Source: an uncultured Actinomycetes bacterium (lineage in GTDB: Bacteria > Actinomycetota > UBA4738 > HRBIN12). Taken from it: a stretch of 64,000 nucleotides of DNA. Below, one piece after another: positions 1-64,000 of the stretch. Under the pieces are notes generated by a model that worked only from the letters and a program-made list of their open reading frames with translations, had not been told where the DNA came from and ran no database searches. Location: positions 32,001 through 96,000 of the forward strand of contig CAVPIB010000001.1 in NCBI GenBank assembly GCA_963704885.1, given 5' to 3'. How positions within the stretch are numbered: position 1 is the stretch's first letter; every line of letters begins with the position of its first letter. A program made the position numbers and the translations under genes.

Positions 1-1117
1 GACCTGCTGGCGGGTGTGGCGATCGGTCTGTTGTTCTGGCCGCTTCGCAAGCTCGCGGTCAGGGTCGCCGATCGTCTCGTCTACGGGGGGCGAGCCACGC
101 CCTACGAGGTTCTGACCTCGTTCGCAGGACGGGTCGGGGAGACATATTCGACCGACGACATCTTGCCCCGGATGGCGCAGGTGCTGGCGAAGGGAGTCGG
201 GGCACAAGGGGCGACGGTGTGGCTCCGGGTCGGGAACGAGCTCCGCCCCGCCATGACCTGGCCGGTCGGCGCGCCGGATCCGGCTCCGGTGAGGCTGACC
301 GCAGACGCTTTGCCAGCGATCTCCGATCAGCACGCGTCCGAGGTGCGAGATCAGGGCGAGCTCTTGGGCGCGCTCTCCGTGGCCATGTCCGCCTCGGATC
401 CGATGACGCCCGGGAAGGAAAGGCTGGTCCGCGACCTAGCGTCACAAGCCGGACTGGTCCTCCGAAACGTACGCCTGATAGAGGAGCTCCGGGCGTCGCG
501 ACAACGACTGGTCACCGCGCAGGACGAGGAGCGGCGCAAGCTCGAGCGCAACATCCACGACGGAGCGCAGCAGCAGCTGGTCGCGCTCGCGGTCAAGCTC
601 CGGTTAGCGGACACGTTGATGGAACGCGACCCGACGAAGGCCCACGAGCTGATGACGCAGCTGCAAGCAGAGACCGCACGATGCGTTGGAGGATCTGCGC
701 GACCTCGCACGTGGGATCTATCCGCCGCTGCTCGCGGACAAGGGATTGCCTGCCGCACTCGAGGCCCAGGCCAGGAAGGCGGCCGTGCCGACAACGGTGG
801 TCGCCGACGGCGTGACTCGGCACTCGCAGGACGTGGAGGCCGCGGTCTACTTCTCCTGTCTGGAGGCGATGAGCAACGTCGCGAAGTACGCCTACGCGGC
901 CAGCGCATCCATCGAACTGACCCAAGCCAACGGCCACCTCACATTCGTGGTCAAGGACGACGGGCGGGGGTTCGATACGCAGGCCAACGGCTACGGAACG
1001 GGGCTGCAGGGGATCGCGGATCGGCTCGATGCGATCGGCGGAACGCTGTCGGTAGCCAGCCGAACGGGAGCTGGGACGACGATCACCGGCACGGTGCCGG
1101 AGGCGGTGGAACGATGA
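1..1117 (+). CDS. GAF-domain HisKA_3 (NarX/DesK-type) sensor histidine kinase, 5'-truncated by the window; frameshift near 677
   Basis: H-box EERRKLERNIHDGAQQQL in the 16.. frame. It continues in the 686..1117 frame with LRDLARGIYPP, EAMSNVAKYA (N box), DDGRGF (G1) and GTGLQGIADR (G2). Confidence 0.9.
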
Positions 1118-3200
1118 AAGGGAGTCGCTGGACCCGTTGGCTGGCGCTTGGGATCTGGCTCGTCACGCTCCTCCTGTTGTTGCTCGCCGTCATCCTGTCG
1201 ATCGGCGACCCGGCGAACGAGGTGAAGGACCTGCCGTTCGCCCTCGGCTTGGGGGTCGGCATGCTGGCCTTCGGCACGATCGGCGCGGTCCTCGCGACCC
1301 AGGCACCGAGGAACCCGATCGGATGGCTCTACGGGCTCGCCGCGTTCGGCGTGGTCCTCAGCGTGAGCGCGGAGCAGTACGCGATCCGAGGGCTCGAGGA
1401 CCTGACCAACCTGCCGGCCGTTCCGTACGTCTATTGGTTGAACCAGGTCATCACCCCGATCGCGATGTCGCTCATCCCGATCGCGCTCGTTCTCTTCCCC
1501 GACGGCCACCTCCTCTCTCGGCGCTGGCGTCCGATCCTGTGGTCCCTGTTCGCCGCGGCGGTGCTGGGATCGTTCGCGTCGGCGTTCTTCGAAGACATGT
1601 TTCAGGTCGGCGAGTCCGCGTACGTGAGGAACCCGTTCAGCATCGGATCCGGAGCTGGCGATCGTCTCTGGCCACTGCTGATCGGCCTGCTGCTGGTGGG
1701 GATCGTGGGATCGCTCTCGTCGGTGATGATCCGATACCGCAGGTCCGAGGCAGAGCAGCGCCAGCAGCTCCGTTGGCTGGCCGCCGCCGTGCTGGTCATC
1801 GGCGTCGCGGGTGTCGTTGCGCTCGCGATCGGCTTCCTGCCGCCAACCGATGTGACCGGGATCCTGAGCGCCGTCGCAGGCTATGTCATGTTGGCCGCCG
1901 CAACGATCGGACTCCCCGCCGCGACCGCGGTCGCGATCCTGCGGTACCACCTCTACGACCTCGACCTGGTCGTGAAGAAGACGGTCGTGTTCACGATCGT
2001 GGCGGTATTCCTCACTGGCCTCTACATAGCGGCTCTGGCGTTCGCGGCTTTGTCCGGGGTCGGGGCGATGGCGGGAGCGCTCGTCTTCGTCTTTACGTTC
2101 AACTTGGTCCGGCGACGAGCTCGGAAGGTGGCCGACCGGATCGTCTATGGCGAGCGCGCCACACCGTTCGAGGTGATGAGCGACTTCTCCGAGCGGGTGG
2201 GCGAGACGTACTCGATCGACGACGTCCTGCCCCGCATGACCGAGCTGCTGACCGGGAGCACTGGGGCGACGGAAGCCCGCGTCTGGCTGCGATCCGGCTC
2301 CCGTTTCAGCCCGGTCGCCGCGTCGCCGTCGGATGCTCCCGTCGTGGCGGACGCGGCGCTCGGGCAAGGCGACCAGCTCCCGTCCTTCGGGGACGGACTC
2401 ACCTCGTTCGCCGTAACGCATCAAGGCGAGTTGCTCGGGACGATCACGCTGCGGATGCCACCGAACGACCCGATGGACCCGGCGAAGGCACGTCTGGTAT
2501 CCGGCCTAGCCTCGCAGGCTGGGCTCGCGCTCCGAAACGTGGCGCTCGTCCAGGATCTCCGCGAGTCTCGCCGTCGCATCGTTGCGGCGCAGGACGAACG
2601 GGCGAAGACCTTGGAGCGCAATATCCACGACGGCGCTCAGCAACAGCTCGTCGCGCTCTCGGTCAAGCTCCGCCTGGCCCAGCAGCTCGTCGAGCGCGAC
2701 CCGAAGAAGGCTGGAGTCGATCCTGGGCGAGCTTCAGGGTGACGCCACGGATGCTCTGGACAACCTCCGCGATCTGGCCAGGGGTATCTACCCCCCGCTC
2801 CTGGCCGACAAGGGGCTCCCAGCCGCGCTCTCCGCGCAGGCTCGGAAATCCGACCACACCGATAGCTGTGGAGCCGGACTGGGATCGGAAGGTACGCGCC
2901 CGAGGTTGAGACGACCGTCTACTTCTGCTGCCTCGAAGCCATGCAGAACATCGCGAAGTACGCGCGAGCCTCAGCGCGCCACGATCCGGCTCGACCAGCG
3001 CGATGGCGTCCTCGTGATTCGAGGTGACGGACGACGGGGTCGGCTTCGATGTGGAGGGCACCCCCCGCGGAAGCGGCCTGCAGGGCATGGCCGACCGCCT
3101 GGACGCCGTCGGCGGCACCCTCGAGATCGCGAGCGAGCCGGGATCTGGGACCACGGTACTGGGGCACATCCCGGCGACCGCGGACCAAGGACCGACGTAG
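1114..3200 (+). CDS. Membrane-bound GAF/HisKA_3 sensor histidine kinase (paralog of the upstream gene); several frameshifts between 2720 and 3020
   Basis: ATG at 1114 overlaps the upstream TGA (ATGA). Multi-TM N-terminus, LERNIHDGAQQQL, EAMQNIAKYA, DDGVGF and GSGLQGMADRLDAVGG; TAG at 3198-3200. Confidence 0.88.
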
Positions 3201-3286
3201 GCGGCGAACGGACTCCCCAGCCCGTCCGATGTTTGGCGCCATCCGGGATGCTAGGTTGCTTCCACTTGAGCAGAGGGGGTTCCAGC

Positions 3287-6065
3287 ATGCAGCGTGCTAC
3301 CCGACGCGGACGAGATGGTCGTCGCGCGTTCGTGGCAGGAGCGACGACGGTCATGACGCTCGTCGCGGTCCTGGCTTTCACCGTTCCGGCCCGGTCGGCC
3401 GATCGTCACGTCCGGCGCCAGGCGCAGACCGCGCACAGGCACGGGACGTTCGACATCCGTTCGCGAGGCACGGCCGCCAGGCCGAGCTCACGCGCCGTCA
3501 AGGCGCGGACCGCGCTAGCACGGCGCTTAGGTTCCCAGTCGCTGATCGTCTCCGACGACGTCACCGGCACGCTCCGGATGGTGGGCCGTCTCGACGGTTA
3601 CCTGACGGGACCCAGTTCGCGACGTGCGAGTGACGTGGCGATGGGATTCGTCCGTTCGAACCTGCGCGCGTTCGGGCTCTCCGAAGCCGACCTCCGAACC
3701 TTCCACCTCCGGCAGGACTACGTGGACATCGCCGGGACCCATCACATCTCGTGGACCCAGTCCTGGCGCGGGATCAAGGTCTTCCACAACGGACTCCGCG
3801 CAGCCGTAACCAAGCACGGACGTTTGGTCAACGTGACCGGCTCGCCGGTCCACGGACTGCGGGCCTCCACCATCCGACCCCAGGTCTCCTCGGCTGCGGC
3901 GATCGCCGCCGCACGGGCAGACGGCGGTGCTCGGGTGCGCGCGGCGCAGAAGGGTGACTCGGCCGCGCTCACGCTGTTCCCGACCGGACGCGGCGCGCGC
4001 CTGGCGTGGCGCACCCTAACTTGGCCCAACACGCAGAGGCTGAACCTGTCGGTAGTGGACGCCCTGAGCGGCGAGGTCCTTTACCGCCAGAGCCTCACGA
4101 GCGATGCCACCGGCACCGCTACCGCCTGGGAGTTCTACCCGAGCACGCTGGCCCCGGGCGGCGACGTGGCCAACCCGGTCTCGTTCCCCGTGGATGATGG
4201 CACCCGTCTCTTCGGCGACAACGCATGGGTGTTCGCCGATGTGAACGACAACAACGAGCCCGACTCCGGCGAGGAGATCGCGGCGATCTCGGGTACCGAC
4301 TGGTCGATCCCGGCCGTTCTGGACTCCACCACCGCGTCGCAGAACTGCTCGACCGCCCGTCCCTGCACCTGGAGCTCCAGTACACCGTTCAGCTGGCAGA
4401 CCAACATGGCGCAGAACGCGGCGCAGGTCATGTACTTCCTCAACCGGTTCCACGACCACCTGGAGAGCTCGCCATACGGTTTCACGGCGGCGGCCGGCAA
4501 CTTCGAGCTGGCGGACGGTGACCCCGTGGTCGCCAACACCGATGACGGAGCCAACACCGACGGCGGGCTCCCGGACGACTTCCACGTCAACAACGCCAAC
4601 ATGAGCACGCCGCCGGACGGCTTCTACCCGACCATGCAGATGTACCTGTTCGCGGCCGAGAGCGGGTTCCCACTGCCGAGCGTGAACGGAGGCGACGACG
4701 CCGAGGTCGTCTACCACGAGTACACCCACGGCGTGTCCAACCGCCTGGTGCTGTTCCCCGACGGCAACTCGGGCCTGACGACCCAGCAGGCGAACTCGAT
4801 GGGAGAGGGTTGGAGCGACTGGTACGCCGAGGACTTCTTGAACAACCTGGGGATCAAGCCGGACACGGCAACGATCGGTGACGTGATCATGGGTCAGATC
4901 ACGTTCGCGGGTCTCTTGCGGTCACAACCCGTCGACTGTCCGGTCAGCGGTGCCCCGCCCAGCACGTGCCCGGGCGGGGCCAGCACCGGTTCCGGGGGCT
5001 ACACCTACGGCGACTTCGGCGGGGTCGCCGGGTTCCCCGAGGTCCACGCCGACGGCGAGATCTGGCTGGAGACCCTCTGGCAGATCCGGCAGACGCTCGG
5101 GGCCTCCACCACGGAGAGCCTGGTCACGAGGGGCATGGAACTTTCGCCGCCCGGGCCGTCCATGCTGGATATGCGCAACGCGATCCTGCAGGCGGACCTG
5201 GTGAACAACGCAGGAACGAACCAGACCGCGCTCTGGACCGTCTTCGCCGACCGCGGCATGGGGTTCTTCGCGTCCAGCACGAGCGACGGTATCGCCCCGA
5301 TCGAGGACTTCTCCACCCCGGTCGATTGCGGCAGCTCGCCTTGCGGGACGATCAGCGGCAAGATCACCGACAAGTCCTCGGGCAAGGGTCTGTCCGGCGT
5401 GGCCGTTGGCGTCGCGGGTCTGAACTCGGGCTTCGGGTGGGACCTGGCCGCCACGACCGGCTCCAACGGGAGCTTCACGATAGCCGACGTGCCGTTCCAC
5501 ACGTACCCGCTCCTGCAGGTGACCCGGAAGGCATACGAGTCGATCAACCTGAAGAACGTCGTCGTGGACGGCGACGAGACCGTGAACGGCAAGCTGGTCC
5601 GGGACTGGGCCGCGCTCGAGGGCGGGGCCAAGCTCAAGAAGTTCAGCCCACCCGACTACACCGACTTACGGATGTGGTCCCGGGAGTGCCTTCGATCTGT
5701 CGCTCGGCGCCGGCTGGGGATCCGACGCGGTCGGCAGCGACGTCGGCAGCAACTACACGGGTCCTCGCAAGGTGACGGTGAAGCTTGCCAAGGTCATCCG
5801 CGTCACGAGCTTCGCCGTGGCGTCGAACGGCACGTGCGGTGACGGTCCCGAAGCCGGCGTCAAGAAGTTCCGGATCGAGACCAAGGGCAAGCGCGGCGGC
5901 TGGGTGACCGCGCTCACTGGCAAGGTAGACAACAACGCCAAGTTCAAGGTCTTCAAGCCGAAGGCAGGGACGAAGAACGTGCTCTTCGTGCGGTTCACCA
6001 TGTTGTCGAACCACGGCGATCCGCTGTTCATGGACATGCTGGAGCTGTCGGTCAGAGGCAAGTAG
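3287..6065 (+). CDS. Secreted M36 (fungalysin-type) metallopeptidase with propeptide and C-terminal beta-sandwich domains; frameshift(s) near 5665-5690
   Basis: HEYTH followed by SMGEGWSD, NNANMSTPPDG, EVHADGEIW and DMRNAILQAD. The N-terminus has a GRRAFV twin-arginine-like signal. The C-terminus continues in ORF 5772..6065. Confidence 0.88.
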
Positions 6066-6080
6066 TCTGACGCGGACTAG
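6063..6080. repeat. 18-bp CTAG-ended mini-hairpin TAGTCTGACGCGGACTAG (copy A)
   Basis: 16/18 identical to the reverse complement of 23257-23274. Both copies lie at convergent gene ends. Confidence 0.5.
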
Positions 6081-6113
6081 TCCAGAGGAAGCCTGCTCGA
6101 CCGGTGCCGCCGT

Positions 6114-6488
6114 TCAGGCGGCGCCGGTCGCGTCGGCCCAGGCCGACTCCAGCCGGTCTGGGCCGAAGACAGCCTTGGGGATGTAGGCGGCGGCGCCGCA
6201 TTCGGCGGCACGCGGCGCGTACTCCTCCTCCTCGTACGTCGACAGCAACAGGACCACTACTGCGTCCGAGTCCGAGAGGATCTGCCTGGTGGCGTCCAGC
6301 CCGTTGATGCCCGGTAGGTTCACGTCCATCAGCACGAGGTCCGGGCGGAGGGCGGCAGCCATGGTCACGGAGTCCTCGCCGCTTTCGGCCTCGCCCACGA
6401 CCTCGAAGCCGTCCGTGGCATCGACCACCATGCGGGCGGCCATCCGGAACGGCGCCTGATCATCGACGATCAACACTCGAACGCTCAT
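6114..6488 (-). CDS. Single-domain (receiver-only) response regulator, NarL-like receiver
   Basis: VLIVDDQ, PDLVLMDVNLPGING, LLST and YIPK; no output domain. Confidence 0.9.
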   Translation of the reverse strand: MSVRVLIVDDQAPFRMAARMVVDATDGFEVVGEAESGEDSVTMAAALRPDLVLMDVNLPGINGLDATRQILSDSDAVVVLLLSTYEEEEYAPRAAECGAAAYIPKAVFGPDRLESAWADATGAA

Positions 6489-6536
6489 GGGCTGCTCCTC
6501 CATCAACAAGCGTCCCACCGGTCATGCACCGATGCC

Positions 6537-6554
6537 AGTGGTGCCAGCACCACT
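6537..6554. promoter_or_regulatory. Palindrome AGTGGTGC-CA-GCACCACT upstream of the response regulator; putative regulator binding site
   Basis: Perfect 8-bp inverted repeat about 50 bp upstream of ATG 6488; function inferred. Confidence 0.45.
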
Positions 6555-6571
6555 CTTGGCGTGGGCCGCGG

Positions 6572-7685
6572 CTACGCCGCGAGCTCACCCAGACGGAGGA
6601 ACGCACGTTCCAGCACCAGCCGGACATTCAGGTTGAGATCCTCCGCCAGCTCGGCGCGGGCCTCTTCGATCCCTGCCAGGCCACGCGCGGAGCGGACCAC
6701 GCTCAAGCGGCCGTCCGGGACCACGTCGGGGTTCATCATCAGATCCGCATCCCCGCCGACCGCCGCGGCGATCCGATCGCGCAGGAGCGAGGAAACACCC
6801 AGTAGCACCCAGTCCACGTAGTCGCGTTCGGCCCGGCGTTCGCGGCGCTGGAAACGGATCTCGATCCGTTTGATCGCACCGCGGTACGCGTCCTCGGGCC
6901 GCCCCTTCTCATCCAGGAACGGGCCGAGCTCGGCCTCCAGCTCGGCCTTCAGCCCCTTGCGGTACTCGGCGGCGGCGGCGAGCACGACATCGGCGGCTCC
7001 CAGCGCCCCCACGGGGCCTTCGGCCGCGAGCTCAACGGCACGGTCCGCCGCCTCGCGGAAGCGCAGGCCGTCGGGGGCTGTGGCCAGCCGGCGGGCCCGG
7101 CCCAGGTTCCCACCCGACAGTCGCGCGGCAAGACGTGCACGCGTCGAGATCGACCCCCTCGTCGATGAGCACGTCCACCACGAAGCTCTCCGACAGGGCC
7201 GTGAACGTGACGACGTGACAGCGGGAGAGGACGGTGTCGGGCAGTTCGTGCGCGCGCGCGGACATCAGCAGCAGGACGGCGTCGGCGGGCGGCTCCTCCA
7301 GGACCTTGAGCAGCGTGTCGGCCGCCGCCGGCGAGAGCCGATCCGCCTCGCGGATCACGAACACCTTGCGGCCAGGCTCGGGCGCCGTTCGGAACGCGGG
7401 CGTCCAGACCTCCTCTCGCACGGTGTCCACGTGGATGTCGCGACCCTCGGGCTCCACCAGGAACTCGTTCGGGTGGTGGTCCTCGAGCGCCAGTCGACAT
7501 GCGCGGCATGCGCCGCAACCGCCCTGCGAACAAAGGAGCGCGGCGGTGAACGCGCGCGCGGCGATGGACTTGCCCGATCCCTCGGGGCCGGCGAAGACGT
7601 ACGCGTGATGGGGGCGTTCAGCAGCTCCGGACAGGAACGCCATAGCGGCGTCCTGTCCCGGGACCCGATCGAGGACCGCGCTCAT
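6572..7685 (-). CDS. holB: DNA polymerase III subunit delta'; frameshift near 7130
   Basis: HAYVFAGPEGSGKS, CGACRAC zinc motif, LLKVLEEPP and VLSRC. C-terminal half is in ORF 6572..7012; sits next to tmk. Confidence 0.92.
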
Positions 7686-7694
7686 GCCGGGATG

Positions 7695-9746
7695 CTAACC
7701 GGGTGGACCGACGGGGTCGGCGGATCCGGATCCGGGCGGTGGCGCGACGCCGCCGTTGTCGTCGCGATCTCTGAGCACACGGTGCAGCGCGTCCTTCACA
7801 CCCTCGAACACCTCTGCGGGCGGGTGGTCGGCGTCGACCACGACGAACCGCTCCGGGTGCTCCTCGGCGATCTTCAGGTACGCGTCGGACACCTTGGCGT
7901 GGAAGTCCTGGCCTTCCAGCTCCATGCGGTCGGGGCTCTCGGTCGATCGGAGCAGCCCTAGTTCGGGCTCCAGGTGCAGCAGGATCACAAGGTCCGGGAA
8001 GAGTCCCTGCGTGGCCCAGACGTTCAACGTCAACACATCCTGTTCGCCGAGGCCACGCCCCCAGCCCTGGTAGGCGAGCGACGAATCGACGTAGCGATCG
8101 CAGATCACGATCTTGCCGTCGGCCAGCGCCGGACGGATAACCGAGGTCACCGTTTGCGCGCGCGAGGCGGCGAACAGCAGCGCCTCGGCCCGGGCATCCA
8201 GCGTGCCCGTGCTCGGATCCAGCAGGACCTCGCGGACGCGTTCACCCAGCTCGGTCCCACCGGGCTCTCGCGTGACGAGCACATCCAACCCGAGGGAACG
8301 CAGGTGCTCCTCGGCCAGGCGGATCTGCGTTCCCTTTCCTGCACCTTCCACGCCCTCGAAGGCGATGAACAACCCCGTCGCGGGCGGGCGCTTCAGCTTC
8401 GGCACGAGCGTGAGGGGTTGGGGGCGGGAGAGGCGATACCTGCGCAGGAGCCGGCGCGTGTTGAGACCGGCCGCGAGCACCAGGAGCCCAGCGGTCCACA
8501 GCGCCACCCGCGTTCCGGAGAGCACGAACCCTTCGTCGCCGGGATGGATAGCTTTGTCATAGACGGACGACAGGATAGGGAAGATGGTGAGGGACAAGAA
8601 GAGCCCGAGCCGAGACATCACGGTGAGCGAGGCGAACGTCCGACCTCGGTACTCATCCTCGACGTTCTCCTGCAGGAGCGTGTAGCCGCTCACCCACGCC
8701 AGTCCACAGAACAGCCCGAGCCACACGGTCACCACGGACGCGAGCGAGAACGTGGGCATGGCGGCGAGCACGAAGAGCGCCACCGCCGCCGAGAGCAGCG
8801 ACCGGGTGAACACCAGGTCGCGCTCGACGAACTTCGTGACCTGGTTGGAGCCGGCCATACCGATCGCCATCCCTATCCCGAACGCGACGACCATGACGCC
8901 CCATCCCTCGGCGCTCGCGTGCAGCGTCGTGTTCACGAAGATGGGTCCGAGCGCCAGCACCGCTCCAACCGCCCCGAACGCGATCACGATGCCCGCGGTC
9001 ATGGCCGAGGCGATGGAGTCCTCGCGGAGGAAGCGGAGCCCGTCCAGGACGTCGCGCCAGATGCGGGACAGGTCGAAGCGCTCGAGCCCTCGCGAGGCGG
9101 GTGCCCTGAGCGGCACACCGCTCACCATGATGGCCGAGAACGCGAACGTGCACGCGTCCAGCAGGAGCGCCAGCGTTTCGGGCCGCGCGAGGCCGATCGC
9201 CGAGCTGATCAGGGCCAGCACGGCGAAGACGGCACCCCCGAGCGGGAGCGTCGCGTACGTGCTGACCAGCCCGATCGAGTTGGCGTTCGCGAGCTGTCGC
9301 CGCGGCACCAGGTTGGGAAGCGACGCGTCGCGGGCGGGCGTCCACAGGAGCGAGAAGCACTCGATCACGAACGACAGCAGGAGGATGATCCCGAGGCTGT
9401 GGACGAACGCCATCGTGCCGTACAGCGCCCCGCGCACGACGTCGGCCGCGATCATGATCTGCTTGCGGTCGAACCGGTCGACGAGCGCGCCGGCGAACGG
9501 GCCGAACAGGATCGCCGGCAGCATCCTCGCGGTCATCACGCCTCCGACGGCGAGGCCGGCGGTGGCGGCGGTCCCGGACAAGGTCGCGGCCAGCGAGGTC
9601 ACGGCCACGAAGCCGACCCAGTCGCCGAGCGACGACACGGTCATCGCCGCGAGCAGCCGGGTGAACCCCGGGTTGGTCAACAGGTCCTTGAGGGTGGCTG
9701 AACGGGTTCCGCGGAGCGCCGCGACCTCTTCGGCGATGCTCGCCAC
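7695..9746 (-). CDS. tmk: MFS transporter fused to thymidylate kinase
   Basis: 12-TM MFS N-terminus (AGALVDRFDRK), then FIAFEGVEGAGKGTQ, TREPGGT and CDRYVDSSLAYQG. Confidence 0.93.
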   Translation of the reverse strand: MASIAEEVAALRGTRSATLKDLLTNPGFTRLLAAMTVSSLGDWVGFVAVTSLAATLSGTAATAGLAVGGVMTARMLPAILFGPFAGALVDRFDRKQIMIAADVVRGALYGTMAFVHSLGIILLLSFVIECFSLLWTPARDASLPNLVPRRQLANANSIGLVSTYATLPLGGAVFAVLALISSAIGLARPETLALLLDACTFAFSAIMVSGVPLRAPASRGLERFDLSRIWRDVLDGLRFLREDSIASAMTAGIVIAFGAVGAVLALGPIFVNTTLHASAEGWGVMVVAFGIGMAIGMAGSNQVTKFVERDLVFTRSLLSAAVALFVLAAMPTFSLASVVTVWLGLFCGLAWVSGYTLLQENVEDEYRGRTFASLTVMSRLGLFLSLTIFPILSSVYDKAIHPGDEGFVLSGTRVALWTAGLLVLAAGLNTRRLLRRYRLSRPQPLTLVPKLKRPPATGLFIAFEGVEGAGKGTQIRLAEEHLRSLGLDVLVTREPGGTELGERVREVLLDPSTGTLDARAEALLFAASRAQTVTSVIRPALADGKIVICDRYVDSSLAYQGWGRGLGEQDVLTLNVWATQGLFPDLVILLHLEPELGLLRSTESPDRMELEGQDFHAKVSDAYLKIAEEHPERFVVVDADHPPAEVFEGVKDALHRVLRDRDDNGGVAPPPGSGSADPVGPPG

Positions 9747-9752
9747 GGAGCT

Positions 9753-12269
9753 CTAGACCTCCGGCGAGGCCTCGGCCACGGCCGATGTCGCCGCGGCGGC
9801 CGGTGTTACCGCGGCCGGTGCCTTGGTGGCCGGCTTGCGAGCACCGCTCTTCTTCGCGGTCGACTTCTTGCGCGCCGTGGGCTTCTTGCGCGCCGCCGGC
9901 TTCTTCTTGGCTTTGGCAGCGGCCCTCGCCTCTCGGGCCTTCGCCTTGGCCGCGCGGACGGCGGCCTCGGCCTCGACGTCACCCGTCTTGGTGACCTTGA
10001 ACTCCAGATCCATCTCCGCGCCGCAGTTCCAGCACTTCACGCTCTTGGGTCGCTGCAGCAGGAGCGACCCGCACTCCGGACACGGATGGTCGGGGATGGG
10101 TGGGTTGCTCACCGCGAGCGTGCACTCGGGATACCGATCGCAGCTGTAGAACGGCGCCCCGAACCGATTCTTGCGCTCGACCAGCTCGCCCTTGGCGCAT
10201 TCGGGACACGTGACGCCGGTCGTCTTGGGCGGCTCCTTCTTGATGAATCGGCACTCGGGGTAGCCGCTGCATCCCACGAATGGACCGTAGCGGCCCACGC
10301 GCTCCTGGAGCTGGCGCCCGCATTCCGGGCAGGTCTCGTCCAGCAGCACCGGCTCAGGGCGGACCGAGCCGTCCATGTTGCGGATGTAACGGCACTCCGG
10401 GTAGTTGGTGCACCCGACGAACTTGCCGAACCGACCGAGCTTCACCTGGAGCTGGCCCGGTTCGCGTCCCTCGGTCGGACAGACCGGGCAGGTCTCGTCC
10501 AGCTCCTCCTCGTAACGCTCGAACGAGTGCTCCGCCTTCTCGAGCGCCCGCTCGAACGGTCCGTTGAACTCGTGCAGGACCTGGGTCCAGCCGATCTGCC
10601 CTTCGGCGATGTTGTCGAGCTCCTCCTCCAGGTGAGCGGTGAAGTTCACATCCACCACGTCGGGGAAGTGCTCGATCAGCTTGTCGGTGACGACCGAGCC
10701 CACGTCCTCGGGATAGAAGCGCTTCTCCTCCAGGCGGACGTAACCGCGGTCCTGGATGGTGGAGATGATCGACGCGTAGGTGGATGGCCGGCCGATCCCC
10801 AGCTCCTCCAAGGTCTTCACCAATGAGGCCTCGGAGTAGCGAGGAGGTGGCTGCGTGAAGTGCTGCTCGGGCAGGACCTCGAGCATCCGCAGCAGCTGCT
10901 CGGCCGTGAGCGCCGGGAGCATGGATTCCGCGTCCTCGTCGGGACCTTCGTCGCGCCCCTCCTTATAGATGCGGATGAACCCGTCGAACACGAGCGTCTG
11001 CCCGGTCGCACGCAGGCCGTATCGCACCTCTCCGTCGCGCGCCTCGACGTCCACGCCGACCTGGTTGAACCGGGCCTCCGCCATCTGAGTGGCGACGGTG
11101 CGCCGCCAGATCAGCCGATACAGACGGAGCTGATCGTGCTCCAGCACGGAAGACATCAGGTCGGGCGTCCGCAGCACGGAGGTGGGGCGGACCGCCTCGT
11201 GCGCCTCCTGAGCGTTGCGCGACCGGGTCTTGTACCGGCGGGGCTCCGCCAGGCCGTACTCCCGGCCGAAATCGGTCGTCACCAGCTCGGCGATCTCGCG
11301 AAGCGCGGTGTCGGCGATGTTCACCGAGTCGGTCCGCATGTACGTGATGAGCCCGACCGAACCTTCGCCGGGAAGACTGATGCCCTCGTACAGCCGCTGC
11401 GCAAGGGTCATGGTCTTGCGCGCCCCGAACCCCAGCTTGCGAGCTGCTTCCTGCTGCAACGTGGAGGTCGTGAAGGGCGGCGCCGGCGAGCGCTTGCGCT
11501 CCTTCTGCTCGACCTTGGCCACGCGGTACGCGGCGCGGTTCAGTCGTTCCACGTGCTGCACGGCGTCCGCTTCCGCGCTGAGATGCACGCCCTTCTTGTC
11601 GGGCGAGGCAGCCACCTTGCCCTCCGGGACCTCGATCAGGCGAGCCACGAACGGCTGCTCCGGGCCATCGTCGGGCGTCAGCCGGACATCCACGCTCCAG
11701 TACTCGATCGGATCGAACGCCGCGATCTCTCGCTCACGTTCGACGATCAAACGGACCGCGACCGATTGCACCCGGCCGGCCGACAGGCCCGGACGGACCC
11801 GTCGCCAGAGCAGCGGAGAGATCCGGTAGCCGACCAATCTGTCCAGCACGCGCCGAGCCTGCTGCGCATCCACCAGCTTCATGTCGATCTCGCGCGGGCG
11901 GCCGAACGCCTCCAAGATGGCGTCCTTGGTGATCTCGGTGAAGGTCACGCGCTTGGCGCCACCCGGCGCGACGCCCAGTAGAGCGGCCACGTGGAAGGCG
12001 ATCGCCTCGCCCTCGCGATCGTAGTCAGTGGCCAGCACCAGGTCATCGGACCTCTTGTAGACCGAGCGCAGCTCGCGGACGTGCCGCTCGGAGTCCTCGG
12101 GCACGACGTACTCGGGCTCGAAGTCGTGCTCGGGATCGACACCCAGCTTGGACTTAGGCAGATCCCGGATGTGCCCATAGGAAGCCCGGACGGTGTAGTC
12201 ACCGCCCAGGTACTTCTCGATCGTCTTCGCCTTCGCGGGCGATTCGACGACGACCAGGGTTTTCGGCAT
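9753..12269 (-). CDS. topA: DNA topoisomerase I with four C-terminal Cys zinc ribbons and a Lys/Ala-rich tail
   Basis: VVESPAKAKTI, ATDYDREGEAIA, SAGRVQS, LITYMRTDS and GIGRPSTYA. Confidence 0.97.
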   Translation of the reverse strand: MPKTLVVVESPAKAKTIEKYLGGDYTVRASYGHIRDLPKSKLGVDPEHDFEPEYVVPEDSERHVRELRSVYKRSDDLVLATDYDREGEAIAFHVAALLGVAPGGAKRVTFTEITKDAILEAFGRPREIDMKLVDAQQARRVLDRLVGYRISPLLWRRVRPGLSAGRVQSVAVRLIVEREREIAAFDPIEYWSVDVRLTPDDGPEQPFVARLIEVPEGKVAASPDKKGVHLSAEADAVQHVERLNRAAYRVAKVEQKERKRSPAPPFTTSTLQQEAARKLGFGARKTMTLAQRLYEGISLPGEGSVGLITYMRTDSVNIADTALREIAELVTTDFGREYGLAEPRRYKTRSRNAQEAHEAVRPTSVLRTPDLMSSVLEHDQLRLYRLIWRRTVATQMAEARFNQVGVDVEARDGEVRYGLRATGQTLVFDGFIRIYKEGRDEGPDEDAESMLPALTAEQLLRMLEVLPEQHFTQPPPRYSEASLVKTLEELGIGRPSTYASIISTIQDRGYVRLEEKRFYPEDVGSVVTDKLIEHFPDVVDVNFTAHLEEELDNIAEGQIGWTQVLHEFNGPFERALEKAEHSFERYEEELDETCPVCPTEGREPGQLQVKLGRFGKFVGCTNYPECRYIRNMDGSVRPEPVLLDETCPECGRQLQERVGRYGPFVGCSGYPECRFIKKEPPKTTGVTCPECAKGELVERKNRFGAPFYSCDRYPECTLAVSNPPIPDHPCPECGSLLLQRPKSVKCWNCGAEMDLEFKVTKTGDVEAEAAVRAAKAKAREARAAAKAKKKPAARKKPTARKKSTAKKSGARKPATKAPAAVTPAAAATSAVAEASPEV

Positions 12270-12459
12270 AACTGCGAACCTCTACTGGGAGTGGGGAAGG
12301 GGTGTCAAACGCACGATCCCGGCGCCGACGGTACCACCGCGGTCGGGCTCGACAAGGACCATCACATCTGGAAGGACGGTCCGGACGCCCTGCCGAACGC
12401 CCACCCAAGCGCCGATATTCCCGTGGCTGATGCTACGCTCGGACCTCCCCCGACCGATC

Positions 12460-13129
12460 GTGGAGCCCGTGCTCGCCCTCTTCACCGACTTCATCACGAA
12501 CGAGATCCTGCGGTACGGGTACCTGGCGATCTTCGTGCTGATGGTGCTCGAGTCGGCATGCATCCCGATCCCTTCCGAGGTGACGATGCTCTTCGGGGGA
12601 GCGCTCGCGAGCACCGCGTTCGTTGGTGGGGAAGCAGGAGCTCAGCCTGTTCTGGGTGGCCATGGCCGGCACGGCAGGCAACGTCGTCGGCTCCTGGTTG
12701 GCCTACGGAGCGGGGGCCTGGGGTGGACGACCGCTCGTCGATCGGTTCGGGCGATACCTATTGATACGCCCACACGAGATCGACCGCGCACACGAATGGT
12801 TCGAACGCCACGGCGATGCGGCCGTGTTCTTCTCACGGCTGCTTCCGGTCGTACGGACGTTCATCAGCGTTCCGGCTGGTGTGGCCCGCATGAACTTCGC
12901 GAAGTTCACCATCTACACGGTCCTGGGATGCCTGCCGTGGACGTTCGCGCTGGCCTGGGTGGGCTACCTCCTGGGACAGAACTGGACCAAGGCGGAAGAG
13001 GTTCTCCGCCCCCTGGCCTGGGCGATCGCGCTGGTGATCCTGGCGATGGGTGTCTGGTGGGTGGCTCGGCGTTGGCGTCAGGTTCGCCAGGAGTACGCGG
13101 CGCTCGATCGCGAGCGCGCGGAGCCTTAA
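12460..13129 (+). CDS. DedA family membrane protein; frameshift near 12625; start approximate
   Basis: MVLESACIPIPSEVTMLFGG, then GNVVGS and SRLLPVVRTFISVPAG. Confidence 0.88.
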
Positions 13130-13133
13130 CGCC

Positions 13134-13616
13134 TCAGAGGTTCACCAACATCACCCACGAGCCGGTGTCGTCCTCGGAGAGCCGTTCGAACCCGACCCGC
13201 TGGTACATCATCCGCGAGCGGTTGTGGACCGCCACCGAGAGCGAGAGCGCCTGGTAGCCCTCCTCGCGCGCCTGCACCATGAGCGCGCGGAGCAACGTGG
13301 CCCCGATCCCCTTGCGCCGGTGCAAAGGCTCGACCGCTATCCCCAGCTCCGGGATCTTCTCGTCCACGAACCCGTAACCGGGGGCGTCTTCGGTGAACAG
13401 CCGGTACCACGCCGCCCCCACGGGGACATCGTCGAGCTCGGCGATCACTCCGGAGTCACCGGAGCGACCCCATCCCTCGTGGTAGCGCGTGAGCATAGGG
13501 TCGGCCAGAACCTCCTCCATCGGTCTGAGCGGCCAGTCGGGGTTCCAGCGGGTCGCCTCGTACAGCATCTTGTGCAGGAACTCGACGTCGTCCTGGATGG
13601 CGGGTCTGATGTTCAC
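13134..13616 (-). CDS. GNAT family N-acetyltransferase
   Basis: LGIAVEPLHRRKGIGATLL acetyl-CoA motif and MYQRVGF; GGAGG RBS. Confidence 0.9.
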   Translation of the reverse strand: MNIRPAIQDDVEFLHKMLYEATRWNPDWPLRPMEEVLADPMLTRYHEGWGRSGDSGVIAELDDVPVGAAWYRLFTEDAPGYGFVDEKIPELGIAVEPLHRRKGIGATLLRALMVQAREEGYQALSLSVAVHNRSRMMYQRVGFERLSEDDTGSWVMLVNL

Positions 13617-13652
13617 GCTGGCCTCCTAGGCCTAATGAGAAGCTTCGCTCGC

Positions 13653-14600
13653 ATGGGCAACCTAATACAGCGGTGGATCGGGCGACTGCGGAACGTGGGC
13701 GAAACTTGGATCCTCCGCCTGATCCAGTGGGTCTCCATCCGGCTCGGACGCTTCACTCCGAGGGTGCAGACGCGCATCGTCCGGGCGGTGCAAGTGGCCG
13801 TCGAGGTTCACGTCAAGAGCCTGGTCGACGACGTGAGCACACAGGCGGCCGCGCTCACCTACGCCACCTTCCTCTCGCTCCTCCCACTCATCCTGGTGGG
13901 ATTCTCGCTCGCAGGCACAGTGATCGCGAACGTTTCTGAGACGGCCTGGCTCCAGGATCTGATCGCCGGCGTCCCCGGACTCGCCGAGACCGGGATCGGC
14001 TCGCTCCAGGAGCAGCTGACCTCCCGAGCGGACATCGGCTTCATCGGGCTGATCGGAGCGTTGTGGGCGGCATCGGTGCTATCCAACCGGGCGGAGCGCG
14101 CGTTGGCCAAGGTGTTCAAAGTGAAGCGCCGGAACGTCGTGAACCGGTTCCGCGCGATGCTGATCACGGTCATGCTGGGAGCGGTCGTCATCGGCGGGCT
14201 CGTCGTTGGGGCCGTGCTCCAGAGCCTGGACCTGCACGGACTCATCGTGATCCCCGCCTGGATCGTTGTCCGCTTCCTGCTCCTGTCGGTCGAGTTCGGG
14301 TATTTCCTGCTCCTGTACAAGCTCCTCACGCCGAGCAGCGCGCTTCGATGGCGCGATCACCTGCCGGGCGCGATCGTGATGACGTTCGGCTTCGCCGTGT
14401 TGAAGGCCGTGGGAGGGTTCTTCGTCGATCGGACGATCGAGCATTGGTCCTCGCTGTACGGCACGATCGGCGGGATCTTCGGTCTCTTGTTGGTCATCAG
14501 GCTGGCGATGTGGATATTCCTCTACGGTGCCGAGCTTTCTTCCGTGTTGATGCGCGAGGGCCATGGCGACGCAGGAGTTCAGGTCGTCAAGGTCGCCTGA
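13653..14600 (+). CDS. YihY/BrkB family membrane protein (start uncertain)
   Basis: AAALTYATFLSLLP, SLYGTIGGIFGLL and IFLYGAEL. Confidence 0.85.
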   Translation: MGNLIQRWIGRLRNVGETWILRLIQWVSIRLGRFTPRVQTRIVRAVQVAVEVHVKSLVDDVSTQAAALTYATFLSLLPLILVGFSLAGTVIANVSETAWLQDLIAGVPGLAETGIGSLQEQLTSRADIGFIGLIGALWAASVLSNRAERALAKVFKVKRRNVVNRFRAMLITVMLGAVVIGGLVVGAVLQSLDLHGLIVIPAWIVVRFLLLSVEFGYFLLLYKLLTPSSALRWRDHLPGAIVMTFGFAVLKAVGGFFVDRTIEHWSSLYGTIGGIFGLLLVIRLAMWIFLYGAELSSVLMREGHGDAGVQVVKVA

Positions 14601-14606
14601 GTCAGG

Positions 14607-15168
14607 CTAGGCGGGATCGGGAGAAAGACCTATCTCCGGTGCAACCGCCTGAAGGCCTTGGATGGAAACCGCCAGGAACTCGTCGAGTGGAAGGCCGATC
14701 GAGTCCTCTACATCGGCTGATCTCCTGGCGGTTGACGCCCGGCGCGAAGGCCTTCTCCTTGAGCTTCTTCTTGAGCGAAGAGACCTTCATCCCCACGGCC
14801 TTCTCGGGACGGACGAGCGCCGAGGCCACCAGAAGCCCAGCTACCGCGTCGGCGTGCACGATCGCGCGAGACATGAGATCGGTGCGGTGGTCGGCGTAGG
14901 CGTGGGCGAGCACGCCGTTCACTATCCGCTCGTCGACGCCCGCCTCGCGGAGCCATCCGGCCGCCATCACGGCGTGGCTCGCGCCGTCGTCGCCCGTGTG
15001 GTCCTGATCCAGGTCGTGGAATAGCCCGGTAAGCGCCCAGAGATCCTGGTCCTCACCCAAGCGTCCCGCCAACGCACGCATGACTCCCTCGACGGAGATG
15101 AGGTGCCGGACGGTGGTGTCCTTCAGGCACTTCTCCCGGCAGAACGCGATGGCGGTGTCTCGGTCCAT
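14607..15168 (-). CDS. HD/HDIG-domain metal-dependent phosphohydrolase; frameshift near 14713
   Basis: VRHLISVE, GLFHDLD, VLAH and LKKKLKEKAFAPGVNR. The corrected frame ends IGLPLDEFLAVSIQGLQAVAPEIGLSPDPA*. Confidence 0.85.
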
Positions 15169-15170
15169 CG

Positions 15171-17504
15171 TCAGCCTTTCGCGGGAGTGGTCTCGGGCTG
15201 GGGGATCTCGGGCTCGCGCAGGTGGAAGGGCACGCTCGTCACCACGACCATCGGCTCGAACAGCAACATGCGCTTCAGCGCGAACGCGGTCTGGTTGTGC
15301 AGCAGGTTCTCCCACCAGTGGGTCGGCACGAGCTCGGGTAGGACCACGGTCACCACGGTGTCTCCTCTGCCGGTATGGGCGCGCACGGCGGCAAGCAGCG
15401 GCTCATCGATATCTCTGAACGGTGCCTCTTCGATCAGGAGCGGCACATCCATCTGGCGCTCGTGCCATGCGTCGATCACGCCCTGGACCTCCTCGGGGTC
15501 GGTCACGAAGTAGACGCCCTCCACGATGGTCGGATGGAGTGACTTGGCGTAGGTCACGGCCCTCACCACCGCGTCGTGAACAGCGGAGACGGGGATCAGC
15601 ACGACGCTCCGCTCCGGTTCGACCGGCCGGGTGGGCGCTTCGAGGCGCTCCTGACCTTCCACGAACGGCACGTCCGTCACGACGACACCGGTCTCGAACA
15701 GCAGCGACCCCTTCAGGAGGAGCGTTCCTCGGTGACGAAGGAACTGCCACCACGACTGATCCCTGAGGACCTCGGGGATCACGACCGCGAAGTACTCCTC
15801 CGGCTCCCGAGGTCGCGACCGAACGAGGCCTCGAACCGCGCGGACGAGTTGCCGGTCGGCACCCTCCAGCATCTGGAGTTCGCCCAGGCGTGGCGCCACC
15901 TCCGCCCAACGCTCTGCGGTTCGCACGAACTCGCCGGGCGGCCCAACGAATAGCGCCTCGAGTCGCTCGGGACGGATGGCCCGCAGGTAGCCGATCGCCT
16001 CCAGCGTCGCCGGACCAAGATCGGGAACGAGTAGGAAGAACGTGGACCGCGCCTGCTGGGTGCCCAACAGCTTCCCTGCCCGGAGCCTGGCCCCGACGCG
16101 CGCGTAGTGCCGGTACACGCTCAGGAAGAACAGCACGATGATCGGCATCGCGGCGATCACGATCCATGCGCCCTTCGTGAACTTCGTCAACGTCACGATG
16201 ATCAGAACGACGCCTGTGGTTACCGCGCCGATCCCGTTGATGACCGCCCGTCGACGCCACTTGTCGCCGCGTGTCTTGAACCACCGCCGGACCATGCCCG
16301 ACTGCGACAGCGTGAACGCCGTGAAGACACCGATGACGTAGAGCTGGATCAGGTGCGTCAGCTGCGCGTCGAACAGCCAGATCAGCAGGCAGGCGAACCC
16401 GGCCAGCATGAGCACGCCGTTGGAGAAGACGAGGCGGTCGCCGCGGTTACGGAACTGCGACGGCATGAACCGATCGCGGGCAAGATCGAGGAGAGCCGAG
16501 GGAAGTCCTGGAACGCCGTGTTCGCCGCCAGGACCAGGATGCCCGCCGTGAAGACCTGAAGAAGTATGAACGCGAACCCCCGGCCGAAGACCGTCTCGCC
16601 GATCTGGGAGAGCACCGAACTGGTCGCCGCGATCTGCTCGTCGACCCGGACGTTGAACAACCCAGCCAGGAGCGTTATCCCAAGGAACATCGACACCGCC
16701 AGAGCGGCCATGACCGAAAGGGTCGCCGCGGCGTTCTTGGCCTGGGGCCTCCGGAAGGCCTGCACCCCGTCGGCGATCGCCTCGACGCCTGTGAGGGCGG
16801 TGGCCCCCGACGCGAACGCGCGGAGGAGAAGGAACAAGGACAGCGTCGACTTCGGCTTCGATCGCCAGGTTGGCGGTTGGTGCTTGCGGACATCCGCTGA
16901 TGCATTCGGCGAGTCCGACGACCAGGGTGATCCCGACGATCACGACGAAGCCGTACGTGGGGATGGCGAACAGGGTGCCCGCCTCCTTGACGCCGCGCAG
17001 GTTCGCGAGGGTGAGGAGAAGCACGAGCCCCACCGCCATCAACACTCGATGGTCCGCCAGGCCGGGAGCCGCGGAGGTGATCGCGATCGTCCCCGCCGTC
17101 ACGCTCACGGCCACCGTCAACACGTAGTCCGTGAGGATCGCGGCGGCGGCGATCAGACCCGGGAGGGTTCCCAGGTTCTCCTTCGCGACGATGTAAGAGC
17201 CGCCGCCGCGCGGGTAGGCCTTGACGGTCTGGCGGTACGACGTGACCACGATGACGAGCAGGGCGCCGATCGCCAGGGAGAGCGGGATCTTGTAGCTGAG
17301 GGCGCCGGTACCTGCCAGGATCAACACCAGCATCATCTCCTCGGTCGCGTAGGCGACCGAGGAGAGCGGGTCGGACGAGAACACCGGCAGCGCCAGGATC
17401 TTGGGCAGTAACTGGTGCTCGGCCTTGCTGGATGCGATCGCCCGCCCGAGGAAGAGGCGCTTCAAGTAACCACCGGCGCCCGTCTCGTTCCGCGTCGAGG
17501 TCAC
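15171..17504 (-). CDS. KimA/YdaO-like APC-fold K+ transporter with a tandemly duplicated cytosolic domain; compensating frameshifts near 16850 and 16480
   Basis: FSSDPLSSVAYATEE, YPRGGGSY, LTDYVLT, TGVEAIADG (ORF 16382..16837), RGDRLVFSNG and LYVIGVF. Confidence 0.88.
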   Translation of the reverse strand: MTSTRNETGAGGYLKRLFLGRAIASSKAEHQLLPKILALPVFSSDPLSSVAYATEEMMLVLILAGTGALSYKIPLSLAIGALLVIVVTSYRQTVKAYPRGGGSYIVAKENLGTLPGLIAAAAILTDYVLTVAVSVTAGTIAITSAAPGLADHRVLMAVGLVLLLTLANLRGVKEAGTLFAIPTYGFVVIVGITLVVGLAECISGCPQAPTANLAIEAEVDAVLVPSPPRVRVGGHRPHRRRGDRRRGAGLPEAPGQERRGDPFGHGRSGGVDVPWDNAPGWVVQRPGRRADRGDQFGALPDRRDGLRPGVRVHTSSGLHGGHPGPGGEHGVPGLPSALLDLARDRFMPSQFRNRGDRLVFSNGVLMLAGFACLLIWLFDAQLTHLIQLYVIGVFTAFTLSQSGMVRRWFKTRGDKWRRRAVINGIGAVTTGVVLIIVTLTKFTKGAWIVIAAMPIIVLFFLSVYRHYARVGARLRAGKLLGTQQARSTFFLLVPDLGPATLEAIGYLRAIRPERLEALFVGPPGEFVRTAERWAEVAPRLGELQMLEGADRQLVRAVRGLVRSRPREPEEYFAVVIPEVLRDQSWWQFLRHRGTLLLKGSLLFETGVVVTDVPFVEGQERLEAPTRPVEPERSVVLIPVSAVHDAVVRAVTYAKSLHPTIVEGVYFVTDPEEVQGVIDAWHERQMDVPLLIEEAPFRDIDEPLLAAVRAHTGRGDTVVTVVLPELVPTHWWENLLHNQTAFALKRMLLFEPMVVVTSVPFHLREPEIPQPETTPAKG

Positions 17505-17590
17505 GGGCGCAATCCTAAGGCGCGAACGCCGTGGCGCGGCGGCGTAGGGGGCCGTGTCGCGGCTTGGGGCGTCGACTAGGCTTACCGGTC

Positions 17591-18253
17591 GTGCACGTCA
17601 TCATCATGGGTTGCGGACGAGTGGGTTCCGAGCTCTCCTTGAAGCTCTTGGAGGGCGGCCACGACGTCACAGTGATCGACAAGAAGCCCTCTGCGTTCGT
17701 GAAGTACCCCCCGGGGGACAAGGCGAAGACCCTGGTCGGACTCGGGTTCGATCGCGACGTTCTGGAGGCGGCCGGGATCAAGGACGCCGATGCCTTCGTG
17801 GCCGTTTCCAGTGGCGATAACTCCAACATCTTGTCGGCCCGAGTGGCGCTCGAGCACTACCACGTACCCAAGGTCATAGCCCGGATCTACGACCCACGCC
17901 GGGCCGAGATCTACCAACGGCTGAACATCCCCACCGTCGCCACGACCACGTGGGGGATCAAGCAGATCCAACTGATGCTGTTCCACGATCACCAGGAGGT
18001 CCGTGAGAGCCTCGGCGGCGGCGATCTCGTGCGGCTGCGCCTGCCGGTCCCGGCCCACCTGGTCGGCAAGAACGTCTCCGCGATCAACCTGGACGGCAAG
18101 ATCCTGGTCGCCGGAGTCTCGCGAGGCGGCGGCGGCTTCATCCCGACGGCCGAGAGCACGTTCCAGGCGGGCGACTATCTGGCGGTGATCATGGCCAAGG
18201 ACGGGATGGATCTCCTCGACGAGGTCATGGCCGAGCCGACCGGGGATCACTGA
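17591..18253 (+). CDS. trkA: TrkA-family RCK potassium-uptake regulatory protein (CeoB-like)
   Basis: IIMGCGRVG, GDNSNI and ARIYDPRRAEIYQRL; TAGGCT -10 just before the GTG. Confidence 0.9.
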   Translation: MHVIIMGCGRVGSELSLKLLEGGHDVTVIDKKPSAFVKYPPGDKAKTLVGLGFDRDVLEAAGIKDADAFVAVSSGDNSNILSARVALEHYHVPKVIARIYDPRRAEIYQRLNIPTVATTTWGIKQIQLMLFHDHQEVRESLGGGDLVRLRLPVPAHLVGKNVSAINLDGKILVAGVSRGGGGFIPTAESTFQAGDYLAVIMAKDGMDLLDEVMAEPTGDH

Positions 18254-18969
18254 TGAAGGTCGTAGTGACGGGAGCCGGAGCGGTCGGTCGTCACCTGGCC
18301 GCGGACCTGGCGGACCGCGGCCACGAGGTGACCCTGATCGACCAGGACCCGGAGATCACCGGAAAGATCCAGGAATGGGCTCCCAACGTCTCGGTGGTGC
18401 TCGGTGACGCCTGCGAACCGTGGGTGCTCGAAGCGGCCGACGTGAAGCACGCCGACGTCGTCGTGGCCGTCACCGGTGACGACGAGGACAACCTGGTGAC
18501 CTCGCTGCTCTCCAAGCAGGAATTCGGGGTGCCACGCGTGCTGGCGCGCGTCAATCACCCCAAGAACGAGTGGCTCTTCACCGAGCAATGGGGCGTGGAC
18601 GCGGCCGTCTCGCCTCCACACATCCTGACCGCGATGGTGGAAGAAGCCGTGACCGTGGGCGACCTGGTTCGGTTGATCAGGCTCGAGGGCGGCCGGATCT
18701 CGATCGTGGAGATGACGCTCCCCGGCGACTCGCCCTCCGTCGGCCGCCCCCTCTACGAGCTACGCTTGCCGCCCGACTCGGCGATCGTGGCGATCCTGCG
18801 CGACGGGCACGTCGTCATCCCGCAGCCCGAAACGGTGCTCTCCGCCGGAGACGAGGTCGTGGCCCTCTCGAGCCCGGCGTCGGAAGGGGAGCTTCGCAAC
18901 ACCGTCGTCGGTGATGGCATCACAGGTGGAGCGCCGTCGGACCCCATGGCAGGGGCGAGCGAAGCCTAG
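18253..18969 (+). CDS. trkA: TrkA-family RCK protein, second copy (CeoC-like)
   Basis: VVTGAGAVG, GDACE, TGDDEDNL and ARVNHPKNEWLF. Confidence 0.9.
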   Translation: MKVVVTGAGAVGRHLAADLADRGHEVTLIDQDPEITGKIQEWAPNVSVVLGDACEPWVLEAADVKHADVVVAVTGDDEDNLVTSLLSKQEFGVPRVLARVNHPKNEWLFTEQWGVDAAVSPPHILTAMVEEAVTVGDLVRLIRLEGGRISIVEMTLPGDSPSVGRPLYELRLPPDSAIVAILRDGHVVIPQPETVLSAGDEVVALSSPASEGELRNTVVGDGITGGAPSDPMAGASEA

Positions 18970-18989
18970 TCGCGGTTCCCTGCGTCGTC

Positions 18990-19349
18990 CTAAGCGCTGA
19001 ACTCCAGCTTCGGGTTGATCATCCTCACGGCGCCCCGCTGCTCGCCCAGGACGCCCTCGACGACCACGCGCGTCCCCAGCGTGAGCCCGCCGATGCCTCG
19101 ACGGCCCATGAATACGACCACGGCCTCGCCGGACCCGTCGGAGACCAGGGCCTCGAGCGACTCCTTGCCCTCCATAGGGAAGACGGTCATGCGCTTGATC
19201 ACGCCCGCGATCTTGACGGGCTCGCGCATGGGCGCGTGTGCGATGTCGGTGGTGCCCGGCACGCTCTCGGCCCAAGTGCGGATCTCGGCCGACAGGCGCA
19301 CCTCGTCGCTCTCGCCCAGTCGGTCCAGGAAGCGACCGATCGCGCCCAT
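18990..19349 (-). CDS. OB-fold nucleic-acid-binding-like small protein
   Basis: LEALVSDGSG, VFMGRRGIGG and MINP; matches the OB-fold gene usually found beside actinobacterial trkA pairs. Confidence 0.75.
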   Translation of the reverse strand: MGAIGRFLDRLGESDEVRLSAEIRTWAESVPGTTDIAHAPMREPVKIAGVIKRMTVFPMEGKESLEALVSDGSGEAVVVFMGRRGIGGLTLGTRVVVEGVLGEQRGAVRMINPKLEFSA

Positions 19350-19361
19350 CTCGACTCCTGC

Positions 19362-21618
<2,257 letters not shown>

Positions 21619-21808
21619 CGAACCTCCTCGAACTAGGGGAGCGAAGTCTCATCCGCCCGGCAACCCGGCCGGGAACCCGGGAAGTATAGGGAATGGCTTG
21701 ACGCCCCGACCTGCGAGGAAGAGCCGGGAAGCCGTCATCCTCCGGGCCATCTGACCCTTTGCCGCCTCGTGGGCGAACCCCTAGCATCCGAACGAAGCAA
21801 CGCACGAT

Positions 21809-21861
21809 GGGGTGCCGGGAAGCCGGGTCGGCAGGACGTTCCGGTACCCCTTTTCTGTGTT
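21809..21861 (+). ncRNA. Candidate cis-regulatory RNA (copy 1): conserved hairpin competing with an intrinsic terminator
   Basis: GCCGGGAAGCCGGGTCGGCAG at 21814-21834 is 19/21 identical to the nhaA leader. Alternatively 21809-21820 pairs with 21839-21850, followed by TTTTCTGTGTT. Confidence 0.6.
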
Positions 21862-21872
21862 CCAAGGAGACC

Positions 21873-23246
21873 ATGAAGACGAGGCGAGCGACCAGGATCG
21901 GCGTCTTGTTGTTCGCGTTCTCTTTCGCGGTGATGGCCGATCCGGTGTCCTCGGTCGCCTATGCGATCGAAGCGGCGCTTCGCGCATTGAAGGGCAACCT
22001 GACCCTTCTCCTCCCGACCATGGTGCTCGTCCTCGCGATCATCTACCTGGTCAAGGTCAACTACGACCAGCTGATCCACCGGTTCCCCGAGGGCGGAGGC
22101 GCGGTGGCCGCGACCGGCGCGGCGTTCGGCGAGGGCTGGGCGTTCCTGCCGCTGGGAGCGCTGATCGTCGACTTCGTGCTCACGATCGCGATCAGCGTGG
22201 CGGCGGCCTCCTCGGCCGTCATCGCGTACTTCCCCTCGCTCCAGGGTGCGCGGACGATCATCGCGCTCGCCCTCCTCTGCTTCGTCGCTGGGCTGACGTG
22301 GTTCGGCCACATCGGACGGAGCGTGTTCGCGGCGATGACAGTGCTGTTCATCCTCGCCGTCGTACCGATCGTGCTGTTCGGGTACCTGGCGCCGCACTCG
22401 ATGGGCGATGCGCCTTTGCAAGGGACCGGCAGCGGGTCTTCCATCCTGCTCGTGCTCCTGGCCTTCCCGGTGGCGATGGCTCTGGCGACCGGGGTCGAGG
22501 CGCCCGCGTCCGCGATCGCGCAGCTGGGCCAGTTGGACGACGTGCAGAAGGAACGGTTCGGCCACCGGACCCTCTACCTGACGGTGCTGACCACCTCCGC
22601 CATAACGCTCGCGATCGCGGGCCTGGCCTTGAAGCTCCACGTCGGGGTACCGGCCGAGGGCAGCACCATGATCGCCGACGTAGCGAAGACGGCCACGGGC
22701 AACGGTGTCTTGTTCGCGTTCTTCCAGCTGACCAGCTCGCTGCTGCTGCTCGCGGCCGCCGCATCGTCCTTCCAGGCTGGTCCGGGCCTGCTGAAGGCGC
22801 TCGCCCGGCACACGCGGGACAACGGCGAGGAGGTCGGGATCCTGGCCCCTCCGCTAGGGCGGACGAACCGCCACCACACGCCCTACTGGAGCGTCACCGT
22901 CTACCTCGTGATCGCGGGGATCGTGGTCGTGGCCGCGGGGGGACGCGACCAGGAGCTCGTGCTCTTCTACGCCGTCGCGGTGTTCGTCAGCTTCCTGGCG
23001 GGGCTGCTGTCGATGGCGCGGTTCTCACACCAGGAGCGCGACCGCCTCCACGTGGTGATCAATATCATCGGCGCCGGCGTGGTGGCCTTCACGATCCTCG
23101 TGAACCTCCAGCGCGGGTACCCACTGGCCTCGCTCGCGGCGGGGCTGGCGATCTCTGGCGTGTTCTTCTGGCAGTGGGACCGCCTCGGCCGGCCGCGCGG
23201 GATCGCGATGGTCGAGATGCAGGCCGAGGCCGAGATCCAGGAGTAG
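21873..23246 (+). CDS. Second KimA-like APC-fold transporter, membrane domain only
   Basis: MADPVSSVAYAIEA, FPEGGG, IVDFVLT and TGVEA; AAGGAG RBS; no long cytosolic tail. Confidence 0.85.
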   Translation: MKTRRATRIGVLLFAFSFAVMADPVSSVAYAIEAALRALKGNLTLLLPTMVLVLAIIYLVKVNYDQLIHRFPEGGGAVAATGAAFGEGWAFLPLGALIVDFVLTIAISVAAASSAVIAYFPSLQGARTIIALALLCFVAGLTWFGHIGRSVFAAMTVLFILAVVPIVLFGYLAPHSMGDAPLQGTGSGSSILLVLLAFPVAMALATGVEAPASAIAQLGQLDDVQKERFGHRTLYLTVLTTSAITLAIAGLALKLHVGVPAEGSTMIADVAKTATGNGVLFAFFQLTSSLLLLAAAASSFQAGPGLLKALARHTRDNGEEVGILAPPLGRTNRHHTPYWSVTVYLVIAGIVVVAAGGRDQELVLFYAVAVFVSFLAGLLSMARFSHQERDRLHVVINIIGAGVVAFTILVNLQRGYPLASLAAGLAISGVFFWQWDRLGRPRGIAMVEMQAEAEIQE

Positions 23247-23256
23247 CGAGCCACAT

Positions 23257-23275
23257 CTAGTCCGTATCAGACTAG
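23257..23275. repeat. CTAG-ended mini-hairpin CTAGTCCGTATCAGACTAG (copy B), overlapping the nhaA stop
   Basis: Its reverse complement matches 6063-6080 at 16/18. Confidence 0.5.
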
Positions 23276-24634
23276 ACCTCGGCGGGCGTTCGTCTCTCCC
23301 GCCCAGCGGAACAGCATGTAGCCGATCGCGGCGGCAAGGATCGAGGCCACCAGGATCGCAACCTTCGCCTCTGCCAGGAGCGGCGACTGGCCGAACGCCA
23401 GATCGGCAACGAACAACGACACCGCGAATCCGATCCCTGCCGTGGTGGCGAGTCCGGCCAGCGCCCCCCACCCCACCCCTTCGGGCAACTTGCCCAAGCC
23501 GAGCTTGACGGCGGCTAGGCTCGCCAGCCAAACACCGAGGAACTTGCCGACCACGAGCCCCAGAACGATCCCCAGCGCGATACGGCTGCTCGCCGCCTCG
23601 CGCAACGCGGCCGCAGACAGCTCGACGCCGGCGTTCGACAGGGCGAACAGCGGCAGGATCAAGAAGCTCGACCACGGAAGGAGGAAGTGTTCGACCCGTG
23701 CGAGAGGCGACACAGCCTCCTTGGACAGTTGCGCGAGCCGCAGCCACCAGTGCGCGTCCGCGTCGGGGGGAGACGGGTCATCGACCGTTTCGTCCGCGGT
23801 TCGGTGCGCCTCCTCGCTCACGGCCTTCGGGCGCTGGAACGGCACGGCGGGCGCGAGCAGGCCGAGGATCACGCCGGCGATGGTTGGATGGATGCCGGAC
23901 CTCAGGATCGCGAACCAGAGCAGGACCCCGAGGATGACGTAGACAGTCGTCGCACGGACGTGGAGGTTGCCCAAGGCTGCGATCAACAGGACCAGCATCA
24001 CGGCGATCAGCAGCGAGACCGGTTTCACCCCGCCCGAATAGAACAGGGCGATGACCATGATCGCACCGATATCGTCCACGATCGCGAGGGTGAGCAGGAA
24101 CGGCTTGAGAGAAGGAGGCGCGAACCTGGCCGCAAGGGTAAGCGCGCCCAAGGCGAAGGCAACGTCGGTCGCCATAGGGACGCCCCACCCCTCGGCACCG
24201 GGCCCTCCCGCGTTGACAGCCAGGTACAGCAGCGCCGGCACGACCATCCCGCCCAGGGCCGCGATCATCGGCAGCGCGGCGGCCCGCCACTCTCGGAGCT
24301 CGCCGGTCGTCAATTCGCGCTTGATCTCAAGGCCCACGAGCAGGAAGAAGAAGGTCATGAGACCGTCGTTGACCCATCCGCGCAGATCCTCCACTACGAC
24401 CCATGACCCGATCCGAAGAGACGCCTCCGTGTGCCACAGCTGCGCGTAGCCCTCACGCCACGGGGAATTCGCCCAGACCAGGGCTACGACCACGGCCACG
24501 AGCATGAGGAGGCTGCCGGCCGTGGACGTCCGCATGAACTCCTGCAGCGGACGGAGAACCACTCGAGGAACGAGACGGTCGGAACTGGCGAACGGGGTGC
24601 GCAGCCCTTCGCTCGGGGGGCCGGTGTCGACCAT
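23267..24634 (-). CDS. nhaA: Na+/H+ antiporter NhaA
   Basis: WVNDGLMTFFFLLVGLEIKRE, GWGVPMATDVAF, LAIVDDIGA, SGIHPTIAG and LPLFALSNAG; ATG 24634 with a GAGGTG RBS. Confidence 0.96.
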   Translation of the reverse strand: MVDTGPPSEGLRTPFASSDRLVPRVVLRPLQEFMRTSTAGSLLMLVAVVVALVWANSPWREGYAQLWHTEASLRIGSWVVVEDLRGWVNDGLMTFFFLLVGLEIKRELTTGELREWRAAALPMIAALGGMVVPALLYLAVNAGGPGAEGWGVPMATDVAFALGALTLAARFAPPSLKPFLLTLAIVDDIGAIMVIALFYSGGVKPVSLLIAVMLVLLIAALGNLHVRATTVYVILGVLLWFAILRSGIHPTIAGVILGLLAPAVPFQRPKAVSEEAHRTADETVDDPSPPDADAHWWLRLAQLSKEAVSPLARVEHFLLPWSSFLILPLFALSNAGVELSAAALREAASSRIALGIVLGLVVGKFLGVWLASLAAVKLGLGKLPEGVGWGALAGLATTAGIGFAVSLFVADLAFGQSPLLAEAKVAILVASILAAAIGYMLFRWAGETNARRGLV

Positions 24635-24649
24635 GGTCACCTCACCCTT

Positions 24650-24676
24650 CTGCCGACCAGTCTTCCCGGCGCACCG
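24650..24676 (-). ncRNA. Candidate cis-regulatory RNA (copy 2) forming most of the short nhaA 5' UTR
   Basis: Minus strand reads TATCCT(-10)-N6-CGGTGCGCCGGGAAGACTGGTCGGCAG-AAGGGTGAGGTGACC-ATG. Confidence 0.6.
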
Positions 24677-24758
24677 GGCGACAGGATAGCCGTCGCCGCG
24701 GCCTCGGATGACCCGGATGGTTGTGGGACCCATGCCGCACCCGTAGGCTGTCGGCGTT

Positions 24759-25445
24759 TTGGCACAGGGCCGTCACGTTTCCTCATCCTCCCGCATCAAG
24801 CTCGCGATCCTCGCCATCGGCGGGGTCGTGGTCGTCGCCGCGGTGATCCTTGCCTTCGTACCCAACGGAGGCGGGGGTAGCGAGGGACCCTTCAAGCACG
24901 ATCCCGAGACCCCTCCGTTCGAGTTCGTGACGGCGAAGGTCCTCTCGGTCCCGACCAGTCCTGATGCCGATGAGGCCGCGTTGCAGACCAGAGCCGAGGC
25001 ACCGGCCGGCGAGGTCACCAAGGCCATGGACGCCTTGTACACCAGCGCATTCCTGGATCCGGTCAACTGGCAGGACGGCACCTACGACGACGTCTGGACC
25101 TTGTTCGATCCGGGATCGGGGACCGAGGCGCAGGCTCAGATCGAGGTCGTCACCGCGGGAACGGGCGCCGGCGCCGTCTTCGACTCGATCGTGCCGATAG
25201 GAGACTCGACCCTCAGCGCGAAGGTCCTGTTCGATCCCCAGGACGAGCCCTACTCCGTGATCGCGATCGTGAGGTTCAAGGCCAGGGGCAGCGGCCTGGA
25301 CGGCCAGGACGTCGAGATCATGAGCAGCGGGCAGTACGTGTTCCAGAGGGTCGATGGCTCGTGGAAGGTGGTCTCTTTCAAGGTGTTGCGAGACGACGAG
25401 ATGCGGGTGCGTCGCTCTCCGAGCCCGTCCGGGAGTTCGGTGTGA
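24759..25445 (+). CDS. Membrane-anchored exported hypothetical protein (start uncertain)
   Basis: One N-terminal TM helix, then an acidic extracellular domain; stop overlaps the LCP start (GTGA). Confidence 0.7.
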   Translation: MAQGRHVSSSSRIKLAILAIGGVVVVAAVILAFVPNGGGGSEGPFKHDPETPPFEFVTAKVLSVPTSPDADEAALQTRAEAPAGEVTKAMDALYTSAFLDPVNWQDGTYDDVWTLFDPGSGTEAQAQIEVVTAGTGAGAVFDSIVPIGDSTLSAKVLFDPQDEPYSVIAIVRFKARGSGLDGQDVEIMSSGQYVFQRVDGSWKVVSFKVLRDDEMRVRRSPSPSGSSV

Positions 25446-26392
25446 GCGTACGGCGACGAGCGATGATCGCCGTCTCCGTGCTGGTGGCGTGGGTGGCCGG
25501 TTCCGCCTTGGGTGCGCTCGGTGGCGTGGCCCCGGCCGCCGCTCAGACGGGGATCGTGATCGGCAAGGCTCACGCCGGATACGCGCCCTCGCTCACCGGC
25601 AGCGAACCGATCGTGCTCCTGGTGGTGGGCAGCGGCGCCCGCCTGGGCGACGACGTGACCCACTCGCTCGCCGATTCGATCCACGTGCTGACGATCAACC
25701 CCGACAACCACAAGGCGACGATCATCGGCATCCCGCGCGATTCTTGGGTCGAGATCCCGGGCTACGGCAGCAGCAAGATCAACGCGTCGATGGTGGACGG
25801 CGGTCCCGACGTGTTGATCCAGACGGTCGAGAGCCTGTCCGGCCTCACCATCGACTACTACGCGCTCACCACCTTCTGGGGCGTGTCTCAGCTATACGAC
25901 AACCTCGGCGGTCTAACGATGGACGTTCCGTTCGCCATGCAGGACTCGTACTCGGGTTCGGACTTCGAGCCGGGGGTGCAGACGCTCGACGGCAAGCAGG
26001 TGCTGGCGTTCACTCGCGACCGGCACAGCCTGTCGGGCGGGGACTTCGCGCGCTCGGAGAACGGCGGCCGAGTGCTGCTCGCGTCGCTCGCGGAGTTCCG
26101 CCGTGAGTTCCAAGTGGATCAGAGCGCGCTGTTCGCCTGGATCGCGTCGGGCATGCGCAACGTTGAGACGTCGGTGCCGTTCGACGAGGTCGTGGCGCTC
26201 GCCTACACGGCCTCGCACATCAACCCGAAGGGCGTGACCAACGTCGTGCTCCCCGGATCGACCGGGTTCCAAGGAACGCTCTCCGTAGTGTTCCTCTCCC
26301 AGGAGAAGGACGTGATCTTCGCCGACGTGAAGGGCGACGGACTCCTGTTGAGGAAGAACATCCCACCGAGCCCTACGGAGAACGAGAGCTAG
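25442..26392 (+). CDS. LCP (LytR-CpsA-Psr) family cell-envelope protein
   Basis: ADSIHV, IGIPRDSWV, KINAS, NLGG, AFTRDRH and GDFARSEN. Confidence 0.88.
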   Translation: MSVRRRAMIAVSVLVAWVAGSALGALGGVAPAAAQTGIVIGKAHAGYAPSLTGSEPIVLLVVGSGARLGDDVTHSLADSIHVLTINPDNHKATIIGIPRDSWVEIPGYGSSKINASMVDGGPDVLIQTVESLSGLTIDYYALTTFWGVSQLYDNLGGLTMDVPFAMQDSYSGSDFEPGVQTLDGKQVLAFTRDRHSLSGGDFARSENGGRVLLASLAEFRREFQVDQSALFAWIASGMRNVETSVPFDEVVALAYTASHINPKGVTNVVLPGSTGFQGTLSVVFLSQEKDVIFADVKGDGLLLRKNIPPSPTENES

Positions 26393-26473
26393 TCGCGCCT
26401 CAGGTCGATCCGCTCCGAGCCAAAGACGAGTCAGCCCAGGACTCAGCAACCGGCTGAGGAGTACGGTGACGTA

Positions 26474-27415
26474 GTGACGAACCCCATGTCCAAGCGGCTA
26501 CTTTGGGCCGGCCTCGCACTTGGGCTGATCGTGACTTACGGGGTGGTGGGTTACGTGGTGCTCGAGCGGTGGTCGTTCTTGGACGCGCTCTACATGACGA
26601 CGATCGCGCTAACGACGGTGGGGTTCGAGGAGGCAAGGCCGCTCGACGCGAGCGGCCGCATCTTCACGATCACGCTCGTCGTGCTGGGGGTGGGCCTTGC
26701 CCTGATCACGGTCACGTTGATCGCGGCCCTTATCGTCGAAGGTGAGCTGGGAGCCGGACGTAGGAGGAGGCGCATGGACCGAAGGATCGAGGAGCTCCGC
26801 GACCATTTCATCGTTTGCGCATACGGTCGCGTGGGTCGCGCCGCAGCTCGTGAGTTGGATGCGATGCACGTTCCGTTCATCGTGATCGAGCGGCTAGAAG
26901 ATCTTCGAGTAAGACTCGAAACCGACGGGGTCCTCTACATGATCGAAGACCCCAGCCTGGAGCCGGTGCTCCGCCGTGCGGGGGTCGACCGAGCACGCGG
27001 CCTCGTTTGTGCGGTGGACTCTGACGCGACGAACGTCTACATCACACTGATGGCTCGATCTCTGAACCCGGATCTCCTGATCGTCGCTCGGGCGAGCGAG
27101 CCGGGGTCACCAGAGCGCTTGCAGCGGGCGGGCGCGGAGCGCGTCGTCTCACCGTTCACGACCAGCGGCCGGCACATGGCGCGCATGGTCGTCGACCCCG
27201 GCCTGGTCGACGTACTCGAGCTTGGATCGCAGACACGATTCATAGACGTCGAAGAACGCGCCATCGAAAGGGGTTCGGATCTAGAGGGCCACACGGTCGC
27301 CGATGCACCGGGCCCCGTGCTCGCGATCCATCACGCGGACGGCGCCGTGACACCCATGCCCGAGCTAACGGCGACGCTCTCCAACGGAGACGTGATCCTG
27401 TTGCTACGAAGCTGA
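26474..27415 (+). CDS. 2-TM potassium channel with RCK (TrkA_N) domain
   Basis: DALYMTTIALTTVGFE pore/filter, IVCAYGRVG and DATNVYITL; TACGGT -10 six bases before the GTG. Confidence 0.9.
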   Translation: MTNPMSKRLLWAGLALGLIVTYGVVGYVVLERWSFLDALYMTTIALTTVGFEEARPLDASGRIFTITLVVLGVGLALITVTLIAALIVEGELGAGRRRRRMDRRIEELRDHFIVCAYGRVGRAAARELDAMHVPFIVIERLEDLRVRLETDGVLYMIEDPSLEPVLRRAGVDRARGLVCAVDSDATNVYITLMARSLNPDLLIVARASEPGSPERLQRAGAERVVSPFTTSGRHMARMVVDPGLVDVLELGSQTRFIDVEERAIERGSDLEGHTVADAPGPVLAIHHADGAVTPMPELTATLSNGDVILLLRS

Positions 27416-27455
27416 CGCCGTCGCATGGATAGTCCCACCTGCTCTGCTACGGTGA

Positions 27456-27556
27456 CCGGTCGAAGGGGAGTAGTCCGACAGAGGCCCGCCGTCAGCACGG
27501 TCGCGCGACGCGACCCGGCGACCTCCCGCGGCGGCGGGGACGAGACCTTCGGCCGG
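27456..27556 (+). ncRNA. yybP-ykoY (Mn2+-sensing) riboswitch
   Basis: AAGGGGAGTAG ... CGTCAGCAC ... CCGGCG ... ACGAGACCTT signature. An 11-bp P1 pairs 27456-27466 with 27546-27556; TGcTACGGT extended -10 just upstream. Confidence 0.9.
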
Positions 27557-27573
27557 AAGGCTGGAGGCTTGGG

Positions 27574-28926
27574 CTGAAGACGAGCGACGATCTCATCGAC
27601 GTCCATCCGCGTCGCCAGGTGCTGGTACTGGCAGCCGCGGTGGCGGTGACCGTTCCCGGACTGACGCTGGCCGTGTCTAACGCCTCACTCCCTCACCCGG
27701 TCCAGGCACTCGTCTTCGGGCTCGGCATCGTAGGCTCGGCGTTCATCCTGTCGTGGGCGGCTGAGGCGGCTCAGCTCGACGTCTCCGCGGGTCTGGCCAT
27801 AGCGATCCTGGCGCTGATCGCGGTGCTGCCGGAGTACGCCGTGGACTTCGTTTTCGCATGGCAGGGAGGGAAATCGTTCGAGGCGACCGGCCCCGCCTGT
27901 CTGCCGATCCAGGGAACGGGAACGGAATCTCCCTGCTCCTTGGCGCTCGCGAACATGACCGGGGCGAACCGTCTGTTGATCGGGATCGGTTGGACCATGG
28001 TCGTGTTCATCGCCTGGCACCGGCTCCGCAAGCGCGACGGTAAGGCCGCGACCAAGCGATGGGAGGGCGTCAGGCTCGACCGCGAACACTCGATCGAGTT
28101 GGCGTATCTGGCCGCTGCGACGATCTACTCGCTCACGCTCCCGCTGAAGCACTCGATCACCCCGTTGGACGCCGTCGTGTTGGTCACGATCTTCGTGCTG
28201 TACACGATCCGCGTGTCCCGCGCCCCCGCGGAAGAGCCGCACCTGGTAGGGCCCGCTCGCTACCTGGGGACGTTCTCCACCGTCGGCCGGCGCACCTCCC
28301 TCGTGGTGATGTTCCTGTTCGCCGGCGGCGTGATCCTCGCCTGCGCCGAACCGTTCGCCCATGCCCTGGTCGAGACCGGAGCCGACGTGGGGATCAGCGA
28401 GTTCTTCCTGGTCCAGTGGCTCGCCCCGTTGGCCTCGGAGGCGCCCGAGCTGCTGGTGGCCGGTCTGTACGCGTGGCGACTCAACACGAACGCGGGTCTG
28501 GGGACCCTCGTCTCGTCGAAGGTGAACCAATGGACCTTGCTGGTCGGAACACTCCCGATCGTGTTCTCGATCGCCGCGGGCGGGCTGCACGGGCTGCCGA
28601 TCGACGCGGTGCAGAGAGAGGAGCTGCTCCTCACCGCCGCGCAGTCGTTCTTCGCGGTCGCGGTCTTGTCGAACCTATCGATGTCGCTCAAGGAGGCCTG
28701 GCTCTTGTTCGGCCTCTTCTGGGCACAGTTCGTCCTTGGCGCGGTCGTCCCGGAGTCCCTCCACGGAGCGGAGCGGATAACCGTGTCCTTCGTCTACATG
28801 GTGCTCGGGCTCCGGATCTTCCTGGGGGACCGGCGGCGGATGCCTCGGTTGCTCCGGGACGGGTTCCGCGCGCCGTTCGCGGAGCTTGCGGCGGCCGACG
28901 ACCAGCCGGAGGACGCGCCCGGCTAG
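27574..28926 (+). CDS. Ca2+/cation antiporter (CaCA, Na_Ca_ex-like) family protein, probable Mn2+ exporter; start either CTG 27574 or GTG 27619
   Basis: Alpha-repeat-like AVLPEYAVD...ANMTGANR and APLASEAPE...SSKVNQWT; about 10-11 TM; lies behind the riboswitch. Confidence 0.8.
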   Translation: MKTSDDLIDVHPRRQVLVLAAAVAVTVPGLTLAVSNASLPHPVQALVFGLGIVGSAFILSWAAEAAQLDVSAGLAIAILALIAVLPEYAVDFVFAWQGGKSFEATGPACLPIQGTGTESPCSLALANMTGANRLLIGIGWTMVVFIAWHRLRKRDGKAATKRWEGVRLDREHSIELAYLAAATIYSLTLPLKHSITPLDAVVLVTIFVLYTIRVSRAPAEEPHLVGPARYLGTFSTVGRRTSLVVMFLFAGGVILACAEPFAHALVETGADVGISEFFLVQWLAPLASEAPELLVAGLYAWRLNTNAGLGTLVSSKVNQWTLLVGTLPIVFSIAAGGLHGLPIDAVQREELLLTAAQSFFAVAVLSNLSMSLKEAWLLFGLFWAQFVLGAVVPESLHGAERITVSFVYMVLGLRIFLGDRRRMPRLLRDGFRAPFAELAAADDQPEDAPG

Positions 28927-28936
28927 CATCGCGCCC

Positions 28937-31216
28937 GTGGATCCCCGAGAGTTCCTAGCCTCGATCACGGCCGACGAGGATGCCGCGCGCTCGCTCGTCC
29001 ACGTCCGCGAGTTGCCGGCCCGACGTCCTCAGATCTCGCCGTTCCCCAGCTGGATCCCGCCGCTCGTGCGAGATCGGGTGGAGATGGTGGGTGTACGCGG
29101 CCTCTATCCGCACCAGGCGGACGGCCTCGAGGTCCTGGCCGCCGACCGGAACCTGATCATGGCCACGGGCACCGCCAGCGGGAAGACGCTCGTGTACAAC
29201 CTGGCGTTCGCGGCCGAGGCCGTGGAACGTCCGACATCGACCGCGCTCTATCTGTTCCCCACGAAAGCGCTCGCGAGGGACCAGCTCCGGGCGGTGCGCG
29301 CTCTGAAGATCCCGCAGGTGAAGGCCGCGGTCTACGACGGCGACACCCCGCGAGCCGAACGTCCGCTGATACGCAAGAACGCGAACCTGGTCATGACCAA
29401 CCCCGACATGCTGCACCTGGCACTCCTGGCCGACCACGCCCGGTGGGCCGACTTCTTCTTCCGCCTGTCGCTCGTGGTGGTGGATGAGGCGCACGTGTGC
29501 CGCGGCGTGTTCGGCTCGCATGTCGCGATGGCTCTGCGACGACTCAGGCGCACGGTGGCTCACTACGGAGGATCCCCGCGGTGGATGCTCGCGAGCGCCA
29601 CGATCGGCAACCCGGCTGAGCTCGCCAACCGCTTGACCGGTCTCGAGTTCCGGGAGGTCACCGACGATGCCTCGCCGTCGGGTGAGAAGACGTTCGCGCT
29701 GTGGAATCCGCCGATCGTGGACGAGGACTCGGGCGCTCGTCGCAGCGCGCTCTCCGAGGCGTCGGGGATCATGTCGCGACTGGTCCAGGCCGGGGTCCGC
29801 ACGATCGGCTTCACCCGGTCCCGGCGCGGCGCGGAGCTGCTGGCGGAGTTCGCACGACGCGACGTGGGCGATGCACAGCTGCGCGAACAGATCAAGTCCT
29901 ACCGCGCCGGCTACCTCGCCGAGGACCGGCGCCGGATCGAGCGACAGCTCGCGGACGGCGAGCTGCTGGCCATCGCCTCCACCAGCGCGCTCGAGCTGGG
30001 CATCGACATCGGCTCGCTCGACGCCGCGGTGCTCACCGGCTACCCGGGCACGCGCGCGTCGATGTGGCAGCAGGCCGGGAGGGCGGGCCGGCGCGACACC
30101 GATTCGCTCGCCGTGTTGGTAGCCCAGGACGACCCGCTCGACCAGTACCTCGTGCATCACCCGGAGGATCTGTTCGACAAGCCGGCCGAGGCCGCGGTTA
30201 TCGATCCGACGAACCCCTACGTGTTGGAGCCGCACCTGCGGTGCGCGGCCCGTGAGATCCCGCTCCGGGACAGCGAGCTAGCGTTCTTCGGTGAGGCCGA
30301 GGACGTGACGGCCGCCGTGGAGCGGATGACGGATCGCGGAGAGCTGGTGCGGCGCAGGGAGTCCTGGCATGATCGCGGTCGGGACGATCCGCATCGCTCC
30401 GTCGACATCCGGGCCGGAGCGGGCCACATCTACTCGATCGTGATCGGCGACACCGGCGAGCTGCTCGGCACGGCAGACGAGCATCGCGCCTACAACACCC
30501 TGCACCCTGGTGCCGTCTACCTGCATCAAGGCGACCAGTACCTGGTGCGCGAACTGGACCTGGTCTCGCGTGTGGCGGTCGTGGACGAGGCCGACCCCGA
30601 CTTCTACACGCAGTCACGTGATATCACCGACATCGAGGTCGTCGACGTCTCCGAGGGCGGGACGACCGGCGACGCAGCGGCGCTCTTCGGCACCGTGCGC
30701 GTCACCAACCAGGTCGTGAGCTACGTGAAGAAGCTTGTGTCGACCAACGACGTGGTCGACGAGATCCCGCTCCCGCTCCCGCCCCAGCACCTGGAGACGA
30801 AGGCGGTGTGGTGGACGATCCCGCAGACGGTGATCGATCGCGCAGCGGTCTCGCACCGCGCACTCCCCGGCGCCGTCCACGCTGCTGAGCACGCCGCGAT
30901 CGGCTTGCTGCCGCTCGTGGCGACCTGCGACCGGTGGGACGTAGGTGGCGTGTCCACGCCTCTTCACCCCGATACCGGGTTGTGCACGATCTTCATCTAC
31001 GACGGATACCCGGGTGGGGCGGGGATCGCCGAGCGCGGGTTCCACACGGCGGAGCGGTGGCTCCTGGCAACACTGGAGGCGATCCGTCAGTGCCCGTGCT
31101 CCCGGGGATGCCCGTCGTGCGTGCAGTCACCGAAGTGCGGGAACGGCAACGAGCCACTCGACAAGCAAGGCGCCGCCGCCCTGCTGGCCGCCATCCTGGG
31201 CGAACGCTGGGGCTGA
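28937..31216 (+). CDS. DEAH-box helicase with DUF1998 (MrfA/Hrq1/SftH-like)
   Basis: TGTASGKT, VVDEAH, SATIGNP, ALELGIDIG, QQAGRAGR and CPCSRGCPSC. Confidence 0.94.
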   Translation: MDPREFLASITADEDAARSLVHVRELPARRPQISPFPSWIPPLVRDRVEMVGVRGLYPHQADGLEVLAADRNLIMATGTASGKTLVYNLAFAAEAVERPTSTALYLFPTKALARDQLRAVRALKIPQVKAAVYDGDTPRAERPLIRKNANLVMTNPDMLHLALLADHARWADFFFRLSLVVVDEAHVCRGVFGSHVAMALRRLRRTVAHYGGSPRWMLASATIGNPAELANRLTGLEFREVTDDASPSGEKTFALWNPPIVDEDSGARRSALSEASGIMSRLVQAGVRTIGFTRSRRGAELLAEFARRDVGDAQLREQIKSYRAGYLAEDRRRIERQLADGELLAIASTSALELGIDIGSLDAAVLTGYPGTRASMWQQAGRAGRRDTDSLAVLVAQDDPLDQYLVHHPEDLFDKPAEAAVIDPTNPYVLEPHLRCAAREIPLRDSELAFFGEAEDVTAAVERMTDRGELVRRRESWHDRGRDDPHRSVDIRAGAGHIYSIVIGDTGELLGTADEHRAYNTLHPGAVYLHQGDQYLVRELDLVSRVAVVDEADPDFYTQSRDITDIEVVDVSEGGTTGDAAALFGTVRVTNQVVSYVKKLVSTNDVVDEIPLPLPPQHLETKAVWWTIPQTVIDRAAVSHRALPGAVHAAEHAAIGLLPLVATCDRWDVGGVSTPLHPDTGLCTIFIYDGYPGGAGIAERGFHTAERWLLATLEAIRQCPCSRGCPSCVQSPKCGNGNEPLDKQGAAALLAAILGERWG

Positions 31217-31240
31217 GCCCGGCCCGTTCGCCGGATCCCG

Positions 31241-31774
31241 TCAGCGGCGGAGAGCCTCCAGCGCACGCCGAGCCTGCGCGATGTGGAACCGATCGTGCCC
31301 GGCGATCATGCGGAACGCCAGGTCGTAGCTCTCGGGGCCGCGCTCGCCGTGGATCCCCACCCGCTGCCGGAGCTCCGCCGGGGTGCGCTGCCAGAGCGTG
31401 ACGTTGGCCAAGCGGAGCGCGTCGAACAGCTCGAGCAATCCCTCGGTATCGGTCTCGCCCGCGTGGAGCCGGTCGACCCACAGGTCCTGGTCGTAGCCGA
31501 TCAGCGGCGGCTCATCGTGGGCCAGCACCCACCGGTACCGCCCCGACATCACGATCTCGGCGTCCACGATGTGGGCCATGCACTCCAGCGCCGACCATTC
31601 GCCGGCCTCTGGGCGAAGCGACAGGTGCGGCCCGGCCTCACCCGCCTGCTGGCGGAGCGTGGCGGGCGTCGCGGCCTGCACGGCCGCGGGATCATCCTCG
31701 CCGAGCCATCCGAGCAGGTGTTCCTGGTATCCCTTCGGATCGCTGACCGGATCCGGTGACTTCTTCTCGTCCAT
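31241..31774 (-). CDS. DinB-family protein
   Basis: WSALECMAHIVDAE, YDQDLW and AGHDRFH metal-binding His pattern. Confidence 0.85.
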   Translation of the reverse strand: MDEKKSPDPVSDPKGYQEHLLGWLGEDDPAAVQAATPATLRQQAGEAGPHLSLRPEAGEWSALECMAHIVDAEIVMSGRYRWVLAHDEPPLIGYDQDLWVDRLHAGETDTEGLLELFDALRLANVTLWQRTPAELRQRVGIHGERGPESYDLAFRMIAGHDRFHIAQARRALEALRR

Positions 31775-31827
31775 ATCGGTGGCCTCCTATCGATCACGAT
31801 AGCCGGGGTTCCTGTTAGACCCATCGA

Positions 31828-33357
31828 TCATCGGCTGATGTGGGCGATCCGCAGGACAGCCGCCCTCTCCCCCGGCTTCAACCCGATCGCGACCAGGGCG
31901 AGGACGTAGACGGCACACCCGACGATGGACGAGATCACCAGGTCGGCGAACCACTTCTCCGGTGGAAGCACCGTATGAGTGATCCATATGGCCAGCCCGC
32001 CCACCACGGTCGGAACGAGGAGCCGCAGATACAACCTGTCGAACGGCCAGATCTTCAGGAACCTCCACACGAGCAGCAGCCGGGCGATCGCGCTGATCGT
32101 CAAGGTCAGCGCCTGCGCGATGGCGGCCCCGCGGATCCCGAGCACCTCCGGCCGCGCGAGCGCGAAAGCCACGCCGATGTCGAGCGCGAAAGCCCCCAGA
32201 TACACCAACAGGTCCCAACCGGTCCGCCCTGCCATGATCAGGATGAACCCGACGGTGCCGACCATCACCGGCATGATCATCCCGACGGTCAGGATGCGGA
32301 GCGCCGACTCGCCCTGAACGAACTCCCCACCGAACACGCGCAGAACGAGGCCGGGCAGGATCGCGAGCACCAGAAGGACGGGGATCGTCGCCGCGAGCGT
32401 CCAGCGCGTGACCGACTTGTAGAGCGAGTCCAGGTGCTCCCGCTCGTCGCGATGGTGCAGGTCGGCAACGAACGGGCTGAAGGTGAGCGACATGCTCGTC
32501 AGGAACAAGAAGAGCGACTGCGCGGCGCGCAGTGCTGCGCCGTAGACCCCGACGCTCGCGGCGCCCTGGCTCCCCTGCGAGCTGGACAGCATGGACAAGA
32601 CGAAGAAGTCTCCCCAGAAGATCAGCTGCGAGAACAACGTTGCAGGGGCTCGCAGGCCCCCGAACCGGATCAACGCCCCGGTCCGCTCCTCGGGTATCCC
32701 CTCGCGATCCGCCCCGCCGGCCAGCGGACGCGAGCGGACCGTCCATCCGCGCCACGCGATCGCGAGGGCCAGCGCCCACGAGAGCCCGAACGCGAACGTG
32801 GTCATGCCGGCGGTCTGCGAGTACGTCCACAGGCCCAGCGCGAGCGCGATCCAACCGAGCGGCTGCGCGACCCATTGCGCGAAGAGCGTGGTCCGCATCA
32901 CCTTCAGCCCTCGGGTCGCGCCCATGTAGGTGAAAGCGAGCGCGGCGAGCGGGATGGTGAATGCGGCCGCTTGGAACGCCGGCTCTGCGGCGGGGAGGGC
33001 CGAGAACGCATCCGCGAGCGGTCCGGCGAAGACGAATGCGAGCGCGGCGAACGGGATGCTCACGGCCGCGGCGATCAACACGGACCGGGAAACGAGCCCC
33101 TTCGTGCGTCCCGACTGCCCGCGACCGACCAGGATGGCCACCAACCGCACGTCGGCGACATCCATCCCGAACCGCGTGGCGGCGGCGGCGATGAACGCGA
33201 ACTGGGTCGTCAGCGTCACCACCCCAAAGGCTTGGTCGCCCAGCGCGTTGGTCATAAGCACCTGAGCGGCGAACGTGGCGATGGCCCCGACACCCAAACC
33301 GAGAACGTTCTGACCGGTGTTCCCGAGGATGATCCGGTGATCGCTGGGCGTGGTCAT
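31828..33357 (-). CDS. Wzx/MATE-like polysaccharide flippase
   Basis: About 14 TM; ALGDQAFG, VGVYGAALR and GIRGAAIA. Confidence 0.85.
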   Translation of the reverse strand: MTTPSDHRIILGNTGQNVLGLGVGAIATFAAQVLMTNALGDQAFGVVTLTTQFAFIAAAATRFGMDVADVRLVAILVGRGQSGRTKGLVSRSVLIAAAVSIPFAALAFVFAGPLADAFSALPAAEPAFQAAAFTIPLAALAFTYMGATRGLKVMRTTLFAQWVAQPLGWIALALGLWTYSQTAGMTTFAFGLSWALALAIAWRGWTVRSRPLAGGADREGIPEERTGALIRFGGLRAPATLFSQLIFWGDFFVLSMLSSSQGSQGAASVGVYGAALRAAQSLFLFLTSMSLTFSPFVADLHHRDEREHLDSLYKSVTRWTLAATIPVLLVLAILPGLVLRVFGGEFVQGESALRILTVGMIMPVMVGTVGFILIMAGRTGWDLLVYLGAFALDIGVAFALARPEVLGIRGAAIAQALTLTISAIARLLLVWRFLKIWPFDRLYLRLLVPTVVGGLAIWITHTVLPPEKWFADLVISSIVGCAVYVLALVAIGLKPGERAAVLRIAHISR

Positions 33358-33414
33358 GGTCGGCCAGAGTATCGCCGACCGACGGCCAGCCCCCTTCGTG
33401 CGGTCTTCAGGGTG

Positions 33415-33780
33415 CTAGCGCCTGGACCTCGCGGTGTCTCGCCACAGGTTCCTCGCGTGCAGCAACAAGGCGACGGCGAAGATCGGACCGGTGATGAACG
33501 GAAGGTTCTCTCTCACCGGACGAGGCAGGTAGATGTCGCTCACCGAGCCCGACTCCGCGCCCAGGTCCTCGGCCACGCTCGTCAGCGGGCAGCGCCACCC
33601 GTTCCCGACGAAGATCAGCGCCTCCGCCGCGACCGCCGCTCCGGCGATCGCCGCACGCCGATCCGAGCGACCGCGCAGCCCAGACCAGAAGAAGTAGGCG
33701 AGCGAAGCCCCCAGCCCGAAGAAGATGACGGTGTGGACCGACTTGATGGCGAAGAGTCCAGCTCTGCGGCGTGTCGTCAA
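33415..33780 (-). CDS. Small membrane hypothetical protein
   Basis: 3 TM; KSVHT, NGWRCPLT and SDIYLP. Confidence 0.7.
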   Translation of the reverse strand: MTTRRRAGLFAIKSVHTVIFFGLGASLAYFFWSGLRGRSDRRAAIAGAAVAAEALIFVGNGWRCPLTSVAEDLGAESGSVSDIYLPRPVRENLPFITGPIFAVALLLHARNLWRDTARSRR

Positions 33781-33816
33781 CAGGCCCTCGGTTCTGTCGA
33801 TCTCGCTCAGAGCTCC

Positions 33817-34626
33817 CTAGACGGCCTTGCGGTATAGGCGCACGGCGATCGGCGCGAAGATGGCCAGGATCACGACCGACCACAGGACCGACTTGAGTAC
33901 GAACGATCCGGCGGGTGTCCCGAGCGTGAGCGCACGCACCGCGTCCGCGGTCACCGACACCGGTTGGTTCCTGGCCCACGGCTGCAGCCATCCAGGCATG
34001 TTCGCCACAGGGACGAACGCGGCCGAAGCGAACACCAGCGGCGCCAGCACGGGGAAGGCGGCCGCCTGCGCCGTCTCCGGATCCTTCACCGCCAACCCGA
34101 CGGTCGCGAAGATCCACGACATCGCGTAGCCGAACAGCAGCACCAGCAGGGCGCCCTCGATTACGCCGAGGACGTTCGTGTGGATCCTCCAGCCGACAAG
34201 GAATCCCACGATCATCATGAGGATCACGACGAAGACGTTCCGGACGAGGTCCGCCAGCGTTCGGCCCACCAAGACGGCCGGCGTCCACATCGGGAGAGCG
34301 TGGAACCGTTCCATCAGACCCGACTTCAGGTCCGTCGCCAGGCCCACCGCCGTGGCCAAAGACCCGAAGACCACCACTTGAAGGAAGATCCCCGGCATCA
34401 GGTAATCCACGTAGGGGATCGGACCCGTGTCGATCGAGCCGCCGAAGACGTAGCGGAACATCAGCACGAACACGATCGGCTGGATCGTGGAGAACACCAG
34501 CAACTGCGGGACTCGGAGATACAGCGTCAGGTTACGCCTCATGACGGCGAGCGTGTCGCGGACGCTTCCGAGCGGGATCCGTCGATCGATGTCATCGAGC
34601 GCGGTCAACACCGGAGTGGAGCTCAT
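33817..34626 (-). CDS. ABC-2 exporter permease (DrrB-like)
   Basis: QPIVFVLMFRYVFGG, YLMPGI, MERFHALP and NQPVS. Confidence 0.92.
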   Translation of the reverse strand: MSSTPVLTALDDIDRRIPLGSVRDTLAVMRRNLTLYLRVPQLLVFSTIQPIVFVLMFRYVFGGSIDTGPIPYVDYLMPGIFLQVVVFGSLATAVGLATDLKSGLMERFHALPMWTPAVLVGRTLADLVRNVFVVILMMIVGFLVGWRIHTNVLGVIEGALLVLLFGYAMSWIFATVGLAVKDPETAQAAAFPVLAPLVFASAAFVPVANMPGWLQPWARNQPVSVTADAVRALTLGTPAGSFVLKSVLWSVVILAIFAPIAVRLYRKAV

Positions 34627-35621
34627 GCGGCACCTCCTCGCCGGCGCGAGGTCGGCTTCTCATCGGTGACCATCGCCTCATCCGACTCGGCGTGATGACC
34701 GGTGAGGGAGAGGAACACGTCGTCCAGACTCGGCTCGCGAACCGTGAGGGTGTCCGGCTCCGCGCCGTTGGCGTCCAGGGTCCGCAGGGCGTCGATCAAG
34801 ATGCGGGCGCCGTCGTTCGACGTGATGCGGACGATCTCGTCTTCGCGCTCGACCTGTCCGTTGACGTGCCCGGTCAGCAAGCCGAGGGCCCGCTCCGAAC
34901 CGCCATCCCGATCGAACCGCATCTCGACGACCGTGGTGCCCAGCTGAGACTTGAGGTTCGAGGGCGTGTCGTTCGCGATGACCTTGCCACCGTCGACGAC
35001 CGCGATCCGCTCGGCCAGCCGGTCGGCCTCCTCCAGGTACTGGGTCGTCAACATGACGGTCGTACCGTCGGCGACCAGCCGCTCGATCGTCTCCCACAAC
35101 GTGTTGCGACTGGAGAGGTCGAGACCTGTCGTGGGCTCGTCCAGGAACAGGACAGGAGGATGGGCCACGAGAGAGGCTGCGACATCTAGGCGCCTGCGCA
35201 TGCCGCCCGAGTAGGTTCGCAGCGGCCGGTCCGCAGCATCCGTCAACTCGAACCGCTCCAGCAGCTCGGCCGCCCGTGGCGCCACCTCAGAGCCGGGGAG
35301 CTGGCCAAGGACCCCAACCATCCGGAGGTTCTCGCGCCCGGTGAGATTGGGATCGACGGCGGCGTTCTGCCCGGCAAGACCGATCCGGCGCCTGACGGCG
35401 GCGGCATCGCGGACCACATCGTGCCCCAGCACCTCTGCGCGACCGCCATCAGGCTTCAAGATCGTGGCCAGGATCCTGACGGCCGTGGTCTTGCCGGCCC
35501 CGTTCGGCCCTAGGAGGCCGAAGACAGACCCGATCGGGACCTCGAGGTCTATGCCGCCCAACGCTTCCAGGTCGCCGTATCGCTTCTCGAGCCCCTCGGT
35601 GCGGATAGCGAAGTCGCTCAC
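34623..35621 (-). CDS. ABC exporter ATP-binding protein (DrrA-like)
   Basis: GPNGAGKTT, YSGGMRRRL, LDEPTTGLD and TTQYLEEA; probable GTG at 35621. Confidence 0.93.
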   Translation of the reverse strand: MSDFAIRTEGLEKRYGDLEALGGIDLEVPIGSVFGLLGPNGAGKTTAVRILATILKPDGGRAEVLGHDVVRDAAAVRRRIGLAGQNAAVDPNLTGRENLRMVGVLGQLPGSEVAPRAAELLERFELTDAADRPLRTYSGGMRRRLDVAASLVAHPPVLFLDEPTTGLDLSSRNTLWETIERLVADGTTVMLTTQYLEEADRLAERIAVVDGGKVIANDTPSNLKSQLGTTVVEMRFDRDGGSERALGLLTGHVNGQVEREDEIVRITSNDGARILIDALRTLDANGAEPDTLTVREPSLDDVFLSLTGHHAESDEAMVTDEKPTSRRRGGAA

Positions 35622-35706
35622 AAGGAAGAACCTTCCCACAGATCTCGTCACGGCTTCAGCACACGTCCTGCGCCACTTCGGCACATGCGGGGTGCAGGAT
35701 AGGTCT

Positions 35707-35805
35707 ATGAGCCCAACCAAAGCTATCCGACAAGCACGGTTCCGTTGGCGCCGCTGGCGGTACTACCGGCGATTCCCGTGGCACCGCCCGGACGCACCGA
35801 GCTAG
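35707..35805 (+). CDS. Possible 32-aa Arg/Trp-rich small peptide
   Basis: MSPTKAIRQARFRWRRWRYYRRFPWHRPDAPS*; CAGGAT six bases upstream (leaderless-like). Confidence 0.35.
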   Translation: MSPTKAIRQARFRWRRWRYYRRFPWHRPDAPS

Positions 35806-35820
35806 CGCGTCACCGACGGT

Positions 35821-35957
35821 GTCCACCAGTGGACGCGAGCGGACGAGTGCCCCACCTTCTGCTGTCCACGGGTTCACAGGTGCGACCTGCGGTTCCTGTC
35901 GTCAACAGGTGGACGCCCGACCGGGATCGGCCCTCGCTTTGGAGTCAACAGGTTGAC
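35821..35957. repeat. 137-bp four-palindrome intergenic element, copy 1
   Basis: GTCMAC-NN-GTKGAC boxes at 35821, 35864 (degenerate), 35901 and 35944; gap-free homolog at 43060. Confidence 0.9.
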
Positions 35958-35959
35958 AC

Positions 35960-36469
35960 CTACGTGGCGCTATCTCCACCCAGCTCGAGTGCGGAAGCGA
36001 TCTGGTCGGCCCAGGCGCGGATAGCATCCCAATCACGGAAGTCACCATCGGGCGCCTTCACGGCCTTGACCATCATCCGCTCGCCGAACCCCAGCTTGCC
36101 CCGATCGAGAGCTCCGAAGAAGATCCGGTGCTCGTTCGGCTGGAGGTCGCTCGTGAGCGCCTCCAACTGTTTCGGCTGCTGCTCGTCATCCTCGACCTGC
36201 TCGCCGAGCGGCCCGCTGCTGAACAGCCAGACCGGTAGGGCGGCCAGGACATCCTTGTTCGCTCGCGCGAACTCGACCGCTTCATCCCGCCACGAACCGG
36301 CGTAGACCGCACTCCCCAGAACCACAGCGTCCACGCCATCCAGACCCGGAGCCGCAGCCGCCGAGACCGCATCGGCACTCAGCCCGCGCGCTCGGAGCTG
36401 CTCGGCGATCGCCTCCGCTACCCCCTGCGTCGCTCCGTGCTTGCTGGCGTAGGCGACCAGGACGTTCAT
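35960..36469 (-). CDS. Flavodoxin-domain protein (HemG-like)
   Basis: VAYASKHGAT, LGSAVY, WLFSSGPLG and GDFRDW. Confidence 0.9.
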   Translation of the reverse strand: MNVLVAYASKHGATQGVAEAIAEQLRARGLSADAVSAAAAPGLDGVDAVVLGSAVYAGSWRDEAVEFARANKDVLAALPVWLFSSGPLGEQVEDDEQQPKQLEALTSDLQPNEHRIFFGALDRGKLGFGERMMVKAVKAPDGDFRDWDAIRAWADQIASALELGGDSAT

Positions 36470-36494
36470 CTCGCTGCTCCCTTCTGGCTAGAGA

Positions 36495-36998
36495 TCAGGC
36501 ACTCCGACGCCGAGGCGGCCGGGCCTTTCCACCCATGCCCTCAGGTTTGTAGGTCGCCACCCATTCGTCGTGGGCCGGCGTCTGCTCGCCCACGACGTAG
36601 AGGAACCAGTAGGCGCCGAGTTGCCCCAGGAACTTGAACCGCTTCACCAGATCCTTCTGCAGCGCGTCGTACGCAGGGAACGAGCGCAGGTACTTCTTGA
36701 ACGACCCGTGCTCGCGATCGAGCGACAGCATCGCTTCGGCGTTCTGCACGGTGGCCGTGATCTTCGCCCGGTTGCGGATCAGGCGCGTGTCGGTCACCAA
36801 CGCGTCAACGTCGGCGGGAGTCAGGTTCGCGACGTGCTCGGGGTCGAAGCCGCCGAAAGCTTCGGTGGTCCCTTGCCACTTTGCCTCGACGACCCGCCAG
36901 CTGATGCCTGACTGGAAGACCGCACGCGTCAACACGTCGAGGTAGTCGGCGAGTCCTTTCGGGCGGATCTTCTTCGGCGCGTCCTGCGGCTGCGGCAT
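36495..36998 (-). CDS. DNA-3-methyladenine glycosylase I-like protein
   Basis: VFQSGISWRVV, LIRNRAKI and FKFLG. Confidence 0.85.
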   Translation of the reverse strand: MPQPQDAPKKIRPKGLADYLDVLTRAVFQSGISWRVVEAKWQGTTEAFGGFDPEHVANLTPADVDALVTDTRLIRNRAKITATVQNAEAMLSLDREHGSFKKYLRSFPAYDALQKDLVKRFKFLGQLGAYWFLYVVGEQTPAHDEWVATYKPEGMGGKARPPRRRSA

Positions 36999-37114
36999 AC
37001 GTGACCTCCTCCCCGGAACACGTTATCGCCATATGGCATTCACCGGCGCTTCCGGAGAGGGACGGCCGGGGCGCGGTACGGTCCTTGGCAGGGATGCCGC
37101 ACTCTGGCCGTCAC

Positions 37115-38419
37115 ATGTTCGCTCGCGGACGTCGCAGCTCTCGGCTGGCTGTCCGCGGCCTGTCGCTGGTTGCGGTGGCCGCAGTAAGCGTGGCCGCGGT
37201 GATCCTAGTTCCGTCATGGCTCCGGTCGCGATCCACGGAACCGACCCCTTCGCCCATCGCGGCAGCTCCCTCATGCCCGTCGGCTCGCTTCGCCGGCGAG
37301 GCTGCACTCGGGTCCGTCGTCTGGGTCGATGGCGAGGTCCTCCACCTGCTGGATCTGGACACGTGCGACGAACGGATCCTGGTCGAGAGCGGGGCGGCTC
37401 CCCCGATCCGGTTCAGCTATGACGGCTCCTGGGTCGCGTTCGGCGACGGCGCGATGGTTCCGGCGGGCGGTGGCGAGGTCCAGAGCCCTGTCGGGTCTCT
37501 GGACGACTGGGCGTGGTCACCCACCGACGACGTGCTGGCCGGAGCGACGGCCGGAGGCGGGATGGTGGTCGGTGGTCCAGACGAGGTCCGGCGGGTCCTT
37601 CTAGAGGACGGGTCCGACGTGGGTCACGTCGCGTTCAGCCCCGACGGCGGCTCGCTCGGCGTGGACACCGGCGGAGATCGGGTCGTTGTCGTCGACGTGA
37701 TCGACGGTGCCACGAAGACCCTCTACAGGGTGTCGCCCGGAGCGAAGGCCCCACCACAGGTGACCGGCTGGTCGCCGGACGGTCGTTGGTTGTTGTTCTT
37801 CTCCAGGTTCCCCGGGCGGGCGAGCGTCCCGTTGAACGCCGCCCCCGCCGACGGCGGCGACTGGGTGAACGTGTTCGACCCCGTGCTGCCCTACGACGAC
37901 TTCATCAGCTGGTGTGGACGGAGCGTGGCCCTATCCGGCGGCGCGGAACGGTCGCCGAGCGCTGGGAACCAGATCCTCGTATCGGCTCCGCCCGACTGGC
38001 GTTACCGCAACCTGTCCAAGGACTTCACTCGAAGCTGGATCTGGCCGGCTTGCTCGCCCGACGGCCGGTGGGTCGTCGCGACGGCTACCCCGAACCGCCC
38101 AGAATCGACGCCGGGGCGCGGGATACGAGCCCTGTGGTTACTCGCCACCGACGGCGATCATCGCGCGCGGCTGACCGGACCCGGCAACGCAGCCTTCGAG
38201 ACGGCCCGGTGGTCCGCCGACGGCCGGTTCCTCTTGGTGGTGCGGCGGGGCATCGAACCGACCTCCGACGGCGCCCTTCTCCTGTTGAGTTTCGACCCGG
38301 CCTCGGGCAGGACCAAGCGCGCCGCGGGACCCGTAGCTCGGATCGGCGCCGCCCCGGGTGAAGCCGGTCACACCGACTGGTCCAACACGAGCGACTGGTA
38401 CCGGCCCCCGGCGCCGTGA
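37115..38419 (+). CDS. Membrane-anchored TolB/WD40-like beta-propeller protein
   Basis: N-terminal TM; repeated FSxDG/WSPDG blades. Confidence 0.8.
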   Translation: MFARGRRSSRLAVRGLSLVAVAAVSVAAVILVPSWLRSRSTEPTPSPIAAAPSCPSARFAGEAALGSVVWVDGEVLHLLDLDTCDERILVESGAAPPIRFSYDGSWVAFGDGAMVPAGGGEVQSPVGSLDDWAWSPTDDVLAGATAGGGMVVGGPDEVRRVLLEDGSDVGHVAFSPDGGSLGVDTGGDRVVVVDVIDGATKTLYRVSPGAKAPPQVTGWSPDGRWLLFFSRFPGRASVPLNAAPADGGDWVNVFDPVLPYDDFISWCGRSVALSGGAERSPSAGNQILVSAPPDWRYRNLSKDFTRSWIWPACSPDGRWVVATATPNRPESTPGRGIRALWLLATDGDHRARLTGPGNAAFETARWSADGRFLLVVRRGIEPTSDGALLLLSFDPASGRTKRAAGPVARIGAAPGEAGHTDWSNTSDWYRPPAP

Positions 38420-38453
38420 GCACGCGGCCTTCCCGGGCCGTACCGTGTGCTGC

Positions 38454-39392
38454 GTGTCCGGCGTGATCCAGATCGAAGGACTCCGCAAGGAGTACCGGCG
38501 GCTCCGCGGTGGATCGACCCTCGCCGTCGACGGACTCGACCTGGAGATCCCAGAAGGCGGCGTGTACGGGTTCCTCGGACCCAACGGCGCCGGGAAGACG
38601 ACAACTATCCGCTGCCTGCTCGGGCTGGTGCGACCCTCGGCGGGCAACCTCCGGCTACTAGGTGCCGACGTTCCTCGAGGACTCGCCGGCGTGCTCCCGC
38701 GCGTGGGTTCGATCGTTGAGGAACCCGCGATGTTCGCCCGCTTCACCGGGCGCCGGAACCTGGAGATACTCGCGCGGCTGGACGGGATCGGTAGGGCCGC
38801 GATCGATGCTGCGCTCGAGCGCGTCGGCCTCTCGGACCGCGCCGACGACATGGTGAAGACCTACTCACTGGGCATGAAGCAGCGCCTGGCCCTGGCCGCC
38901 GCGCTGCTGAAGGACCCCGAGGTCCTGGTGCTCGACGAGCCCGCGAACGGGCTCGACCCGGCGGGGATCGTGGAGGTACGCGAGCTGCTTCGAAGCCTCG
39001 GCGCGGAAGGGCGCACCGTCTTCGTCTCCAGCCACATCTTGTCCGAGATCCAACAGACGGCGGATCGGGTGGCGATCTTGTCGCGCGGACGGTGCGTGAA
39101 GGCCGGGCCCGTGCGCGAGGTGCTCGCCGCTGGTGCCGGGGATGGCCTGATCGTCCGGCTGCGGGATCTTGAAGCGGGGCGACAAGCTCTCGCCGCCGCG
39201 GGCTTGCCCGCTGCGGTGTCGGGCGACTCGCTCAGGGTGACGGCCCCGCCCGAGCAATCCGAGCGGATCTCACGCACGCTCGCCGAGCAGGGCCTCTACG
39301 TGACCGAGCTCCGACCCGAGGAGGTCGACCTGGAGACCGTGTTCCTGGAGCTGACCCGCGACCCGGATCCTGCCGAGAGGTCGGACGGTTGA
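38454..39392 (+). CDS. ABC transporter ATP-binding protein (BcrA-like)
   Basis: GPNGAGKTT, YSLGMKQRL and LDEPANGLD. Confidence 0.93.
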   Translation: MSGVIQIEGLRKEYRRLRGGSTLAVDGLDLEIPEGGVYGFLGPNGAGKTTTIRCLLGLVRPSAGNLRLLGADVPRGLAGVLPRVGSIVEEPAMFARFTGRRNLEILARLDGIGRAAIDAALERVGLSDRADDMVKTYSLGMKQRLALAAALLKDPEVLVLDEPANGLDPAGIVEVRELLRSLGAEGRTVFVSSHILSEIQQTADRVAILSRGRCVKAGPVREVLAAGAGDGLIVRLRDLEAGRQALAAAGLPAAVSGDSLRVTAPPEQSERISRTLAEQGLYVTELRPEEVDLETVFLELTRDPDPAERSDG

Positions 39393-40150
39393 TGCGCCTC
39401 GTCCGCTCCGAGTTCCTCCGTCTGCTGTCGCGCAGGATCGTACGAGTGCTGGCGGTCATCGCCGCGATCGGCTTCGTGGTCGGGAGCGTGATCGCGGCGG
39501 TGAACTCCCGCCCTAGCAGCCCGCTACTCCTGTCGCAGCTTCCGGACTTCTTCAAAGGGGTCGCGTTCTTCCTGGTGGTGATCGGGCTGATGATCGGCGC
39601 GTCATCGGTGGGTGCCGACTGGCAGCGGGCAACGTTCGGGACGCTGCTCGTTTGGGAACCGAGGCGCGCGCGGATCCTGCTCATCCGAGTGTGCGTGATC
39701 ATCGTCGTCGTGTTCGCGCTCTCGATGCTGCTGGAAGCACTTCTCGGGCTGACGATCGCTGCGGGCTCGGCCTGGCGAGGCTCGACCGCCGACATCCCGG
39801 ACGCATGGTTGCGGTCTGTTGTGGGCACCGCGGCGCGGATCGGCATCACATCGGCCGTCGTCGCAGTCATCGGTGCGTCGATCGCGTCGATCGGTCGGCA
39901 CACGGCCGCCGCGCTCGGCGCCGTGTTCGTCTATCTGGCCGTGGTTGAAGGCTTCCTACGCGGCCTCGCCACGGATTGGACGCCGAACATGTTGAGCTCC
40001 GCGATCGGGGTATTCGTGGACGGGCAGCCGGGCGATCCCGGTAATGGGTCAGTGCTCTCGGTGGAGCGCGCCCTGATCACGATGCTCGTGTACGCGGGGA
40101 TCCTGTTGATCGCTGCCCTGGTGCTCTTCCGCGCCCGCGACGTGAACTGA
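39392..40150 (+). CDS. ABC transporter permease
   Basis: LVRSEFLRL, GADWQRAT...LVWEPRR and C-terminal FRARDV; start overlaps the ATPase stop. Confidence 0.88.
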   Translation: MRLVRSEFLRLLSRRIVRVLAVIAAIGFVVGSVIAAVNSRPSSPLLLSQLPDFFKGVAFFLVVIGLMIGASSVGADWQRATFGTLLVWEPRRARILLIRVCVIIVVVFALSMLLEALLGLTIAAGSAWRGSTADIPDAWLRSVVGTAARIGITSAVVAVIGASIASIGRHTAAALGAVFVYLAVVEGFLRGLATDWTPNMLSSAIGVFVDGQPGDPGNGSVLSVERALITMLVYAGILLIAALVLFRARDVN

Positions 40151-40161
40151 GCTTCGGCAGA

Positions 40162-41280
40162 TCAAACGCCGACCGCCATCGTCTCGCCGGCTCGACGGCT
40201 CCCCGACCGGCCGTGGAGGTGCTTGACCACGAACGCGGCGTCGCGGCCGACGCCGGGCAGCGTGTCGGAGGTCGCCGCGAACTGGAACTGCAGCCCCATG
40301 AAGCCGAGGCCCGGCTCCGCCGGCACCAGGCCGCGCCGGTGCACGACCTCGCCCGACTCGTCGAAGATAGGCAGGTCTATCCAGGAGAAGTCGCGTCGGA
40401 ACCCCGTGCACCAGATCACGTTGGTCACGTCCAGCACGCGGCCGTCCTCCAGGACCGGCCGGCCGTCTCGCACGTCCGTCACCTTTGGGACCCGCTCGAT
40501 CCCGGCGGCCAGGATGTCCTTCGGCTTCACGCGCACCAGGATGTCGCCGTGCATCGCGTCGTGCCTCTGCATCTTCCGCCCAAGGGGCGTTCGCAGCGTT
40601 AGCACGTGTTGCCCCGCGAACCGAACGATCCGGATCAAGAGGTGCCGCGACACGAACGTCTCTATCCGGAACGGCACGTGGCCTGTGTCAGGTCCCGAGA
40701 GCCACGTTGGATGATCGCGGATGACTTCCATCGAGATATCGGCACCGGAGTTGCCGGCGCCCACCACCAGCACGCCGCCTTCACGGAGCTGGGCTGGGCC
40801 CCGGTAGTGGCTGGAATGCAACTGCACTATCGAGGGATCCAGCCGGTCGGCGAACACCGGGGTCCGCGGCGTGCGGTTGGCGCCCGTGGCCACGATCACG
40901 CTGTCGGCCTCGAACCGATCCTCTCCCGCCGACACGATGAACCGTCCATCCTCCTTCCAGAGCCGATCGACATGGACGTTGCTGCGAACCGGGAGGTCGA
41001 ACCCCTCGGAGTAGGACTCCAGGTAGTCGGCCATCTGATCCTTCGAAGCGAAGCTCGAGCCGGGCGCGGGGAAACGCCCCCCCGGTAACCCGGCGTATCG
41101 AGCGGGCGTGAACAGCAGGAGCGAGTCCCACCGCTTCCGCCACGCATCTCCGACCCTCGACTCGGCATCCAGTATCACGAAACGCCGTTCGACCTTCCTC
41201 AGGTGGTAGCTTGCGGCGAGCCCGGCCTGTCCCCCTCCGATGACGATCGTGTCGACCCATTCCACACCGTTGCTGCTCAT
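40162..41280 (-). CDS. Flavin-containing monooxygenase-like NAD(P)/FAD oxidoreductase
   Basis: GGGQAG, WRKRWDSL, LHSSHY, VVGAGNSG and IWCTGF. Confidence 0.9.
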   Translation of the reverse strand: MSSNGVEWVDTIVIGGGQAGLAASYHLRKVERRFVILDAESRVGDAWRKRWDSLLLFTPARYAGLPGGRFPAPGSSFASKDQMADYLESYSEGFDLPVRSNVHVDRLWKEDGRFIVSAGEDRFEADSVIVATGANRTPRTPVFADRLDPSIVQLHSSHYRGPAQLREGGVLVVGAGNSGADISMEVIRDHPTWLSGPDTGHVPFRIETFVSRHLLIRIVRFAGQHVLTLRTPLGRKMQRHDAMHGDILVRVKPKDILAAGIERVPKVTDVRDGRPVLEDGRVLDVTNVIWCTGFRRDFSWIDLPIFDESGEVVHRRGLVPAEPGLGFMGLQFQFAATSDTLPGVGRDAAFVVKHLHGRSGSRRAGETMAVGV

Positions 41281-41373
41281 CGTTCGCCTCCGTTCGTCGT
41301 TCTGACGGTCGACCCTAGGCGTGCAGGTCATGCGCGCTCATCGCCGGAACCAACCAACCTCGGAAACACCTGT

Positions 41374-41393
41374 CGTGGTGAAGATTGACCACG
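41374..41393. promoter_or_regulatory. Inverted repeat CGTGGT-N8-ACCACG upstream of the FMO gene; putative site for the adjacent LuxR
   Basis: 6-bp inverted repeat in the LuxR-FMO intergenic region; function inferred. Confidence 0.4.
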
Positions 41394-41406
41394 CCAGGAG
41401 CGGGCG

Positions 41407-42954
41407 TCAGGCCAGACCGTGCTCGAACGCGAACGCCGTAGCGGCCGCACGGGATGAGACGTCGAGCTTCGCGAAGATGTTCTGCAGGTGCCGGGCGACG
41501 GTGTGTTCGCTGATCACCAGTTCCACGGCGATGTCGCGGTTCGTGCGCCCCGTGGCCACGAGGCGGAGCACTTCCGCCTCACGCGCCGTGAGCCCGCGCG
41601 GCAGATCCGAAGGATTAGCCAGGAGCTCGCGGACCGTCGTGGCGTCGGGCACCGCGCCCAGTCGTTCGAACGCTGACAGCGCCGCACGGAGCTCCATCGC
41701 CGCGTCGTCATCGTCGCCGGCGGCCCGCAGGGCCAGTCCGTAGGCCTTCCGAGCCAGCGCGGCCTCGTACGGGAGCCTGAGTTCCTGCCAGACGGTGCAT
41801 GCATGCCGCAACCGTTCGATCGCCCCTTGCACGTCGCCCTCGACCAGACGGAGCGTCCCTCGAGCCGCGGCAGCGGCCGCGTCCAGGGCCGGCACCTTCG
41901 CCTCAGCGGCGATCGCTTCGAGCTCGGATACGGCCTGGCGCGCGACGTCGAGGTCACTCATGGAGCTCGCGATGTCGACCTGTGCGGCAAGGAGCCGCGC
42001 GCGTCTGGCTATCCCGTCCGTTCCGGCTTCCAGCGAAACACGCAGCGCATGCAGCGCGGCGTCCGCCTTGCCTTGCGTCACGCGCAGGAGGGCAAGGCCG
42101 GGCTGGGGATCGAACCCGATCTCACGCGCGCGATCGAAGCACTCCCGCGCACCCTCGAGGTTTCCGATCCGGCGGCGGATCTCCCCTGCCTCGTACAGAG
42201 CTCGGCCGGCGATCATCGGGTCGTACACCACACCCTCGGCGACCATGGAGGCCTCGGTCTCCGCCTCTAACCACGCCCCGCGAAGGCCGGCGACCTCTGC
42301 GCGGTTGATCCGACAGAGCGCCGTGAATGGCGCATCCGGCGGCATGGTCGAGCACCAGGCAACGGCGGCGTCGCTCCACTCCCCGGCCCGACCGACGTCG
42401 GAGAGGCCTAGGCACGCCTCGAGGACACTGCAGTAGATAACCCCGGTGAAGTGCGAGCCCAGCTCGCCGGCGATCACGGAGATCATCGCCTCATCCAGGA
42501 GGGCCAACCCTGCACCGATCTGGCCGCCACCGATCGTGATGCGACCCTGCGCGTGGATTGACATCGCGGTCAGGTCTGGATCGCCGAAGCGCTGCCCGAT
42601 CTCCGTCGCGCTCTCCGCGAGCCGCAGCGCGGTCTCGTGCTCGCCCATCTCCAGCGCGACGTAGCCCTGCGCCATGGAGACGTAGCCGTGCTGAACGCAC
42701 GGTGCGACGTCCTGTAGATCGCGTTCCGCGCGCTTGAGCCAGCCCATCCCGATCGAGGGCTCGCCCCGATCGAAGTGTTCGAAGCAGAGGCGGACCGCGA
42801 CGGACGCGGCGGACGGACCATCACCCGCTGCCGAGTAGCCGGAGTGGGCGCGTTGGCGCAGGGCGAGCGCCTCGTCGAGCTCGCCGACCCACCACGCGGC
42901 ATCGGCCGCCCGCTCGAGTTCCGCGGGGTCGGTGGCGTCGGATCCATCGGACAT
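41407..42954 (-). CDS. TPR-like plus LuxR-HTH transcriptional regulator
   Basis: C-terminal LTAREAEVLRLVATGRTNRDIAVELVISEHTVARHLQNIFAKL. Confidence 0.92.
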   Translation of the reverse strand: MSDGSDATDPAELERAADAAWWVGELDEALALRQRAHSGYSAAGDGPSAASVAVRLCFEHFDRGEPSIGMGWLKRAERDLQDVAPCVQHGYVSMAQGYVALEMGEHETALRLAESATEIGQRFGDPDLTAMSIHAQGRITIGGGQIGAGLALLDEAMISVIAGELGSHFTGVIYCSVLEACLGLSDVGRAGEWSDAAVAWCSTMPPDAPFTALCRINRAEVAGLRGAWLEAETEASMVAEGVVYDPMIAGRALYEAGEIRRRIGNLEGARECFDRAREIGFDPQPGLALLRVTQGKADAALHALRVSLEAGTDGIARRARLLAAQVDIASSMSDLDVARQAVSELEAIAAEAKVPALDAAAAAARGTLRLVEGDVQGAIERLRHACTVWQELRLPYEAALARKAYGLALRAAGDDDDAAMELRAALSAFERLGAVPDATTVRELLANPSDLPRGLTAREAEVLRLVATGRTNRDIAVELVISEHTVARHLQNIFAKLDVSSRAAATAFAFEHGLA

Positions 42955-43059
42955 GGCTTCCGACCCTACCCGAGGGAGGCGGGACCGGTCGTCCGCTTGG
43001 CCCCTGCACGTGACGCGATCCGCGTTCAGGGTTCGGTTCTTCGGCCACCCGTTCGACCC

Positions 43060-43196
43060 GTCAACCGGTTGACACGAACGGGCGGGCGCCCCACCACCGG
43101 GTGTCCACAGATTCACACGTGCGACCTGCGGTTTCTCTTGTCAACATGTGGACGTCCGCCGTGGAAAGTCCATCGTCGTCGCGTCAACCGGTGGAC
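43060..43196. repeat. 137-bp four-palindrome intergenic element, copy 2
   Basis: Boxes at 43060, 43103 (degenerate), 43140 and 43183; same 43/37/43 spacing and GTGCGACCTGCGGTT core as copy 1. Confidence 0.9.
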
Positions 43197-43270
43197 ACCC
43201 GCCCCCTCGCACCACCTGCCGGGCCCCCGCTCCGACCGACTTCGCCGACCTGGCTGCTCGTCGGCCGCCG

Positions 43271-44152
43271 CTAAAGCTCGCGGAGGTACTGGGCGACGGC
43301 GCTCAGGTCGCGACCCGCGAACCCGGCCTCGAGCGCCAGGCCGACCGTCTCCCGGTTCTGGATCGCCTGATCCATCCGGGCGCCAACCTCCCGCGCGAGA
43401 TCGAGGATCAGATCGAGATCCTTCGCCATCAGCTCCAAGAGGAACGCGGGCGGCGTCTCATCGGGATGCTCGAACGCCGCTCGCTTGTACAGCACGAACG
43501 GCGCAGCGGCGGCGCCGGCGGCGAACACGTCGTACGCGGCGCTCCGATCGACCCCGGCCTTCTCGGCGAGCACGAGCGCCTCCGAGAGCCCGACGTCGAT
43601 CGCGTGGATCAGCGCGTTCACGGCGAGCTTGACGGTGGCTCCCGCGCCGAGCGCACCGACGTGGAATACATCGGCAGCGAGCGCGCCTAGGACGGGCCGC
43701 GCGCGCTCTAGCGCCGCGCCGTCGCCGCCCACCATGATCGTGAGCTTGCCCTTCTCCACCGCGGGCACGCTGCCCGAGACCGGAGCGTCGAGCAATGTCG
43801 CGCCCTGCTCTTGGACCAGCGACGCGACACGGCGAACCGTCGCGGGCGCGATCGTGCTCATCTCCAGGACGATCTGCCCTTCGTGCAGGCCGGCGAGGAC
43901 GCCGGCAGGCCCCTCGTACGTCTCGAGCACCGCCGCGTCGTCGGCCAAGCTCGAGATCACCACGTCCACTCCGGCTACCGCGTCCCCGGCGGTGTCCGCC
44001 ACTTCCGAGCCGGTGCGTTCGGCGACCTCCTGGGCGGCGGCGGCCGTTCGGTTCCACACGCGCACGGGGAACCCGGCTCGCCGGAGCGTCGCCGCCATCG
44101 CGCCACCCATGCGCCCCATACCGACGACGGCCACCGCCATCGGCGTCGTCAT
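43271..44152 (-). CDS. Beta-hydroxyacid (3-hydroxyisobutyrate-type) dehydrogenase family
   Basis: VGMGRMG, DAPVSGS, KLAVN and MAKDL. Confidence 0.92.
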   Translation of the reverse strand: MTTPMAVAVVGMGRMGGAMAATLRRAGFPVRVWNRTAAAAQEVAERTGSEVADTAGDAVAGVDVVISSLADDAAVLETYEGPAGVLAGLHEGQIVLEMSTIAPATVRRVASLVQEQGATLLDAPVSGSVPAVEKGKLTIMVGGDGAALERARPVLGALAADVFHVGALGAGATVKLAVNALIHAIDVGLSEALVLAEKAGVDRSAAYDVFAAGAAAAPFVLYKRAAFEHPDETPPAFLLELMAKDLDLILDLAREVGARMDQAIQNRETVGLALEAGFAGRDLSAVAQYLREL

Positions 44153-44850
44153 GTCAGCGACCAACCTCCGTCGATCCGCAGCTCCGTCCCGTGCATCGAC
44201 GGATTCTCCAGCAGGAACACGGCTGCGTCGGTCACGTCGCGCATCTCGACCAGACGTCCGGTTGGGGTCTTCGCGCGCGTTGCCTCGAGCGCCTCGGTCT
44301 TCGGCGCCCAGAACGGGCTGTCCGCCACGATCCCGGGATGCAGCGCGTTCACTCGGATCGGAGGGAGCTCCGCGGCCATCGTCCGGACCAGTCCGTCCAC
44401 CCCGTGGTTGATCGTCGTGATCGTCGTGGAGCCCGGATACGGGCGCAGCTTCGCGAGGCCCCCATAGATGACGATCGACGCGTCGGGCGTGAGCCGCCCG
44501 AGCAGCGCGTGGACCGTTTCGGTGTAGCCCACGAGCTTCAGGGTGACCAGGCGGATCGCCTTCACGACGTCGTAGTCGGCGACGCTGTTGAGGTCGCGGT
44601 CGAGGGCCGCCAGGGCGAGCCGGTCGACGGTGCCGATCCCCGCGAGCCCCGGGGCGATCGTCTCGGGCTCGGACAGGTCGAACGCCGCGCTTCCCACGTT
44701 CTCGCCCAGCTCCCGGGCGGCGGCGGCGGCACGCTCCGCGTCGCGGCCCGTTACGACGACCTGGCGCCCCGCCTCGGTGTAGTGCCGCGCGAGGTCACGC
44801 CCGAGCCCCTGGGTCCCGCCGATCACGACCACGGTTCGTTCGTCTGTCAT
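44149..44850 (-). CDS. Atypical short-chain dehydrogenase/reductase
   Basis: VIGGTQGLG and PIRVNALHPG; no canonical YxxxK motif. Confidence 0.85.
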   Translation of the reverse strand: MTDERTVVVIGGTQGLGRDLARHYTEAGRQVVVTGRDAERAAAAARELGENVGSAAFDLSEPETIAPGLAGIGTVDRLALAALDRDLNSVADYDVVKAIRLVTLKLVGYTETVHALLGRLTPDASIVIYGGLAKLRPYPGSTTITTINHGVDGLVRTMAAELPPIRVNALHPGIVADSPFWAPKTEALEATRAKTPTGRLVEMRDVTDAAVFLLENPSMHGTELRIDGGWSLT

Positions 44851-44861
44851 CGAGCCTCCAG

Positions 44862-45755
44862 TCATCCTTCGGATGTCGCCTGTCGCAGGTAGTCCCAATC
44901 CCGGGCGAACCGGTACGAGTGACGCGAAGGTGGTTGCGGGGCTTGGGTTTCGAGCCACCGCACCGCACCCGGTCCCGGGTTGTCGAACGAATGGACGCAG
45001 CCCACCCCCGCCCAGGCGATGTCGCCGACCTCCAGTCGATAGGCCTCGCCGTCGAACGCCGCGTCCACCGCTCCATCGAGGATCAGGTACGTCTCTTCGA
45101 ACGGGTGATCGTGTGCGCCCGCAAGCCCGCGAGGTTCGTACTGCACCATGAACATCGTGAGGCTCTCGGCCCCCAGCTCGCGATCGATCATCATCTTCAC
45201 CGTGATGCCGCTGTAGACGAGCAACGCCGTCCGCATGCTGGCCGAGACCGCGAGCATGTCCTGGGTCTGCTTGCCGACCTCCATGTTCTGCGGGTCGATG
45301 TGGCCGAACGAACGAGTACGAGGATCGCGCACGTCGATCGGCGCCGGGTCGCGGATGGGAAGCGCCGGCACCGGATACGTGTCGCCGGCGACGCGAGCCC
45401 GCTGCTGCGGCGCCCACATCGTCGCCCACCGAGCGGGCGCTTCCGACACGTTGCGGAGCCCGTGAGGCGCGCCGATCGACGTCACGCCATAGTCGCCCGC
45501 ACCGAGCAGGAACGCGCCGTCGGCGGTGTCCAGGACCACCTCGCCCTCCAGCACGAAGAGACTGTCCTCGAAGCTGTGAACGTGCGCCGGGATCGCGCCG
45601 CCGGGGGCCAGCTCGGCGATCGCGAACGTCGTGTGGACGGCCCCGGGCGTGTCCTCGTCCACCACGGACCACCGACGGAAGCCCGACGCGGTGGAACCCG
45701 GCGGGACGGCGAGATCGATCTCGCCACCCCGCCGGACCAGGTGACGGGAGCTCAT
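44862..45755 (-). CDS. Bicupin protein
   Basis: HVHSFEDSLFVLEG...PHGLRN and HDHPFEETYLILDG...VHSFDN. Confidence 0.88.
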   Translation of the reverse strand: MSSRHLVRRGGEIDLAVPPGSTASGFRRWSVVDEDTPGAVHTTFAIAELAPGGAIPAHVHSFEDSLFVLEGEVVLDTADGAFLLGAGDYGVTSIGAPHGLRNVSEAPARWATMWAPQQRARVAGDTYPVPALPIRDPAPIDVRDPRTRSFGHIDPQNMEVGKQTQDMLAVSASMRTALLVYSGITVKMMIDRELGAESLTMFMVQYEPRGLAGAHDHPFEETYLILDGAVDAAFDGEAYRLEVGDIAWAGVGCVHSFDNPGPGAVRWLETQAPQPPSRHSYRFARDWDYLRQATSEG

Positions 45756-47116
45756 GATCCCGCCGACTCTTGCTTCTTCTTGGCGAGCGCCTCCAACAGG
45801 TAGGCGCTCGATGTCTCGACCCTCTTCCGCGCGGAGTCCCAATCCCCCGTGAGCTTGCCGTCCCGCTTGCGGGTGGCGCCCCCGACGATCACGGTGTCGA
45901 CGTTGGAGGTGTCGGCAGCGAGCACCACCGTCCCGACCGGGTCGATCACGGGAGCCGTCCCGGGAGCGGTCCCGTCGATCACGACCACATCGGCCTGCTT
46001 GCCCGGCGTCAGCGAACCGACCCGATCCTCGAGCCCGGCAACATGCGCGCCGTCGAGAGTCGCCATCGTGAGCATGTCGCGCGCTGTGAGCGCGTTCGAA
46101 GGCAACGGGTCCTCGCTCTCCCAGACGGAATCGTTCGACCTCCAACGCTCCTCGGCGAAGGCGCACCGCATCTCGGTGAACATGTCGCCGGGCACCGTGG
46201 TCACGACGTCGATCGACAGGCTAGGGCGCAGCCCGACGGCCTTCGCCTTCATGAACGGCGGCCAGCCGTGGCCCATCTGCATCTCCACCTGAGGAGCGAT
46301 CGAGATCGTGCCTTTGCTCTTGGCCACGAGTTCCCATTCCTCATCGGTGAAGTAGCAGCAGTGGATGTAGGTGGTATCCGCGCCGAGCAAGCCCAGCCCG
46401 TCGAGTTGCTTGACCATCCCCCACTTGCCGGCGAGCTTCCCCATCGCGATGTGCACCGTGATCGGGATGCCCAGATCGCGGGCCATCCCCCACTCAGCCT
46501 TCACGACGTCGTCTTGGCAGAACCCGGGACCACGCGTCGCGAGGCCCATCGTGAGCAGCCCGTCGTTGGAGGAGAAGTAGGTCGAGTGGATCCGCTCAAC
46601 GTCGTCACGCGGGATCACGATCGAGCTGTTGAACCAGTAGTCGGCGAGCGAAGTGTTGGCGCTGCCGTAGGCGTAGAGCGCGCGGATCCCGGCTTCCTTC
46701 AGGCCCTGGATCGCCGCGTCCGGATGATCGGGCGTGTTGTTGATGTGCGACCAATCGACGAGCGTCGTGATGCCGGCGTTCAGGCACTCCATCGCGCCCG
46801 CCAGGTCGCTCGCGTAGACGTCCTCGGGCCGGTACAGCGGAGCGAAGCTGTCGAGCACCTCGACGAAGTAGTCGTCCAGCGTGGCGTTCGGCGCGCAGCT
46901 GCGGATCGCCGCCTCCCACGTGTGACGATGCGTGTCCACGAACCCGGGGATCACGATGCTCCCCGTGCAGTCGATCACCTGCGCGTCGGCTGAGATGTCC
47001 TTGCCGACCTGCGCGATGGTGTCTCCCTCGATCAGGACGTCGCCTCCCGCGATGTCACCCAACCCGGGGTCGACCGTGAGCACATGACCCCCTCGCAACA
47101 AGATCCGATCCGCCAT
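45752..47116 (-). CDS. Amidohydrolase family (SsnA/MtaD-like), paralog 3
   Basis: PGFVDTHRH, TVH, YIHC, LSIDV and LTPGKQAD. Confidence 0.92.
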   Translation of the reverse strand: MADRILLRGGHVLTVDPGLGDIAGGDVLIEGDTIAQVGKDISADAQVIDCTGSIVIPGFVDTHRHTWEAAIRSCAPNATLDDYFVEVLDSFAPLYRPEDVYASDLAGAMECLNAGITTLVDWSHINNTPDHPDAAIQGLKEAGIRALYAYGSANTSLADYWFNSSIVIPRDDVERIHSTYFSSNDGLLTMGLATRGPGFCQDDVVKAEWGMARDLGIPITVHIAMGKLAGKWGMVKQLDGLGLLGADTTYIHCCYFTDEEWELVAKSKGTISIAPQVEMQMGHGWPPFMKAKAVGLRPSLSIDVVTTVPGDMFTEMRCAFAEERWRSNDSVWESEDPLPSNALTARDMLTMATLDGAHVAGLEDRVGSLTPGKQADVVVIDGTAPGTAPVIDPVGTVVLAADTSNVDTVIVGGATRKRDGKLTGDWDSARKRVETSSAYLLEALAKKKQESAGS

Positions 47117-47149
47117 CTCTTCCCCCTCCTCCCCTCGATCCCTGTCGGC

Positions 47150-48124
47150 TCACTTCACGGCGCGCAGGACGCCCTCGACGATCCGATCGACGGACGGGAT
47201 CGCGGCATCCTCGAGCACGTCGGCGGATGGCAGCGGCAGGTGCGGCGTCGTCACGCGAACGATAGGTCCGTCGAGCGCGAAGAATCCTTCCTCCGCAACG
47301 ATCGACGAGATCTCCGCGCCCCAGCCGCATAGACGCGGATTCTCCTCGACCGTGACGAGGTGGCTGGTCCTGCCCACGGAGTCCAAGATCGTGCTTACGT
47401 CGAGCGGCACCAGTGAACGGACGTCGATCACCTCGACCGACACGCCGTCACCGTCCAGCCGATCGGCCGCATCCAGCGCCTTCGGGACCATCGCGCCCAG
47501 CGCGCAGATCGTGACGTCGCCACCGGAACGGAGCACCCGAGCGGTCCCGAGACTATCCACGATCTCTCCGTCGGGAACATCACCCTTCGTCGAGTAGAGC
47601 ACCTTCGGCTCGATGACGATCACGGGATCCGGGTCACGGACCGCCGCGGCGAACAACCCGATCATGTCGACCGGTGTGGATGGGACCACTACCTTCAGGC
47701 CCGGGATCGCCATCATCCAGGACTCCACGCTCTGGGAGTGCTGCGCGCCGAACCGCACGCCGCCGCCGTTCGCGGTCCGGATCACGAGCGGCAGGGCGAC
47801 CTGTCCGTTCGTCATATAGCGGGTCTTCGCGATCTGGTTAGCCACGATGTCCCAGCAGACGGCGAAGAAGTCGCTGAACATCAGCTCGGCGATCGGGCGC
47901 AGACCGTTCATGGCCGCTCCCATCGCCGCGCCGATGATGGCCTGCTCGCTGATCGGTGTGTCGCGCACCCGCTCGGGGCCGAACCGATCGAGCAACCCCT
48001 CGGTCGTCTTGAACACACCGCCTGCCGCCGCGATGTCCTCGCCTATGAAGTAGACGGTCGGGTCGTGCTCCATCTCCTGGGCGATAGCGCGCGCGACGGC
48101 CTCGCGGTAGGTCAGCTCCGCCAT
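47150..48124 (-). CDS. TPP-dependent dehydrogenase E1 beta subunit (acetoin/pyruvate DH-like)
   Basis: DTPISEQ, ELMFSDF and GAQHSQ. Confidence 0.93.
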   Translation of the reverse strand: MAELTYREAVARAIAQEMEHDPTVYFIGEDIAAAGGVFKTTEGLLDRFGPERVRDTPISEQAIIGAAMGAAMNGLRPIAELMFSDFFAVCWDIVANQIAKTRYMTNGQVALPLVIRTANGGGVRFGAQHSQSVESWMMAIPGLKVVVPSTPVDMIGLFAAAVRDPDPVIVIEPKVLYSTKGDVPDGEIVDSLGTARVLRSGGDVTICALGAMVPKALDAADRLDGDGVSVEVIDVRSLVPLDVSTILDSVGRTSHLVTVEENPRLCGWGAEISSIVAEEGFFALDGPIVRVTTPHLPLPSADVLEDAAIPSVDRIVEGVLRAVK

Positions 48125-49110
48125 GCGGACCCCCCATCGGCCCACAGCTCGGTGTCGAGCGAGGCCGGGTCGGGCAGCGGCGCGGCCTTCGCTTCCTCGG
48201 TCGCGCGGTCTACGGCAGCAAGGACATCGACGTCGATCGCGTCAAGCACGCCGGCCTCCACGCCCTCGCCCACCAGGCGCTCGCGGTACATGGGGATGGG
48301 ATCCCGCCCCATCCACTCGGCGACCTCGTCGTCGGGCCGGTACTTCCCGGGATCGGCGCGCGAGTGGCCGCCGTGACGGTACGTCACGGCCTCAACCAGC
48401 GAAGGGCCCTCGCCCGCCCGAGCTCGATCGACGGCGCGCCGGGCCACCTCGTGCACCTCGTCTGGATCGTTGCCGTCGACGAGGATCGACTCCAGGCCGT
48501 AGGCGGAGGCCCGGTCGGCCGCCGGATGCTCCACCGCAGTAACGTCGCCGATCGCCGTGTACTCCATATATAGGTTGTTCTCGCAGACGTAGACGACCGG
48601 CAGGTTCCAGACCACCGCCAGGTTCAGCGCCTCGTGGAACGCACCGATGTTCGTGGTCCCGTCGCCGAAGAAACAGACCGCGACCTGTCCGGTGCCGCGG
48701 GCTTGCGCCGCCCAAGCCGCCCCCGCCGCGATGGGCATGTGCGCGCCGACGATCGCGTAGGACCCCATCGCGCCGTGCTCGACGTCGGTCAGGTGCATCG
48801 ACCCGCCCTTGCCGCCGCACACGCCGGTCCCTCGGCCCATGAGCTCGGCCATGAGGCCGCCCATCGGCGCCCCGCGAAGCAGCGTGTGAACGTGGCCGCG
48901 GTACGTGCAGAACACCAGGTCCTTCGGCTCCAGGGCGGCGGCGAACCCGGCGGCGACAGCCTCCTGGCCCAGACCCAGGTGCGAGGTCCCCTTGACCAGG
49001 CCCTCTAGGAACAGGTCGTGCGCCCGCTTCTCGAACAGGCGCCCTTCCTGCATCTTCCGGTAGATGTCGAGCCGGACCTCCAGGCCCGGCACCGTCGCCG
49101 TCTCAGTCAT
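48112..49110 (-). CDS. TPP-dependent dehydrogenase E1 alpha subunit
   Basis: GQEAV, TYRGH, GKGGSMH, FFGDG...ENN and YRHGGHSRAD. Confidence 0.93.
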   Translation of the reverse strand: MTETATVPGLEVRLDIYRKMQEGRLFEKRAHDLFLEGLVKGTSHLGLGQEAVAAGFAAALEPKDLVFCTYRGHVHTLLRGAPMGGLMAELMGRGTGVCGGKGGSMHLTDVEHGAMGSYAIVGAHMPIAAGAAWAAQARGTGQVAVCFFGDGTTNIGAFHEALNLAVVWNLPVVYVCENNLYMEYTAIGDVTAVEHPAADRASAYGLESILVDGNDPDEVHEVARRAVDRARAGEGPSLVEAVTYRHGGHSRADPGKYRPDDEVAEWMGRDPIPMYRERLVGEGVEAGVLDAIDVDVLAAVDRATEEAKAAPLPDPASLDTELWADGGSAWRS

Positions 49111-49141
49111 CGTCCTCCTCGGCGTTCGTCAGCGACCATGC

Positions 49142-50401
49142 TCAGTACTCGTTCGCGACCATGAGCTCTTCGCACGGGAACAGCGTGATCACGCGGCAGC
49201 CGTCCGGGGTGACGACGACCTCTTCCTCGATCCGCGCAGCCGAGCGTCCGTCCGTGGCCGGACAGTACGTCTCCAGCGCGAACAGCATCCCTTCCTTGAT
49301 CTCCAGGGGATCCACGAAGGAATTCAGACGCGTGATGATCGGGCGCTCGTGCAGGCTGACCCCGACCCCATGGCCGAACTGAAGCCCGAACGCGTCCATC
49401 TCGTCTTGGAACCCGAACTCCTCGGCCCTGGGCCACACGGCCGCGATCTGGTCCGTCGAGACCCCCGGCTTGACGAGGTCGATGGCGGCGTCCATCCATT
49501 CGCGCGAGCGCTTGAACGCGTCGCGCTGCGCCGTGGTGGCGCGACCGACGACGAACGTCCGGTAATAGCAGGTCCGGTATCCGTTGAAGACGTGGATGAT
49601 GTCGAAGTACGCCTGATCGCCGGGACGGATCAGCCGGTCGGTGAAGACGTGCGGGTGCGGGCTGCACCGCTCGCCGGCGATCGAGTTGATCGCCTCCACG
49701 AACTCCGACCCCATCTCGAACAGGCGCGCATGCGCGAGGGCCACGATGTCGCTCTCGCGGACCCCCGGCTTCAGGGCCTCGAAGATGTCCTGATAGACCC
49801 CGTCGACCATCGCGCAAGCCTGCGTCAACAACATGATCTCGTCCTGGCTCTTGATCTCACGCGCATCGGCCATCACCTGCTGGCCGTCGCGCACAACGAT
49901 CCCGGCGTTCGCGAGCTCGAGGAAGATCGACGTCTCGGCGACGTCCACACCGAGCGGCATGTCGCCCACACCCTCTTCGACCATGATCGAGTGGATCTCC
50001 TGCACGGCGCGCGCTTGCAGGCCGACGCGCGGGTGGATCGCACCCTGGAGCCCGGTGTTGCCGGCGACCGAGTTCGTCTCGTCGTACAGGTGGGGCAGCT
50101 GCAGCCGGTGCGCCTTCGCCGCGGATCCGAAGTCGAATATCCGTGGCCGTCCCGTCCGCGTGAGGAGCGCGTAGCGTTCGCCCTTGTTGAAAGCCCAGTA
50201 GCCGATCTGCGTTGCCGTTACGTAGCGGATGTTGCTCGTGTCGAACAGGAGGAGCGCGCCCAGGTCGGAGGCCTCGAGCGCCTCACGAGTGCGCTTCAGC
50301 CGGTACGTTCGGAGCCGCTCGAAGTCGACGCGGACCTCCCAGTCGACGCCGGCGATGCCGGGAGCGGGGGTGGTCGCGACCGGGAACCCGTTCGTCGTCA
50401 T
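49142..50401 (-). CDS. M24 (pita-bread; Xaa-Pro peptidase/creatinase-like) hydrolase
   Basis: SNIRYVT, AREIKSQDEI, GYRTCYYRT, GHGVGVSLHE, ALE and RIEE. Confidence 0.9.
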   Translation of the reverse strand: MTTNGFPVATTPAPGIAGVDWEVRVDFERLRTYRLKRTREALEASDLGALLLFDTSNIRYVTATQIGYWAFNKGERYALLTRTGRPRIFDFGSAAKAHRLQLPHLYDETNSVAGNTGLQGAIHPRVGLQARAVQEIHSIMVEEGVGDMPLGVDVAETSIFLELANAGIVVRDGQQVMADAREIKSQDEIMLLTQACAMVDGVYQDIFEALKPGVRESDIVALAHARLFEMGSEFVEAINSIAGERCSPHPHVFTDRLIRPGDQAYFDIIHVFNGYRTCYYRTFVVGRATTAQRDAFKRSREWMDAAIDLVKPGVSTDQIAAVWPRAEEFGFQDEMDAFGLQFGHGVGVSLHERPIITRLNSFVDPLEIKEGMLFALETYCPATDGRSAARIEEEVVVTPDGCRVITLFPCEELMVANEY

Positions 50402-50443
50402 CGGCCTGCCCTCCTCGACCCTTGGGAGCGGTGACCACCCTCT

Positions 50444-50460
50444 TGACAGCCCCACTGTAC
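50444..50460 (-). promoter_or_regulatory. Internal promoter/operator: CAG-N5-CTG box overlapping a TACAGT -10
   Basis: TGACAGCCCCACTGTAC resembles the boxes at 58342-58452. Confidence 0.45.
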
Positions 50461-50521
50461 GGGTCGGTCGCGAAGTGCATCCACGGTGTCCAGTCCCGCT
50501 TGTCTCATGACGTTCTCCTCC

Positions 50522-52972
50522 TCAGATAGATGGGGGTTTGAAGCCCGATTTGTTCACGACGAAGTCCCTGGACTCGGCGGCCATCCGTTTCACCGCCGGC
50601 CAGTCGACGTAGAGCAGCTCGCCATGACGTTTCATCACCCGACCTGCGATCAGGACCGTGTCGACGTTCCCCGTGTCCATCCCGGTCACGACCGCGGTCA
50701 CCGGGTCGTTCAGCGGGGTGACGTTGATCCGATCGGTCCGCAGCATGATGAGATCCGCCTGCTTGCCGGGTGTGAGGGTCCCTACCTTCGAGTCGAGCCC
50801 GTTCGCCTTGGCTCCCTCGATCGTGGCGCAGGCCAGGACCTCTCTCGTGGGGAGCATGGGCTTGCCCGACGAGGTCGCCGACGCCCGCTGCAGGGCCAGC
50901 ACCGAGCGCATCTGGTTGAACATGTCGCCCGGCACGTTCGTCTCAACGTCGACGCTCAGGCTCGGGCGAAGACCTCGATCCAGGAACTTCTGGATCGGGG
51001 GCATCCCGTGGCCCATCATCATCTCCACCGGCGAGGCGAGCGAAACGGTCCCCCCGGTGTCGACGATCATCTGGATCTCGGTGTCGTTCAGCGTGGTGCA
51101 GTGGATGTATGTCGTGTCTGGGCCCAGGAGCCCGGCCTCCCCCATCTCTTGGACCTTCGCATCCTGTCCGTAGCTGCCCACACCCACATGGGTCGTGATC
51201 CGCGCTCCGGCCTCGCGCGCCAGCTTCCAGTGATCTCGCGACACCTCGAAGTCCGTGAATTCTGGACCGGGAGCGGCCAGAGCGAGCGTGAGCATCTGAT
51301 CGTTCGAAGAGAAGTGCTCTGTCGCCGCCCGAACGAACCAGCTGGGCTGACGCTCCTCCCACTTGCCCCACCACGGGAACCCGTAGGCGAACACCGCCCT
51401 CAGGCCCGAGTCCTTCAGCGCTTGGACAACCGCGTCCGTATGGGCCGGTGAGGCCTGGATATGCGACCAATCCAGGAGCGTGGTGATCCCTGCGTCGATG
51501 GCGCCCAGCGCCGAGAGCAGATCGCCGATGTACGCATCCTCCGGCCGGAACGCGGGCGCCAACTTGTGCAACACGAACGAGATGTAGCTCGACCTTCCCT
51601 CCAACGGAACATCGGTTCCGATGTTGCGCAGGAGGCCCTCCCAGATATGGCGATGGCTGTCGACGAAGCCCGGCATGACGATCATGTCCGATGCGTCGAT
51701 CACCTCGGCGTCCGCAGCTGCCAGACCGGGGCCGACCTCGACGATCTGGTCCTCGTCGATGAGGACGTCTGCGGTCGTGAAGTCACCCACGTTCGGGTCC
51801 AGGCTGAGCACGGTGCCGCCCCGTATGAGTGTCCTTCCCGTCGGCACGACCTTGAAGTCGGGTCCCGAGGGGTACAGATCGGGGATCTCGGCCAACCTCG
51901 GGGGTCGGCTCCCGATCATCAGGCGCCGGGCTCGCTTGTAGTTGCGCTTGACGAGCTCTTTGATGTCGCCCGCCTGGAAGAGCACGATCCCCAGCAGCAC
52001 CAGCACGCCGGTGATCATCTGGCCGTGCTCGGTACTCAGTTCGAGGAACGGAAGCGCGCTCAGGATGAGCGCCAGGAGCACAGACGCCACCGTTGCACCC
52101 AGGAACGTCGCCCTTCCGCCCGAGAGCGCAGCCCCACCGAGCACCGCCGCCGTGATGCTGGCGAGGGCGTAGCTGTCACCGATCTGTGCGTTACCGATCC
52201 CGGATCGGGTCATGACCAAGAAGGAAGCGATCGTCGCGAACAGGGCCGAGAGCACCAAAGCCCTTGCTCGCACCCACGTCGTGCGGACTCCGCTTCGCTT
52301 CGCCGACCGCTCGTCGAACCCGACCGAGCGCAGCTGGAGCCCCGAGCCGCTGGCGTGGAGCCAATAGTCGAGCAGGGCGGCCCCGACCAAGACCACGACG
52401 AAGACGATGGGGACCGCTCCGAACCCATTCGCCAGCCAGCCGGTGAAGTCGCGATCGATGACGCCACCCGGAGTGTCCCGCAAGGTCAGCGATATCCCGC
52501 TGAGGATGCTGAGCGTGGCCAACGTGGCGATGATCGACGGGATCTTGAGCCAGAGAACCAGACCGGCATTGACCAGCCCCAGAGCCAGTCCGCACGCGAA
52601 GATGGCGCCGACCCCGAGCAGGATCTCGCTGGTGGTGGAGTCGGGACCGATCAGGTACGAAGCGATCACGACGCCGAGGGTCACCATCGCCCCCACGGAT
52701 AGGTCGAGGTAGCCGACCAGTAGCGCATGGGTCTGGCCCATCGCCGCGACAGCCAGCGGCGCGGCGAGCAGGAGGATGTAGGTCACGTTCGACCGGTTGA
52801 TGAACCCCGGGAACCGCGAGCTGGTGTACCAGGCGACGAGGACGATCAGCAGGAGCTGAAGCACCACAGGCATCCACAGGCGGAACCGGACGATCTTGCG
52901 CCACTTGTTCTTGTCGCGGGCATCGCGGATGACCTTGCGTACCGCCAGCCGCGCGGAGTCGATCCGTGTCAC
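50522..52972 (-). CDS. RbsC-type ABC permease fused to an amidohydrolase (paralog 2)
   Basis: LDLSVG, IPSIIATL and AAVLGGAALSGG, then in frame PGFVDSHRH, TTHVG, YIHC and LSVDV; GTG overlaps the ATPase stop. Confidence 0.85.
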   Translation of the reverse strand: MTRIDSARLAVRKVIRDARDKNKWRKIVRFRLWMPVVLQLLLIVLVAWYTSSRFPGFINRSNVTYILLLAAPLAVAAMGQTHALLVGYLDLSVGAMVTLGVVIASYLIGPDSTTSEILLGVGAIFACGLALGLVNAGLVLWLKIPSIIATLATLSILSGISLTLRDTPGGVIDRDFTGWLANGFGAVPIVFVVVLVGAALLDYWLHASGSGLQLRSVGFDERSAKRSGVRTTWVRARALVLSALFATIASFLVMTRSGIGNAQIGDSYALASITAAVLGGAALSGGRATFLGATVASVLLALILSALPFLELSTEHGQMITGVLVLLGIVLFQAGDIKELVKRNYKRARRLMIGSRPPRLAEIPDLYPSGPDFKVVPTGRTLIRGGTVLSLDPNVGDFTTADVLIDEDQIVEVGPGLAAADAEVIDASDMIVMPGFVDSHRHIWEGLLRNIGTDVPLEGRSSYISFVLHKLAPAFRPEDAYIGDLLSALGAIDAGITTLLDWSHIQASPAHTDAVVQALKDSGLRAVFAYGFPWWGKWEERQPSWFVRAATEHFSSNDQMLTLALAAPGPEFTDFEVSRDHWKLAREAGARITTHVGVGSYGQDAKVQEMGEAGLLGPDTTYIHCTTLNDTEIQMIVDTGGTVSLASPVEMMMGHGMPPIQKFLDRGLRPSLSVDVETNVPGDMFNQMRSVLALQRASATSSGKPMLPTREVLACATIEGAKANGLDSKVGTLTPGKQADLIMLRTDRINVTPLNDPVTAVVTGMDTGNVDTVLIAGRVMKRHGELLYVDWPAVKRMAAESRDFVVNKSGFKPPSI

Positions 52973-54534
52973 GTCATGCTCTGCGGGGAGGGGCCCCGGG
53001 GCATGGCGACGCCCAGCGGTGAACGCCCCGCTTTGGACAGGCCGGGCCCACGGACTATGGCCTCGACTATGCGTAGCTCGTCGAGCTCGTCGCCGGGGAT
53101 CTCCTCGATGATCTGGCCGCGGGACATCACGAGGACCCGGTCGCACAGACCGGCGAGCTCCAGGGGATCGCTCGACTTGACGAGCATGGCCGTACCGGCG
53201 TCGGTCCGGGAACGCAGCGCCGTATAGATGTCGAAGCGGGAGCCGACGTCGACGCCCTGCGTGGGCTCGTAGGCCAGGATCACGGTCGGCTCCTTCAGGA
53301 ACGATCGCGAGACCGCGACCTTCTGTTGGTTACCCCCCGACAGGAACTCGACCGGCTGCTCGAGCGATGGGGTGCGGATCTCGAGCCGCTCAACCAATTG
53401 CCCTACGGTCTTGCGTTCCAGTCGCCGGCGCAGGAAGCCGAGCACGCTGAACCGGCGCAGCGTTTGGACGGTCGCGTTGACCCGGACCCCGAGTACGGGC
53501 ATCAGGGCCTCGTGCTTGCGGTCACCCGGCAGCAGCATGATCCCGGACCGCACCGCCTCGTGGGTCGAGATCAGGTTCAGCTCCTTCCCGGCGCAGACCA
53601 CGCGGCCTGCTCTGGGCGGCTGCCTGCCCGCCAGGCAGTCGAAGAGCTGAGGCTGGCCGTTCCCCTCGGCGCCGGCGATGCCGACGATCTCCCCACCCTC
53701 CAGCGTGAAGCTGACGGGACCGAAGGACTGGCCTTGCAGACCGTCGACGACCAGCACCTCGCCCGCCTCGCCGCCCTCATGTGCCGGTGGTGGGAACGCA
53801 GTCTCGAGCGGGCGTCCGACGATCAGCTCGACCAACGCGGACTCGGAGGTATCGCCGGCATCGAAGGTGCCCTGGTTCCGACCATCGCGAAGGACCGTGA
53901 TCCGATCCGCGACCTCCAGGACCTCGGGCAGGCGATGACTCACATAGACGACTCCTACGCCGCGGCTCCGACAGGCGGCGACGGTCCTGTGAAGCGCCTC
54001 CACCTCGGTGGGTCCCAGAGCCGTGGTCGGCTCGTCCAGCAGGAGGACCTTCGGATCGGTGACGAGAGCCTTGGCCACCTCGAAGAGCTGGCGGTCGGCC
54101 AGGGTGAGGAACCCGGCCGGGGCGTCGGGGAAGAGCTCCAGGTCCAGATCGAACTCCGCCAGCACGCGGCGCGCCCACCGCTTCCTCCGCCAGAAGTGAG
54201 GTCGTTGGTCCGGCGGCGCCGCCAGGTAGAGGTTGTTCTTGACCGGCTGGGCCAAGATCAGCGACGTGTCCTGGTAGGCCATGGCCAACCCCAGCTTCCG
54301 GGCCTCCGCCGGGGAGTCCCGGCGCAGGGGGTGGCCCCCGATCTGGATCGTTCCCAGATCGGGGTCCACGATCCCGCTCGCGATCCCGAGGAGGGTCGAT
54401 TTGCCCGAGCCGTTCTCGCCCACGAGGGCGTGGATCTCCCCGGCGCGGCAGTCGAAGCTGACATCGGTCAGCGCTCGAACCGCACCGAACTGCCGGGAGA
54501 CCCCACGCAGCTCGAGGACCAGGTCCTCGGTCAC
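52969..54534 (-). CDS. Sugar-type (RbsA-like) dual ABC ATP-binding protein
   Basis: GENGSGKS, LDEPT, SHRL and LSGGNQQKV. Confidence 0.93.
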   Translation of the reverse strand: MTEDLVLELRGVSRQFGAVRALTDVSFDCRAGEIHALVGENGSGKSTLLGIASGIVDPDLGTIQIGGHPLRRDSPAEARKLGLAMAYQDTSLILAQPVKNNLYLAAPPDQRPHFWRRKRWARRVLAEFDLDLELFPDAPAGFLTLADRQLFEVAKALVTDPKVLLLDEPTTALGPTEVEALHRTVAACRSRGVGVVYVSHRLPEVLEVADRITVLRDGRNQGTFDAGDTSESALVELIVGRPLETAFPPPAHEGGEAGEVLVVDGLQGQSFGPVSFTLEGGEIVGIAGAEGNGQPQLFDCLAGRQPPRAGRVVCAGKELNLISTHEAVRSGIMLLPGDRKHEALMPVLGVRVNATVQTLRRFSVLGFLRRRLERKTVGQLVERLEIRTPSLEQPVEFLSGGNQQKVAVSRSFLKEPTVILAYEPTQGVDVGSRFDIYTALRSRTDAGTAMLVKSSDPLELAGLCDRVLVMSRGQIIEEIPGDELDELRIVEAIVRGPGLSKAGRSPLGVAMPRGPSPQSMT

Positions 54535-54559
54535 CGACCCTCCTCGGGGATCGGCATCG

Positions 54560-55849
54560 TTATCCGGTTGGGTACATCAGGGCGAGCACCGCGTCCGGAA
54601 CCAGGGAAGTCCCCGACACGGTCGGCGTCACCCGGTCCGGGTTGCAGTCCGACGCCGTGACCTCCCGCATGACGTGCGGGACCACGATCTCGGCGGGGAT
54701 CTCCGCACCCTGGAGGGACATCATCGAGGCCGTGACCGCGGTCCGTGACTGGAAGTTGCCCCCCGCCGAGTACCAGATGTGGAAGTTCGGGTTGTTCATC
54801 TTCTTCCACGTGCAGAACAGGGTCTGCTCATCGGTCCTCAGCGCGACCGTGAGATCCTTCACCGGGATCCCGAGGTCGTCGTACGCCTGCATGGCGGTGT
54901 TCAGCCCGTCCGCGTACTCGTACGCGTACCCGGCGATGTCGGGGTCTGTCGAGAGCCACCCGTTGACCGTCTGGAGCGCTACGTCGTTCGACCAGTACGT
55001 GTCCGCGGGACCGAGCTCCTTGATCCCGCTGCCCAGCGCCGGGCTGAAGCACTGCTCCCAACCGAGGGAGAGGGCGTTGCCCGGTGTGCCACCCATGACT
55101 CCCACCTTGCCGGAGCCGACCCCGTCGTTGATCACCTGGGCGAAGCTCTCACCCAGTGCGCAGAGGTCCTCCCCGACGACGGTGAGGTAGTCCTCACCGG
55201 GGACGAGCGCCCCTTCCTGGCCGGGAAGGCCAACCCAGCCCGCCGAATAAGTGGTGTACGGGATGCCGGCCGCCTGGGTCTCCAGGATGGCATCGGCGAT
55301 GTTCGTGCCCTGGTCGGGATAGCCGATGATGAAGGTGGCTCCGGCCTGGATCAGGAACCTGATGTCGCCGGCGGCGACCGCAGGGTCCGGGTTCCACTGA
55401 GCGTCACGGAAGAGCATCTTGCCGATCTCCGGGTAGGTGAGCGCCTGGAGGATGGCCTCCATGCGGGTCACCTGACGCCAGACGTTCAGCCCTCCGCCGT
55501 CGGCGTACCCCATGACGACGTCGCCATCGGTGCCGGTGTCGCACTTGGTCGCGGCCCAGCACTCCATCGCCTTGTCGATGGTGGCCTGATCGAGGTCCTG
55601 GCTGGCACGGGCGATCGATGCCAGGACGATGTCCGGCACGCCCGTGACGGTTCCCATGGCTTTCTCAACCAACGCCGGGTCGGCATCCGTGCTCTCACCG
55701 AACTCCGCCAACGGTCCTGCGCTCTCGGTGGCCGACGGTTCGCTGGTGGCGGCTCCGGTCGGGCTCGCCTCCCCGTCACCACCACTGCTGCATGCCGCTG
55801 CCACAACCGCGAGGCACACGACGATGCCGATGATCTTGATCCGTTGCAT
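54560..55849 (-). CDS. ABC substrate-binding lipoprotein (periplasmic binding protein type I-like)
   Basis: GGAGGAGG RBS; lipobox VAAAC; Ser/Thr/Ala linker; GGTPGN motif. Confidence 0.8.
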   Translation of the reverse strand: MQRIKIIGIVVCLAVVAAACSSGGDGEASPTGAATSEPSATESAGPLAEFGESTDADPALVEKAMGTVTGVPDIVLASIARASQDLDQATIDKAMECWAATKCDTGTDGDVVMGYADGGGLNVWRQVTRMEAILQALTYPEIGKMLFRDAQWNPDPAVAAGDIRFLIQAGATFIIGYPDQGTNIADAILETQAAGIPYTTYSAGWVGLPGQEGALVPGEDYLTVVGEDLCALGESFAQVINDGVGSGKVGVMGGTPGNALSLGWEQCFSPALGSGIKELGPADTYWSNDVALQTVNGWLSTDPDIAGYAYEYADGLNTAMQAYDDLGIPVKDLTVALRTDEQTLFCTWKKMNNPNFHIWYSAGGNFQSRTAVTASMMSLQGAEIPAEIVVPHVMREVTASDCNPDRVTPTVSGTSLVPDAVLALMYPTG

Positions 55850-55926
55850 GTTCCTCCTCCCGTTCTGATCGATGGCACTCGCCATCCTTGGTCGATGGGA
55901 CTGGCTGATACATGCCTCCTTTCTCA

Positions 55927-56973
55927 TCACGCTCGATCGCTGGGATCGACGGTCCGTGCCTCCACGACATCCAGTCGCTTCCGCTCTCGAAGTACCTGCT
56001 CCACGCCTCGGATGATCCGATCACCCGAGACCAACATGCCCCCGACGATGACCAGACCGAAGACCACGAATTGCAGCGCCGTGGGCAGGCCCATGACCCG
56101 CATCATCTGGGTGAGCCCGGCTAGGAAGAACGCCGCCGCCCAGGTGGACAAGGGGCTGGCCAACCCACCCGTGAGCGATGCGCCCCCGATCACCACGGCG
56201 GCGATCGGACCCAGCAGGTAGGGAGCCCCGATCGTGATGCTGATCGTCCGCAGGAACGACGCCAGCAGGATCCCCGCCACCGCGTAGAGGACCGCCGCCA
56301 CCACGTAGGCGGAAACCTGGTTCAAGTTGACCCGCAGACCGGAGATCCGCGACGCGGTTGGGTTGGCGCCCACGACCTGGAACTTCCGCCCAGGCGTGGT
56401 GAACCGGAAGATGACGATCAGCGCGAGCGTGAGGATCGCGCCGACCCAGAAGGTCCGCGTTACTCCCAGGAACCGCGTCGACGTCCATGCGGAGAGGCCC
56501 TCCGGTACCGGGGTCTGGATCGCGGAACTCGTGTAATAGCGGATGGCGATGCCGATCACGATCTGGCCCACGGCCAGCGTGACGATGAGAGCGTTGAGCC
56601 CCAGCCCACCGATGAGGATCCCGTTGACCAACCCGACCAATGCCGCCAGGACCAAGGCGACGCCGATCGCGGTCCATATGCGATCGTCGGACCCCTGCCC
56701 GACCCCCACGGTGACCACCGCGGCCAGCGTGAATGTTCCGGGAACGCTGAGGTCGATGCCGCCGGTCATGATCACCAGCATCTGGCCGAGCGCCGTGATG
56801 GCCAGGAACGTGCCGAAGGGCGCGATGGAGCTCAGCGCGGGCCCGCGCAGCGTGGCCGGTGCCCAGATCGTTGCGACGACGACGAGCAGCGCGATCGCGA
56901 TGTAGACGGGCAGGTAGCGGGAGGCCACCACGAACGACGTGAGCGCCGACGAAGGAGCCCGGGACGCGCTCAT
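55927..56973 (-). CDS. RbsC-type ABC permease
   Basis: GGIDLSV, GANPTASRISG and AAVVIGGASLTGG; ATG overlaps the upstream stop. Confidence 0.9.
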   Translation of the reverse strand: MSASRAPSSALTSFVVASRYLPVYIAIALLVVVATIWAPATLRGPALSSIAPFGTFLAITALGQMLVIMTGGIDLSVPGTFTLAAVVTVGVGQGSDDRIWTAIGVALVLAALVGLVNGILIGGLGLNALIVTLAVGQIVIGIAIRYYTSSAIQTPVPEGLSAWTSTRFLGVTRTFWVGAILTLALIVIFRFTTPGRKFQVVGANPTASRISGLRVNLNQVSAYVVAAVLYAVAGILLASFLRTISITIGAPYLLGPIAAVVIGGASLTGGLASPLSTWAAAFFLAGLTQMMRVMGLPTALQFVVFGLVIVGGMLVSGDRIIRGVEQVLRERKRLDVVEARTVDPSDRA

Positions 56974-58263
56974 CCCTGACCTCCCGACGCGGCGCCGACG
57001 ACCAGTCCGGAGGAGACGGCCACCCGCTGCCGCGCCGCGGTCGCCAGGCTTCGTGCGCGCTGCACATCTGCTTCCAGGACGCCGTCGCGCATCACGACGC
57101 GTCCGCCGACGAACACCCGATCGACGTTCGAGGTGTCCATACCCCACACCACAGCGCCGATCGGGTCGTTGACCGGGAAGATGTTGGGGCGGTCGGTCCG
57201 AAGCATGACGACGTCCGCCTGCATACCCGGCTCCAGGGATCCGGTCACCCGGCCCAGTCCGGCCACCCGCGCTCCGTCCACCGTCGCGAAGCGGATCGCG
57301 TCGCGCGTGCTCATCAGCCGAGGGAGGCCGGCCTTCCCGGCAAGCTTGAGATCGAAGACGACGGCATGCTGCAGCGAGATCGTCTCCCGCATCTGGGCGA
57401 ACATGTCGCCCGGAGCCGCTCGTTCGTCGTCGATCCCCAGACCCGGACGGATGTCGCGGTCGATCAGCTGCTGGATCGGAGGCCGTCCGAGACCTGCGGC
57501 CATCTGACTCGAAGGCGAGAGGGACACCGCTGACTCCAGATGCGGCGATGGCATCGACATCCGCGTCGTCGAGGCCCGACGGGTGCACGAGCGTGACGTC
57601 TTCACCCAGGAGCGCTTTGTGGGCGAGATCGGAGACCACACCCCGCCCGGAGCTCCCCGGATCGGCGTGGACGTGGATGCGCAGGCCCTGCTCCCGGGCG
57701 ATCGCCCACTGGCCGGCGACCCTGTCGAGATCCATCGACCCAGGCAGGACGGACCCGAACGCGATGCTGGTCGACGGTCCGGCCGCCTCGGCGAGGCCCC
57801 GGTCGTGAGCGTCTTGGACGAACACGGTGCGCAGCGCGGCATCGGCGTGGGCTTGGAGCGCGGCTTCAGCGAAGCCCTCCTCGGATCGGACGAGTGACCA
57901 GTCGACGACGGTCGTTATCCCCGCCTCGGCCGCTCCCAGCAAGCCGATCAGCGTGGCGGCATAGACGTCCTCGGGCTGATAGTGATCGCCGAGCGCCGAT
58001 GCGGGCATCGACGCCTCCCCCCTCCAGGCCGGCTCACCGAGGTTTCGGAACAACGACGTCCAGGCATGACGGTGAGTGTCGACGAACCCGGGCATGACGA
58101 TGGTGTCGGTCGCGTCCACCTGCTCGGCGTCGCGGTCCCGGAGCCCGGGGCCGACCTCGGCCACCACGTCTCCGTCGATCAGGACGTCGGCCTTGGTGAA
58201 GTTGGGAGTCTTCGCCCCCAGGGTGAGGACGCACCCACCGCTCAGCAGGATCTTCGACGTCAC
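56970..58263 (-). CDS. Amidohydrolase family, paralog 1; frameshift near 57535; start approximate
   Basis: PGFVDTHRH, IHVH and LVH, then ORF 56970..57842 with GIDD and LEPGMQAD. Confidence 0.87.
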
Positions 58264-58341
58264 GATCGGCCCCAAGCGCCATCGCGCCGGCGACGCGACC
58301 CGCCCCGATCACTGCCACTGTTGAACGAGTGCCCCCTCACC

Positions 58342-58452
58342 GTTCAGGGACACTACATACCTTGCCGCGGTTTTGCCAGATAAGGAGGAAGCGCCTAGGG
58401 TGCGATTCAGCCATGCTGCACACACGAACCACGACTAGCAGTCTCACTGATG
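58342..58452. promoter_or_regulatory. Three CAG-N5-CTR boxes in the divergent promoter region; putative XRE-cupin operators
   Basis: GTTCAGGGACACTACAT (58342), ATTCAGCCATGCTGCAC (58405) and TAGCAGTCTCACTGATG (58436). Confidence 0.45.
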
Positions 58453-58512
58453 CCCGCGCAAGGAGAGTGTCAAGCGTCTATCCTGCCTGCGTCGAGCGGA
58501 ACTGAGGGCGGG

Positions 58513-59151
58513 ATGGCCGGCGAGCTTGAGGACATCGGGACCAGGTTGCGCGAGGAGCGCGATCGCGTGGGCATCAGCCAGCGAGAGCTGGCCCGCCGTA
58601 TCGGGTTGTCGGCCAGCATGATCTCGCAGCTGGAGTCGGGGCAATCGAAACCGTCCGTCAGCACGCTGTACGCGATCGTCACCGAGCTCGGGGTCTCCCT
58701 GGACGACGTCTTCCGCGGAACCGAAGGCCACGCGTCGGTCGAGCGGACGAGCGTCGGCGGACCGTCCGAAGAGGCGGAGCACGATCCGGTGGTCCGTCCC
58801 GAGGAGCGCCACGTGATCGACCTGGCATCGGGCGTGCGATGGGAACGCCTCACCAGCCACCAGCATGAGGACGTCGACTTCCTCCACGTGATCTACGACG
58901 TCGGGGGTTCCTCCGCGGGAGACACCGTGATGATGCGCCACCCCGGGCGGGAGTACGGATACGTGCTCTCGGGCTACCTTGGCGTCCAGCTCGGATTCGA
59001 GGAGCACAAACTGGGGCCGGGCGACTCGATCGCGTTCGACTCGACCCAGCCGCACCGCCTCTGGAACCTGGGCGAGGAACCGGTGCACGGGATCTGGCTC
59101 GTCGTGGGACGTGACGGCCACGACGGACATGGCCCGCACGGCGAGCGGTAA
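58513..59151 (+). CDS. XRE-HTH plus cupin transcriptional regulator (PuuR/SutR-like)
   Basis: SQRELARRIGLSASMISQLESG, HPGREYGYVLSG and PHRLWN. Confidence 0.92.
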   Translation: MAGELEDIGTRLREERDRVGISQRELARRIGLSASMISQLESGQSKPSVSTLYAIVTELGVSLDDVFRGTEGHASVERTSVGGPSEEAEHDPVVRPEERHVIDLASGVRWERLTSHQHEDVDFLHVIYDVGGSSAGDTVMMRHPGREYGYVLSGYLGVQLGFEEHKLGPGDSIAFDSTQPHRLWNLGEEPVHGIWLVVGRDGHDGHGPHGER

Positions 59152-59172
59152 GCCGTTCAGGAAGGAGGGTGG

Positions 59173-59844
59173 ATGGGTGCCTACGAGAACGAGATCGATC
59201 TTCTCGAGCGCGAGCTCCAGGGTGTGCTCGAAGTCTTCGAAGGTGTCTCGGGCGATGACTGGGGCAAGCACACCATGCTCGAGCCGCTGGACCCGAGCGC
59301 ACCCCACTGGACGGTGTTCGAGCTGGCCGGACACTTCGACATCTCGATCGGGCTCACGTCGATGCTGATCGACCAGCCCAGCGACGGACAGGTCGGCCGC
59401 GACCGCGTGAGCTTCTTCATCTTCCCCCGCTCGGAGGTTGCACCCGTGGTCTACGACTACGCCTACACCATGGTCGAGGGGAAAGCACCGGCGGACATGC
59501 CGGGCGTGCTCCGGGAGACGTTCGCCAAGGCGGTCGAGGGATCGCGCGCGAACCCACCTACGTTCGTCGGCTCGGGGTACTACGCGCTGATGGAGCTCGG
59601 CGAGTTCGCGCCCAGCCGGATCGTCGAGGCGGTCGTGCACGGGTTCGACCTTACCGACGCGCTCGGGCGCGAGACGATCGCGACCCCGGAAGGCGTCGCG
59701 TTCACCGCCGGGGTCATGGACGAGCTGCTACGGCGCCGGACCGTGGGAGAGCGGCCTTCTGACCTGTCGGACGATCTGGCCTGGGTGCGAGCGGCGTCGG
59801 GTCGCGCGCCGCACGACGATCCGCGGCTTCCGCTGATCGGCTGA
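59173..59844 (+). CDS. MDMPI/DinB-superfamily (maleylpyruvate isomerase N-terminal-like) protein
   Basis: WTVFELAGH and RIVEAVVHGFDL; AAGGAGG RBS. Confidence 0.85.
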   Translation: MGAYENEIDLLERELQGVLEVFEGVSGDDWGKHTMLEPLDPSAPHWTVFELAGHFDISIGLTSMLIDQPSDGQVGRDRVSFFIFPRSEVAPVVYDYAYTMVEGKAPADMPGVLRETFAKAVEGSRANPPTFVGSGYYALMELGEFAPSRIVEAVVHGFDLTDALGRETIATPEGVAFTAGVMDELLRRRTVGERPSDLSDDLAWVRAASGRAPHDDPRLPLIG

Positions 59845-59845
59845 G

Positions 59846-59901
59846 GCCGCTCACCAGAGGCATCTCCTCGGCAAGCGCCTGAGCGACCAGGATGCGGTCG
59901 A
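59846..59901 (-). pseudogene. vapC: 56-bp remnant of a vapC 3' region
   Basis: Translates DRILVAQALAEEMPLVSG versus DRILIAQALAEDMPLVSG in the intact vapC; 46/56 nt identical to 61535-61590. Confidence 0.85.
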
Positions 59902-59912
59902 CGACCCAGTGG

Positions 59913-61496
59913 TCACCCTTCGCACGTCACGCATGTCAGATCCCAAGTGGTTACCCACGTCACGGAGGGGCCCTGCATATTCGTGAGCGTCGCTTCCGCA
60001 TGCGTCGGGCTCGTCTTGGGGATAGGGCTCCCGTTGGTGGTGACCACGAGCTGCGGGAACAGGAAGCCCGCGTCCGTCACCGTTCCGGTGAACTCTGCGT
60101 GTGGTTCCGAGACGCCGCACCCGGTGACGTCGTAGGTGCCGGTAACCGATCCATCCTCCGCGACGACTAGCTGAACCGTGCCCCGGACGTCGACCGGGTT
60201 GCCGCACGGGCCACCCGGCGGCGGGGTGGTCACGGTGCTATCGATCGTGCCTTCCCAGACCTCGCCCGTGTAGTAACGGATGCAGTTCTTCGACTCCGTG
60301 CCGTCGAAGCCGACGCCGGTGGCGCACAGTTCGATCACCGGCGGGGCGTCGGCGGGAACGATGTACTCGGTGACCAACTCCGCGAGCATGCGACGAGGAT
60401 CGCAGGCCACGGGCTGGTCGCTCCCCGAGCGGTTCCCGACCGACTCGAGCAGATCGCTCCCGTCGTCGACGTAGAGCGTCCTAACCCCGAGCGCCGGAGG
60501 CATCACGAAAGCGATCGCGTGGATGGCGATCCGATCGCCCGGTTCGACGTGGCTCCCCGCCTCCGGTATGCCCTCGAGGTCGGCGAGCAGCACCTCACCC
60601 AGATCGGGCAGCGTGAAGTCCTCAGACCCGTTCGCGCTGCCGGTCGCCTCGAAGTGGACAACGGTGCCCGGCATGTCGGTGCCACCCGCGAGGGAGCAGA
60701 CATCGACTTGGCCGTAAAGGTGGTTGTGCAACGCTTCGAGATCGTCGGACGACGCGAGCGTCGTCGGCGGCCCCGAGACCGTCGCCGTGAGCGTGCCCGT
60801 CGTGCAAGGGCCCACCCACACCGCGCGCGCCTTCACGTCCTGCAACGGGACCGTGCCCGGATAGATGATGTCGAACGTGCACGTATCGGCCTGCCCTTCC
60901 TCCAGCGGGGGCGGTTCACCGCCGAACTCGTCCCACCAGCTGTCGCCCGCGTCCGGCACGTTCCAATCTTCGTCGCCGGAAGCAGCCTGGGCGGTCGCGC
61001 CGGTCTCCGACCCCACGGCCTCTCGCACCACCCACGGCGTGTGGACGACATACCCGTCCATCGTGGCCTCCGTGTCGTAGATGCCCGGGGCGAGGCCGGT
61101 CGGAGCCACCGCCTGCGAGAACGCCTGGCCGCCCCCCGGCCCAACGGCGATCTCGTGCGTGAAGAGCGCCTCACGTTCCTCCAGTCCCGCGACCCGGTAC
61201 CACGAAACGACCACCGTGGAGCCTTCATCGAGGTCTGCGAGCCCGATCACCGCGGTCACCTCGGCGTCCTGCGTCGTGAAGGTCAGCGTCGGACGGACCT
61301 TGGGGCTCTCCCGGTTGACGTGACCGGTGAAGGCGATACCTCGCAGGGGTCCGTCGGGCTGCAGTGCGTCGGTGACGCTGAACGCGTTCGAGACCCCGTC
61401 GCTCTCTCCGCTCGGGTCGGGTGATCCCCCGCTGCACGCGGATGCCAGGATCAGTACGAGAGGCATCAGTCTGCGGACCCCTCGCAACATCGTCAC
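59913..61496 (-). CDS. Large acidic, Cys-containing multidomain lipoprotein of unknown function
   Basis: Lipobox LASAC after a basic/hydrophobic signal; beta-rich domains; GTG overlaps the vapC stop. Confidence 0.75.
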   Translation of the reverse strand: MTMLRGVRRLMPLVLILASACSGGSPDPSGESDGVSNAFSVTDALQPDGPLRGIAFTGHVNRESPKVRPTLTFTTQDAEVTAVIGLADLDEGSTVVVSWYRVAGLEEREALFTHEIAVGPGGGQAFSQAVAPTGLAPGIYDTEATMDGYVVHTPWVVREAVGSETGATAQAASGDEDWNVPDAGDSWWDEFGGEPPPLEEGQADTCTFDIIYPGTVPLQDVKARAVWVGPCTTGTLTATVSGPPTTLASSDDLEALHNHLYGQVDVCSLAGGTDMPGTVVHFEATGSANGSEDFTLPDLGEVLLADLEGIPEAGSHVEPGDRIAIHAIAFVMPPALGVRTLYVDDGSDLLESVGNRSGSDQPVACDPRRMLAELVTEYIVPADAPPVIELCATGVGFDGTESKNCIRYYTGEVWEGTIDSTVTTPPPGGPCGNPVDVRGTVQLVVAEDGSVTGTYDVTGCGVSEPHAEFTGTVTDAGFLFPQLVVTTNGSPIPKTSPTHAEATLTNMQGPSVTWVTTWDLTCVTCEG

Positions 61497-61879
61497 CAGA
61501 TGGTCGGCGCCGGGTACGACCGGACCTGCCGATCGCCGCTGACTAGCGGCATGTCTTCGGCCAACGCCTGGGCGATCAGGATGCGATCGAACGGATCGCG
61601 ATGGAGCTCAGGAAGCGATGTGAGCCCGAACGTGTGGCGCATGGTGATAGCGAGTGGCTGGAACGCGTTCTTCTCTAGATGGGTCGAGATGAACTCGTCC
61701 CACGGCTCCGGGATCGGAAGGCGTCCGAGCCGTGACTTGGTGGCGATCTCCCACGCGGAGGCGGCGCTGACGAACACTTCGTTGTCGCCGGCAGCGATGG
61801 CACCGCGTGCCGGAGCGGACAGCCGCTCGTCGTCTGTGATCCACCATAGGAGCGCGTGGGTATCGAGGAGGACCCTCAT
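61493..61879 (-). CDS. vapC: VapC PIN-domain toxin
   Basis: LLDTHALLW, SAASAWEIATK and HRDPFDRILIAQA. Confidence 0.95.
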   Translation of the reverse strand: MRVLLDTHALLWWITDDERLSAPARGAIAAGDNEVFVSAASAWEIATKSRLGRLPIPEPWDEFISTHLEKNAFQPLAITMRHTFGLTSLPELHRDPFDRILIAQALAEDMPLVSGDRQVRSYPAPTIW

Positions 61880-62106
61880 CCCCACTCGGCCAAGACATCT
61901 TCGGGCAGCGGCTCGTCGAAGTCGGTCGGCACCACGAACATCCCTTGCGCGCTACCCGGGTGTCTATCACCAGCTTCCGGCGTGATCGGGACCAACTTCG
62001 CGACCGGCTTGCCTGCCTTCGCGATCACGACCTCCTCACCGAGGAGCACACGCTCGATCAGCTTCGAGAAGTGCGTCTTCGCATCGTGGATGTTCACGCT
62101 CGTCAC
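61876..62106 (-). CDS. Phd/YefM-family antitoxin
   Basis: VNIHDAKTHFSKLIERV and EEVVIAKAGKPVAKL. Confidence 0.94.
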   Translation of the reverse strand: MTSVNIHDAKTHFSKLIERVLLGEEVVIAKAGKPVAKLVPITPEAGDRHPGSAQGMFVVPTDFDEPLPEDVLAEWG

Positions 62107-62112
62107 ATCTCA

Positions 62113-62140
62113 AGGATAGACTGAAGTCGCCGACTAAGTC
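62113..62140 (-). promoter_or_regulatory. TA promoter: TATCCT -10 plus two GACT-N1/2-AGTC palindromes (autorepression operators)
   Basis: GACTGAAGTC at 62119-62128 and GACTAAGTC at 62132-62140; -10 is six bases before the GTG. Confidence 0.7.
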
Positions 62141-62169
62141 ACTGCGCCAGGGCCACCAGGCAGCCCCGA

Positions 62170-62485
62170 CTAGCCGGCGTGGCGATCGAGGTGCACGTCG
62201 ATGCGGGCTCCCAGCGCGTCGAGTCGACCATCGACGGAATCGAAGCGTGCGTCCATCCTCGCCTCGAGCGAATCGAAACGGCCGGAAAGCGAATCAACAC
62301 GACCCCCGAGGGCGTCGATCCGGCCATCGAGCCTGGCGCCAAGAGCATCGATCCGGCCCGAGAGCGTGTCACCCTGGGTGTCGATTCGGTTCCCTAATGC
62401 GTCGATGCGAGAACCAAGAATGAACAAGGCGATCAGCGGAGAGGGCCCCAAGAAGGGCGATCGCACCCCACGTCGCAGCCACCAT
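62170..62485 (-). CDS. Small TM-anchored coiled-coil repeat protein (RIDAL repeats); frameshift near 62440
   Basis: Corrected reading is MVAATWGAIALLGALSLIALFILGSRIDALGNRID...; TACGGT -10 six bases before the ATG. Confidence 0.7.
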
Positions 62486-62558
62486 GAGGGCACCGTAACA
62501 CTGCGGTCAGGCGGAGACCGTGACGGGGCTCACACCCTGGCGAAGTTCTGGCTCGGAG

Positions 62559-62956
62559 CTACTCGCCCCAGCCCGGCCACGGATCGCGGAGCTCCGGCAG
62601 CGTCTGCCAGTACTCGCGCAGATCGGTGCACAGGCCGTCCTCGTCGAACCGCATCAGGAGACAGCCGGGCAGCGTGACGGCTCACCGCCCGCCAGCATCC
62701 GCGTCCAGAACTCCACGATCACGCGGTCGCCCTCGATCACCGGCTGGCCCATCCACACCTTCACGTCGGACTGCACGGCGGTGACGGTGCTCCAGTACTC
62801 CTCGACGCCCTGCCGCCCGCGGTACGGCTCCTCGAAGATGTTCGATCGGTAGGACGAGTCCTCCGCGAACAGCGCGACCGCAGCCGGCGTGTCGGCGTTC
62901 TCCCACGCCTGCCGGTACGCCTCGGCCCACGCGATCACCTGAGTCGTCGTTGGCAT
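62559..62956 (-). CDS. SnoaL/NTF2-like protein; frameshift near 62680
   Basis: YRQAWE, ALFAED and GRQGVEEYW; corrected end LPGCLLMRFDEDGLCTDLREYW. Confidence 0.85.
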
Positions 62957-62958
62957 GT

Positions 62959-63238
62959 CTACCTCCCTCCCGTCCCCTTCGGGCGGGTGAAGCCGGTCGC
63001 GACCACGGTGGCCTTCCCCGCTTCGATCGCGCAAGTGAAGCAGAGCCGGACTGCGTTGCGGACAACCACCAGGCCTTCCGCGCGACCGCACGTCATGCAC
63101 GGACCGGCTTCGGCGCTGTCTTGCACCAGCCACTCCTCCGGCTGAGAGGACCACCACCAGGCCCGCGCGGGCGCACGTCATGCAAGGACCGGCGACGGCG
63201 CTGTCCTGCGTCAGCCACTCCTCCGGCTGGTCAACCAC
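62959..63238 (-). CDS. Small CxxC...CxxC protein with an out-of-frame 85-bp tandem duplication of its 5' part
   Basis: QPEEWLTQDSAVAGPCMTCAR, then QPEEWLVQDSAEAGPCMTCGRAEGLVVVRNAVRLCFTC...*. Confidence 0.6.
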
Positions 63239-63242
63239 GTCT

Positions 63243-64000
63243 CTACTCCAGGTAGCCCAGGCCGCGGAGGTGCTCTTCCATCTCGTCGGCCTCGGTGTCG
63301 CTGACCGTGGGCTCCTCGGTCGGCGACCTCCACGGTGCCGGCGACGGCCTCGGACTTCACGCTGGCCTCCGAGCCGACGACCTCGGCCAGGACCGAGCCG
63401 GTGTGCTTGATGCCGGCGGGCGCGTCGAGCGCGGCCAGGATCGTCGGGGCCATGTCGATCAGCAGGGGCGTGGTCGCGAACGGCTGCACGCGCGGTCCCG
63501 CCGCCACGATCACGCCGTCCATGCGGTGGTCGCCGCTCACCCAGTCGGCGTCCTCGATCGCGGACTTCGCGTGCGTTAGCGAGTACCCCTCCGCCGGCTC
63601 CATCAAGATGTCGGGCGCGGTGTCGGCGTGCTTGCCCTTGAACACGTCCTCGCGCTTGAAGATCGCCTTCACCGGCCTGCGGCCCGTCTTCGGATCCACG
63701 AACGACGACAGCCGATCCATGATCTTCGCGCGCACCTCCTCGTAGTCCGCCGGGTCCACCACGCCGTCGGGCTCGCGCCCCGCCAGGTTGATCGACACGC
63801 CCTCACCCGTGGAGCGGATCGACGTGTAGGCCTGCGACTTGGACCAGTTGACCGACTGCGGCAGCGAGACCTTGCCGTGCAGGCCGAGCTTGTCGTACAC
63901 CTTGCGCGCGACGTTGCGCACCGGTCCCCACTGCATGGGCCCGAACACCACGTTCGAGGCCGAGAACTCCAGGTAGCCGAACTGCTTCAGCAGGTGATCC
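63243..64000 (-). CDS. Alkaline-phosphatase-superfamily phosphodiesterase, C-terminal part (truncated by the window); frameshift near 63320
   Basis: INLAGREPDG, APDI, SGDHRMDG and IDMAPTIL; corrected end EHLRGLGYLE*. Confidence 0.85.

Follow-up and report, generated by a model that had tools for sequence, protein, structure and literature searches.

The closest described relatives of the element reported here are leader RNAs that answer lithium or sodium. The Li+-I (nhaA-I) RNA is a cis-acting leader found most often before nhaA, and it is described, in the portions of the two reports drawn on here, as an ON switch that often operates by competition with a terminator (PMC9646797; PMC5737381). 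It has two paired regions, P1 and P2, and the loop of P2 is conserved (PMC9646797, in the part consulted), and the representative tested there was alphaproteobacterial, from Azorhizobium. Li+-II (nhaA-II) also precedes nhaA and turns expression on in response to Li+, and the same partly consulted source states that it has neither sequence nor architecture in common with nhaA-I (PMC9646797). Na+-I (DUF1646) has a regulon of non-homologous Na+-related genes, which in the sections consulted includes antiporters and Na+ ABC/ATPase exporters (PMC9337991; PMC5737381). As far as these sections go, riboswitches of the known Na+ and Li+ classes are rare, and their described representatives come from other phyla. 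To our knowledge, the sensing of sodium, lithium or alkaline stress in Actinomycetota is poorly known. Among other riboswitches, the preQ1-I and guanidine-II (mini-ykkC) aptamers are comparably small and highly conserved, leaving little room for covariation; their sequences and ligands are unrelated to those considered here, and the likeness of size to the present motif is quoted from general knowledge.

The window analysed here, 64,000 nucleotides of a contig from an uncultured Actinomycetes bacterium, contains two cation-transport genes with a common motif in their leaders. Like Li+-I and its Na+-II variants, this motif precedes nhaA and other cation-transporter genes but, unlike nhaA-I, whose Rfam model has 55 positions and which comprises P1 and P2, it consists of one 5-bp hairpin within 25 nt. 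It is found in Actinomycetota and Chloroflexota, whereas the nhaA-I representative tested in the portion consulted is alphaproteobacterial. It shares with nhaA-II the position upstream of nhaA and resembles neither nhaA-II nor nhaA-I. Its regulon is as broad as that of Na+-I (DUF1646), to the extent that the consulted sections describe the latter, while its taxa and fold differ from those of that class.

Results

Known riboswitch families

No family of Rfam 15, including nhaA-I, nhaA-II and Sodium, matched the leaders in scans run at the gathering cut-off on the window and at E<=10 on positions 21600-24900, on 20 relatives' loci and on a 161-nt leader; the permissive scans returned chance-level matches to unrelated families only. 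The best scores in the genome were 23.9 bits for nhaA-I (RF03057, gathering 37 bits), on another contig, 20.6 bits for nhaA-II (RF03038, 84 positions, gathering 70.4 bits), elsewhere, and 15.4 bits for Sodium (RF03071, 55 positions, gathering 40.5 bits), with none at the leaders. The original prediction had offered either a variant of these families or an undescribed class; membership in nhaA-I, nhaA-II or DUF1646/Sodium had to be given up. A literature search, with most subscription papers and the motif-listing supplements of PMC5737381 and PMC11109978 outside its scope, found no description of the motif, so that, as far as could be found, the element is undescribed.

Two copies of a 25-nt unit

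The two copies read GCCGGGAAGCCGGGTCGGCAG at 21814-21834 (+) and GCCGGGAAGACTGGTCGGCAG at 24670-24650 (-) and agree at 19 of 21 positions, which reproduces both the locations and the identity first proposed for a 21-nt leader motif. With up to three mismatches these are the only matches in the window (0.01 expected; two or more matches in 0/100 shuffles), and with up to two mismatches the only ones in the 3.0-Mb genome, where the reversed control pattern gave 0. Our covariance model (R1) scored copy 1 at 42.1 bits and copy 2 at 41.9 bits in this genome, the next-best match reaching 17.3. Across 100 loci the R1 scores split sharply, with 111 matches at 36.7 bits or more and the next at 26.5.

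The conserved unit is 25 nt long rather than 21, and it begins 5 nt upstream of the 21-mer first noted. Its consensus, derived from 152 and 110 instances, is GGNGY-GCCGG-GAAGNCUGG-UCGGC-R, that is, a 5-nt tail and a single hairpin with 5 core pairs and a 9-nt loop. The helix, P1, is formed by GCCGG and UCGGC with a G.U pair on top, and both the 9-nt loop and the 5' GGNG tail are invariant. Although positions -5, -4 and -2 lay outside the search pattern, G occupies them in 152, 150 and 150 of the 152 non-identical instances, in which the sequence upstream of -5 is random. Copy 1 occupies 21809-21833 (+), with the tail GGGGU at 21809-21813, the P1 5' strand GCCGG at 21814-21818, the loop GAAGCCGGG at 21819-21827, the P1 3' strand UCGGC at 21828-21832 and a closing A at 21833; its loop carries a rare U-to-G change at 21825. 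Copy 2 occupies 24675-24651 (-), with the tail GGUGC at 24675-24671, the 5' strand GCCGG at 24670-24666, the loop GAAGACUGG at 24665-24657, the 3' strand UCGGC at 24656-24652 and A at 24651.

Both copies have the -10-like hexamers first noted upstream of them. Read from the sequence, the predicted promoter of copy 1 has TAGCAT at 21782-21787 (+), with a spacer of 21 nt, and that of copy 2 has TATCCT at 24688-24683 (-), which ends 7 nt short of the motif's first G, the modal spacing (69/189 instances). Hexamers of the TAGCAT or TAGGAT type are seen repeatedly upstream of the motif within the genus. More widely, a TANNNT ends 4-35 nt before it in 168 of 189 instances; the gap is exactly 6-8 nt in 108 and differs in 81, up to about 50 nt. 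In most cases the motif would begin at the predicted transcription start or no more than about 2 nt from it.

Downstream of copy 1 lies a permease gene of the APC family (ATG 21873 to stop 23246, plus strand, 457 aa; SD AAGGAG at 21864-21869). It has no Pfam or NCBIfam match, and residues 20-383 match the solved KimA structure 6S3K (E 1.4e-22), in support of the label KimA-like first given to it; homologues that also bear the motif were found at loci L088, L119, L120, L157 and L166. The gene downstream of copy 2 (23267..24634, minus strand, ATG 24634) encodes a 455-aa Na+/H+ antiporter NhaA, as originally called (PF06965, E 1.2e-141; TIGR00773, E 8.6e-119).

Distribution and gene association

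Covariance-model searches found the motif in 13/13 genomes of the genus, in 42/151 genomes (30/116 genera) of an even sample of the phylum and in 88/151 genomes (63/102 genera) of the class of G344, which holds Streptomyces-like genomes. It was also present in 8 of the 151 genomes sampled from the phylum of G434, which bears the record label Chloroflexi, and an exact-pattern scan of species genomes gave 118 of 120 loci labelled Actinomycetota and 2 labelled Chloroflexota. The host genomes belong to two phyla and differ widely in G+C content, and the proposed "actinobacterial class" holds in that the motif is common in Actinomycetota but not in being confined there. An order-wide pattern search with up to three mismatches was uninformative, as all 294 of 294 genomes matched and a reversed control did so about equally often; only its recurring matches with 1-2 mismatches were used.

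The motif always stood in sense orientation, in 5' leaders; occurrence in either orientation had been named beforehand as the sign of a DNA operator. The enrichment for ion transport that was looked for is strong: in Pfam scans, 94 of 147 ORFs downstream in the sense direction were NhaA or CPA antiporters against 0/140 on the antisense side. The sense ORFs comprised NhaA (59), Na_H_Exchanger (35), Mrp (2), ABC (3), CBS (5), DUF2254 (5) and PPDK-like (4) proteins, the remainder being further cation-transport families and 21 ORFs without a family. The 140 antisense ORFs, with no NhaA and no Na_H_Exchanger, were diverse (MarR 3, TetR 2, PucR-like 3, KdpD 4, and others). Viewed from the gene, 39 of the 95 NhaA matches in the 151 phylum-sample genomes have the motif upstream on the same strand, 36 of these copies at 39-139 nt, and just one match lay close by on the opposite strand. 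Where two genes diverge from their promoters, both have a sense copy of their own (e.g. L062, L127, L141), and all nine matches in the Chloroflexi-labelled sample precede cation-transporter genes. The regulon linked by the motif includes NhaA, CPA1/CPA2, Mrp, Na+/Ca2+ exchangers, NatA-like ABC ATPases, and KimA-like and Trk K+ uptake proteins.

The P1 helix

The GCCG/CGGC hairpin of the original prediction is borne out by compensatory changes that keep the helix in relatives. In the 110 aligned sequences all 550 of 550 cells of the five core pairs are standard pairs, with the variants G1-C17, U1-A17, U0-A18 and G0.U18, while position 4/14 is G4.U14 throughout; 0/500 shuffles of this alignment gave three double changes. 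A further sample added U1-A17 twice more and A4-U14 once, and locus L206 has a C1.A17 mismatch. Overall, the helix shows five double compensatory changes, two compatible single changes and one C·A mismatch. With so little variation in the motif, only a few events bear on classical covariation. Just outside the core, positions -1/+19 are U.G in 119, C.A in 28 and U.A in 21 of 187 instances (mutual information z 21.5) and unpaired in 19; the C(-1)/A(+19) combination of copy 2 is that of 28 of the 31 instances with C at -1. P1 alone is weak, at about -7 kcal/mol.

Further observations concern the same helix. The three U1-A17 cases may have a common ancestry, and symmetric changes in GCCG...CGGC would be preserved by a dimeric DNA-binding protein too. 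A pseudoknot between the variable positions -3 and 9 (in the loop) was rejected, as these lack Watson-Crick covariation (U/U 85, U/C 31; n=187). A two-tetrad G-quadruplex formed by the GG/GGG/GG/GG runs was considered; the fourth of these runs is missing from the U1-A17 variants.

Competing structures

The two different expression platforms that had been proposed are both seen, as terminators and as helices around the SD and AUG. In copy 1 a competing intrinsic terminator extends over 21809-21861 (+), with a 12-bp stem (21809-21820/21839-21850) before the U-rich tract TTTTCTGTGTT at 21851-21861; the stem is G+C-rich and directly followed by UUUUCUGUGUU. This stem, claimed earlier, is also the minimum-free-energy fold (-26.5 kcal/mol, z -2.51; 3/200 shuffles equal it), and the terminator fold reaches -29.5 kcal/mol against -18.0 with P1 enforced, a gap of 11.5. 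A simple promoter/terminator scanner reported nothing at either leader; it omitted the copy 1 terminator, whose loop has 18 nt where the rule takes 3-8. In relatives, the homologous terminator helix is paired in 98% of 150 cells, with one compensatory pair and six pairs variable on one side only. The terminator 3' arms change only in ways compatible with pairing, from G-C to A-U in three sequences and by G.U/G-C exchanges. Three terminator designs were found, each overlapping one strand of P1. One uses the 5' tail together with the P1 5' strand (copy 1 of the window, L198), another the P1 5' strand and the beginning of the loop, with U7 behind (L196, L204), and a third the P1 3' strand (L015, L021, L023, L030). 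By a strict rule, overlapping terminators occur in 19/166 instances.

In copy 2 the putative platform lies at 24649-24619 (-). The SD-like AAGGGUGAGG at 24649-24640 abuts the motif, as the original prediction had it, and is followed by GACCA (24638-24634), which overlaps the AUG (24634-24632), and by CCGGCC (24624-24619). GACCA and CCGGCC have potential pairing partners in the motif, UGGUC and GGUCGG, and in the minimum-free-energy fold the motif is paired around the start codon (-28.0 kcal/mol versus -22.3 with P1 enforced, a gap of 5.7), an arrangement that may serve a regulatory role. In nhaA leaders of the genus CCGACC closely follows the AUG, and CCGRCC occurs within 80 nt downstream of the motif in 50 of 151 instances, where three controls gave 23, 19 and 10. 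The probability of P1 pairs is about 0.1 with the real tails and about 0.25 with shuffled ones. The duplex energy between motif and downstream sequence was -25.6 kcal/mol and the controls were no worse (coding -26.3, upstream -25.8), and the leaders of the window with their flanks gave folds no more stable than those of shuffles (z -0.93 and -0.15). As support the thermodynamic tests are weak.

Discussion

We have described a conserved, structured element of 5' UTRs that is always sense-oriented and has strands overlapping with an expression platform, as riboswitches generally do. It is very probably a cis-regulatory RNA switch, and on balance we favour, with some confidence, the reading that both copies in the window are members of a widespread 25-nt cis-acting leader RNA switch for cation transporters. 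In such a switch the P1 strands would be shared with an alternative, gene-silencing structure, either an intrinsic terminator (copy 1 and its relatives; Chloroflexota) or a helix enclosing the SD and start codon (copy 2; most Actinomycetes). An effector would stabilise the tail-P1-loop fold and block the alternative, and the transporter gene would be expressed; since the stabilised P1 excludes the silencing fold, the switch would be ON, a polarity that we infer from the mutual exclusion of the helices. The composition of the regulon points to Na+/Li+ load or alkaline stress. We give about even chances to an effector that binds the RNA directly, as in a riboswitch. More tentatively, the 25-nt tail-hairpin may itself be the sensor, the smallest natural monovalent-cation or pH riboswitch, reading Na+/Li+ load or alkalinity through a pocket in which the invariant loop would combine with the GGNG tail and with the wobble pairs at both ends of P1 (G4.U14; U.G or C.A at -1/+19). 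That the effector is Na+ or Li+ we hold to be doubtful.

The element resembles a genetic switch, as yet undescribed, that would answer salt or alkali stress. It precedes about 40% of the nhaA genes in the even phylum sample and is found in 88/151 genomes of one large class, and it links antiporters with K+ uptake and CBS proteins, with DUF2254 and with PEP-utilising enzymes without a known role. If the 25-nt unit is the sensor, it would govern a salt/alkali regulon in over half of the genomes sampled from the class that includes Streptomyces-like ones, and in some Chloroflexota. Direct sensing by the RNA would make it an exceptionally compact ion or pH sensor, with a bearing on RNA-ion recognition and on the building of biosensors, while a protein reader would turn the motif into a handle to a phylum-wide regulator.

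Such a reader, a conserved RNA-binding protein that acts on the tail-hairpin of the same RNA switch and attenuates the gene through termination or ribosome access, seems unlikely to us. All the evidence on architecture fits it equally well, and the near-invariance of loop and tail, unpaired bases included, is typical of protein sites and ligand pockets alike. The hairpin is very small for an aptamer, but preQ1-I and guanidine-II are, from general knowledge, of similar size. No candidate protein accompanies the motif, whose antisense-side neighbours (140 ORFs) are diverse; and since the element is found in two phyla and in genomes that differ widely in G+C content, its partner would have to be equally widespread to match it.

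A repressor that binds the DNA as an operator, an imperfect palindrome GCCG-N11-CGGC over the transcription start of cation-transporter promoters, is very improbable. There is partial dyad symmetry centred on the variable base (12/18 positions), and the compensatory-looking changes are symmetric; but the asymmetric positions (GGA versus ACC) and the 5' tail are invariant, and position 4/14 is always G/T in the 110 sequences, which is non-complementary in DNA. A role at the promoter could account for the sharp peak in spacing from the -10 hexamer (6-8 nt in 108/189); the other spacings, up to about 50 nt, of the remaining 81 count against an operator. Strict sense orientation, with duplicate copies instead of one common site between divergent genes, speaks against an operator, as do terminator 3' arms that evolve to pair with the motif, G.U pairs included, and the lack of a regulator gene consistently adjacent among the 140 antisense ORFs. 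We give least credence to a 5'-terminal element that senses nothing, be it an mRNA stability hairpin, the site of a trans-acting small RNA or a short leaderless reading frame. The location at the predicted 5' end of the transcript would suit it, as would the GUG triplets and the G-rich stretches, possible targets of a C-rich small RNA. However, a gene set specific to cation transport argues for specific regulation, and overlapping terminators imply a decision between two folds. As for a leaderless peptide, the codon positions are equally invariant and the sole variable inner base would alter the amino acid, which led us to reject it.

A conserved leader RNA shared by two transporter genes

The motif shared by two leaders in the window is real, and the finding is much larger than is visible from the window alone. 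The motif is a short leader RNA of nearly invariant sequence, in which a supported hairpin faces competition from terminators or from helices at the start site, and its regulon, found in two phyla, is one of cation transport. Copy 1 (21809-21833, +) precedes a KimA-like gene and copy 2 (24675-24651, -) precedes nhaA. The original prediction had placed in these leaders two 21-mers identical at 19/21 positions, and both are found there; they are the sole matches in the window at ≤3 mismatches (expectation 0.01; two matches in 0/100 shuffles) and in the whole genome (3.0 Mb, 20 contigs) at ≤2 mismatches. R1, a covariance model built from 100 of 152 non-identical instances of the motif, scores copies 1 and 2 at 42.1 and 41.9 bits, the genome's next best match reaching 17.3. 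The predicted gene identities also held: nhaA, on the minus strand with its start ATG at 24634, matches PF06965 at E 1e-141, and the plus-strand gene (21873-23246), without a match in Pfam and NCBIfam scans, matches KimA, a K+ transporter of solved structure (6S3K), at E 1.4e-22. As described, -10-like hexamers stand upstream of both copies, copy 1 has a 12-bp alternative stem with a U-rich tail, and in copy 2 the Shine-Dalgarno sequence (SD) abuts the motif.

Alignment of the 152 instances showed that the conserved unit is 25 nt long, G(-5) G(-4) N G(-2) Y, then GCCGGGAAGNCUGGUCGGC, then R. The G residues at -5, -4 and -2 (152, 150 and 150 of 152 instances) were absent from every search pattern used, and 5' of -5 the sequence is random. 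Variation in the loop, GAAGNCUGG, is limited to N and a recurrent U-to-G change, found in copy 1 and at loci L184, L208, L212 and L213.

The core is able to form a 5-bp helix (P1), GCCGG (positions 0-4) with UCGGC (14-18), with a G.U pair on top. Over 110 aligned instances the five pairs are standard in 550/550 cells, pairing being kept in all four variant cells (G1-C17, U1-A17, U0-A18 and G0.U18), and three double changes were reached in 0/500 column shuffles. A further sample contained U1-A17 twice and one each of A4-U14, a C1.A17 mismatch and an uncertain G4-C14. Strong covariation links positions -1 and +19 without making them a Watson-Crick pair (U/G 119, C/A 28, U/A 21, other 19; n = 187, MI z 21.5), with C/G in one instance. 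As wobble pairs, U.G and C.A(+) are isosteric. We take this covariation as an RNA-level signal, short of proof. Genomes flagged unpublished contributed part of alignment A2 and its helix counts, as well as 7 rows each of alignments A1 and A3 and of R1.

A TANNNT hexamer ends 4-35 nt before G(-5) in 168/189 instances and 6-8 nt before it in 108 (mode 7, 69 instances); given the usual actinobacterial spacing, the predicted starts of most transcripts would lie 0-2 nt upstream of the motif. The hexamer stands at the modal distance in copy 2 and at 21 nt in copy 1.

Distribution across genomes

A pattern search of 294 genomes of the window's order, noisy at 3 mismatches, showed that the same sequence recurs in the leaders of relatives. 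An exact 20-mer, searched in one genome per species, gave at least 120 loci; among the 120 listed, record titles named Actinomycetota for 118 (including Streptomyces, Nocardia, Mycobacterium, Micrococcales, Acidimicrobiia, Gaiellales and Solirubrobacterales) and Chloroflexota MAGs for 2. Searched for across Actinomycetota, as the original prediction had proposed, the motif proved widespread and recurred in leaders of cation-transport genes.

R1 separated matches cleanly, with 111 at ≥36.7 bits across 100 loci and none further above 26.5. It matched 13/13 genomes of the window's genus (including G235, flagged unpublished), 42/151 genomes and 30/116 genera in an even sample of the phylum, 18/21 genomes in the order of genome G381, and 88/151 genomes and 63/102 genera in the class of G344, where two of the 20 lowest-scoring matches are false positives within enzyme genes (31.7 and 30.8 bits). 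Matches were also found in 8/151 genomes of the phylum of G434, whose record is labelled Chloroflexi, some of them on megabase contigs. Phylum and class tallies include the unpublished-flagged genomes G310, G370, G405, G431, G601, G609, G618, G623 and G629.

Genes downstream of the motif

For each motif, the best-GC3 ORF starting after it was chosen and scanned against Pfam. The 147 sense ORFs comprised 59 NhaA (PF06965), 35 Na_H_Exchanger (PF00999), 5 CBS, 5 DUF2254, 4 PPDK_N/PEP-utilisers, 3 ABC ATPases, 2 Mrp, 2 Abhydrolase, 1 AA_permease_2 (KimA-like) and one each of TrkH, TrkA_N, SulP, STAS, NfeD, CitMHS, Na_Ca_ex, Glyco_transf_28, LCM and Acyl_transf_3; among the 21 without a family are the window protein and another two that are KimA-like. 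The same procedure applied to 140 antisense ORFs, 49 of them with some family, returned neither NhaA nor Na_H_Exchanger. Orientation and enrichment for ion-transport genes, on which the original prediction had staked its case, are thus both evident (94/147 sense vs 0/140 antisense for these two families).

The 151-genome phylum sample holds 95 NhaA matches in 73 genomes. A same-strand R1 match lies upstream of 39/95, the distance to the first residue of the domain being 39-139 nt in 36 of the 39, and a single other-strand match lies near an NhaA gene; NhaA accounts for 37/69 R1 matches. In divergent gene pairs each gene has a separate sense copy of the motif. All nine motifs of the Chloroflexi-labelled sample precede cation-transporter genes (Na_H_Exchanger 6, NhaA 1, Na_Ca_ex 1, Cation_efflux 1).

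Among the less frequent partners, the proteins with PPDK_N and PEP-utiliser mobile domains (~820-830 aa) lie directly downstream of the motif in 4/147 cases and stand-alone CBS-pair proteins (~150 aa) in 5/147, plus 2 more; loci with one or other type are L081, L093, L125 and L141, and also L012, L025, L039, L046, L111, L209 and L210. Divergent from nhaA, at 24759-25445 (+), the window encodes a ~220-aa protein with an N-terminal membrane anchor and without a Pfam family. Homologues, 20-30% identical to that protein and sharing invariant W, F and G columns, are likewise divergent from a motif-bearing gene in nine order relatives (L004, L007, L009, L011, L014, L020, L025, L029 and L032). The partner there is a CPA-type exchanger at seven loci and otherwise a CBS gene or DUF2254. 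What the protein accompanies is the leader rather than any one transporter.

Expression platforms and relation to known riboswitches

Under a strict rule (≥8/10 pairs formed with the 5' arm, then ≥4 U among the following 8 nt), terminators were found in 19/166 instances, mostly from the window's order. For 16 of the 19, 98% of the 150 helix cells are paired, against 52-65% in slid controls; one pair in these 16 rows is compensatory, changing from G-C to A-U in 3 sequences, and six vary on one side only, 6/16 rows and 2/3 A-U rows being from genomes flagged unpublished. At L196 and L204, from lower-G+C Chloroflexota, the motif is followed by a 3' arm pairing with the P1 5' strand and then by seven U, a textbook design. 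At L198 the terminator stem takes in both the tail and the P1 5' strand, and the third design draws on the P1 3' strand (L015, L021, L023, L030). Since all three designs exclude P1, its formation should mean read-through. For copy 1, the terminator fold is at -29.5 kcal/mol vs -18.0 with P1 enforced.

In the lowest-energy fold of copy 2 (-28.0 vs -22.3 kcal/mol with P1 enforced), the motif pairs with two segments, GACCA overlapping the AUG and CCGGCC further downstream. Across nhaA leaders of the genus the SD abuts the motif and CCGACC lies just 3' of the AUG. Dedicated anti-sequences in this translational type have mixed support: CCGRCC is enriched downstream (50/151 instances vs 23, 19 and 10 in controls) and partition-function folds give P1 a lower pair probability with real tails (about 0.1) than with shuffled ones (about 0.25), while duplex energies are no different when coding or upstream sequence serves as the control.

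The most likely mechanism is that an effector would stabilise the P1 hairpin, so that termination would be prevented or the start site freed. Candidate effectors are Na+, Li+, pH or a protein. Of the original prediction, the two different expression platforms agree with the competing terminators and start-site helices, and one of its alternatives, an undescribed actinobacterial class, with the wide occurrence of the motif in Actinomycetota; the motif is not confined to that phylum, eight Chloroflexi-labelled genomes carrying it too. The other possibility raised there was a variant of the nhaA-I, nhaA-II or DUF1646/Sodium families. The motif shares their regulon and would, like them, act as an ON switch. 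Rfam 15 scans at gathering and permissive thresholds matched no family, and a search of the genome with RF03057 (nhaA-I), RF03038 (nhaA-II) and RF03071 (Sodium) gave nothing over the cut-off and nothing at the leaders. Published descriptions of these classes give two-hairpin or larger folds, and the representatives tested come from Azorhizobium and Brevundimonas. Because of these larger folds and the lack of an Rfam match at the leaders, the motif is not a member of any of the three. No description of it was found in a full-text search of mostly open-access main texts.

Other features of the locus

The convergent KimA-like and nhaA genes are separated by 20 nt, where a 7-bp inverted repeat (TCTAGTC...GACTAGA, 7-nt loop; 23256-23276) overlaps the nhaA stop codon; without a U tract, it may be a bidirectional terminator hairpin shared by the two genes. 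The motif's 5' half recurs in part twice more, as CCGGGAAG and GCCGGGAAG, at 21677-21684 and 21723-21731 (+) in the 255-nt intergenic region of copy 1, both upstream of its predicted promoter. This region holds 3/15 window sites of CCGGGAAG, and the 9-mer is over-represented window-wide (8 observed vs 1.18 expected). A membrane pyrophosphatase gene (PF03030; 19621-21618, -) is divergent from copy 1, and at L030 one is likewise divergent, there from a motif-bearing NfeD gene. Finally, a genome of the same genus carries a convergent motif-bearing pair ~2.8 kb apart, as in the window (G240:C5:77080-79955; L166, L170), made up of nhaA and of a KimA-like gene that has a terminator-like stem, so that the two-copy locus is conserved in at least one relative.

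Follow-up and report, generated by a model that had tools for sequence, protein, structure and literature searches.

Two four-box modules and their genes

The window, by which we mean the whole 64,000-nt stretch of DNA that was analysed, carries eight 14-bp palindromes (GTCMAC-NN-GTKGAC), which form two 137-bp clusters with the boxes spaced at 43/37/43. The first copy (W1) adjoins an ABC exporter operon and the second (W2) a gene for a LuxR-family regulator. The features are listed below in their order along the window; the symmetric boxes are given without a strand.

33817..34626, minus strand: ABC-2 type permease gene, sharing an operon with the DrrA-like ATPase gene
34623..35621, minus strand: DrrA-like ABC ATPase gene, the first gene downstream of W1, with its GTG start 199 nt from box 1
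35821..35957, minus strand: W1, four-box module of 137 bp, its 'forward' orientation (defined by the centre) being on the minus strand
35821..35834: W1 box 1, perfect, the box closest to the ABC operon
35864..35877: W1 box 2, one mismatch, with a ..TTCAC half-site
35878..35900, minus strand: W1 centre, 23 nt, the sole clearly asymmetric part, akin to the centres of the family (..GAAC.CGCWGGT.. on the minus strand)
35901..35914: W1 box 3, perfect
35944..35957: W1 box 4, perfect, ending 2 nt ahead of the flavodoxin gene stop codon
35960..36469, minus strand: flavodoxin-domain gene, its 3' end adjoining W1
40162..41331, minus strand: flavin monooxygenase-like oxidoreductase gene, directly downstream of the LuxR gene
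41407..42954, minus strand: gene for a TPR + GerE (LuxR-family) regulator of 515 aa, the first gene downstream of W2, with its ATG 105 nt from box 1
42963..42968, minus strand: candidate -10 hexamer TAGGGT, 8 nt before the LuxR ATG
43060..43196, minus strand: W2, four-box module of 137 bp, oriented as W1
43060..43073: W2 box 1, perfect, the box closest to the LuxR gene
43103..43116: W2 box 2, two mismatches, with an ..ATTCAC half-site
43117..43139, minus strand: W2 centre, 23 nt, 19/23 identical to the W1 centre
43140..43153: W2 box 3, perfect
43183..43196: W2 box 4, perfect
43271..44164, minus strand: 3-hydroxyisobutyrate-dehydrogenase-like gene, its 3' end 74 nt from W2

When the window was searched with the pattern GTCMACNNGTKGAC, allowing at most one mismatch, seven matches were obtained where 0.86 were expected, and seven or more were reached in 0/100 shuffles. 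All seven fall inside the two clusters; the eighth box (43103) has two mismatches, as do 10 single sites outside the clusters. The total of 18 sites compares with 8.4 expected from the shuffles, so the single sites are at chance level. The spacers of W1 and W2 are both 29/23/29 nt, without an indel, yet they have diverged, the outer spacers being identical at 36/58 positions (20 + 16) and the modules overall at only ~75%. Box 2 has the same degenerate half-site (..TTCAC) in both copies, and W2 follows W1 in direct orientation at a distance of 7,239 bp. The box positions, the spacers, the degenerate box 2 and the direct orientation had been claimed in an earlier sequence-only reading and all were confirmed, the clusters and their spacing by reading of the sequence together with the shuffles. 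That reading had also placed both copies between genes, which proved correct with the true gene starts: ATG 42954 is the start of the LuxR gene, where the 162-nt upstream extension of the reading frame has GC2/GC3 values of 0.65/0.74, which is non-coding-like, against 0.52/0.83 in the body of the gene, and the start of the ABC ATPase gene, GTG 35621, is preceded by a GGAAGG ribosome-binding site.

A point missed earlier is that W1 and W2 are co-oriented and that each lies upstream of a minus-strand gene start, that of the ABC exporter operon and that of the TPR-LuxR gene, respectively; the monooxygenase-like gene may belong to one operon with the latter. A search for sigma-70-type promoters gave none within W1 or W2 or next to them. 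The candidate -10 hexamer, proposed from the sequence only and by analogy with a conserved MarR promoter, would make the LuxR promoter one of the leaderless type. As already reported, the window ORFs scanned with Pfam included no transposase or recombinase. The window also has no MarR-family gene and the binder in the source genome is therefore unseen.

A family of modules in other genomes

A scan of 185,579 species genomes, which required two perfect boxes, returned 65 loci (L-numbers refer to these). Searching for the fixed spacing, as had been advised earlier, yielded seven further four-box elements in six loci from four Actinomycetota MAGs, six with 43/36/43 spacing and one with 43/37/43, which rules out a two-copy oddity of the window. 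Across the nine canonical elements (W1, W2 and these seven) the outer spacers are exactly 29 nt in 18/18 cases and the centres 22 or 23 nt, while spacer identity between elements is mostly only 20-31/58, against a shuffled background of 17.7 ± 3.5; the claim of a conserved geometry with drifting spacers thus holds in other genomes. In the logo of the 36 boxes, 32/36 or more agree at 11 of the 12 specified positions, without pooling the alternatives at M and K. At most three elements were detected per Actinomycetota MAG (two in the 64-kb window), counts that are lower bounds because of the requirement for two perfect boxes. These modules make up a small family, found in a clade of uncultured Actinomycetota, and most of its members are single copies at unrelated chromosomal loci.

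Where a genome holds more than one copy, these copies were most closely related to one another (W1 and W2, 36/58 + 19/23; L006 and L050a, 41/58 + 18/22), and similarity between such copies drops to chance just beyond the outer boxes. The modules have apparently been copied whole between sites. Target duplications, for which the earlier reading had advised a search, were not consistent in the nine elements, with 3-4-nt chance matches in 4/9 and none in 5/9, and a MITE was rejected for want of a consistent duplication. Neither the window ORFs scanned nor the 108 ORFs from 12 family loci included a RAYT or transposase gene. The number of units is variable: linkers of 29 and 22/23 nt recur with different numbers of boxes, a mosaic trait typical of BIMEs, and tandem runs with periods of 43, 36 and 45 bp were found in L027, L011 and L057, the orientation of a unit being undefined because the boxes are symmetric. 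Two Myxococcaceae MAGs carry, at 26 loci (15 + 11), a compact four-box element with the same type of box, 21/14/21 spacing, overall dyad symmetry and GC-rich outer inverted repeats.

The orientation of the centre is unambiguous, and it points along transcription in all six tandem-gene contexts (W1, W2, L002, L013, L050b and L027); a gene start lies ~50-200 nt downstream in 8/9 canonical elements. In the MarR and DAGK genes the conserved core promoter is separated from the nearest box by 29-120 nt, a distance that varies, and the canonical arrays do not overlap it; only L005 and L051, which are simpler relatives, have boxes that overlap the promoter (-35/-10). Given this position, the arrays are likely to work as a cooperative platform upstream of the promoter or to block read-through, and not simply to cover the promoter; the array-to-promoter placement is unlike that of classical MarR operators. 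The canonical element L050a and the variants L011, L057 and L024 occupy intervals between convergent genes, where no promoter is expected, and the core-only variant L029 is likewise followed by a gene 3' end. The elements lie 2-82 nt from the stop codon of the upstream gene, closer than to the next start. An ABC operon at L013, whose ATPase is 65% identical to that of the window, has no element.

Also missed earlier is the association of the box, as an operator type, with MarR genes. Four MAGs (L002, L006, L028 and L058) have an element whose distance to the downstream start of a lineage-specific, orthologous MarR gene is 60-90 nt, the proteins having 69-76% amino acid identity and the genes a conserved core neighbourhood; where this neighbourhood is rearranged (L002), it is the MarR gene, not the DAGK gene, that has kept the element. 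In independent lineages, box pairs of this type also adjoin MarR-family genes: Saccharopolyspora (L001, L016), Agromyces (L015, L060), Propioniciclava (L051), Bacillus (L054, where MarR and MFS genes form a divergent pair) and Myxococcaceae (L031/L049, L042). A MarR profile run against 5,735 ORFs in 1,039,152 bp gave 14 hits at E<1e-3, of which 14/14 lie no more than 226 bp from a perfect box, a test that is partly circular because the loci had been fetched for their boxes and the profile built from box-adjacent proteins. The only new hits were at L051, L005 and L042, the recognition helix of L042 being generic and L005 being ArsR-type, and five weaker hits far from boxes were LysR, HxlR or HTH_11 proteins, not MarR. 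The recognition helix starts V-S/T-R/K-Q in five of seven MarR lineages, and VSRQ is invariant between the actinobacterial and one Myxococcaceae MarR protein, which are otherwise ~30% identical. With their dyad symmetry the boxes (6+2+6 palindromes) are sized for one winged-helix dimer. They are not exclusive to MarR, as XRE-cupin regulators also lie beside box pairs at four loci (three Ramlibacter species and L032).

Possible function and alternative explanations

On balance, the module is probably a multi-dimer MarR-type operator array that acts upstream of core promoters and has spread by whole-module duplication. The earlier idea of a multi-dimer protein-DNA scaffold gains support from a geometry that is conserved across genomes while the spacers diverged. 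Each 137-bp element would serve as a cis-acting nucleoprotein platform with four dyad operators, each taking one MarR-family winged-helix dimer, and the geometry of 43/36-37/43 bp, centre to centre, would be under selection; the boxes of each outer pair would lie on roughly one DNA face and the two pairs on opposite faces. The ancestral copy of the family would have been located directly upstream of the regulator's own gene, and whole-module duplication would have brought further copies in front of unrelated operons. We infer that a MarR orthologue is the binder in the source genome and that binding controls the genes downstream of the arrays; one MarR-type regulator, with its gene elsewhere in the genome, would then link the ABC exporter operon, through W1, with the TPR-LuxR (+ monooxygenase) operon, through W2.

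A more tentative proposal, which we regard as possible but doubtful, is that the operator array is a self-contained cassette spreading as a unit, and that the Myxococcaceae version (26 loci in two MAGs) represents the same process at MITE-like copy numbers. Copies of the entire array, polar centre included, would arrive at intergenic positions that lacked one and bring further operons under one MarR-type regulator, so that the regulon expands through cassette duplication and not by de novo site evolution. Bacterial regulons are usually thought to grow via the chance appearance of single sites. A fixed-geometry module of four operators that is copied whole would be a different route of regulon growth and a prokaryotic counterpart of eukaryotic transposon-borne enhancer cassettes, and if the cassette does spread, the operator array of a transcription factor would be behaving as a bacterial mobile genetic element. 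Four MarR dimers 36-43 bp apart upstream of a promoter would also be an unusual architecture for this family, which hints that a higher-order complex forms or that read-through transcription is controlled. If the operator-array reading holds, an ABC exporter and a LuxR-type regulator of an uncultured Actinomycetota lineage should share a regulator, and the signature box, 29, box, 22-23, box, 29, box would provide a simple tool for regulon mapping in MAGs.

Several observations would fit an interspersed mosaic repeat of the BIME/REP type, that is, a semi-selfish or architectural element that spreads itself and has no gene-specific regulatory role, perhaps as a target of a nucleoid protein or topoisomerase, or as an insulator or block where genes end. 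These are the palindromic units with fixed-length linkers and their tandem runs, the four elements between convergent genes, the proximity to upstream stop codons, the likeness of within-genome copies with its sharp edges, and the 26 Myxococcaceae loci. We nevertheless consider this explanation unlikely, since the copies detected in an Actinomycetota MAG numbered three at most, target-site duplication and hairpin covariation are absent, as are transposase and RAYT genes in the loci and window scanned, four genomes have retained a copy in front of the MarR gene in spite of rearrangement, and the association of box and MarR gene is strong. The earlier suggestion of a REPIN/BIME-like element therefore survives in its BIME part (mosaic, expandable, copied whole), whereas the low copy number, the absence of covariation and duplication, and that of a RAYT among the ORFs scanned speak against a REPIN. 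Only a slim chance is given to the TPR-LuxR regulator itself as the binder, autoregulating through W2 and controlling the ABC exporter through W1. GerE-type HTH proteins bind palindromes as dimers, the gene is directly downstream of W2, and STAND/TPR-type regulator genes lie within ~6 kb of three other family loci (L005, L013 and L050b). However, tblastn found no homologue next to any of the seven other canonical elements, its only hit, at a distance of 6 kb from the variant L005, being a GerE domain, and the same architecture sits at the MarR gene in four genomes.

Function as RNA or single-stranded DNA, with box-box pairing giving a 3'-UTR stabiliser, a terminator or a leader, has in our view a slightly slimmer chance. 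The boxes can pair, the polarity follows transcription in the 6/6 tandem contexts, and folding z-scores were -1.8 to -2.5 for three of four strands; the fourth, at -0.73, was no better than shuffles. Against pairing, Rfam gave no match for the element, the alifold covariation term was +0.41 (that is, none), the variable M/K positions were unpaired in 3/9 sequences, no U-tracts were present at W1/W2, and the central dinucleotides of the Myxococcaceae relatives are not complementary between partner boxes. Least probable of all is a site of DNA transactions, whether for recombination (res-like), for partition (as in a centromere), for DnaA titration or as the attL/attR-like ends of a 7.2-kb island, even though four dimer-sized palindromes within ~137 bp, copies that form direct repeats, half-sites that in part resemble the DnaA box and a 43-bp period that recalls plasmid centromere repeats would suit it. 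The first three had been offered by the sequence-only reading and found no support: Pfam scans of the window and the 12 family loci turned up neither a recombinase or integrase gene nor one of ParB type, the element has no plasmid or phage match, and the half-sites are 2 nt apart in every box, whereas res subsites differ in half-site spacing. As to DnaA, only 19/72 half-sites are GTCCAC and 45/72 are GTCAAC, and the DnaA 9-mer quoted in that reading occurs, within one mismatch, at just seven sites in the nine elements. A site of DNA transactions also sits poorly with the single copies at unrelated loci that make up most of the family, with the limited identity of W1 and W2 and with the unremarkable base composition of the DNA between them.

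Comparison with known systems

Enterobacterial BIMEs consist of palindromic REP/PU units with linkers of fixed classes and variable unit number, are often near gene 3' ends and are thought to serve as protein-binding platforms; alternating unit orientation and binding of IHF or gyrase are further traits of these elements. The module resembles them as an extragenic mosaic of palindromes with fixed-length linkers, variable units and proximity to gene 3' ends, but differs in its low copy number, its MarR-adjacent palindrome of operator type, the lack of hairpin covariation, its unique polar centre and the strict four-box geometry of the canonical form. REP/REPIN sequences are present in tens to hundreds of copies per genome and are associated with a RAYT (Y1 transposase) gene. 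They share with the module short non-coding palindromes at several intergenic sites and the greatest similarity among within-genome copies; unlike them, the module has no RAYT or transposase in the loci scanned, at most three copies detected per MAG, and perfect 6+2+6 dyads in place of imperfect hairpins. The centromere of plasmid F, sopC, is made of 43-bp tandem units with one inverted repeat each, and the module has a 43-bp period, one dimer palindrome per unit and expandable units (L027, L057). It is, in contrast, chromosomal and present at several loci, with no ParB/SopB-type gene or plasmid match, and its 36-37-bp central step with a conserved polar centre has no counterpart in sopC.

Among MarR-family repressors, MexR of Pseudomonas aeruginosa offers a precedent for the operator array, reading GTTGA/TCAAC half-sites in two adjacent boxes, PI/PII (10.1101/2024.04.02.587325). 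The two systems are alike in having dimer-sized palindromes with the GTTGA/TCAAC pentamer, boxes side by side and one copy that precedes the regulator's own gene or lies in its divergent intergenic region (10.1101/2024.04.02.587325). In contrast to MexR, the module has four boxes and not two, its half-sites face inward across a 2-nt gap (TCAAC-NN-GTTGA, as opposed to GTTGA-N5-TCAAC), and its boxes are spaced at 36-43 bp, as against the 3 bp that separate the MexR footprints (10.1101/2024.04.02.587325); a further difference is that the arrays lie upstream of core promoters and not on them, and that the whole module recurs at unlinked loci with its geometry unchanged. The Myxococcaceae repeat, although from a different phylum and set apart by its 21/14/21 spacing, GC-rich outer inverted repeats and 15 + 11 loci, has the same 14-bp box, four per element, and one of its copies adjoins a MarR gene whose product has the VSRQ helix.

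Two copies of a four-box module in the window

Direct reading of the window confirmed both clusters where the sequence-only reading had placed them: copy 1 (W1) and copy 2 (W2), each a 137-bp module of four 14-bp palindromic boxes (GTCMAC-NN-GTKGAC). Searching the 64 kb with the pattern GTCMACNNGTKGAC, allowing one mismatch, gave 7 matches against 0.86 expected, a number reached in 0 of 100 shuffles, and all 7 fall inside the two clusters; the eighth box, at 43103, has two mismatches. At the two-mismatch level there were 18 sites in total against 8.4 expected from shuffles, those outside the clusters being isolated and at chance level. The earlier description of spacers that had diverged without indels was also correct, as the copies align gap-free across 137 bp, with identities of 36/58 in the outer spacers and 19/23 in the centre; directly beyond the outer boxes the similarity is at chance level. 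Where the 29-nt spacers leave the inner boxes, reading outward, they tend to open with a G-rich stretch of GGYGGNGG type; in W1 and W2 (outer spacers 35835-35863 and 43074-43102) this stretch is GGTGGGGC, and in family relatives it occurs on one side or both.

The window is ordinary high-GC chromosome (∼67% GC, with topA, tmk and holB), and the reported absence of transposase and recombinase genes was borne out, no mobile-element genes being seen among the window ORFs scanned. Both copies have the same orientation and each lies between minus-strand genes.

Features around the two window copies
35621, minus strand: GTG start of a DrrA-like ABC ATPase gene, downstream neighbour of copy 1 (199 nt past it), followed by an ABC-2 permease gene
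35821..35957, minus strand: copy 1; the stop codon of its upstream neighbour, a flavodoxin-domain gene, is 2 nt before it
37001-38419, plus strand: 472-aa ORF with no Pfam family
38358-39392, plus strand: second ABC ATPase
39389-40150, plus strand: probable permease
41407-42954, minus strand: TPR + GerE regulator (515 aa), downstream neighbour of copy 2 (ATG 42954, 105 nt past it); a flavin-monooxygenase-like gene is next
43060..43196, minus strand: copy 2; upstream neighbour, a 3-hydroxyisobutyrate-dehydrogenase-like gene, 74 nt away

No box was found upstream of the three plus-strand genes between the copies (37001-40150). A longer TPR-GerE ORF overlapping copy 2 was not credible, since the codon-position GC of the extension is non-coding-like.

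The module family in other genomes

A scan of genome_contigs (185,579 species genomes) for two boxes 20-40 nt apart, a range left free so that the spacing was tested rather than assumed, returned 65 loci (numbered with an L), the source genome of the window not being among them. Seven further four-box elements (L002, L006, L013, L028, L058 and, 5.2 kb apart, L050a and L050b) were present at six of these loci, which belong to four Actinomycetota MAGs. Such copy counts are lower bounds, as the scan required two perfect boxes; L050b would have escaped it by itself. The spacing was 43/36/43 in six of the seven and 43/37/43 in the other. Across the nine canonical elements the centre measures 22 nt in six and 23 nt in three, and the outer spacers are 29 nt in 18/18 cases though their sequences have diverged, a result that supports the earlier idea of a multi-dimer scaffold. 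Spacer identity between genomes was only ∼20-31/58, compared with a shuffled background of 17.7 +/- 3.5. This conservation of spacer length though not of sequence indicates that the geometry is under selection. The centre is recognisably related family-wide (..GAAC.CGCWGGT.. in one orientation); no other part is clearly asymmetric, the rest of the element having rough dyad symmetry. Seven more loci hold variants assembled from the same boxes and linkers.

Variant elements
L027: one additional 43-bp unit
L011: three 36-bp units, then the core (inner box-centre-box)
L057: 45-bp units and 43-bp units in runs, broken by an assembly gap
L005: three boxes, 43/43
L029: core alone, box-23-box
L024 and L045: two boxes each, at 44 and 42 bp

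The nearest relatives of an element are copies in the same genome, namely W1 with W2, which also share a degenerate half-site and the 23-nt centre, and L006 with L050a, which share 41/58 spacer and 18/22 centre positions. Since, in addition, the edges of homology coincide with the outer boxes, the alignments indicate that the whole module has probably been duplicated or converted. No consistent target-site duplications were found, neither 12 family loci (108 ORFs) nor the window contained a transposase, recombinase or RAYT gene, and plasmid and phage blastn searches gave no match. The only match to the window among the scan loci was the ABC operon at L013, which has an ATPase 65% identical to that of the window and is without the element; thus, the pairing of array and gene is not an ancient one. 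Searches of the literature turned up neither a catalogued repeat nor a catalogued operator with the four-box form.

Other scan loci were of different kinds. A dyad-symmetric repeat of ∼140 bp is interspersed in two Myxococcaceae MAGs (15 loci in one, 11 in the other); it has the same 14-bp box four times, at 21/14/21 spacing, and GC-rich outer inverted repeats. It extends ∼45 nt each side of the box cluster (L004, L009, L010, L012, L023, L025, L026, L030, L031, L033-L035, L037, L039, L040, L042, L044, L046, L048, L049, L052, L053, L056, L061-L063). The central dinucleotides of its partner boxes are non-complementary, and so this repeat is not maintained by a hairpin. MarR-family genes adjoin it at L031/L049 (VSRQ helix) and L042 (generic helix). 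The loci L007 (Prevotella), L008 (Acidobacteriota), L017 (Nitrososphaerota), L064, L003 and L021/L043/L055, caught because the pattern is generic, are apparently unrelated tandem arrays whose repeat unit contains the 14-mer by chance (periods 18, 32, ∼46-59, 57 and 36-40 bp). L050a is adjoined by type II toxin-antitoxin genes (PemK/MazF-like, and Phd/YefM with PIN; L050 9-326, 1201-1886). TPR/STAND-type regulator genes (TPR-GerE, cyclase-AAA_16-TPR, TPR_MalT, AAA_16) lie within ∼6 kb of four family elements (window 41407-42954; L005 4528-7917; L013 5512-6789; L050 8469-9332). Actinomycetota commonly carry genes of this kind, so the recurrence may be accidental.

MarR-family genes and promoters beside the boxes

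At four loci (L002, L006, L028 and L058) an orthologous MarR-family gene (69-76% identity) starts 60-90 nt downstream of the element, and in three of the four a divergent DAGK/YegS-like kinase gene is on the other side of the element. The surrounding conserved core neighbourhood comprises glnA, a GlnR-like regulator, cysH, ATP sulfurylase, RsiG and asparaginase II. In L002, where this neighbourhood is rearranged and a DUF2269 gene intervenes, the element was kept with the MarR gene, and the DAGK promoter is still present without the element. Independently, box pairs from the same scan adjoin MarR-family genes in other lineages, namely Saccharopolyspora (L001, L016), Agromyces (L015, L060), Propioniciclava (L051), a Bacillus MarR/MFS divergent pair (L054) and Myxococcaceae (L031/L049, L042). 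A profile built from nine box-adjacent proteins was searched against all 5,735 ORFs that reach 90 aa in 1,039,152 bp of fetched DNA. With E<1e-3 there were 14 hits, each of them no more than 226 bp from a perfect box, and this zone was estimated to make up ∼3% of that DNA; the loci had, however, been chosen for their boxes and the profile made from their neighbours, and only L051, L005 (ArsR-type) and L042, with its generic helix, were new. Five weaker hits far from boxes were LysR, HxlR or HTH_11 proteins.

The recognition helix starts V-S/T-R/K-Q in 5/7 MarR lineages, and a VSRQ start with a VRV wing is invariant between the actinobacterial and the L031/L049 proteins, which are otherwise ∼30% identical. 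A sequence search with the actinobacterial protein gave 47 matches (sources ncbi, jgi, ena, lgn, metaclust), named as generic MarR-family regulators, one ArsR-family protein or 'hypothetical protein', with one MarR label from an Actinomycetota MAG; in the PDB there were weak MarR-family matches only (best E = 4.5e-4). The actinobacterial box-adjacent MarR is a narrow, uncharacterised family. Its members (L006 325-789 and orthologues) have a conserved C-terminal tail beyond the MarR fold, ..LRPP..R.WW[LF]D, which the remaining box-adjacent MarRs lack and through which dimers could contact one another.

The box type is not exclusive to MarR proteins, as XRE-cupin regulators stand beside box pairs at four loci, three Ramlibacter species (L014, L041, L047) and L032. 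In this set the pair, 37 bp apart and conserved (boxes near 10001/10038 and 5983/6020), lies between class II aldolase and XRE-cupin genes, which are divergent in the three Ramlibacter loci. No MarR gene was found in the window. Its XRE-cupin gene (58450-59151) is unlikely to encode the binder, being 29% identical to the Ramlibacter proteins with a different recognition helix and having no box upstream. The HR12 element (L027) is followed downstream by a 160-aa gene that does not resemble MarR (hhalign probability 0.05%).

Because the outer spacers are roughly dyad-symmetric, orientation is defined by the centre only, and a suggestion that the centre was inverted relative to them in some copies was withdrawn. 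In tandem-gene contexts the centre points along transcription in 6/6 cases (W1, W2, L002, L013, L050b, L027), and at the three divergent MarR/DAGK loci, counted as one evolutionary event, toward DAGK. A gene start follows ∼50-200 nt downstream in 8/9 canonical elements. Alignment of orthologous MarR/DAGK flanks revealed two conserved core promoters.

Conserved promoters and the regions aligned
MarR promoter: leaderless-type, TA.AACT, 5-6 nt, ATG, with a conserved ATGTC motif before it
DAGK promoter: extended -10 TG.CATACT, ∼16 nt before ATG
MarR/DAGK promoter regions: L006 760-893, L028 9905-10014, L058 10123-10230, L002 10123-10230; L006 1002-1150 and orthologues

The nearest box is 29-120 nt upstream of these core promoters, at a varying distance, and a comparable candidate -10 (TAGGGT, 8 nt before ATG) precedes the LuxR gene of the window, ∼90 nt from the array. 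Canonical arrays thus do not cover core promoters but lie upstream of them; overlap of boxes and promoter is seen in L005 and L051, which are simpler relatives. Some placements speak against a role tied to promoters alone: L050a and three variants (L011, L057 and L024) have convergent genes on either side, and the core-only L029 is followed by a gene 3' end. A sigma-70 promoter scan of 35500-43500 gave 0 sites; terminator-like sites were no more frequent than by chance, with none at W1 or W2. The centre itself did not fit a sigma-70 or ECF-type promoter: 17-18 nt after the inner-box TTGAC stands A(T/C)NNGT rather than TANNNT, and GAAC-to-CGTC is only 14 nt.

Readings of the module

The reading we favour, with a little better than even confidence, is an array of four operators for a MarR-type regulator, one of a small family of geometry-conserved, duplicating modules in uncultured Actinomycetota. 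A role in DnaA titration, proposed from sequence alone, is unlikely: DnaA-like GTCCAC makes up a minority of the half-sites (19/72, against 45/72 for GTCAAC), and only 7 sites lie within one mismatch of the 9-mer then quoted. The res-like and partition options fared no better, nor did an island border, as no recombinase, ParB or integrase gene was found in the window or at the 12 family loci scanned and such sites fit poorly with single copies at unrelated loci. Structure in RNA or single-stranded DNA is a weak alternative, since fold z-scores were modest (-0.7 to -2.5), there was no covariation and the whole window gave no Rfam family at gathering thresholds. Binding by the neighbouring LuxR-TPR protein was not supported by conservation, its gene not being a conserved neighbour of family elements.

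The serious rival is a BIME-like architectural or semi-selfish repeat. It does not exclude an operator array for a MarR-type regulator, because the module may be both dispersed repeat and operator array. For the array there is a studied precedent in MexR, a MarR protein reported to read GTTGA/TCAAC half-sites in adjacent boxes (bioRxiv 10.1101/2024.04.02.587325).

Follow-up and report, generated by a model that had tools for sequence, protein, structure and literature searches.

An ABC importer permease fused in frame to an amidohydrolase, with a predicted role in hydrolysis at the translocation exit

In a 64 000-nucleotide stretch of DNA from an uncultured Actinomycetes bacterium (hereafter the window), one permease of an ABC importer is joined in frame to a C-terminal amidohydrolase. 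The fused gene lies at positions 50522-52972 on the minus strand and consists of 816 codons followed by a stop, forming a single open frame that encodes permease B, a linker and the enzyme. We conclude that the fusion is a genuine gene rather than an indel artefact. It is maintained by selection, and the tethered enzyme most likely hydrolyses either the solute that is taken up or the first compound formed from it, at the point of exit from the translocation path. An initial annotation of the window had described a permease running without a stop into a complete amidohydrolase, and the protein family matches bear this out: Pfam BPD_transp_2 is matched at residues 63-327 (89.6 bits, cut-off 26.8; profile positions 2-267 of 269) and Amidohydro_1 at residues 431-779 (116.6 bits, cut-off 25). 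The longest listed open reading frame for the gene extends to 53146 and would encode 874 amino acids. A GTG start at 52972 is preferred, since this codon shares bases with the TGA stop of the ATPase gene before it (GTGA) and the resulting protein falls within the 811-839 amino acids typical of its homologues.

The permease domain (residues 1-337; 51962-52972, minus strand) is of the BPD_transp_2 family and starts with a K/R-rich N-terminal helix, followed by 10 transmembrane (TM) helices predicted from hydropathy, K/R distribution and the helices of an AlphaFold2 model. A sequence search of PDB chains yielded no match to this domain (TMD). Short helices at residues 209-226 sit in a predicted K/R-rich cytoplasmic loop (residues 202-235) that is presumed to be the coupling region of permease B, and TM10 is followed by a K/R-rich tail (KRNYKRARR). 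Given the K/R-rich N-terminus, coupling loop and tail, the amidohydrolase domain is predicted to face the cytoplasm. The linker that connects the two domains, KELVKRNYKRARRL...PDFKVVPTGR, corresponds to residues 338-380 (51833-51961, minus strand) and is free of stops; its 43 amino acids compare with an earlier estimate of about 45. It continues TM10 as a K/R-rich helical extension to approximately residue 354 and then becomes a Pro-rich coil. Model confidence is low around the junction (pLDDT 58-65 at residues 331-360) and the pTM of the whole model is 0.62, so the relative arrangement of the domains is not defined by the prediction. This model was built on a 134-row alignment that included free enzymes and free permeases; modelling on 47 close homologues alone gave a mean pLDDT of 54 and was unusable.

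The amidohydrolase domain (residues 381-816; 50525-51832, minus strand) has a TRZ/ATZ-like fold and matches NCBIfam model NF006056 (PRK08204) with 526.4 bits against a cut-off of 391. The full set of HxH, H, H and D metal ligands expected from the initial annotation could be located, all on the minus strand: H440 and H442 of the HxH motif (51647-51655), H595 (51188-51190), H624 (51101-51103) and D675 (50948-50950). The HxH motif belongs to strand 1 of the barrel, the two single histidines to strands 5 and 6 and the aspartate to strand 8. Across 47 close homologues, the four histidines are invariant and the aspartate is present in 46, while all five ligands are kept in 15 of 15 fused sequences spanning both branches of the family described below. 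Judged by these residues, the tethered amidohydrolase looks catalytically competent as a mononuclear-metal enzyme. The predicted structure is a distorted (β/α)8 barrel with a β-sandwich assembled from N- and C-terminal parts, with pLDDT mostly above 90, and Foldseek comparisons gave TMt values of 0.83-0.90 with AtzA (4v1x), TrzN, 3HPA, TM0936 and 1j6p. In fold and in ligand set the domain thus resembles the TRZ/ATZ (COG0402-like) amidohydrolases, represented in our comparison by AtzA (4v1x), TrzN (3ls9), isocytosine/8-oxoguanine deaminases (7ww2, 3hpa) and MTA/SAH deaminases (4f0r, 1p1m).

It differs from the solved members of that group in its fusion to a membrane permease, in a sequence identity to them of only 19-25%, and in the loss of the HxxE glutamate. 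Where 3hpa has H-L-A-E, the window has H595-V-G-V598 (V598 at 51179-51181, minus strand), and valine occupies this position in 15 of 15 fused sequences. The glutamate, which follows the strand-5 histidine, has a role in the characterized deaminases of the TRZ/ATZ branch, and its replacement by valine makes the chemistry of the fused enzyme uncertain. None of the equivalog models for 8-oxoguanine, guanine, MTA/SAH and 5'-deoxyadenosine deaminases and N-ethylammeline chlorohydrolase reached its cut-off, the best scores being 174 against 609, 169 against 522 and 135 against 532. Four further residues, E445, H469, H581 and Y601, are invariant in the fusion (47/47), whereas in 60 free enzymes the first three positions are mostly Q, G and D/E, respectively, and the fourth varies.

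The fusion recurs well beyond the window. Among 294 genomes belonging to the order of the window, 65 hold an uninterrupted match that runs from residue 7 or earlier to residue 816 (62 of 291 when the unpublished genomes G048, G125 and G192 are left aside), and the one-contig genome G128 carries the fused gene intact. Hundreds of full-length metagenome homologues were recovered from four sources (JGI, NCBI, ENA and Logan). Among the best 120 database matches, 105 measure 811-839 amino acids and 112 match Pfam families of both kinds, permease and amidohydrolase. The fusion also has a second branch, which is the larger of the two, bears Chloroflexi/Anaerolineae labels and falls within the same 50% cluster range as the window's protein. 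This branch rules out confinement of the fusion to one order, a reading based on there being one full-length representative at 50% clustering. Going by these labels, the fusion is conserved in uncultured Acidimicrobiia and Chloroflexota. Matches to the whole permease domain number 74 in the 294 genomes; 70 lie in an open frame of at least 817 amino acids and four in frames of 550-659 amino acids, and in none of the 74 does a stop follow the permease domain. Database proteins of 380-447 amino acids, which at first sight are stand-alone permeases, were considered as split forms and rejected: in the 22 inspected, the linker is in frame and the breaks fall at differing places or at contig ends, which identifies them as frameshifts or partial sequences rather than split genes.

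Selection was estimated separately for the three parts of the protein. Over 14 intact genes, the TMD has a dN/dS of 0.28, the linker one of 0.26 and the enzyme one of 0.14; the linker is therefore under purifying selection in its present frame. Eleven of its residues (K338, E339, L340, K342, N344, Y345, R347, R349, R350, G354 and Y367) are invariant in the 47 close homologues. Between the two branches, the enzyme domain is 68-75% identical and the TMD 44-52%, so that by both measures the enzyme is the most conserved part, as would be expected if it works. Across the wider family, linker identity is only 20-51% and two sequences have insertions of some tens of residues, a variability that favours a flexible tether over a fixed channel or rigid docking.

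These data bear on two explanations under which no fusion protein would function as such. Indel errors were a justified concern of the initial annotation: the amidohydrolase AmiA of the same window is frameshifted and yields a false 782-amino-acid 'amidohydrolase-permease' open reading frame, the assemblies of several relatives are riddled with frameshifts, and an out-of-frame TGATGA at codons 351-353 of the fused gene could suggest that a lost base masks the permease stop codon. Such an artefact is nevertheless refuted, its probability being close to nil, by the hundreds of independent full-length homologues, the uninterrupted frame in 65 genomes and the codon-level selection on the linker in its present frame. 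A check of the reads over the linker had been proposed; in the other data consulted, namely Logan contigs (those from runs X1, X3 and X4 cross the linker with 0 gaps), other genomes and database proteins, the junction is intact. As a relic stop/start, the TGATGA was rejected, since the Leu-Met/Val-Ile codons generate it by themselves and two of the 14 genes lack it. Alternatively, two proteins might arise from the one frame, through internal initiation at codon 352 or proteolysis of the linker, leaving a fusion at the DNA level only. Codon 352 is indeed ATG (five) or GTG (eight) in 13 of the 14 genes, and a Pro-rich coil of lower prediction confidence would suit cleavage. However, a Shine-Dalgarno-like motif precedes this codon in only three of the 13 genes and not in the window, where the codon is an in-frame ATG, in agreement with the earlier remark that no ribosome-binding site or start is obvious at the junction. 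There is no upstream stop for termination-reinitiation, the protein sequence of the linker is under purifying selection, and internal initiation would still leave the full-length protein being produced. We consider the two-protein explanation highly improbable.

The fused gene is part of an operon on the minus strand. Directly upstream lies the gene for an ABC ATPase of 521 amino acids with two nucleotide-binding domains (NBDs), RbsA/AraG-like (52969-54534), preceded by that for a substrate-binding protein of the Peripla_BP_4 family (54560-55930) with a lipoprotein-like signal (..LAVVAAAC..), whose translation probably begins at Met 28 of its open reading frame. Permease A (55927-56973) is an unfused BPD_transp_2 protein, its ATG overlapping the stop codon (ATGA) of AmiA (56970-58275), a free paralogous amidohydrolase that has one frameshift at about 57502-57530 in the window; relatives, G128 among them, have an unbroken copy. 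Directly downstream of the fusion is an M24 hydrolase (DddP/creatinase/prolidase-like, its N-domain being of the creatinase type; 49142-50455), followed by the E1 alpha (48112-49110) and E1 beta (47150-48145) subunits of a thiamine-diphosphate 2-oxoacid dehydrogenase and by AmiC (45752-47116), a third paralogous amidohydrolase that scores 604.8 bits against NF006056 and is 46% identical to the fused domain. A bicupin (44865-45755), whose ATG overlaps the AmiC stop, and a short-chain dehydrogenase (SDR; 44149-44850) come next, and in the Chloroflexota-labelled branch, too, the two occur next to the module. Five genes form the conserved core, namely those of the free amidohydrolase, permease A, the binding protein, the tandem ATPase and the fused permease B. 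In all 17 loci of relatives that were examined, the ATPase gene is directly upstream of the fusion, and in the second branch, for which 16 of 49 loci were examined, the core is complete in all 12 with enough upstream DNA.

The importer depends on a binding protein and is of the sugar type (CUT2/RbsC), some of the names used here being taken from NCBIfam matches. It shares with CUT2 importers for ribose, arabinose, xylose or AI-2 (RbsABC, AraFGH, LsrACDB, YtfQRT-YjfF) a Peripla_BP_4 binding protein, a two-NBD ATPase and a pair of BPD_transp_2 permeases, each with about 10 TM helices. It departs from them in that permease B bears a 43-amino-acid linker and a 436-amino-acid amidohydrolase, and in that the permease and ATPase equivalog models all score below cut-off, including AraG (390 bits) and RbsA (350 bits) for the ATPase. 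Accessory domains are familiar in ABC transporters: some importers (OpuA, GlnPQ) have substrate-binding or CBS domains attached, MalK and MetN carry regulatory domains, and bacteriocin exporters carry C39 peptidase domains. To our knowledge, such domains serve in binding or regulation or else are borne by exporters; we know of none that is a metabolic hydrolase joined to the permease of an importer, nor of any ABC importer permease that bears a metabolic enzyme. The initial annotation did not recognize the architecture, and fairly so: databases hold the fusion proteins under generic names, and our literature search found no description of an importer permease-amidohydrolase architecture. The closest parallel may be mycobacterial IrtAB, in which the cytoplasmic siderophore interaction domain of IrtA reduces imported mycobactin (PMC11779899). 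Both systems have an enzyme domain on one polypeptide with a TMD, facing the cytoplasm (by prediction in the fusion) and probably processing the imported compound. IrtAB differs in that it has an exporter-type fold, an N-terminal flavin reductase domain, no binding protein and no homology to the fusion, in which the hydrolase sits at the permease C-terminus of an importer dependent on a binding protein.

We therefore turn to what the fusion may do. The complex would consist of the lipoprotein substrate-binding protein, permease A, permease B with its amidohydrolase and one tandem-NBD ATPase; with a single fused permease in the predicted complex, each transporter would carry exactly one tethered copy of the enzyme. 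Held at the cytoplasmic exit, the enzyme would act on the solute as it leaves and so trap it metabolically, and the product would pass to the free paralogous amidohydrolase(s), the M24 hydrolase, the bicupin, the SDR and the 2-oxoacid dehydrogenase components. For this scheme we infer a cytoplasmic location, catalytic activity, a substrate common to enzyme and transporter and a kinetic benefit. The initial annotation had proposed transport-coupled hydrolysis or substrate channelling at the membrane. The structural part of its reading stands, the fusion being real, conserved, under purifying selection and complete in its ligands; its functional part fits the anatomy and the conserved operon, with the qualification that the variable linker and the undefined inter-domain geometry support tethering or co-localization better than a sealed channel. 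Since the operon also encodes free paralogues, catalysis itself does not require the tether.

It is possible, though unlikely, that the fusion is real and kinetically idle, a stop loss having joined two adjacent genes that were then kept together for co-expression, stoichiometry or membrane localization, with the enzyme perhaps acting later in the pathway. The variation in linker length and sequence across the wider family, the presence of free paralogues, the lack of a confident AlphaFold2 geometry between the domains and a codon 352 that could be the relic of a former start are all compatible with this. On the other hand, an idle junction is hard to reconcile with purifying selection as strong on the linker as on the TMD, with 11 invariant linker residues among close homologues, with the absence of a clean split form among the 74 permease-domain matches and the shorter database proteins, and with retention across two differently labelled phyla. 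The domain might instead serve as a sensor or regulator, gating the transporter in response to bound substrate or product. Some ABC ATPases carry C-terminal regulatory domains that mediate trans-inhibition, the amidohydrolase is likewise a cytoplasmic accessory on an importer, and the fusion-invariant E445, H469, H581 and Y601 set it apart from free relatives. Yet all five catalytic metal ligands are retained, the enzyme domain is conserved more strongly than the rest of the protein, as a working enzyme would be, and known regulatory domains reside on the ATPase and not on the permease. We regard gating as very unlikely. A stronger form of coupling, in which the tethered amidohydrolase and the free paralogue from the first gene of the operon form a hetero-oligomer docked at the cytoplasmic exit, uptake is obligatorily coupled to hydrolysis and occupancy feeds back on the transporter, is doubtful; if true, it would represent an ABC version of group translocation. 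The conserved pairing, for each importer of either branch, of one free amidohydrolase with one tethered copy, together with the fusion-specific invariant residues, is compatible with such an assembly.

Hydrolysis by a tethered enzyme at the exit remains our preferred reading, and it would make the fusion a widespread natural importer to which the enzyme of the first catabolic step is covalently bound: a ready-made test of physical coupling between uptake and catabolism in bacteria, be it for trapping the solute metabolically, for avoiding a free intermediate that is toxic or for fixing the stoichiometry. The imported compound is probably small and nitrogen-bearing, its nitrogen belonging to an amide, amidine or amino group that is carried by a ring or a sugar-like scaffold. 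The substrate-binding protein has no PDB relative at E ≤ 0.01, matched no NCBIfam model and in the Atlas fell only in Peripla_BP_4 clusters, none of these searches naming a ligand; it nonetheless offers a direct experimental handle on the compound. The fusion also provides a 'Rosetta stone' link, suggesting that orphan NF006056/PRK08204 amidohydrolases and an orphan binding protein act on the same compound, one that appears to matter for abundant uncultured Acidimicrobiia and Chloroflexota in sediments and soils. Among the neighbours, the M24 protein is only distantly DddP/prolidase-like. The bicupin scores 31 bits against the (S)-ureidoglycine aminohydrolase model (cut-off 338) and a 6PGDH-type reductase 182 bits against the tartronate semialdehyde reductase model (cut-off 341), which makes a ureide or glyoxylate-type pathway a weak lead. 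Also in favour of a functional link between enzyme and importer, more distant PRK08204-type enzymes of Alphaproteobacteria directly follow the ATPases of another ABC importer type.

The gene at 50522..52972 on the minus strand is one uninterrupted reading frame, 816 codons long without its stop, in which permease B (residues 1-337) continues through a linker (residues 338-380, nt 51833..51961) into an amidohydrolase domain (residues 381-816). The initial annotation, made from the sequence alone, had described such an uninterrupted frame and quoted a linker that we locate to these residues. Pfam recovers both domains: residues 63-327 match BPD_transp_2 with 89.6 bits (cut-off 26.8), and residues 431-779 match Amidohydro_1 with 116.6 bits (cut-off 25). 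The HxH, H, H and D metal ligands that the initial annotation had claimed are H440/H442, H595, H624 and D675. There is no obvious ribosome binding site or start at the junction, and the remainder of that description also held. The listed frame begins at a GTG at 53146, giving 874 aa; however, starting at the GTG at 52972 gives a 4-nt overlap (GTGA) with the TGA that ends the upstream ATPase gene, and homologues range from 811 to 839 aa, so the 816-aa form is the likely product.

False fusions caused by indels elsewhere in the window had been flagged as a concern, with good reason. AmiA, the free amidohydrolase that heads the operon (56970-58275, minus strand), is split over two frames, equivalent to residues 1-271 and 263-440 of its orthologue in the one-contig genome G128, with a break at about 57502-57530, and this frameshift creates a false 782-aa ‘amidohydrolase-permease A’ ORF at 55927..58275. 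The break may be an assembly error or mark a pseudogene. Frameshifts are also frequent in the assemblies of relatives, and an artefactual origin for the permease B fusion could be argued on the same grounds. Several observations stand against this. A search with residues 280-480, across the junction, matched 1931 proteins (E ≤ 0.001). Among the 120 best, whose sources are JGI, NCBI, ENA and Logan, 112 carry the permease and amidohydrolase Pfam families together; 105 are 811-839 aa long, and the remaining eight by domain content are N-terminal truncations of 540-630 aa that still cover the junction. An unbroken match from residue 7 or earlier to residue 816 is present in 65 of 294 genomes of the window's order, spread over four families (62 of 291 when the unpublished genomes G048, G125 and G192 are left out). 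Logan contigs from three runs in two studies align over the whole linker with substitutions only and no gaps (X1, 51755-52047; X3, 51814-52016; X4, 51693-52126), while in G128 the fused gene and the whole operon are intact. We therefore regard an assembly artefact as vanishingly improbable: this is a real, well supported and conserved transporter-enzyme fusion.

A search with the permease domain on its own matched 86 of the 294 genomes at E ≤ 1e-45, or 83 of 291 once the same three are excluded. At the 74 places matching the entire domain, the open frame is at least 817 aa at 70 and 550-659 aa at four, and at none of them does it end after the permease. Proteins of 380-447 aa were considered as stand-alone permeases and rejected: in all 22 inspected the linker is in frame, and their breakpoints differ or fall at contig ends.

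Hydropathy, the placement of lysine and arginine, and an AlphaFold2 prediction from a 134-row alignment (mean pLDDT 87.5, pTM 0.62) agree on a K/R-rich N-terminal helix followed by 10 transmembrane helices, with a predicted cytoplasmic loop (residues 202-235) that holds short helices. By the positive-inside rule, this topology would place the C-terminal amidohydrolase domain in the cytoplasm. The helix of TM10 is predicted to extend through KELVKRNYKRARRL to about residue 354. Confidence in the linker is low in its first half (pLDDT 58-65) and higher in its second (77-85), and the relative placement of the permease and enzyme domains is undefined in the model. Among 14 intact fused genes, one from each of 14 genomes, dN/dS falls from 0.28 in the transmembrane domain and 0.26 in the linker to 0.14 in the enzyme domain, and 11 linker residues are invariant in 47 close homologues (K338, E339, L340, K342, N344, Y345, R347, R349, R350, G354 and Y367). 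Selection therefore acts on the linker in its present frame. Across the fused family the enzyme part evolves by far the more slowly, with identities within the order of about 77-91% compared with 66-87% for the permease part.

With 526 bits against a cut-off of 391, the enzyme domain is a member of NCBIfam NF006056 (PRK08204, ‘hypothetical protein’); the equivalog models of characterized relatives all score far under cut-off. Among solved structures its closest relatives are 3hpa, AtzA, TrzN, Vcz and MTA/SAH deaminases, at E-values of 1e-27 and weaker by sequence and TM-scores (TMt) of 0.83-0.90 by fold. The HxxE glutamate is the proton shuttle of deaminases; the window's protein has Val598 at this position, as do 15/15 fused sequences from both branches, that of the window (uncultured Acidimicrobiia) and a second one labelled Chloroflexi/Anaerolineae. 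All five metal ligands are conserved, and the domain thus looks catalytically competent, although probably not as a standard deaminase. Four residues, E445, H469, H581 and Y601, do not vary among 47 fused sequences, and at each of these positions the residue most common in 60 free relatives is another one. Some free PRK08204-type relatives of 480-530 aa are extended at the N-terminus by 40-70 residues that include a hydrophobic stretch resembling a signal, as seen in P0129 (512 aa), and some members of the family may therefore be exported.

The operon, on the minus strand, runs AmiA, permease A, a lipoprotein substrate-binding protein (SBP), a tandem-NBD ATPase, the fusion, an M24 hydrolase, E1 alpha, E1 beta, the third paralogous amidohydrolase AmiC, a bicupin, an SDR and a 6PGDH-type reductase, with 4-nt start/stop overlaps at three junctions. 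In each of the 17 loci examined in relatives, the fusion is immediately preceded by the ATPase gene, and the M24 gene usually comes after the fusion. In the ATPase itself (52969-54534, minus strand), the Walker A position of the second NBD reads GAEGNGQ, without the usual lysine, and is invariant in 9/9 aligned orthologues, so one ATP site may be degenerate.

The second branch was searched with a partial permease labelled ‘Anaerolineae’ (51% identical). All 120 of the best longer matches carry both Pfam families and 115 are 809-844 aa long; the six source-named entries are all labelled Chloroflexi or Anaerolineae. The transmembrane domain is 44-52% identical to that of the window's protein, the linker 20-51% and the enzyme domain 68-75%. 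The juxtamembrane motif D-[IL]-K-E-L-.-K-.-N-[YF]-K-R is recognizably homologous in part of this branch, and two sequences have linker insertions of some tens of residues. We examined 16 of 49 metagenome loci, picked for long flanks. Twelve of them have a full-length fusion and sufficient sequence upstream, and every one of these shows the order free amidohydrolase-permease A-SBP-ATPase-fusion; two more show this gene set but are truncated at the fusion, and two have the free amidohydrolase only. The conserved core is therefore this five-gene module, with bicupin, SDR and 2-oxoacid dehydrogenase parts as recurrent neighbours. M24 is not adjacent in the second branch, appearing at a distance in one of the 16 loci. 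Two second-branch loci have an E2 acyltransferase, two bicupins and an SDR upstream of the module (L061, 1182-3641; L058, 1222-2969). A bicupin and an SDR accompany it in both branches; the window's bicupin (44865-45755, minus strand) is 60% identical to that of L061. The window has E1 alpha/beta with no E2 nearby.

In a representative library clustered at 50% identity, the best 150 matches included one full-length fused representative (P0121, 822 aa, 73% identity), the others being free amidohydrolases (37-58% identity) or fragments. The nearest free enzymes are in Acidobacteriota- and Nostoc-labelled records with no adjoining transporter, and the nearest free permeases are 41-53% identical. 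In a quick maximum-likelihood tree of 46 rows, the eight fused domains form one clade (SH-aLRT 100); this half of the tree also contains AmiA, and AmiC falls in the opposite half. The fusion likely arose once.

The function we infer from context is that each importer complex would have a single active amidohydrolase covalently attached on its cytoplasmic side, and that this enzyme would hydrolyse the compound taken up or the first product formed from it, a reading we consider reasonably probable. A substrate shared by enzyme and importer is suggested by the conserved fusion together with a free paralogue heading the operon in both branches, and by the independent linkage of more distant PRK08204-type enzymes to a LivGF-type importer. 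In Alphaproteobacteria-labelled records (L034, L038 and others among loci L033-L043), genes for such enzymes (37-42% identity) directly follow LivG/LivF-type ATPases of a Peripla_BP_6 ABC importer, with a ThDP enzyme nearby, a second, unfused tie of this family to ABC import. The variable linker of the wider family and the undefined domain geometry count against tight channelling, and selection might have kept the tether while it is kinetically neutral, although we think this unlikely. That the conserved domain acts as a sensor or regulator seems to us quite improbable. Separate products could arise by internal initiation or cleavage, and 13 of the 14 genes have ATG or GTG as codon 352; however, a Shine-Dalgarno-like motif precedes it in only three of the 13, and we judge this very improbable.

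The window's transporter would work like CUT2-type sugar importers and belongs with them by its Pfam and operon features; it reaches the cut-off of no equivalog model. Accessory domains occur on other ABC transporters, such as OpuA/GlnPQ, MalK/MetN and the C39 peptidase exporters. The nearest functional precedent we could document is IrtAB, whose cytoplasmic siderophore interaction domain reduces imported mycobactin, although its fold, chemistry and position differ from those of the fusion (PMC11779899). A full-text literature search, with subscription journals and InterPro architecture tables outside its scope, returned no description of a permease-amidohydrolase fusion or of PRK08204; public databases already list the fused proteins, named generically, for example as ‘amidohydrolase family protein’.

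In L020 (G090:C5, 3350-5052), about 70 N-terminal residues of an AmiA-like gene are joined directly to the last transmembrane helix, linker and amidohydrolase of the fused gene, with permease A, SBP, ATPase and most of permease B absent; the locus is a deletion derivative or has been misassembled. L013 (G153:C24, 3267-8888) has the fused gene twice in tandem: the copy beside the ATPase gene is frameshifted at several points and its permease part is more divergent (66% identity), whereas the second copy is intact (79% identity).
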